DNA of 26,580 nt from NCBI GenBank assembly GCA_048885865.1, contig JBHLLF010000035.1, positions 1 to 26,580 of the forward strand. The letters are read 5' to 3'. Positions 1-26,580 of this stretch are shown here, piece after piece. The DNA comes from Candidatus Hermodarchaeota archaeon. Lineage in GTDB: Archaea > Asgardarchaeota > Thorarchaeia > Thorarchaeales > Thorarchaeaceae. How positions within the stretch are numbered: the first letter of the stretch is position 1; every line of letters begins with the position of its first letter. The notes beneath the pieces are model-generated. The model ran no database searches and had not been told where the DNA came from. It worked only from the letters and a program-made list of their open reading frames with translations. Made by a program: the position numbers and the translations under genes.

Positions 1-1049
1 CAGACTCGGAGATAATCCAACCAGGACACCTTGTCCTCAAAGACGGCTGTGAGCATTAGGGGCACCAATGTTTCAAGCCCAGGTATGCCAGATTCTGCGT
101 CTCTGAATGGAAGTCTCTTCTCAAAGGTTTCATGAGGCGCATGGTCTGTTACCACACAATCAATGCCCCAGGTAGCATTAAGCCCTTTTAGAAGGGCCTC
201 GTTATCATAGGGCGATCTCAATGGAGGGAGCATTTTAGCTCTGCCGTCCTCATGAGAGAACTCTCCACCAGATAGGAAGAGATGATGCGGTGTGACCTCT
301 GCAGTCAGTGTGTCTTCAGCACGATGCTCCAATAATATCCGTGCAGTCGTGCCGCAACTTACATGACAAACATGCAGTCTGCTCTCATAATATTCTGCTT
401 TGACTTCCAGAAATTGCTTTAGGGACTCCGCTTCGTTTTCACAGCTGTGAAGCTGAAAGAACTCATCGTGCGTTTTTGGTCTCTCTCTCTGCTCGGCCAA
501 GGCAGGGTGAAAAAGCAGCGGTATGCCATACTTGGCTGACAGTTCCATACATTGCCTTAGACGCTCCTTGGTATAGTGTGTGCCTTCTGTCAATGGAGCG
601 TGTGGGTAGATCTTGAATCCGAGAATCTGGGGAATCAAAGCCTTCTCCACATCGCTGACCTTTTTTGGGATTCCGGCGTAAAAGCCTACGTTGACATATC
701 GCTTCTCTGTAGCTATAGCAATTTTCTCCTCAAGATCATCAAGAGTCATGGTTGGAGGGACAGAGTTTGGCATGTCGACTACAGTAGTCACACCACCTGC
801 AGCAGCAGCCATAGTCCCCGTGGAGTACTCTTCCTTGTCTTCTTGTTCTAAATCCCTCATATGAACATGAATATCGATTACTCCAGGAAGAATGTATAAC
901 CCCTCGCAATTGATTCTTTCCGATGCGGGGGGTTCAGCACCAGGTTCGTATATACCCTCAATAATGCCTGCTTCTATTGTAACTGAACGGACAACCTCTA
1001 TCCCGTCCAGTATCACAATCCCTCTTTCTAGGATACGGTCTACAGGCAT
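1..1049 (-). CDS. pyrC: Dihydroorotase (amidohydrolase superfamily), 3' end runs off the window
   Basis: Not in the ORF track. Manual translation from ATG 1049 gives MPVDRILERG...LPGVIDIHVHMRD...GTMAAAAGGVTTVVDMPNS...HVCHVS...EVTPHHL...KMLPPLRS...VTDHAPH...GIPGLET. The HxH metal site, DMPN and DHAPH are typical of dihydroorotase/allantoinase; HxHxR favours dihydroorotase. Confidence 0.85.
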   Translation of the reverse strand, partial: MPVDRILERGIVILDGIEVVRSVTIEAGIIEGIYEPGAEPPASERINCEGLYILPGVIDIHVHMRDLEQEDKEEYSTGTMAAAAGGVTTVVDMPNSVPPTMTLDDLEEKIAIATEKRYVNVGFYAGIPKKVSDVEKALIPQILGFKIYPHAPLTEGTHYTKERLRQCMELSAKYGIPLLFHPALAEQRERPKTHDEFFQLHSCENEAESLKQFLEVKAEYYESRLHVCHVSCGTTARILLEHRAEDTLTAEVTPHHLFLSGGEFSHEDGRAKMLPPLRSPYDNEALLKGLNATWGIDCVVTDHAPHETFEKRLPFRDAESGIPGLETLVPLMLTAVFEDKVSWLDYLRV

Positions 1050-1094
1050 ACCTATTTTCAACGTCACGGCACGATATGATTTTGTCGCCAAGGG

Positions 1095-1928
1095 CTATTC
1101 TTCAGGTTCTGGGATTTTGAACTTGTTTGCGACGAAACGAGTCAGATCGGTTGCGCTGATGATGCCTATGAGTTTGTTACCATCACCCACCACAGGAAGT
1201 GTGTTCAGATTCGCTTTCCTCATCTTTTCAACGACAGCAGCTAGAGGAGTTTCTGGAGATACTAGTGGTGGTTCCCTTATCATGGCATCTACAACTCGTA
1301 TTTGTCTGACCTGATTCCTGCGGTGCTTGTCAGGCACTTCAACACTGAACCTCGCCATCGCTTCAGCGACGGCTCTTTCAGTAAGCAATCCCAGCACTCT
1401 TGGCCCATCTGTGACTGGAAGTCCTGAGTATCCCTTATCGAGCATTTCACTCCTTGCCTTCACAAGACGCTCCACTGGATTGACAACAAGGATGTCTTTT
1501 GTCGTCATCAAATCTTCTACCTTGATATCCTCAAACTTGGTTACAAGAGAACAAAGCTCCGTCTTTGAAATAACACCAACAAGTTTGTCATCTGCATCAA
1601 CAACAGGACATCCACTCATTCCCCTATCCACCATGAGTTGAGCAACTTCTGTGACTTCATCGTCGGGTGAAACGGTAATTACGGTGTCAGTCATAGCACT
1701 TGAAACGTGCAGTCTACCTATTGAAACGGCAACTACCTTACTGACACTAAGCCTGTCTGCAATGTCTGCATATGTCAGAATCCCCGTTACTGTACCATTC
1801 TGAGTAACAATTAGCCTATCCACACGCTTCTTATCGAGTAGTTCTAGAGCGAAAGATAGCCTCTGATCCTTGTCGATAGTGATTGGTTCTGCCATGATTT
1901 GACTTACTTCCAATATACAATCCTCCAT
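1095..1928 (-). CDS. CBS domain protein (four CBS repeats, two Bateman modules)
   Basis: Four repeats of a h-P/I-V-x(n)-G-h-h-T/S-x-x-D/E pattern (GILTYAD, GVISKTE, GLLTERA, GIISATD) across 277 aa. Confidence 0.9.
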   Translation of the reverse strand: MEDCILEVSQIMAEPITIDKDQRLSFALELLDKKRVDRLIVTQNGTVTGILTYADIADRLSVSKVVAVSIGRLHVSSAMTDTVITVSPDDEVTEVAQLMVDRGMSGCPVVDADDKLVGVISKTELCSLVTKFEDIKVEDLMTTKDILVVNPVERLVKARSEMLDKGYSGLPVTDGPRVLGLLTERAVAEAMARFSVEVPDKHRRNQVRQIRVVDAMIREPPLVSPETPLAAVVEKMRKANLNTLPVVGDGNKLIGIISATDLTRFVANKFKIPEPEE

Positions 1929-1972
1929 TCACCGTGCTTACCGAATTGAATACACTCCATTAGTTTAGCCAA

Positions 1973-2536
1973 CTAGCTCCGACAGACATCACAGAGGTAT
2001 CTCCCATCTTCAAGTGCCAAGTCAGTAGAGTACTCTCCGCAGCTGTCACAAACACCACCATAGGCGATTAGTTCGTCTTCTTCTTCCTCTTCCCTAGCCG
2101 TGGTTTCAGACCGGAGCTTCAAAGACTCCATGAGTACATCAATAAGCTCAGGAGACCAACGTAGAATATCTCTTGAAGTGATTATCCCAGCCAAGCTGTT
2201 GTTTTTCAGCACCGCCACTCTACGAATATTACCATGAGCCATTATTCTCATGGCCTCAGTCAGGGGGGTATCTGGCGTGACATGAACAAGAGGAGAACTC
2301 ATCACATCTTTGGCCTTGGTTTCTTTTGGGTTCTTATCCTCTGATACCACACGTCTAACGATATCTGACTCAGTTATGATACCCAGCGGCCGACCCTCGT
2401 CACTAACTATTATCGATCCAATGTCCATCTCATTCATCGATTGTGCCACCTCACGTACACTGGCATCTGGTGGCATTGTCACTACATTGACAGACATGAT
2501 CTCTCTCACAGGCATTGAATGCGAAGGGTCAGACAT
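1973..2536 (-). CDS. CBS-pair protein with C-terminal zinc ribbon
   Basis: GIITESDI and GIITSRDI CBS motifs, an acidic linker and C-terminal CDSC...CDVC. Start moved from 2620 to ATG 2536 (MSDPSH), which has GAGGT upstream. Confidence 0.85.
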   Translation of the reverse strand: MSDPSHSMPVREIMSVNVVTMPPDASVREVAQSMNEMDIGSIIVSDEGRPLGIITESDIVRRVVSEDKNPKETKAKDVMSSPLVHVTPDTPLTEAMRIMAHGNIRRVAVLKNNSLAGIITSRDILRWSPELIDVLMESLKLRSETTAREEEEEDELIAYGGVCDSCGEYSTDLALEDGRYLCDVCRS

Positions 2537-2675
2537 CAGATAATACCTCGGCATTTCAGAAAGTTGGTCATCAATCACCCAGAGCACTTGGGCTTTAGGG
2601 TGCATTCTTGACTGAATCAACGCCGTTGGAATTTAAACGTGTCTGTATTGTACGACATGTTTCAGTGAACCATGT

Positions 2676-4694
2676 TTACCGTCTTGCGTCACTAGTGACT
2701 AATTCGCCCCCGCCTGCAGGCAGGACGCGCATAATGTCCTCTTGTGGGATATCATCAATCAAATGCTTCTTGTCCTCAGGCACCAATTTCTTCAGCTGAT
2801 TGAGAATTTCCTTCACAAGCTGACCTTTCTTCCCTTTGCCTGGAGCAACCGTTACTGTGTATTCTGTATGAGCAGACAATGCTGAAGGTGGGCCTGATAC
2901 TGGAATTGCTTCATCATCATCTATCAAGACCCCTACAGCGAGGTCTAGCGGCACTCTTCGAATGTAGTTCTTAGAGCCATAGATCATGACAGCACCCGAG
3001 GGTAGATACTCTCCGGAGGGTGGAGTGAAACTTACCTGTTCTGGATTGACCCAATAGGCATCACCAGACGAAAGGCCGTCTTGCCATGCTCGAGAAAACG
3101 TGACTGCGAACTGCGCAGCTTCAGTCAGAGTCTGCTCTCCGGGTGAATCTCCCGAAGCCTTGACAACTACGTAGGGTGCACCATGGAGTGCAGCGTGGAT
3201 AAAAACATCGTTTGGTTCCATTTGTCGTTTTGCAAGTCTTTCATTGGTCTTTGCATCACGTCCTCCAATGACAAGGAGTCCTTCTGAGGATAGAAACCAT
3301 CTAAACTTCTCATACCATTTCTTCTTCCTGATTCGAACAGCCACCTTCTTCTCTGTTTGAGGTATGACTGTTTTTGCTTCAAGTTCCTTCAGCTTTGCCA
3401 GTGTCTTCTCGATTTGCTTTTGTGCCCCCTTGGTCTTGGCCTCCGACTTCTTGGCCTGTTCATATGCTAGTGATGCATTCTCTTGTGCGCTCTTTCTAAT
3501 GTCTAGACTCACATCGATATCTGCAAGCTTAACAGCAATCTTGCCTTGAGAGGGTATTATTCTTTCAATTATGGCTGCGGATGGTATACCTCTCTCTTTC
3601 CCTTCCTCGACCCTACGTGTTATCTCGGCCCATGATAGACCACTCGCTCTTGCGCTGCTGATTGTTTCTAGGACTTCTTGCACTGTCTGAAAGCTGTTGT
3701 AAATGGCTTCACCAGCCAGTCTTAAGCTGCTAGCTCTAGCTTCCAATCGAGTGATGCCCTCTTTCTGTTTCTCTATAATCGTTTCCAGCCGCTTACGTTC
3801 CTTGACATGAGCTTCGAGAACTGCCTCATCCTCAAGTTCCATGTCAGACACGCCATAAAAGTTGTCAATTGCTTGGCTGAATGTAGAGAAGGAATTTGTT
3901 GACAGGCCATTATACACCTCGAACATGAAAGGTACGAATGCAACTTGTTCCTCCTCGTCATCGTCAATGATGATGCGCGGTTCGTTGATTCCGTTCTTGA
4001 GATTCTCAATGAATCGAGAGAAACCATCTGATAGGTCCTTCAGCGCCTGCTCATCTAAATCCGGAACTTTTGCCTGGGGGTCGACTCCTCCGAGTGCACA
4101 AATCTCCTCACAACTCAAAGAGTCAAGGTTCAGTCTGCTTGCCAGCGTTCGTACAACATTCGCATTCGAGTCAGAGAGAACTTCTTCAAGAGCATCTGAC
4201 TCTAAATTCATGACATCCATTCCACGAGGAGGCGGGAATTCGTACTTTGCCTTGGGGATCACATCCCGATCTTTCATTCTCCTGTAGCGCATGGCAACGA
4301 ATATTGTGTCCTCTGGGTCGAGAAGAAGCACGTTTCCATTGCCGAATAGCTCTACTACCAATTTATGCGAACTTGCTTCATCACCCACTTCGATCACTAC
4401 AATTCTATCCAGCTCATGTTGATAGACTGACATGACTTTCCGGTCTCGGAGATATTTTCTGAGTGCAGTGCAGAACTTCGGTGGAACTCTAGGAGCAACT
4501 CGACGGTACTCAGTGAGATGAATTCGACGACCAACCTCGAAGAGAAGCTGTGATGTGCCTCCTGCAGGTCGATAGAGCTTGAGCACAAAGACATCCCCAT
4601 ACTGGTATACATTCTTGATGAACGAACCTTCCGCCGACTCTTTTAGCTCTGGCAGAATTAACCGAATGTCAATATTGCTCATGGTTTCTTTCAT
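2676..4694 (-). CDS. rqc2: Ribosome quality control factor Rqc2/RqcH (NFACT family)
   Basis: N-terminal MSNIDI, DRIV and ELFGNGN (NFACT-N); coiled coils; KWYEKFRWF, GGRDA and HAALHGAP (NFACT-R); PGKGKKG (NFACT-C-like). Start moved to ATG 4694, which has GGAGGAG upstream. Confidence 0.93.
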   Translation of the reverse strand: MKETMSNIDIRLILPELKESAEGSFIKNVYQYGDVFVLKLYRPAGGTSQLLFEVGRRIHLTEYRRVAPRVPPKFCTALRKYLRDRKVMSVYQHELDRIVVIEVGDEASSHKLVVELFGNGNVLLLDPEDTIFVAMRYRRMKDRDVIPKAKYEFPPPRGMDVMNLESDALEEVLSDSNANVVRTLASRLNLDSLSCEEICALGGVDPQAKVPDLDEQALKDLSDGFSRFIENLKNGINEPRIIIDDDEEEQVAFVPFMFEVYNGLSTNSFSTFSQAIDNFYGVSDMELEDEAVLEAHVKERKRLETIIEKQKEGITRLEARASSLRLAGEAIYNSFQTVQEVLETISSARASGLSWAEITRRVEEGKERGIPSAAIIERIIPSQGKIAVKLADIDVSLDIRKSAQENASLAYEQAKKSEAKTKGAQKQIEKTLAKLKELEAKTVIPQTEKKVAVRIRKKKWYEKFRWFLSSEGLLVIGGRDAKTNERLAKRQMEPNDVFIHAALHGAPYVVVKASGDSPGEQTLTEAAQFAVTFSRAWQDGLSSGDAYWVNPEQVSFTPPSGEYLPSGAVMIYGSKNYIRRVPLDLAVGVLIDDDEAIPVSGPPSALSAHTEYTVTVAPGKGKKGQLVKEILNQLKKLVPEDKKHLIDDIPQEDIMRVLPAGGGELVTSDARR

Positions 4695-4771
4695 TGTCAA
4701 TCGCTCCTCCAGTCCGATATTGTTATAACCTAGTCGATTGACAGACGCATAACTCCGGCAGGTGTCACGCG

Positions 4772-5119
4772 ATGTCATCAGCTATAACCCCTCTTCAGAA
4801 TATCTTCAAGCGTCTTTTCAGCAGATGGGCTGATTCAGCAGATGAGCAACAGACCTATGTTAAGATATTCTTCGCATTAATCACTGCGCTAATCTGCGGA
4901 CTTGCAGGACCTGCTTTTCGAGGATCTAGAGGTCTGATTTTTGGATTGCTCATGTATTCGCTGACTCTCTATGTCATAGTCTACTTGCTAGAGATAGATC
5001 CCAAAGAGATTGGAGGCCGTCAGAAACTCGTTACAGCTGGCCTTCCTACATTTCTATTGCTTTGGGTACTCTTTTGGACGCTAATCTATACCTTCTCCCT
5101 TCCTCCAGCATTGCTCTAG
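4772..5119 (+). CDS. EMC6/RAB5IF (OPTI)-like three-TM membrane protein
   Basis: Three hydrophobic segments. The C-terminal LEIDPKEIGGRQKLVTAGLPTFLLLWVLFWTLIYT resembles the Rab5ip-family pattern (LQIDEEEYGG...WIIFYT of RAB5IF; VLFWTFLY of EMC6) as I recall it. Confidence 0.7.
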   Translation: MSSAITPLQNIFKRLFSRWADSADEQQTYVKIFFALITALICGLAGPAFRGSRGLIFGLLMYSLTLYVIVYLLEIDPKEIGGRQKLVTAGLPTFLLLWVLFWTLIYTFSLPPALL

Positions 5120-5601
5120 AGCAGAGCTAGCAGTTGGATGAGGACATAAGCCACACTCAGAAATGGAATCAGTGGCGTACCCCTTTCACCAGTCTTCATC
5201 GACCAATTTGAGTACACATAGCCTAGAATCAACATAATGAGCATAGTCAGGCCGCTACCTATGATTGCCTCAAGTGCTGGATCACTCCATAGAGCTAGTT
5301 CTATACCTGGACTAATTATGCTCACAATAACCAGCGTCTTAAGGTCGGCTCCGCCAATTGCTCCGATTCGAAAGAGCGCATAAGCGAGAATGATAACGAA
5401 AAGGAATGCTGCAACGTGGAGCAGAGAATTCTCAACCAGATGTCCAGTAAGAGCGGTGATGGCAAATCCTATTGTGCCTCCAATCAGTACAAGGTGATTA
5501 GCGATCATTCTATCACGAATATCTAGTATACTGAAGATACTGAGAATCACGAGGGCTGTACCAAAGGCGACTAAAGATGTAGGTGAAAGGTCTACCGTCA
5601 T
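5116..5601 (-). CDS. Prepilin peptidase (A24 family aspartic peptidase)
   Basis: SILDIRDRMI (first catalytic Asp) and IGGADLK (GxxD second Asp), multi-TM, C-terminal PLIPFL. Start probably ATG 5601; the ORF track gives 5655. Confidence 0.85.
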   Translation of the reverse strand: MTVDLSPTSLVAFGTALVILSIFSILDIRDRMIANHLVLIGGTIGFAITALTGHLVENSLLHVAAFLFVIILAYALFRIGAIGGADLKTLVIVSIISPGIELALWSDPALEAIIGSGLTMLIMLILGYVYSNWSMKTGERGTPLIPFLSVAYVLIQLLALL

Positions 5602-5754
5602 AGGGACATCATCTCTCGTAGTAATAATCTGTTCTAAAGTATATAGTCCTCCCATGTAACCCGATAGTAAGAAAGATTAGGTGGCTAAGGGGCTGCGAGT
5701 CCGTGCAAGGGGCTAACCCAGCCTCTTCAACAGCAATTCCCAGAAGCTGATATA

Positions 5755-6642
5755 ATGAAGGATCCTATGCAAGTCATTGAAGACACAGCCTTCCGTCTTC
5801 TCAAAATGGCTGTAACAAGACTGCCCAAAGATGTTGAAGCCGCATTGAGGGTAGCACGTGACCGTGAGGACAATGAAACCGCCAAGACTCAGCTCTCAGC
5901 AATCATCCAGAATCTGGACATTGCTGAAACAGGAGTTCCGATGTGCCAGGACACAGGCATCATAATCTTCTATGTCAAGGTCGGCAGCAAGTTCCCATTT
6001 ATGGATGAGATTAAGGAAGCCCTCATCAAAGCCACAAGAAAGGCCACCGCGGAGGTGCCAATTCGACCAAATGCAGTGAATCCGATTGTAGGTGGCAATT
6101 CAGGTGATAATACCGGTGTCAAAATTCCCTGGATAAACTGGGAGATTGTCCCTGGAGATTCATTGGAGATAATTGTGTTTCCCAAGGGTGGAGGGAGTGA
6201 GAATGTGTCCATTGTTGGCATGCTCAAACCCGGGGTTGGACTGACAGGTGTCAAGAAACTGGTTGTAGATAATGCAATGAGCTACATGGGCAAGGCCTGC
6301 GCTCCAAACATCATTGGCGTGGGCATTGGGGGCGGTGCAGATATTTCTATTAAGATTGCCAAGCAACAGCTTCTACGACCACTCGACGATAAACATCCTG
6401 AGCCTGAAGTGGCTAAGATTGAAGAGGAACTCATGGAGGCCATCAATGCTACAGACATTGGTCCTATGGGTCTTGGAGGCAAGACGACAGTTCTGGCAGT
6501 GAAGGTCGATTATGCCATGCGACATCCTGCAAGTCTACCTGTGGGAGTTGCAGTTCAGTGCTGGGCTGCAAGGCACAGCAAGGCAGTGATATCTAAAGAT
6601 CTAGGAGTTACCTATGTGACACATCCATTGGAGGGTGAGTGA
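5755..6642 (+). CDS. Class I fumarate hydratase / L-tartrate dehydratase, alpha subunit
   Basis: PMCQDTG, PKGGGSEN, GKACAP, IGPMGLGG and QCWAAR are Fe-S hydro-lyase motifs. Proximity to a fumarate reductase favours fumarase. Confidence 0.92.
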   Translation: MKDPMQVIEDTAFRLLKMAVTRLPKDVEAALRVARDREDNETAKTQLSAIIQNLDIAETGVPMCQDTGIIIFYVKVGSKFPFMDEIKEALIKATRKATAEVPIRPNAVNPIVGGNSGDNTGVKIPWINWEIVPGDSLEIIVFPKGGGSENVSIVGMLKPGVGLTGVKKLVVDNAMSYMGKACAPNIIGVGIGGGADISIKIAKQQLLRPLDDKHPEPEVAKIEEELMEAINATDIGPMGLGGKTTVLAVKVDYAMRHPASLPVGVAVQCWAARHSKAVISKDLGVTYVTHPLEGE

Positions 6643-6643
6643 A

Positions 6644-7252
6644 ATGGCTGAATATCGCTTTACGACACCTATCTCTGAAGAAGATGCCCGCAAACTAAAG
6701 GTAGGCGATGTGGTGTATGTCAGTGGTGAGCATGTCTACACTGCACGTGATGAGGCTCATGAGCGTGCTCTACACATGTATGAGAAAGGGGAAAAACCAC
6801 CTGTGGACTTTGAAGGCAGTGTTGTCTATCATGTAGGACCTGTGGCATGGCAGAAAGAAGGAAAGTGGCAAATAGTTTCTGCTGGCCCCACCACAAGCAT
6901 TAGAATGGAGCTCTTTGAGGACGAATTCCTCCGAAAGTACAAGGCTCGCATCATCATTGGGAAGGGCGGCATGGGTGATAAAACACTTGAAGCCCTCAAG
7001 GAGGTTGGCGCAGTATATTGCAGCTTCACTGGAGGATGCGGCGCTCTTGCTGCGAAAGGTCTGAAGGAAGTGCGCGCCTACGAGTGGAGCGACCTGGGTA
7101 TGCCAGAGGCTCTTTGGGTCATCACCGCTGATGAGTTTGGACCACTATTGGTGACGATGGACTCTCATGGTGGAAGCCTGCACAAGGTAATGGACCAACG
7201 AGTGGCAGCACGCAAGGCAGAGGTCTACGCTAAGATTGGCATAAAGGACTAG
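6644..7252 (+). CDS. Class I fumarate hydratase / L-tartrate dehydratase, beta subunit
   Basis: TARDEAH, YHVGP, AGPTTSIRM, IGKGGMG and LGMPEA motifs. ATG 6644 lies directly after the alpha-subunit stop, with GGAGGGTGA upstream. Confidence 0.92.
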   Translation: MAEYRFTTPISEEDARKLKVGDVVYVSGEHVYTARDEAHERALHMYEKGEKPPVDFEGSVVYHVGPVAWQKEGKWQIVSAGPTTSIRMELFEDEFLRKYKARIIIGKGGMGDKTLEALKEVGAVYCSFTGGCGALAAKGLKEVRAYEWSDLGMPEALWVITADEFGPLLVTMDSHGGSLHKVMDQRVAARKAEVYAKIGIKD

Positions 7253-7305
7253 ATATCTGTCCGCTAGGGATTATACACTGAAAACACATATCCCACATAA
7301 TGTAG

Positions 7306-7635
7306 ATGCTAGTGGTAGTGGGATTCAGCGAGGTGTCATCCTTGAGGAAAATTGTCCAGATTGTCTATAATGAAAACCCCAAGCTGAAACTTGACGTTGC
7401 AGTCTACTACCCTGATAGCACTGAATATCGAATCCGGTATATACACCCCACACACCACGCAGAGGTAGAAAACATATCGATGCTGTTGAAGGGTGTCGAG
7501 TTTGATGAACCAAGAATGCTCACGGATTGGCACGGATTTATGAACGCACTCAGGATGCTACCTGATCAATACATTCGTTCACTTGATGTCATCTATTTGA
7601 CACGCTCAGGAGTAGTAATCGAGGACCCAGAATAG
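7306..7635 (+). CDS. Hypothetical protein (109 aa)
   Basis: ATG-started ORF with globular alpha/beta-like composition filling the gap after the fumarase genes. No family recognised. Confidence 0.6.
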   Translation: MLVVVGFSEVSSLRKIVQIVYNENPKLKLDVAVYYPDSTEYRIRYIHPTHHAEVENISMLLKGVEFDEPRMLTDWHGFMNALRMLPDQYIRSLDVIYLTRSGVVIEDPE

Positions 7636-7723
7636 TCGTGGTAACTTGGAAACTCAGTTAAATGCATTATCAGACGGCGGCTGGCATTCTCGACGATTCC
7701 TTTGCCCTCATCTCTTTCGTAGC

Positions 7724-7831
7724 CTACGTTCCTAATGCCGCCAGTATCGGCACTGAAATTCCATAGAGTGCCACTACTAGTAGCACCAGCATTGCAATGA
7801 CCAGAAGGAGTTCCTCTGAATCCATTCTCAT
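7724..7831 (-). CDS. Putative small single-pass membrane protein (35 aa)
   Basis: Manual translation MRMDSEELLLVIAMLVLLVVALYGISVPILAALGT*. GGGGA lies upstream and a TATTATA element sits about 30 nt upstream. Below the ORF-track length cutoff. Confidence 0.45.
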   Translation of the reverse strand: MRMDSEELLLVIAMLVLLVVALYGISVPILAALGT

Positions 7832-8067
7832 GCATCCCCAATGGCTGCAAGTAGTGCTATAATACTACATATAGCGGTTCCCTATCAATTAGCTTGTTTG
7901 TGCATTGACACCGGGATTTGACGCCTTTCGTCCCAATTAGGATGCTCATTTCACGATTTTGCTCCAACAATGCATATTTCTTCGTGCAACCCCAACAGTA
8001 ACTCTTAAACGGTGGCCTCGTGCCGACGGGTCAGGCTCAAATAGAGCTCTCCATCGGAGGACTGTAG

Positions 8068-9756
8068 TTGAACTACAAGACGATAATGTGCGATGTTCTC
8101 GTTGTTGGCGCCGGCGGTGCTGGATGTCGTGCAGCCATTGAGGCAGCAAGGCACAATCTGGATGTTATCATGCTTAGCAAGGAGCTCCTTGGCAAGGCTC
8201 ACACAGCAATGGCTGAGGGTGGCTACAATGTATCACTTGGGAATGTAGACCCTGATGACAACCCTGAAACACACTTCAAGGACACAATAGTCGGTGGGAA
8301 CTATCTAAACAATCAGAAGCTTGCAGAAATTCTCGTTCGTGATGCCTCTGAGAGGATATTCGACCTTGAAGAGTATGGAGCTGTCTTTGACCGAACGCCC
8401 GAGGGCAAGATTGCTCAGAGACCCTTCGGAAAGCAGTCTTGGAGGCGTACCGCATATGCTTCTGACAGGACCGGTTCTGAGATCATGGTGACCTTGACCG
8501 AGGCGATTCGGAAGACCTCGGTACGTGTGTTTGATGAGGTATTTGCTACCAAGATTCTCATTGAGGAAGGCAGAGTTGCCGGCGTCACTGCGATTGACTT
8601 GAAGTATGGAGATTATCTTGTGTTCCGTGCCAAATCCGTTGTCATGGCAACAGGTGGTGCTGGTCGAATTTACGAGGTCACAAGCAATGCCCAGCTAGAT
8701 GTCGGCGATGGTTATGGAATGGCTTACGAAGCTGGCTGTGAGCTCATTGACATGGAGATGGTTCAGTTCCATCCAACAGGAATGGTGAAACCTGAGTCAG
8801 CACGTGGCAGGCTTGTCACAGAAGCGGTACGCGGTGAAGGCGGTATCCTATTGAATAGTGAAGGTGAACGCTTCATGAATCGCTACTATCCAGAGGTCAT
8901 GGAACTGGCAGGCCGAGACCAAGTTGCACGTTCTATTATGACCGAGGTCCTAGAGGGTAGGGGCTCACCTGATGGAGGAGTCTATCTCAGTATAGCACAC
9001 CTCCCGAAGTCTATTGTTGAGTTTCGACTTGAGAGCATGATTGAACAGTTTGAGGATGCTGGCGTAGATATCCGTGAAGAGCCAATGCAAGTATCCCCGA
9101 CTGCACATCATTTCATGGGCGGTATCAAGATTGACGAGGAGTCTGGAACTAACATCCCTGGACTATATGCAGCGGGTGAGTGTACTGGTGGAGTGCATGG
9201 CGGAAACAGACTTGGAGGCAATGCCTTAGCCGACACGCAAGTCTATGGAGCTCTCGCAGGTGAGAGTGCAGCAAAGTTTGCCAAGGAGGGCACTCACGCA
9301 GGCATTAATCGTGACATAATCATCAAGGAGTTCGAGAAACTCGAGGCCATGCTGGAACGCAAGGAAGGCGTATCCCCTGCTGATGCTAGAGATGAGCTAA
9401 CGAAGCTCATGTGGGAGAAGGTTCAGATCTTTAGAAAAGAGGATGAAATGCAATACGCAGTCAAAGAGCTAAGGAGAATCGAGAAGGAAGTTGTTCCAAA
9501 CATCAAGGTAGATGTACCAGTTAAGCGGTTCAACCCAGGTTGGCATCAGGCAGTTGAGTTCGAGCACATGGTGATGACAGCTCGAATGGTGGCCGAGGCT
9601 GCAGTGATGCGCAAGGGAAGTAGAGGCGCACACTACCGTGTGGATGCTGACCCCAATGATAACGGCTATTACAACATCGTAATCCGGAAGGGTGAAGATG
9701 GCAAGATGGAGCTTCGAAAGGAAGATCTCGTCATCACCGAAATCACACCGCCATAG
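8068..9756 (+). CDS. tfrA: Thiol:fumarate reductase flavoprotein subunit (TfrA; SdhA/FrdA family)
   Basis: GAGGAG FAD motif, AHTAMAEGG, QFHPTG, TEAVRGEGG, HHFMGG, HGGNRLGGN, SRGAHYR. TTG start with GGAGGA upstream. Partner gene is TfrB-type and no membrane anchor genes follow. Confidence 0.88.
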   Translation: MNYKTIMCDVLVVGAGGAGCRAAIEAARHNLDVIMLSKELLGKAHTAMAEGGYNVSLGNVDPDDNPETHFKDTIVGGNYLNNQKLAEILVRDASERIFDLEEYGAVFDRTPEGKIAQRPFGKQSWRRTAYASDRTGSEIMVTLTEAIRKTSVRVFDEVFATKILIEEGRVAGVTAIDLKYGDYLVFRAKSVVMATGGAGRIYEVTSNAQLDVGDGYGMAYEAGCELIDMEMVQFHPTGMVKPESARGRLVTEAVRGEGGILLNSEGERFMNRYYPEVMELAGRDQVARSIMTEVLEGRGSPDGGVYLSIAHLPKSIVEFRLESMIEQFEDAGVDIREEPMQVSPTAHHFMGGIKIDEESGTNIPGLYAAGECTGGVHGGNRLGGNALADTQVYGALAGESAAKFAKEGTHAGINRDIIIKEFEKLEAMLERKEGVSPADARDELTKLMWEKVQIFRKEDEMQYAVKELRRIEKEVVPNIKVDVPVKRFNPGWHQAVEFEHMVMTARMVAEAAVMRKGSRGAHYRVDADPNDNGYYNIVIRKGEDGKMELRKEDLVITEITPP

Positions 9757-9768
9757 GAGGCTCAAGGA

Positions 9769-11334
9769 ATGGCAAAGACAATCAAGACAAGGGTCCTCAG
9801 ATACAACCCTGACTCTGATAATGAGCCCTACTTTCAGAAATTCGATGTCGAATACGAGCCTGGAATGACGGTACTTGATGCCCTGCTTTCCATTCAAGAC
9901 AAGTTTGATTCCAGCTTAGCCTTTCGATGGGAGTGTAGGGGTGGACAATGCGGTTCCTGTGCGGTCAAAGTGAATAGGCTCGCTCGGATTGCATGCAGGA
10001 CCAAGGTGGACCCTGACGAGGAGTTGGTTCTAGAGCCTCTAGAGAAGATGCCTGTCATCAAAGACCTAGTCGTTGACATGGCTCAGACCACCTACCGCCT
10101 CAGACGAATCAGACCATACGTTGCTCGTGACAAGAAACCTCAGAGGCCGGAGATCATTCATGCTGAGGAGATTGAGAAGGTAAGAGAGATTCGCAAGTGT
10201 ATAGAGTGCAGTGCCTGTCTATCCAACTGTCCAATTGTTCATGAAACATGGGACTATCCAGGACCAATGATCATTAGGCAGATTGCAAGGCTTGAGCTTG
10301 ACCCTCGCGATGTTGAGGACCGCGTGGCCATGGCTATGAATGAGTCTGTCTATAGCTGCACGACATGTAAGATGTGTACAGACATCTGCCCGAAGAAGAT
10401 TGACATTCCCGCTCTAGCTGTAGAGCTGCTCAGATCAAAAGCAGTTCAGGCAGGCTATCCACTTGCAGAAGGCCAACAGGCCTTCCTTGACTCAATCAAT
10501 GAAACCGGTAGAGCTGTACCAGTGAAAGATGTTCCACTTCTCAAAGAGGTCAAGGATGCGACGTTCTTTGTTGATAATCCTCGTGGCAGGGTTGCTTTCT
10601 TCACAGGCTGTCTTATAGACTACCGGATGCAGAGCACTGGGAAAGCCTTGATTGAAGTCCTTAACCGGAATAACATCGATGTAGTCGTTCCGAAGGAGCA
10701 GTGGTGTTGTGCAAGCCCAGCCTTCAGGACTGGTGATCTCAATACTGCTCATTCTGCGGCAAGAAGAGTCACTGAGATATTCGAGGAGGCCTGTAAGGAA
10801 TACGACTGTGACACAGTAGTTGTCGCATGTGCGGGTTGCGGCAAGACACTTCGTGAGGACCATCGCCCTTTCATTGAGGAAGAGCGCGGTGAGCCGCCAC
10901 TGTACAGAGTCTATGACATGGCTGAGTACATGATTCAGGTGATTGGAAAAGAGAACATCGTCCCACCAAAGGGTGAGATAAAGATGAAAGTCACCTACCA
11001 TGAGCCCTGTCATCTTGGCAGGGGTCAGCACGTCTATGACGAGCCAGTTGAGATTCTCAAGATGATCCCTGGTGTGGAATATATCGAGGACCCATACAGG
11101 AACCGATGCTGTGGTGCAGGTGGTGGTGTCCGTGCTGGCCTGAGAGAGCTATCTCAGAAGATTGCCACTACAAAGAAGGAGTACATAGAAGCCACAGGCG
11201 CTGACATGGTCACCACTGAGTGCCCATTCTGTACGATCCAAATCAATGACATGATGAAAGAGAGTTCGACCGGGATGAAAGTCCGCTACATTCCTGATCT
11301 ACTAGCTGAATCCTACAGAAAGGGCGATGCATAG
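9769..11334 (+). CDS. tfrB: Thiol:fumarate reductase subunit B (2Fe-2S, 2x4Fe-4S, two CCG domains)
   Basis: CRGGQCGSC...C; CIECSACLSNCP; CTTCKMCTDICP; then two HdrB/D-type CCG domains (FTGC..WCC..CAGC; HEPCH..CCGAGGG..CPFC). Confidence 0.88.
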   Translation: MAKTIKTRVLRYNPDSDNEPYFQKFDVEYEPGMTVLDALLSIQDKFDSSLAFRWECRGGQCGSCAVKVNRLARIACRTKVDPDEELVLEPLEKMPVIKDLVVDMAQTTYRLRRIRPYVARDKKPQRPEIIHAEEIEKVREIRKCIECSACLSNCPIVHETWDYPGPMIIRQIARLELDPRDVEDRVAMAMNESVYSCTTCKMCTDICPKKIDIPALAVELLRSKAVQAGYPLAEGQQAFLDSINETGRAVPVKDVPLLKEVKDATFFVDNPRGRVAFFTGCLIDYRMQSTGKALIEVLNRNNIDVVVPKEQWCCASPAFRTGDLNTAHSAARRVTEIFEEACKEYDCDTVVVACAGCGKTLREDHRPFIEEERGEPPLYRVYDMAEYMIQVIGKENIVPPKGEIKMKVTYHEPCHLGRGQHVYDEPVEILKMIPGVEYIEDPYRNRCCGAGGGVRAGLRELSQKIATTKKEYIEATGADMVTTECPFCTIQINDMMKESSTGMKVRYIPDLLAESYRKGDA

Positions 11335-11345
11335 CTAAATCAAAT

Positions 11346-11370
11346 GAGGAGAGGTCAGAGTCCTCTCCTT
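11346..11370 (+). terminator. Stem-loop after tfrB (probable terminator or 3' stabiliser)
   Basis: AGGAGAGG-tcagagt-CCTCTCCT forms a perfect 8-bp stem about 12 nt after the stop, followed by pyrimidine-rich sequence. Confidence 0.5.
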
Positions 11371-11458
11371 GCTCAATTTCTATTACTTCACTCTTGGGAA
11401 GTGACTTTCCTGCTCTCCACTTGATTATTTAAATACTTTAAATTTTGAAGTAATATCA

Positions 11459-12010
11459 GTGAATGAAATGACTACAACTACAAATCATCCGCACTCGTCG
11501 AACACAAGCTTTCGCATTATGGCTTGGTATCTCAAATTTCGTGAACGATTCAGGAAACCTGCAGAATTTGTAGGCACACTTGGAATTAAGGAAGGTCATA
11601 ACGTATTGGATTATGGGTGTGGAGTAGGAAGCTACACAATTCCTACGGCAAGACTCGTTGGAGAGTCCGGAAAGGTATATGCACTAGACATTCATCCCAT
11701 TGCGATTGAACGGGTTAAGAAACGTAGCAGGAAGGAAGGACTCGCGAATATTGAAACAATACAGTCGGATCTGGCCACAGGTCTATCGGATGAACATCTT
11801 GACTTTGCTCTTCTCATCGATGTGTATACGTGGATAGATGACAAGATTGGTCTCCTGAAGGAGATTCATAGAATACTGAAGCCTTCAGGGAAACTAGTAT
11901 TCCTTATCGATCATGCCTCTCCAGAGGAATGCAAGTCAAACGTTGAGGAATCAGGTCTGTTCAGACTTGTTTTTCAGGAGGAGAATGTGCTTCGGTACGA
12001 GAAGGCCTGA
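11459..12010 (+). CDS. Class I SAM-dependent methyltransferase
   Basis: VLDYGCGVG (motif I), VYALDI, and EIHRILKPSG. AT-rich TTTAAA boxes lie upstream. Confidence 0.88.
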   Translation: MNEMTTTTNHPHSSNTSFRIMAWYLKFRERFRKPAEFVGTLGIKEGHNVLDYGCGVGSYTIPTARLVGESGKVYALDIHPIAIERVKKRSRKEGLANIETIQSDLATGLSDEHLDFALLIDVYTWIDDKIGLLKEIHRILKPSGKLVFLIDHASPEECKSNVEESGLFRLVFQEENVLRYEKA

Positions 12011-12013
12011 GAA

Positions 12014-13282
12014 TTATCGTCCCTTGAGATATTGCTTGAGCATTCTGTGAACTTGAAGGGCAGCCAAAGAGTTGTCAATCAGTCCTTGTTCGGCTAGTGA
12101 CCAGACTGCCTGAGTAAAGATAATGACATGTGATGCTGTTGGTGCTCCATTAAGGGCAGACATGGCATACTGCGCTGATTTCACAATAGGCCAGTCTTTC
12201 TTTGATATGTCTGGGATCATCTTCTCAAATACACCTGCTTTCAAATCCATCATTTTGTCCCAGTAGTCAGTTGCGTTCTTCACGAGCCATAGCCTGACCT
12301 TTCCTGAGTTTGGTAGGTCTATTCCACTTGGCAACTGGTCCCAGTTGGTTCCTGATTGTTTCTTAATGAGCTTCTCAGTGGACAATTGTTGCGTTGTCAG
12401 AGGCTTTGTCCCGATGTTCCGCCGCAATCTATCTAGCAACCAATCAACTGTATAACTATGAACCAGCCCGGTTTCAGCTGCAGCAGCTATTCTCTGTGCA
12501 AAGATTCCATTGTGGCCCAAAACTCCATATTCTACAATGGATGTAGCAATGAGGTTCTTGTGTTTCGAGAGTCTTGTCGGCTGAGCCATCCTGTCCATTT
12601 GATCATCTATTCTGAAGCCATCCGGCTGCTTTTGTGGCACTTTTCTGATAAGGTACTCTGTTAGATGCCATAGTGAGGCTTGATGCGGGAGTTTGTAGTC
12701 AGATTTCGGAAGTTCGGAAACGAGAGACATTGGCATGATAAAGGCGTGTCCAAGGTTGTCAGGGTCTTCTGCGGCTAGAGATGCAGTCATGCGGCGGAGC
12801 CGAATAGGATCATCGCGGCTTCCAAGTCGTAGTGCAAAACTGAGTGCACTCATGTGTGCCTGTTTCCTTACCGACTGGGTGTAGTTTCGCATGGTCATAT
12901 CTAATGAATCAAGTCTCGTGTCAACATTATACCTGGGTCCACGTTCATTGATCCAGTGATCAATTGCTGCCAGATGTAAGGCCAAGCGTTCAAGGAGCGC
13001 TTTTTGAAGGGAGTCACTGAGATCATTTGGGGTCTTGAGCTTGGAAGAGGGCGGCTTCGCCACTAATATATCAGGATTGGGCCCAAGCTCCTGTATCATC
13101 CGATGAATTGAATGAGTTATGATTGTGGAATGAGGTGTGTCAAAATCGCGCTGCTCATTCCAAGCTGCCGCATGCATTAGAATCGCCCAGATGGCAGATG
13201 GTTGGCTCTTAGATACCATCTCACTAACAAGGGATGCTGCACCGGATTCATCACCAGTCAAACAAGCCTTGAAGAGAGTCAT
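12014..13282 (-). CDS. Hypothetical helical protein with four His-x-x-Ile motifs
   Basis: 422-aa ORF with recurring motifs PHSTII, GHAFIM, GHNGIF and SHVIIF. Confidence 0.8.
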   Translation of the reverse strand: MTLFKACLTGDESGAASLVSEMVSKSQPSAIWAILMHAAAWNEQRDFDTPHSTIITHSIHRMIQELGPNPDILVAKPPSSKLKTPNDLSDSLQKALLERLALHLAAIDHWINERGPRYNVDTRLDSLDMTMRNYTQSVRKQAHMSALSFALRLGSRDDPIRLRRMTASLAAEDPDNLGHAFIMPMSLVSELPKSDYKLPHQASLWHLTEYLIRKVPQKQPDGFRIDDQMDRMAQPTRLSKHKNLIATSIVEYGVLGHNGIFAQRIAAAAETGLVHSYTVDWLLDRLRRNIGTKPLTTQQLSTEKLIKKQSGTNWDQLPSGIDLPNSGKVRLWLVKNATDYWDKMMDLKAGVFEKMIPDISKKDWPIVKSAQYAMSALNGAPTASHVIIFTQAVWSLAEQGLIDNSLAALQVHRMLKQYLKGR

Positions 13283-13359
13283 TGAGAAACACCCCAGTTG
13301 GAAATAGCTCTAACACACTTATCTCTTCAGAAATCATTGATTCCGCTAATGCTGCCTTT

Positions 13360-13875
13360 CTAGGACACGATAAATGACTCTTTGCACATTGAGCAGGTGA
13401 TAGTTTCCCCTTTCACTGCAATACGTTCCAAATCCCCTTTGCAGTATGGACATGCACCAATTGTCTTGGGAGGCGGACCAGTTCCTGTTCCTAGAATGAA
13501 GTCTCCCGCATCATGGTCGATTCTGCCAGACAGTTCTCGACCATCCAATAGGTCATTCAGAATACGTGTGACATTCATGGCGCTGACTCCAGAGTCCTGA
13601 GCGATTCGTTCTATTGAGATACGGCGCATCGATTGAACCGTTTTCTTAACTGCAGTCACAGGGTCTGTCATCACAGGTTTTGCAGCAGGTGTCGGAGTGA
13701 GCGACTCGCGAGCTTCTGAGAGTCCTGTTGGGACCCCTCCTGCAGCCCTTAACTGTGCTCTTAGTTCACCAGTCCTTCGGTTGTACTCCTCCTCAGACAT
13801 CAGTCCACGCATATAGTCTAAGTCCAAATCCTTGATTGCAGTTTCAATCCTCTTGATTTCATCGGGGTCGCTCAT
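13360..13875 (-). CDS. SHOCT-like + PCI/winged-helix + zinc-ribbon protein
   Basis: N-terminal LDYMRGLMSEEEYNRR (SHOCT-like); RISIERIA...VTRILNDLLDGRELSGRIDHDAG (PCI winged-helix pattern); C-terminal CPYC...CSMC. Confidence 0.7.
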   Translation of the reverse strand: MSDPDEIKRIETAIKDLDLDYMRGLMSEEEYNRRTGELRAQLRAAGGVPTGLSEARESLTPTPAAKPVMTDPVTAVKKTVQSMRRISIERIAQDSGVSAMNVTRILNDLLDGRELSGRIDHDAGDFILGTGTGPPPKTIGACPYCKGDLERIAVKGETITCSMCKESFIVS

Positions 13876-13953
13876 TTCCGAAATCGCTCCTTATGCGTAT
13901 CTTTCCAGAAGTGAGTATCCAATATAAGCGAAATTCGCTCAAATCCCGAACCA

Positions 13954-14532
13954 CTAAAGCCGAATTCCTTCCGGCAATTCATCTAATAACATCCCTTTGG
14001 ACTCGGCCGTCCTGATTGCATCAGTAGCCTTCTTCCCACCTATATTCTCCAGTGCTCCAGCCACAGTCTGTCTCACAAACAAAGACTCGTCGCCAAGTGC
14101 TTCAATCAATGGACCGACTGAAGTCCTGTCCTTACGCTCTCCAAGTTGTGCAGCTACATGTATCCGAATCATATACCTTGAATCGCTAAGTGCCTGCACA
14201 AGAATTCCAGTGGCACGTTTGTCCTTGAGAGATCCTAGACGCTCTATAGCACCCATTACTATCTGTTCATCTTCACTCTGCAGCTCTTTTGCTAGTTCGT
14301 CCACAATCGATGGCTCTTTCTTTGTGGTCGTCTTTGCCTTCTTCTTAGCAGGTTTGGCTGCTGCCTTCTTCTTGGTCACTTTGGTCTTAGTGAGTGCCTT
14401 CTTAGGCGCAGGTTTCTTCTTGGTTGTAGTTTCTTTCTCGGTTTTTCCTTTCTTTGAGCTCTTCTCCTTCTTTGTGCTTGTCTTTGCTGTTCTTTTCTTA
14501 GTTGTCGTCTTCGACTTAGAAGCCTTGGACAC
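13954..14532 (-). CDS. HEAT-repeat (PBS lyase-like) protein with Lys/Ala/Thr-rich N-terminal tail
   Basis: About 70 aa of K-rich low complexity, then three HEAT-like repeats (AIERLG, VAAQLG, VAGALE). Probable start is GTG 14532; the ORF track gives 14610. Confidence 0.8.
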   Translation of the reverse strand: MSKASKSKTTTKKRTAKTSTKKEKSSKKGKTEKETTTKKKPAPKKALTKTKVTKKKAAAKPAKKKAKTTTKKEPSIVDELAKELQSEDEQIVMGAIERLGSLKDKRATGILVQALSDSRYMIRIHVAAQLGERKDRTSVGPLIEALGDESLFVRQTVAGALENIGGKKATDAIRTAESKGMLLDELPEGIRL

Positions 14533-14659
14533 TCTCTCCAATCCCCTGAGATGCTGATTCTTGGTGTGGAACATCCTACTTGACTGTTTTGACTGGCCCT
14601 GCCACATCAAAAACGCCTTAACCGTATGCCAAGCAGGTCCAAGCTAGGAGTATCAAAAC

Positions 14660-15046
14660 ATGCACGAGTTCTCAGCCGCGTGTTCAATAGTCGATGCCGC
14701 AGTCCAAGCAGCTGAAGCTCATAATGTGAAAAAGGTGACTGCTGTCAATGTTGAGGTGGGTGAGTTCACTTTTCTAATACCTGAACAGCTCGAGTTCAAC
14801 TTTGAGATAGCAAGCAAGAAGACGATACTTGAAGGAGCTAGATTGAACATCAAGAAGGTGAGGGGGCGGATCAGGTGTCAGCAATGCGCGCATGAGGGTG
14901 AGACTCAGGTGCAGGATGAAGTGCCTTCGCAGGTAGCAATGTTTGCCCCGATGAAATGTCCGAAATGTCAAGGCAGTGCAACTGTGATTATTGGCGGAAA
15001 AGACTTTGTTATTTCGAATATTGAAGCTGAGGTCGCCGCTCCATAG
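14660..15046 (+). CDS. hypA: Hydrogenase maturation nickel metallochaperone HypA
   Basis: N-terminal MHE, CQQC...CPKC zinc site, AGGAG RBS. Confidence 0.95.
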   Translation: MHEFSAACSIVDAAVQAAEAHNVKKVTAVNVEVGEFTFLIPEQLEFNFEIASKKTILEGARLNIKKVRGRIRCQQCAHEGETQVQDEVPSQVAMFAPMKCPKCQGSATVIIGGKDFVISNIEAEVAAP

Positions 15047-15128
15047 TCTTTAGATGCATTTCTAACAATAATACGAAACACACAAAAAGCCAACAAGGTG
15101 CCGATGATTCGCTTTGCGAGGGAGTCAA

Positions 15129-15902
15129 ATGAATGAAGACCAGGTTGAAACGATTGAACTTGAATCATTCAAATCGACTAGTTCCTCCAAGATCATCGCA
15201 GTTGGTGCCATATTATCAGCAGTGTATGCTGTAACCGTTTTCCTTCCTATGAGCCAGTTCATTGGAACGGGGTCTGGAAGCGTCCTGAGTTTTGCGATAT
15301 GCATTGCTCCCCTATTTGGTCTAGTACTTGGCCCTCGTTATGGTTTCGTCTTTGGGGGAATTGCAGGTGTTCTGGCAACAATAGTGTCCATTCAGTTCGG
15401 AGCCCTATATCTTCTTGTTCCAACGATAATCATTGGTCCAGCCCTCTCTGGCCTACTGACTGGACTATGTCTCCAACCGGCCACGGTCATCGACGGTCAG
15501 GGCATCAACGTTCCTGGACCCATGATAACCGCAGGTTATCTGTTCATTGTAATCCTTCTGTACCTGCTACCATTGTACGATGCTTGGTGGTTTATTCTAC
15601 CGTATGCACTAGCCGCACTGGTAGCGGTCATTCTTCAGCTATCCAAGTTTCGTTTCGACTCAACGGTTTCGTTTTCAAGAATCCCCCTCCAAATACTACC
15701 TCTAACTCTTATAGGGTCCTTTACAGACTATTCGATGATGACGATGGGCGCAGTCTATCTCCTCGAACTCGATGCCTATGTCTTTGGCACTCTTATTTTT
15801 CCAGTGATGCTTGTCGAACGGACCTTGTCGGTAATCATCAGTGCGATAATAGCAGGTGTGCTGTTCACAGCTTTTAGGAATGAGCTGTTTGTGCAAGCCT
15901 AA
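15129..15902 (+). CDS. Integral membrane protein, probable ECF transporter S-component-like
   Basis: About 7-8 hydrophobic segments, PLFGLVLGPRYG motif and C-terminal ER before the last TM, as in archaeal ECF S components. Start probably ATG 15129. Confidence 0.55.
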   Translation: MNEDQVETIELESFKSTSSSKIIAVGAILSAVYAVTVFLPMSQFIGTGSGSVLSFAICIAPLFGLVLGPRYGFVFGGIAGVLATIVSIQFGALYLLVPTIIIGPALSGLLTGLCLQPATVIDGQGINVPGPMITAGYLFIVILLYLLPLYDAWWFILPYALAALVAVILQLSKFRFDSTVSFSRIPLQILPLTLIGSFTDYSMMTMGAVYLLELDAYVFGTLIFPVMLVERTLSVIISAIIAGVLFTAFRNELFVQA

Positions 15903-15942
15903 GGTCAACTCAGGCGAAAACACTTCAGTCTAAAGATGTCAG

Positions 15943-16320
15943 CTAAATTAGAACTGCGTTAAGAATACCATCTTGTCCGGGTCTGCTTGTGACCTTAGCA
16001 CGACCCTTCTCAGTCTTGATAATGGTGCCTCTAGTGATGACCTTCCGACGTTGGTAGTCCATGCTGGCGGGATTCATCTCTACATCCTGAATTTCCACGC
16101 GATAGGTTTCTTTCTTCTTTGGGTCTGTGACATTCACCATTTGGACTCTGAGAGCTGGACTCTTTGTCTTCAAGCCTTTGCTCTGTATGAGCTTCCTCTT
16201 GGTATCTCCAATCACTGTTTCAGTTGGAGTGCGGCCCATCTGATGCTTTCTCTTTCCTCTGAATCGCCTGAGCCTTGCACCTGTTTTCGTGCGACCTGAT
16301 CGTCTATGCCAGACACCCAT
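15943..16320 (-). CDS. rps8e: 30S ribosomal protein S8e (eS8)
   Basis: MGVWHRRSGRTKTG...KRKHQMGR...ITRGTII...AKVTSRPGQDGILNAVL. Confidence 0.97.
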   Translation of the reverse strand: MGVWHRRSGRTKTGARLRRFRGKRKHQMGRTPTETVIGDTKRKLIQSKGLKTKSPALRVQMVNVTDPKKKETYRVEIQDVEMNPASMDYQRRKVITRGTIIKTEKGRAKVTSRPGQDGILNAVLI

Positions 16321-16471
16321 TTCTGACTACCTCTTAGTTGGGTCACTGTCGCTCACTGCAGAGTGGTTTTAAGTCTTGCTTACTGGCCAAGATACTGTGG
16401 ATACTGACCCGTTCGAATAGTCCGGTTCAAATACCACAAGCGGCTTTGATAATCTCAGCGGAGGCAGAATA

Positions 16472-17485
16472 ATGACGCGAATCGAGACCGCACACGGTGC
16501 TGGTGGAAAGGTGATGCAACGCCTACTGGAGGATGTGATAATTCCTTCATTCAGTCATAGAAGAGTCGGAACAATAGGTCTCGATGAGATGGATGATGGT
16601 GCTACCTTCCAAATCGACGACGCTAGGTTCATTGTGTGTACGGATGCTCATACCGTTCATCCATTGTTCTTTCCAGGTGGTAACATTGGAACACTCACAG
16701 CCTGCGGCACAGTGAACGACCTCGCAGTGATGGGTGCGCAACCTATGGCTATGACGAACACAGTTATTGTTGAAGAGGGATTTGAGATTGAAACATTACA
16801 AAGTATCCTCAAGTCATTGAATGAAGTGATTGATCCCATTGGTATAGCGATGATTGCTGGTGATACAAAGGTCATGCCCAAAGGTACGCTTGACAGACTT
16901 GTCATGTCTACAACCGGCATTGGAGTAATCTACGGAGATGGACCTGTGGCAGATAGCGGAGCCCAACCAGGTGACGACATCATCGTGACGGGGCCAATAG
17001 GCGATCATGGGACATCTCTTCTTGCTCATAGAGAGGGGCTAGAGTTTGACACCGACCTTACAAGCGATGTTGCACCATTATGGGACCCAATTCGATCCTG
17101 CCTAGATGTGGGCAGAGTGCATTCAATGAAGGATCCCACACGCGGAGGCACGGCAGTTGCATTGAATGAGATAGCATCCAAGTCCGGGGTAGAATTCGAG
17201 ATACAGGAGGGTTGGATCCCTGTACGACCAGCAGTGGTTTCTTTGTGCGAGATTCTTGGATTGGATGCACTGCACATGAGTTGCGAAGGCACTGCGGTCA
17301 TGACGGTTGATTCCTCAAAGACAGATGACATCTTACGAGCTTTGAGAACTCATGAAACAACAATGGACTGTCGTGTAATTGGAAAGGTGAATGAGGGCAG
17401 TCCTCGAGTTGTCATGAAGACAGAAATTGGTGGGAGAAAGATTGTGCAGGTTCCCTACGGAGAGCCAATACCGCGAGTGTGCTAG
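16472..17485 (+). CDS. hypE: Hydrogenase maturation carbamoyl dehydratase HypE
   Basis: AHGAGGK, PLFFPGGNIG, GTVNDL, GDTKV, MKDPTRGG and the diagnostic C-terminal PRVC. Confidence 0.96.
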   Translation: MTRIETAHGAGGKVMQRLLEDVIIPSFSHRRVGTIGLDEMDDGATFQIDDARFIVCTDAHTVHPLFFPGGNIGTLTACGTVNDLAVMGAQPMAMTNTVIVEEGFEIETLQSILKSLNEVIDPIGIAMIAGDTKVMPKGTLDRLVMSTTGIGVIYGDGPVADSGAQPGDDIIVTGPIGDHGTSLLAHREGLEFDTDLTSDVAPLWDPIRSCLDVGRVHSMKDPTRGGTAVALNEIASKSGVEFEIQEGWIPVRPAVVSLCEILGLDALHMSCEGTAVMTVDSSKTDDILRALRTHETTMDCRVIGKVNEGSPRVVMKTEIGGRKIVQVPYGEPIPRVC

Positions 17486-17500
17486 ATGTTTCTACTCACC

Positions 17501-18061
17501 CTAGATTCCCAAGTCTGCTCTGGCTTCGATTTCCTGCTGATCCTGTAGAATCTTTTTCATTTGATGACGCAGCTGTGCTTTCAGCTTGATTCTATCATGG
17601 TCGAGACCAAAATAATCAGCAAAGAGGGTCGTAGTCTTCAGCAATTTACTCCTTCCCTCAGGGACCGCCTCAATGAACTTCTTCTCAATCAGTTCTTTAA
17701 TATGGTCATAGCAGTGAGTCCCCCTCTCAGCCACAAGCTCTGATTGTAGGATGGGTTGTTTTAGGGCCACGTAAACCAGTGTTTGAAGCGTGGCAAATGA
17801 TAGAAGTCCGCCTGGGATGAGTTTCGCGACATGAGGAGTCAATTCAGGCCTGAGTTGCATCACCCATCGCTCTCGGGGAAGCTCCACAACCTCAAGTGCC
17901 CCCTTTCGTTTGTTGTACATATGACCAATCTCTTCCAACACTCGTTTTGTAGAGGACTCAGCTTTTCCTAGGACCGCAGCCAGCTCCTCTATTGAAATGG
18001 GCCTTCCTGCTACATAGAGGGCTGCCTCTAGTTTCACCTTGTCATCATCCATAGAACTCAC
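17501..18061 (-). CDS. scpB: Segregation and condensation protein B (kite subunit)
   Basis: LEAALYVAGRP, TLVYVALKQPI, GRSKLLKTT..FADYFGL. Overlaps the scpA stop by 4 nt. Confidence 0.92.
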   Translation of the reverse strand: MSSMDDDKVKLEAALYVAGRPISIEELAAVLGKAESSTKRVLEEIGHMYNKRKGALEVVELPRERWVMQLRPELTPHVAKLIPGGLLSFATLQTLVYVALKQPILQSELVAERGTHCYDHIKELIEKKFIEAVPEGRSKLLKTTTLFADYFGLDHDRIKLKAQLRHQMKKILQDQQEIEARADLGI

Positions 18062-18774
18062 TTCGTTTCAATAGATGGGTGTATCTCGTCATCCTCCTCA
18101 GACGGCGGTGGGGGAGGAAGCATCTTTACCCAGATGACTTCGTCATTATCCATCCAGATGTCAATAAACGCTCTTCCATGGAGGTGAAGCAGGGCAAAGA
18201 AGACGCGGACAATCTCCCTTCGCGTATTGTTCATAAGAATATCCACAAACCTTGCAGTTTCGCCAATCTCCATTATTCTCAAGAGGTCGTCATAGACTTC
18301 AGTTATGTTCTCCTCAACGTCTGCTCGCGTGGTTTCCATTTTGAAGTCCATTGGCTCTATGCTGGGTCGATATCTTTTCTTCCGCGGAATAGTCTGCTGA
18401 CGGGCACCTTTACTCAGCATTCTGTCCATCGCTATAAGCAGTTCTTGAAGAGTGACTCGCTGATTGCTCACTCTAAATGGAGGTCGAATCAGAGGAATGG
18501 CAAGTTCCTCATCATCCGTATCTCTGTCAGGAGGAAGAATCCCAAGTTCAACGAGTTCACGAGTCTTCCTCATGAAGATAACAGATGCTGAATACAACGC
18601 ACTTCCTGAGATTCTGAAGTCAATGTCCCCGAGGCGCTTCATCTCGCGAATGAACCCTGCAACCAGTTTACCGACATCAACATTCCACGGTTTGATTTTA
18701 TCCAGCTGAAGTACATCAGTGAGGAGAATATAGGGCGGAGCCGCCCAGAATGGGGAGTCTTCTTCCTCATTCAT
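18058..18774 (-). CDS. scpA: Segregation and condensation protein A (kleisin)
   Basis: KPWNVDV and SGSALYSAS..RKT N-terminal helices, RVTLQEL, C-terminal winged helix FFALLHL. Lies between smc and scpB with 4-nt overlaps. Confidence 0.88.
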   Translation of the reverse strand: MNEEEDSPFWAAPPYILLTDVLQLDKIKPWNVDVGKLVAGFIREMKRLGDIDFRISGSALYSASVIFMRKTRELVELGILPPDRDTDDEELAIPLIRPPFRVSNQRVTLQELLIAMDRMLSKGARQQTIPRKKRYRPSIEPMDFKMETTRADVEENITEVYDDLLRIMEIGETARFVDILMNNTRREIVRVFFALLHLHGRAFIDIWMDNDEVIWVKMLPPPPPSEEDDEIHPSIETK

Positions 18775-21700
18775 GCTACTTCCGCCACCTCCTCTAAGTC
18801 GAGCTTTACGATTCTTGAAATGCCATCCTGATTTGACACACCAACTAGGAGGTCTGCTTTCCTGACTGTCGTCGTTCTCAAAGATACAACAATGAATTGA
18901 GATGATTTCGCCATCTCTGCGATAAGAAGGGCTACATTATGGGCATTGACATCATCTAATGCAGCATCAATCTCATCGAACACATAGAAGCTTGCTGGAT
19001 TGTACATCTGGATGGCGAATATGAGCGCAAGACCTGTGATCGTCTTCTCGCCACCACTCATGGCATCCAGCGTCACCAGTTCTTTTCCTCTTGGCTTGGA
19101 TCTAACGGTGATTCCGCCCATAAGTGGATGCTCTGGATTCTCAAGCATGAGTGTCGCCTCACCACCAGGCGAGAGCTTGGCAAAGACCTTTGCGAAGTTG
19201 TCTGCAATGTCATTGTAGACCTGGAGGAATTTTCTGGTCTTCTCAGCTTCAATCTCTTCCATAAAGGCAAGAATCTCCTTGTGTTCCTCTTCAAGTCGAG
19301 TCTTCTTGTCAACAATCTCCTCATATTGGTCTTTCTCGATATCATAATCTGTGAGAGCTTTCAAGTTGACAGGTCCTAGCACATCGAGTTCTCTCTCGAA
19401 TTCCTTTATCTTGTCGTCGAAGGCATCAATCTCCTTGTAAGTCAGCTCCGGCTCTTTCGCCTTCTTAGCCATCTCTTCAGTGGCATCCGCTAGTTCATTC
19501 AATTCAGCTATAAGTCCAACTAAGTCGCTTTCAAGTCTTGATTGCTCAGTCTGAAGCCTATAGACTGCCTTCTCATTCGCAGTCTGTTCCTCTCGAATCT
19601 CCTCATGACGGAATCTGAGGTTTCGGAGATGTTCTTTCAAATCAAGCTGGCGGACTCGCTTGTCTTTCACCGCTTCGTCTATCTTCTCGCGTTCAGCCTT
19701 CAGTTTCTCGAAGTCCTGTTCTTTCTTCTCCACATCAGACTGCAGCGTATCCACTCGTTTCTCCAGGTCTGGAATACCTTTTTGCACCGCCTTCAGACGT
19801 AAATCTAGCTCGGCTAGCTTAGGCTTAAGACGTTCATCTAGTGCAACTTTCAGACCAGTAATCTCGCTTGTCAGAACCTCACGTTCTTGGTTATGATGAT
19901 TGAGAACCTCTTTGAGATCTTTTAGATACTGAGTGAGTTTAGCGGTGTCGGATGTAGCTAAGGTTTCATTGGCCTCGTCTCTCTGCTCTCTGACCCTCTC
20001 TCTGTGCTCTGACAGTTCAGAATCCCTCTCCTGAAGCTCTGAAATCTGAGTTTCGAGTTCCTTGATTGTAACTTGTGCTTTGCTGATTCTATCCTTGAGA
20101 AGCGCAGTCCTATTCTCCTTCTCTTCCAATCGTTCTTCAAGTCCTTCTAGTTCGAGCGTCGCTCTATAGTTACTCTTCGAGAGGTCTTGAATCTCCAAGT
20201 CCAGCTTATTCTTTTCGTTTCTAAGGCTATCCTGATGACTGCGTAGCTCCGACAATATCTCATTCAGTCCCTTGAGACGTTTGGCTATCTCTGGACTAGT
20301 GTCTTCCAATTGAAGAGAGAGACCGGTTGCAGGCTTGTAGTAGTAACCGCCAGTAATCAGACCTGACCGTTCAACCAGATCGCCCTCTAGTGATACTGCT
20401 CTGCGCCCCTTGAATCCCATTGCCTTTGCGGTTTCAAAATCCTCTGTGACTAGTGTGTCTTGGAAAACAAACTCGAAAGCTGGTCGCATTTTATCATCGA
20501 ATTTCACAAGGTCAATCGCCAGACCTATGACTCCACTGTCACGAGGGACTTTCCCTGGCTTTGTGGTGCTGATTCTATTGAGTGGGATGAACGAAGCTCT
20601 ACCCACTTTCTCAATCTTAAGTATGTTAACACATTTAGTGGCGACTTCGTCATCATCTACCACAATATGAGTAAGCCTATTTCCTCCAGCGATTTCCATG
20701 GCGGAGGCATACTCAGGGTCGATTGTGCCCAGCTCAGCCACTGTTCCATAGATGCCCTCCACTGTCTTTGAGTCGCGGAGTTCGAGAATTCGACGGATTG
20801 CACGTCGCCGTTTCAAGAATGCTTCTTCAGCCTCTTTCAAGGCATCCTGTCGTGCTTGGACGCGAATCAGTTCCTCCTTTGTCTTTTCGACTATCTGGGC
20901 TGATTCTCGAACCTGCGCTTCAACATTCTTGAGATTGTTCTCAATTTTCTCGACTTCAGCTCTCTTGCTCTCTTCATTCTCTTCAGCTTGCTTGAGGGTT
21001 TCACGTCTTTCAGGTATAACTCTGCGGAGGTCTGACAGCTCTTCTTCCGTCTTTTCCAGCATCTCTGTCGAATCGCGAAGCTCCTCGTAGGTCATTCCAA
21101 GCTCTTTGCTATCGGTCTTTATGGCCGAACGAACCTCAGACACACCTTCATCAAGCGCCCTCATCTGATTATTGAGATCCTGCAGCCTTAGGGTGATTTC
21201 AAATGATGTTGCCTGTTCCTTCTCTATTCGATCCTCCAACCCGCTAATCTTGTTTGTACAGCTCAGTATCTCATCATCCAATCTAGCAAGCTCTTGATTC
21301 TTCTCCTTGATGAGTGCCTCTGAACCACTCACTTGGTCTTGAATTGATTGAATGTCGACCTCAACAGAATTTCGTTCTTCCATCTTCGCGTTGTATTCGC
21401 CCTGCACGCGTTCAAGATCCGCTCTTGCATGGTCTACAGCAGCTGAAACAACTCCGTATTGCTCTGAGATTCTAGCAGAGTCTCCACCTGTTATTTGATC
21501 AATTTCTCCATCAATGGTCTCAATCTCGAGGTCTGTGTCACTAATGCCTTGTTCAACTTCAACGAGTTCCCTAGAGAGATTCTCCGCCTCTTCTGCTCTT
21601 TCGGCCAGAGTTTCTTGGATAGTTTCAATCCTGCTCTTTCCTTTGATAGTCCGCCAAGCTATGCTGTCGATTCTGACCTGTTCTATTTGCTTGTGAAGAC

Positions 21701-22361
21701 TCTGATGTCTGCGGGCGTCTGTCATTTCCTCCTCAAGCTTTTCCAGCTGGCGCCTTCGTTCCTGAAGCTGCATCTCGACTTTTCCGAGATTGGTTTCACT
21801 CTCTGCGAGCCTCTTGAGCGCACGTTCCTTCTGTTCATCGTATGCAGATATTCCTGCAATCTCTTCTACCAGCTTGCGTCTATCCGTGGGGCTTACTTTC
21901 ACAATCTGTGCAATCTCTCCTTGTAGAACCAGATTGTATCCGTTGGGATCGACACCAATTGCCCCTAGGACCTCTATGACCTGCGTTCTTGTTACAACTT
22001 TGCCATTGATTCGGCAAGTAGATTTGCCGGAATCATCCAGCTCTCTCTCGATTACAACTTTGTCTGAGTCTATCTGTAACTTTCTATCTTTGTTATCAAA
22101 ATGAAGCTCTACAGTGGCAGACTTAGCTTTTGGAGGCATATCCGGTTTTGGTGGCGAATATAGAAGGTCCGAGAAGACGTTTGCACGAAGCGTCTTTGCA
22201 CTGAGCTGACCAAGTACAAACAATACGGCATCGATGACGTTTGACTTACCTGATCCATTTGGTCCAACAATACACGTAAAGCCCTCGTTGAGTCTGATGG
22301 TGACTATGTCTCGTCCAAATGACTTGAAGCCCTTGCATACTAGCTTCTCTATGTGGACCAA
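18771..22361 (-). CDS. smc: Chromosome segregation protein SMC
   Basis: GFKSF, Walker A GPNGSGKS, Q-loop VLQGE, hinge GDLVERSGLITGG, signature MSGGE, Walker B FYVFDEIDAALD, long coiled coils. Probable start TTG 22361. Confidence 0.97.
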   Translation of the reverse strand: MVHIEKLVCKGFKSFGRDIVTIRLNEGFTCIVGPNGSGKSNVIDAVLFVLGQLSAKTLRANVFSDLLYSPPKPDMPPKAKSATVELHFDNKDRKLQIDSDKVVIERELDDSGKSTCRINGKVVTRTQVIEVLGAIGVDPNGYNLVLQGEIAQIVKVSPTDRRKLVEEIAGISAYDEQKERALKRLAESETNLGKVEMQLQERRRQLEKLEEEMTDARRHQSLHKQIEQVRIDSIAWRTIKGKSRIETIQETLAERAEEAENLSRELVEVEQGISDTDLEIETIDGEIDQITGGDSARISEQYGVVSAAVDHARADLERVQGEYNAKMEERNSVEVDIQSIQDQVSGSEALIKEKNQELARLDDEILSCTNKISGLEDRIEKEQATSFEITLRLQDLNNQMRALDEGVSEVRSAIKTDSKELGMTYEELRDSTEMLEKTEEELSDLRRVIPERRETLKQAEENEESKRAEVEKIENNLKNVEAQVRESAQIVEKTKEELIRVQARQDALKEAEEAFLKRRRAIRRILELRDSKTVEGIYGTVAELGTIDPEYASAMEIAGGNRLTHIVVDDDEVATKCVNILKIEKVGRASFIPLNRISTTKPGKVPRDSGVIGLAIDLVKFDDKMRPAFEFVFQDTLVTEDFETAKAMGFKGRRAVSLEGDLVERSGLITGGYYYKPATGLSLQLEDTSPEIAKRLKGLNEILSELRSHQDSLRNEKNKLDLEIQDLSKSNYRATLELEGLEERLEEKENRTALLKDRISKAQVTIKELETQISELQERDSELSEHRERVREQRDEANETLATSDTAKLTQYLKDLKEVLNHHNQEREVLTSEITGLKVALDERLKPKLAELDLRLKAVQKGIPDLEKRVDTLQSDVEKKEQDFEKLKAEREKIDEAVKDKRVRQLDLKEHLRNLRFRHEEIREEQTANEKAVYRLQTEQSRLESDLVGLIAELNELADATEEMAKKAKEPELTYKEIDAFDDKIKEFERELDVLGPVNLKALTDYDIEKDQYEEIVDKKTRLEEEHKEILAFMEEIEAEKTRKFLQVYNDIADNFAKVFAKLSPGGEATLMLENPEHPLMGGITVRSKPRGKELVTLDAMSGGEKTITGLALIFAIQMYNPASFYVFDEIDAALDDVNAHNVALLIAEMAKSSQFIVVSLRTTTVRKADLLVGVSNQDGISRIVKLDLEEVAEVA

Positions 22362-22510
22362 GACGCTCCCTTCCCGGCTCTGGACGATTATCATATGATA
22401 GGCGTGTCTGTTGTACAGCCTTGATATTACGCGGCCCTAAATATGATTGGTACTACCTGGGTAATACCTCGGCCTTATTCAGGCATGCCTGTGCATCTTC
22501 GACTAGCCAG

Positions 22511-22526
22511 AAAAGTCCAAAAAAAG
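22511..22526 (-). terminator. Oligo-T archaeal terminator after roadblock gene
   Basis: Minus strand reads CTTTTTTTGGACTTTT about 30 nt downstream of the stop at 22557. Confidence 0.45.
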
Positions 22527-22556
22527 GTAACTCTGTAGCATTTTGAATATAGAAAG

Positions 22557-22919
22557 TCAGCTGACCATTGCCATCAAAGCTCGTTTGAGAGCCATTCTAA
22601 GGAGTCCCATGGACTCGCGAGCTCCTTCTCCTGCAATTCCAGCAAGAACAACCTTTACGTCGCCTAGAATCACAATGTAGCCATTGTCAGCTGCGACTGA
22701 TACCTCTTTCAATCCCCCCTTGTCGAGACCACTGGATAGTTGCGAGGAGTTTCCAGCAATCTTGACTGCGAGGTTTGCGACATCCGAATGTTTGATGCCC
22801 CCACTGATAGTATGACCAAAAATCACCTTCCCCTTGGCATCGCATACTACTATGCCCTCTAGGTTCTCATTGGCCGCCATTGTATCGGCAATCACTTGTT
22901 TTACCTTTTCTTCATCCAC
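22557..22919 (-). CDS. Roadblock/LC7 domain protein
   Basis: 120 aa: helix, EGIVVCDAKG, helix, GGLKEVSV...GYIVI, C-terminal MGLLRMALKR helix, which is the roadblock fold pattern. Confidence 0.8.
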   Translation of the reverse strand: MDEEKVKQVIADTMAANENLEGIVVCDAKGKVIFGHTISGGIKHSDVANLAVKIAGNSSQLSSGLDKGGLKEVSVAADNGYIVILGDVKVVLAGIAGEGARESMGLLRMALKRALMAMVS

Positions 22920-23057
22920 TTTGACATACTCTCCGTGGGTACTGCCTCTCTGATTTGGTGCTATTCTTCTAAAAACCGTTTCTCCTATAAATGGGAGTAT
23001 TCTTTTGACTACCTTCTGGAGAAAAAAAGATGAGGATGCGAGGACAATATCTATGAT

Positions 23058-23252
23058 ATGGATGAGGTTGAGATTTGCAATTTTACGAAGTATCTGTTGA
23101 TACTAGAAATCCTGCTCTTTATACCGGGAGCGGTCATTGTGACAAACATGCACCCTCTATGGATGCAACAAATGGTCTATACTCTTTTCCTGAGTATTAT
23201 TGTCACAGGTGTCGTCTATGCGTTGGTATCCAGAAGAATCGAGAGGTACTAA
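23058..23252 (+). CDS. Small two-TM membrane protein (64 aa)
   Basis: Two hydrophobic helices and a basic C-terminus (SRRIERY). GAGGA upstream; lies directly before the Sec23/24-like gene. Confidence 0.55.
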   Translation: MDEVEICNFTKYLLILEILLFIPGAVIVTNMHPLWMQQMVYTLFLSIIVTGVVYALVSRRIERY

Positions 23253-23355
23253 TCAGATTCAAACCACTGGAATTAAGGATTGGTGGATGATTTTCATAGC
23301 TTAGGTTAAATACGCAAATGTGAAGCTAGGTCCAAGACTTTTGGAGTCGAATTTT

Positions 23356-24981
23356 ATGCCTATGCTGAGAACTACTTCGGAGGCTTTTCCTTCATCAAAG
23401 GATGTACTGAAAGACCTCCCATACGTCTTGCGAGTCGAATTTGGAGACTTGGCACGAGACGTTACTAAGATTGTTGGCAAGCCAATTGCTTGCCATAAAT
23501 GCAATGGCTTCCTTCTCAGTGTAGATCAGATTCTAGAGGATGACAAGGTCGGAAAGCACTTTGTCTGTCCCTTCTGTGGTACACTGAATGTTATTGAAGG
23601 AGAGATCGTTGTCGCAGGCGACGATACAGACTTCGTTGTGAAGCCACCACAAGACATAGAGACCGGTACTGATACAATATCAACAGGCGGCCGGTCTTTC
23701 TTGGCGTTGATAGACGTTTCTGGGTCCATGGCTGGTGAGAACCTGGCTGCAGTAAAGCGCAGTCTAAACACATCAATTGACAGTCTGGCAGCCAACACTC
23801 CAGACACAATGTTTGGTCTGATTGAGTTTGAGAGTTCTGTAATCTGTAGAAATCTGGAGACCGGGGCGCCCATCGAACTCCCAAGAGAGTCCTTTCAAAG
23901 TCTGGACTCAATCATGGACTCGACAAAACGCTTGTTAGACAAAATCAAGATGGTCAAGGTCGGTGACAAGTCATCAGACCTGAAGAATCACGTTGCAGCT
24001 CTGCGAGACCAAGGCGGAACTGCGCTGGGACCAGCTGTGGGTATGGCCTACACCATAGCCAAACACCGAGATGTTGGTCGAATTGTCCTTCTTACTGATG
24101 GACTTGCAAACGAGGGAATTGGCGCCCTTGAGGGATACCAGGTCACACCCGCGAACAAATACTATGAGGACCTCGGTGATGAGTTCAGAAAGATTGGAGC
24201 CGCCTTCGATGTCGTAGGCATCGCATCAGGTGGAGCCATGGAGCTCAAGACACTGGGTCTGTTACCTGAAGCTACCGGGGGCACTATGTACTATGTGACT
24301 CCCAATGAACTGGATAGAAGCCTCTCAGAGCTTGCAGGAGCAACCCTTCTAGGCCGTGACGTAGAGGTCAAACTCATCACACCTGAGGGTGTCAAGCTCA
24401 AAGATGCATCAGGAGCATCCCGTGCAGTTCTTGATGAGCTCAAGAAGAAAGGCGGCGGAAAGATTGGAGTTGTTGGTGAGGACCATGAGCTATACTTCGA
24501 GGTAGAGCCTGAGAAGAAGATCAAGGGTGAAGAAGTCCCGATTCAGGTACAGGTTTCCTACACCGACAATGAGGGCGCGAGAAGGGTCCGAGCAGTGACA
24601 ACCAAGCTCAAGGTCTCTGAGAAAGAAGATGAGATCATGAAGACTCTCGACCCAACTGTTGGTGCGACCTTCGTCACTCAAAAAGCTGGTGAGGATGCAG
24701 TAAGAGGCGACCGCAAGAAGGGCAAGGAGAGACTTGCCTCATTCAGGACCGCTATGAAGGCTCGCGCTAAGGCCGCGCCCAAGCCAGTCAAGGCAATGCT
24801 CGATAAAGCCGATGATGTCCTTGAGAGTGAGGAAGAAGAGCTTGAGCGTCAGGAAGCACGAATGATGGAGGCTCCCGCTGGAGGTGCTGCACCATCTGCA
24901 GCCGCTGACATGACCGCAGTCGAGAACCTTGCTCAAATGAAGCGCAGCTCCAAGAGAATGTTTGAGGACGACGAAGAATAA
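23356..24981 (+). CDS. Sec23/Sec24-like protein (Zn finger + vWA trunk + beta-sandwich + helical)
   Basis: PIACHKCNGFL...FVCPFCGTLN (Sec23/24-type Zn finger); FLALIDVSGSM, TALGPAV, GRIVLLTDGLANEGIGAL, LPEATGG (vWA trunk); IQVQVSYTDNEGARRVRAVT (Sec23/24 beta-sandwich end). Probable start ATG 23356, with GGAG and TTAAATA upstream. Confidence 0.82.
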   Translation: MPMLRTTSEAFPSSKDVLKDLPYVLRVEFGDLARDVTKIVGKPIACHKCNGFLLSVDQILEDDKVGKHFVCPFCGTLNVIEGEIVVAGDDTDFVVKPPQDIETGTDTISTGGRSFLALIDVSGSMAGENLAAVKRSLNTSIDSLAANTPDTMFGLIEFESSVICRNLETGAPIELPRESFQSLDSIMDSTKRLLDKIKMVKVGDKSSDLKNHVAALRDQGGTALGPAVGMAYTIAKHRDVGRIVLLTDGLANEGIGALEGYQVTPANKYYEDLGDEFRKIGAAFDVVGIASGGAMELKTLGLLPEATGGTMYYVTPNELDRSLSELAGATLLGRDVEVKLITPEGVKLKDASGASRAVLDELKKKGGGKIGVVGEDHELYFEVEPEKKIKGEEVPIQVQVSYTDNEGARRVRAVTTKLKVSEKEDEIMKTLDPTVGATFVTQKAGEDAVRGDRKKGKERLASFRTAMKARAKAAPKPVKAMLDKADDVLESEEEELERQEARMMEAPAGGAAPSAAADMTAVENLAQMKRSSKRMFEDDEE

Positions 24982-24990
24982 ACGATAACA

Positions 24991-25031
24991 GAGTGACGTT
25001 GCAGCGAGCAGCGTCGCTCAACCTCTTTTTT
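24991..25031 (+). terminator. Stem-loop plus T-tract after the Sec23/24-like gene
   Basis: GAGTGACGTTGC-agcga-GCAGCGTCGCTC forms a 12-bp stem (2 G-U), followed by aacctcTTTTTT. Confidence 0.65.
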
Positions 25032-25174
25032 CCATCATATGTGTCTGATTGACCCAAGTTTCAAAATGCGCAAACGGGCTCTCTTACCATAATAATGTCA
25101 TCATAACTGCTAAATACCCAACTGCGGCGTTAGGATTTGTCAAATGGACAATTGATAGCAGCGGAGATTCTACT

Positions 25175-25471
25175 TTGATAAGTCAAGAGCGACTCAACAG
25201 CATCCTCCAACAACTCAAGGCCCAAGACGGAGTCCGTGGGGTCGTGGTCACCACCATGGAAGGTCTTCCTCTGAGTAGTGACTTGGATGCAGATACAACC
25301 GAAAATGTCGCTGCAATCATCACCTCTCTTGTAGGAAAGGCACTGGACACGGTGCGCCTCCTACGCGAGGGATCATTGTCCTTCCTTACCTTGGACACAA
25401 CACAAGGTCAAATAAACATCGCACCCGATGAAAAAGAGGGCCTGATATTAGTGGTCCTCAAGAAGAACTAG
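25175..25471 (+). CDS. Roadblock/LC7 domain protein (short, LC7/LAMTOR-like)
   Basis: GVRGVVVTTMEGLPLSS...ENVAAI...LSFLTLDT...LILVVL. Probable start TTG 25175 with GGAGA upstream; the ORF-track extension to 25049 looks non-coding. Confidence 0.88.
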   Translation: MISQERLNSILQQLKAQDGVRGVVVTTMEGLPLSSDLDADTTENVAAIITSLVGKALDTVRLLREGSLSFLTLDTTQGQINIAPDEKEGLILVVLKKN

Positions 25472-25490
25472 TATGTATGGGGCTATATCC

Positions 25491-25961
25491 ATGAGCGATC
25501 CGAAAGCGTTTGACAGAATCCTCACGGACATCATCCGTCAAGAGAAGGGAATCCGCAAGGTCATCCTTGTAGATAAGACAGGTTTGACCATTGCTAACGT
25601 GAGCAAGCTGTCATATTATCCAGTGGACGTCGACAGTATCGGCGCAATTGCGTCTGCGGTCTTTTGCGCCTCAGAGGAGCAAGGGAAGAATCTGCAGATT
25701 GGCGAGCTTGAGATCGTCACGAGCGAGTTTAGTGAAGGCAAGATATTCGCATCTGCGTGCGGAAAGGGTGTGCTGTGCGTTGTGTCTGATGCCGACGTTA
25801 ACATAGGCATGATACGTCTTGTCATGAAGAAGCAGGGTGTACAGCTCGCAGACGAGCTTGACAAGTTCCTGGCAGTGGAGCCATTAGCTCCCAGCGGCAA
25901 GGACAAGGAGCTGGATGAGGAGGACCTCAAGTCCGCCCTCGCAGAGCTTGAGAGGGTCTGA
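25491..25961 (+). CDS. Roadblock/LC7 domain protein (MglB-like) with acidic C-terminal helix
   Basis: VILVDKTGLTI, IGAIASAVF, GELEIVTSEFSEGKI, NIGMIRL, then an extension ending DEEDLKSALAELERV. Start ATG 25491 (or 25473). Confidence 0.88.
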   Translation: MSDPKAFDRILTDIIRQEKGIRKVILVDKTGLTIANVSKLSYYPVDVDSIGAIASAVFCASEEQGKNLQIGELEIVTSEFSEGKIFASACGKGVLCVVSDADVNIGMIRLVMKKQGVQLADELDKFLAVEPLAPSGKDKELDEEDLKSALAELERV

Positions 25962-25983
25962 CCGCTGCGAGGCGGTTGACCTT
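25953..25983 (+). other. GNRA-tetraloop hairpin overlapping the roadblock stop codon
   Basis: AGGGTC-T-GACCGCT-GCGA-GGCGGTT-GACCTT, about 13 bp including G-U pairs, with a GCGA loop. Confidence 0.5.
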
Positions 25984-26010
25984 GTACGCTCTACAGCCCC
26001 AATTGTGCCA

Positions 26011-26024
26011 CAAACCCTTTTATG
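26011..26024 (+). promoter_or_regulatory. Putative BRE/TATA promoter for the GTPase gene
   Basis: CAAACCCTTTTATG resembles an archaeal BRE+TATA, about 95 nt upstream of the proposed start. Confidence 0.4.
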
Positions 26025-26116
26025 AGACCACACTTTTGGGCTTATCAGCCCCCCGAGCAGGGCTTCTATTTGAGGCCAGAACGAGTACAGGCAGTGACAC
26101 AGTGAGGTGAACAGCG

Positions 26117-26580
26117 ATTCGTAAAGACGACAAAGGCCGCATACATCTCAAATTGGTCTTCTACGGACCAAGCCTGGGAGGCAAAACAACAGCTTTGCGT
26201 TGGTTATATGGCAAAGTTGAGGGCCTCCAGAAAGGAGAGTTCACTGCAATCGAGGATGAAACCAACCGTACTCTGTTCTTTGACTATGTTCCAATGAGTG
26301 CCGGAGGTCGAGTGCTATTCGATGTATTTACAGTCGCTGGTCAGAAGCGTCACCGGCACCAAAGAAAAGTAGTGCTTCAGGGCACTGATGGCATATTGTT
26401 TGTCGCTGACTCATCTCCAGATCAGAGAGATGAGAACACAGAGAGCTTTGAGGAGCTCAAGCTCTTCCTGGGAGATGCTCTGGGGCGCGAAATTCCAATT
26501 GTGGTCATGCTAAACAAGCGAGACCTACCTAATAGAATGTCTCGAGATGAGATGCTAGACCTTCTCGGTCTTGGAGGCAA
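26117..26580 (+). CDS. MglA-family small GTPase, truncated at the window end
   Basis: Manual translation IRKDDKGRIHLKLVFYGPSLGGKTT...DETNRTLFFDY...VFTVAGQ...VLQGTDGILFVADS...VVMLNKRDLP. G1, switch-I RTLFFD, G3 TVxGQ and G4 NKRD match MglA-type GTPases. Confidence 0.9.
   Translation, partial: MRKDDKGRIHLKLVFYGPSLGGKTTALRWLYGKVEGLQKGEFTAIEDETNRTLFFDYVPMSAGGRVLFDVFTVAGQKRHRHQRKVVLQGTDGILFVADSSPDQRDENTESFEELKLFLGDALGREIPIVVMLNKRDLPNRMSRDEMLDLLGLGG

Follow-up and report, generated by a model that had tools for sequence, protein, structure and literature searches.

The gelsolin domain of Sec23, a component of the COPII coat, carries the GAP arginine, or arginine finger, for the GTPase Sar1. Sec24, with which Sec23 forms a pair, makes no contact with Sar1. 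Asgard archaea encode Sec23-like proteins that have every Sec23 domain but gelsolin and for which Foldseek returns Sec23/24; three of these proteins co-precipitated with an Asgard Arf in yeast, although weakly and independently of nucleotide, and no Asgard protein works as Sec12 (Nat Commun 2025, PMC11914678). The same study contains no treatment of gene neighbourhood or of an MglA or Roadblock cluster, and the partner in its binding tests was Asgard Arf rather than an MglA-type GTPase. In the MglA-MglB polarity system of Myxococcus xanthus and Thermus thermophilus, which has MglC as an accessory Roadblock protein, an MglA-family GTPase is found with adjacent Roadblock genes. A vWA domain, a beta-sandwich and a helical core, finally, are features that the archaellum regulators ArnA and ArnB of Sulfolobus (8s05; PMC12852372) have in common with the Sec23/24-like protein considered below.

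At the locus described here, a Sec23/24-like gene lies among genes for an MglA-family GTPase and its Roadblock neighbours. The initial annotation saw in this arrangement a possible prokaryotic polarity switch wired to a proto-COPII component. Comparison across Asgard genomes makes it likely that two units of different age simply stand side by side, and that their adjacency reflects lodging and not a proto-COPII machine.

The window, that is, the whole stretch of DNA analysed (26,580 nucleotides), is the entire contig C35, the final 77 bases of which overlap contig C50, where the downstream continuation of the locus was read (Table 1). All genes named in the initial annotation were recovered in the window, and profile and structure matches bear out their identities as a Sec23/24-like protein, an MglA-type GTPase and Roadblock proteins. 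The description of a triple-roadblock locus holds for the window, which has three such genes, but not for the locus as a whole: the GTPase gene ends at base 177 of C50 and is followed by RoblD, giving four. In what follows f1 is the Thorarchaeota family, other f-numbers are further families, and G-, g- and L-numbers are the genomes, genera and loci of the survey.

Table 1. Features of the locus; positions are those of the window unless C50 is named.
Feature	Position	Strand	Description
RoblA	22557..22919	-	Roadblock/LC7 protein, 120 aa, divergent from the remaining cluster genes
2-TM ORF	23058..23252	+	64 aa, two hydrophobic segments
Sec23/24-like gene	23356..24981	+	541 aa
Stem-loop and T-run	24991..25030	+	directly past the Sec23/24-like stop codon
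RoblB	25175..25471	+	short Roadblock, 98 aa, TTG start
RoblC	25473..25961	+	Roadblock, 162 aa, C-terminal extension
MglA-family GTPase	26117..26580 and C50 1-177	+	187 aa; first 154 codons within the window
RoblD	C50 186-566		fourth Roadblock, 3' of the GTPase
UppS	C50 647-1414		after RoblD

The Sec23/24-like protein is a member of the already published Asgard family, with the same domain description, and is not new (PMC11914678). From a start (MPMLRT) that is conserved among relatives it runs through a zinc finger of the Cys4 type and a vWA trunk to a beta-sandwich and, last, a helical C-terminal region that carries an acidic tail, the order of domains being identical to that in COPII Sec24/Sec23. 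Pfam Sec23_trunk is matched at 41.3 bits (cut-off 27) and Sec23_BS at 33.5 bits, exactly its cut-off; the zf-Sec23_Sec24 match is weak (E 0.003), yet the four cysteines (C46, C49, C71 and C74) are invariant in the alignment, as are D120, S122, S124, T222 and D248. All 30 sequences compared keep the complete MIDAS motif unchanged, whereas the aligned yeast Sec24 has lost the final Asp. With the predicted structure (pLDDT 87.8, pTM 0.88) as query, the best Foldseek matches are Sec23/Sec24 (E 1.6e-30, TM 0.73), and the profile lies nearer Sec24 (4e-18) than Sec23 (3e-6). The protein is also shorter than its COPII counterparts, which have about 770-930 residues. It gives no Pfam Gelsolin match and the chain stops past the helical region, at residue 541, so that a Sec23-type arginine finger is missing. 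Most of the 147 genomes positive in the profile search have a single match, and those with two mostly owe them to split contigs or fragments; the match counts in these genomes do not follow a two-paralogue arrangement of the Sec23/Sec24 kind.

The GTPase, judged from its sequence, is closer to MglA than to other Ras-superfamily groups: its profile matches structures of MglA at E 6e-48, whereas the best match to an Arf reaches 8.5e-15. Its motifs RTLFFD, TVAGQ and NKRD align to MglA motifs; the first two, aligned to RTLFFDF and YTVPGQ of MglA, are invariant in 20 orthologues, and it bears the MglA marks of an intrinsic switch I arginine and a Thr where G3 otherwise has its conserved Asp (TxxGQ). 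The beta2-beta3 hairpin is four residues shorter than that of MglA. The ORF had been drawn from a TTG at 26153; the start conserved in relatives is at 26117, 16 codons 5' of the P-loop Gly, and is ATG, GTG or TTG in other genera and ATT here. Among Thorarchaeota the GTPases are 92-100% identical, and between classes identity is about 60%.

RoblA misses the Pfam Robl_LC7 cut-off (19.2 bits against 23) and is matched at 1e-44 by a Roadblock HMM built here; RoblB, RoblC and the RoblD orthologue in G015 reach 54.6, 39 and 57.5 bits with Robl_LC7, respectively. The RoblB ORF extends from 25049, and the start conserved in relatives is the TTG at 25175; Thorarchaeota use TTG at this position, other families ATG, and most relatives have stop codons immediately 5' of it. 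RoblC begins one nucleotide past the RoblB stop codon and is 85-92% identical across Thorarchaeota genera. It matches the NCBIfam MglB model at 6e-6, under that model's cut-off, and gives weak PDB matches to MglB and LAMTOR2, which points to it as the most MglB-like of the four. The locus differs from MglA-MglB in having four distinct Roadblock paralogues, rather than one MglB, in a fixed order that is conserved across Asgard classes; no RomR or RomX was identified here, and there is no known motility context.

This MglA and Roadblock cluster is old, Asgard-wide and independent of the Sec23/24-like gene. In eight families besides f1, RoblB, RoblC, the GTPase and RoblD are found together without it: in G025 (f2), G035 and G139 (f12), G149 (f21) and G044 (f15), and further in G031 (f8), G027 (f4), G036 (f13) and G148/G030 (f7). 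RoblA orthologues hold the same position in f1, f2, f4, f8, f12, f15 and f21, being detected beside the Sec23/24-free cluster in all of these but f1, and among the families examined f20 is the only one in which no Roadblock gene was detected flanking the GTPase. Orthologues of the GTPase were found in 330 of the 400 genomes searched, and it is near-universal in families that have no Sec23/24-like match (f13, 3/3; f15, 4/4; f17, 3/3; f14, 10/12; f18, 21/22; f7, 5/5; f3, 4/4). The earlier suggestion that the Roadblock proteins supply control of the GTPase is plausible, their linkage to it being conserved in at least nine Asgard families.

The linkage of the Sec23/24-like gene to this cluster has a different distribution: other Thorarchaeota share it, whereas other Asgard classes do not. 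In all 16 f1 genera sampled the gene occupies the space between RoblA and RoblB, and across these genera its protein identity falls to about 52%. Elsewhere it lies outside the cluster (f2, f9, f12, f20, f21, f24, f25, f26, f27 and f32): the MglA orthologue and Roadblock set was absent beside it at 33 of 33 loci in these ten families, and in the closed G149 genome gene and cluster are about 860 kb apart. The tree unites the Thorarchaeota sequences in a single clade (support 100), to which the unlinked f2 sequences are sister (98). Within Thorarchaeota the adjacency has been undone in three genomes with the cluster intact. In G019 the Sec23/24-like copy has been relocated, nests inside the Thorarchaeota clade and has left the old locus intact; its branch is 0.76 long, against 0.38 in its sister, which could mean that position in the locus matters. 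In G018 (96% complete) a 1.6-kb deletion leaves about 28 Sec23/24-like codons, and in G392 (98% complete) there is no Sec23/24-like match. None of the surveyed f1 loci has a gene intervening between the Sec23/24-like gene and RoblB, whereas about five genomes carry an insertion of 0.5-3.9 kb in the interval from RoblC to the GTPase. The flanking SMC and UppS genes are, however, kept as well as the adjacency of the Sec23/24-like gene and the cluster, and the synteny is therefore not specific to that pair.

Two further elements of the locus prove to be local. The hairpin noted after the Sec23/24-like gene is real, a terminator scan placing 12 pairs at 24991-25019 followed by six T (fold energy -21.9 kcal/mol, z -2.86). 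T-runs of at least five occur in this spacer at only 5 of the 17 f1 loci where it is measurable, so the terminator-like hairpin is not a conserved feature. The 2-TM ORF, once proposed as a possible membrane anchor, lies on an indel of ~280 bp (about 23007-23285) that is present only here and in the close relative G015 and whose flanks are contiguous in G010 and G008. The ORF occurs once in the genome, G015 is the only other genome in which tblastn recovers it (87.5% identity), and it is unlikely to be one of the module's genes; the anchor role falls away with its lack of conservation.

In the arrangement that these comparisons favour, the first unit would be an ancient Asgard-wide switch consisting of one MglA-family GTPase with RoblA, the RoblB-RoblC tandem and RoblD, flanked by SMC and UppS. 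By analogy with MglA/MglB, the GTPase carries its own switch-I arginine and the Thr for Asp in G3, and Roadblock dimers may act as its GAP, its platform or both. Because the C-terminal extension of RoblC is MglB-like, the likeliest GAP would be a heterodimer of RoblB and RoblC, with RoblA and RoblD as putative accessory regulators. The second unit would be the Sec23/24-like gene, encoding the described Asgard protein that is nearer Sec24, with a full MIDAS and without a gelsolin domain. It appears to have entered the divergent RoblA-RoblB spacer in a single insertion at the base of Thorarchaeota, and to have been carried along since with local synteny. The protein is most likely a metal-dependent protein or peptide adaptor, the partners of which are not defined by the locus.

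The same protein might instead be an ArnB-type regulator, a zinc-finger, vWA and MIDAS module whose partners would be phosphorylated or acidic and which would have no role in membrane traffic. Foldseek does return ArnAB (8s05) at E 3e-16 and, from bacteria, the vWA protein 4fx5 at 2e-17, the invariant MIDAS that yeast Sec24 does not share would suit such a role, and the ArnAB work describes this core as common to Sec23/24 (PMC12852372). We nonetheless regard this as unlikely: the likeness is much weaker than that to Sec23/Sec24, which are far better matches in both structure and sequence (TM 0.73 against 0.45), the zinc finger is fused here and supplied by the partner in ArnA-ArnB, and no FHA-domain or kinase gene adjoins the Sec23/24-like gene in any lineage surveyed. 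Somewhat harder to credit is that, in Thorarchaeota only, the MglA/Roadblock system took on the inserted protein as its effector or adaptor, giving a lineage-specific GTPase-coat-like module. A Sec24-like adaptor would in that case be brought to membranes by a prokaryotic GTPase of the polarity type, an independent GTPase-coat coupling that we hold to be equally improbable. The retention of the adjacency in 16 genera, the unbroken junction with RoblB, an orientation shared with RoblB-RoblC, the faster evolution of the relocated G019 copy and the precedent of eukaryotic Sec23 as a GTPase effector (PMC11914678) would all accord with recruitment. Against it stand the absence of linkage in ten other families, the three Thorarchaeota genomes that kept the cluster after losing or moving the gene, and the equal conservation of the GTPase with or without the Sec23/24-like gene, with no adaptation to a new partner visible. 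The protein, moreover, has no gelsolin domain and resembles the COPII subunit that does not touch Sar1, and in this genome a hairpin and T-run separate its gene from RoblB. The Asgard Sec23-like proteins assayed in yeast, too, bound Arf weakly and regardless of nucleotide state (PMC11914678).

A more general affinity of the protein for small-GTPase systems throughout Asgard archaea, with a partner that differs from lineage to lineage (an MglA-type GTPase in Thorarchaeota, Ras/Rab-like or other types elsewhere), is very improbable. Small GTPases are the sole neighbour family common to at least three families around the Sec23/24-like gene: in f9, six genomes of g17 have a Ras-like GTPase upstream in the same orientation and g69 has a GTPase directly upstream (L090), in f24 a Roadblock gene is directly upstream (L091), and in one f26 genome a Roadblock-domain protein is one gene away. 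Yet roughly 1.4-2.4% of the genes in the surveyed genomes are of the Ras-family or Roadblock kind (from 53-126 matches per genome and a rough estimate of ~1 gene per kb), so that ~20 independent contexts would by chance yield ~1 direct neighbour and ~2 within two genes. The observed numbers are 2 and 4, and these four contexts outside Thorarchaeota are near chance expectation. Furthermore, the neighbouring GTPases are of unrelated types, a peroxiredoxin-like ORF intervenes in g17, the f20 GTPase is 4 kb off on the opposite strand, and there is none in other f9 genera, f12, f21, f25, f27 or f32.

A functional link between the Sec23/24-like protein and the GTPase in Thorarchaeota, improbable as it is, would have the adjacency as its sole support. 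The proposal that the protein is an effector or adaptor of this GTPase drew on that adjacency, which is confined to Thorarchaeota and was undone in three of their genomes, while the GTPase is near-universal without the Sec23/24-like gene; it is not supported. Nor is the idea of a polarity switch wired to a proto-COPII component, the locus being a lineage-specific gene insertion instead. With the cluster old and the insertion in Thorarchaeota only, gene position is no evidence of a primitive vesicle coat, and citing the locus as a proto-COPII module would be unwarranted. If the Sec23/24-like protein did work with the GTPase, theirs would be the first pairing of GTPase and coat in a prokaryote, with a direct bearing on the origin of COPII; Thorarchaeota, with the gene in the locus, relocated or deleted, provide natural controls for binding and localisation. 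The cluster itself remains of value, being sharply defined and highly conserved. No description of an MglA and four-Roadblock cluster was found in the literature searched, and it may represent an undescribed core regulatory machine that is near-universal across the Asgard families searched.

The initial annotation had named a GTPase, Roadblock genes, a Sec23/24-like gene and a small two-transmembrane (2-TM) ORF at the end of the window, and ORF listing together with Pfam/NCBIfam scans recovers every one of them (Table). The locus does not stop there: the final 77 bases of the window (the whole of contig C35) are identical to the beginning of contig C50, where the GTPase reading frame extends for a further 58 codons; next come a fourth Roadblock gene, RoblD, and UppS. 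The same continuous gene order is also seen in close relatives.

Table. Features of the Sec23/24-like locus across contigs C35 (the window) and C50
Feature	Position	Strand	Remarks
RoblA	22557-22919	-	ORF listing, Pfam/NCBIfam scans
2-TM ORF	23058-23252		64 aa, two hydrophobic segments
Sec23/24-like gene	23356 (conserved start) to 24981		ORF open from 23320; start MPMLRT conserved
RoblB	25175 (start, TTG)		98 aa; start set by orthologue comparison
RoblC			between RoblB and GTPase in gene order; ORF listing, Pfam/NCBIfam scans
Small GTPase	26117, past window end, onto C50		
RoblD (fourth Roadblock)	C50:186-566		followed by UppS

The sequence evidence places the GTPase in the MglA family: searched with a profile built from 20 orthologues, the Thermus and Myxococcus MglA structures score E 6e-48 (best Arf match, 8.5e-15), and the GTPase motifs RTLFFD (switch I), TVAGQ (G3) and NKRDLP line up with the hallmarks of MglA. 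Comparison with orthologues across 26104-26155 places its start 16 codons ahead of the P-loop glycine, and a TTG at 26153 was dropped on the same grounds. At this position other Thorarchaeota genera use ATG, GTG or TTG, whereas the window's genome shares ATT with several close relatives and genomes G015 and G347 have ATA, which suggests initiation at a non-canonical codon. An extended 140-aa RoblB ORF from 25049 was likewise abandoned for the shorter form; stop codons lie just 5' of the chosen start in most relatives, and the start codon is TTG in all Thorarchaeota genomes checked and in family f2, with ATG at the same position in other families.

The linkage on which the initial annotation had built its case holds within the Thorarchaeota (family f1) but not beyond. 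All 16 of the genera sampled there share the order SMC(-), RoblA(-), Sec23/24-like, RoblB, RoblC, GTPase, RoblD, UppS, whereas neither the MglA orthologue nor the Roadblock set ever adjoins the Sec23/24-like gene at 33 loci from ten other families. Both components are widespread: of 400 genomes of the phylum, 147 (12 families) contain a Sec23/24-like match in a profile search, and the GTPase orthologue, about 57-67% identical across classes, occurs in 330 of 400, including families in which no Sec23/24-like gene was found. The RoblB/RoblC/GTPase/RoblD cluster is intact without the Sec23/24-like gene in f2, f4, f7, f8, f12, f13, f15 and f21 and partial in f16, f17, f18 and f19; outside f1 it is usually accompanied by RoblA and UppS, and often by SMC. 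Genomes of f2, f12, f20 and f21 carry both cluster and Sec23/24-like gene on separate contigs, and in the closed genome G149 the two lie ~860 kb apart. Among the papers of the library searched, none was found on a Sec23/24-like gene linked to an MglA/Roadblock cluster.

A Sec23/24-like protein tree, from a quick search rather than a finished careful one, tracks families, with Thorarchaeota as one clade (support 100) and the unlinked f2 proteins as sister (98). This topology fits a single event at the base of f1 that inserted the gene between RoblA and RoblB. Three Thorarchaeota genomes later broke the arrangement yet kept the cluster. In G019 the Sec23/24-like copy has relocated to an unrelated neighbourhood (L043:5992-7635), beside a glycosyltransferase and a histidine-phosphatase-like gene, and its branch is about twice the length of its sister's. 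G018 (L127:6458-6547) has lost the gene by a clean ~1.6-kb deletion, as measured against G396 of the same genus, leaving the C-terminal ~28 codons followed by an unrelated ~360-bp stretch; no other copy was found in this 96% complete genome. G392 (98% complete) gave no Sec23/24-like match whatsoever in the profile search. The one-contig assembly of G004 holds a second, partial locus copy (L047, C1:925703-938245), 330 kb from the full locus. This copy, the product of duplication or else of misassembly, comprises half of SMC, RoblA and, of the Sec23/24-like gene, the N-terminal 180 codons. In several Thorarchaeota genomes the RoblC-GTPase junction is split by insertions of 1-3.9 kb (L036, L037, L098, L099), the one at L099 bearing GTPase-like fragments on the opposite strand.

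The structural model of the Sec23/24-like protein, a confident one (pLDDT 87.8, pTM 0.88), finds Sec23 and Sec24 as its top matches (E 1.6e-30, TM 0.73), with weaker matches to a bacterial vWA protein and ArnAB, and its sequence profile is nearer Sec24 (4e-18) than Sec23 (3e-6). Four zinc-finger cysteines and a complete MIDAS set (D120, S122, S124, T222, D248) are invariant among 30 sequences from 11 families. The gelsolin domain is absent, as in a published account of Asgard Sec23-like proteins (PMC11914678). No longer fused forms, for example with a GTPase domain, were seen among candidates of 948-2705 aa, which is weak evidence.

When all ORFs neighbouring the Sec23/24-like gene are clustered, no group other than small GTPases recurs in at least three families, and these GTPases are of unrelated types. 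In f9, genus g17 has a Ras-like GTPase nearby, with a peroxiredoxin-like ORF between, and another genus (L090:6201-6869, G193) has directly upstream a 223-aa GTPase that is 30% identical to the window's, carries a 60-aa C-terminal extension and reads TPGL at G3, with Thr replacing Asp and Leu replacing the catalytic Gln. In f20 a Rab-like GTPase is encoded on the opposite strand at a distance of 4 kb, and in f24 a Roadblock is directly upstream. Since Ras-family and Roadblock matches number 53-126 per genome, or ~1.4-2.4% of genes at a rough estimate of one gene per kb, the count of such neighbours is close to chance expectation over about 20 independent contexts. A complex prediction for the Sec23/24-like protein and the MglA-type GTPase with GTP and Mg scored 0.00, below the mark, and counts neither way. 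As a separate observation, an Rce1-like CAAX prenyl endopeptidase gene stands directly upstream of a Ras-like GTPase gene in f9 (L085:4853-5491, G225); the pairing is conserved in g17, and the GTPase is missing a CAAX end.

The 2-TM protein, once suggested as a membrane anchor, loses that role. Its ORF lies on a ~280-bp segment (~23007-23285) found only in the window's genome and G015, and its two flanks are contiguous at the corresponding site of G010 and G008; the segment is single-copy in the genome and is thus an indel, and the ORF is outside any conserved module. The hairpin and T-run 3' of the Sec23/24-like gene (24991-25030) are real. T-runs between this gene and RoblB are present in only some Thorarchaeota genera, with inconsistent survey results. 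A sigma-70 promoter scan was set aside, the model being bacterial and inapplicable to archaea.

From family membership, gene order and 1-nt spacing, the Roadblocks would act as GAP for the MglA-type GTPase, and RoblB and RoblC may form a heterodimer. A Thorarchaeota-specific functional recruitment of the Sec23/24-like protein appears improbable. The best reading of the locus is an old MglA/four-Roadblock switch in which an already known Sec23/24-like gene has lodged.
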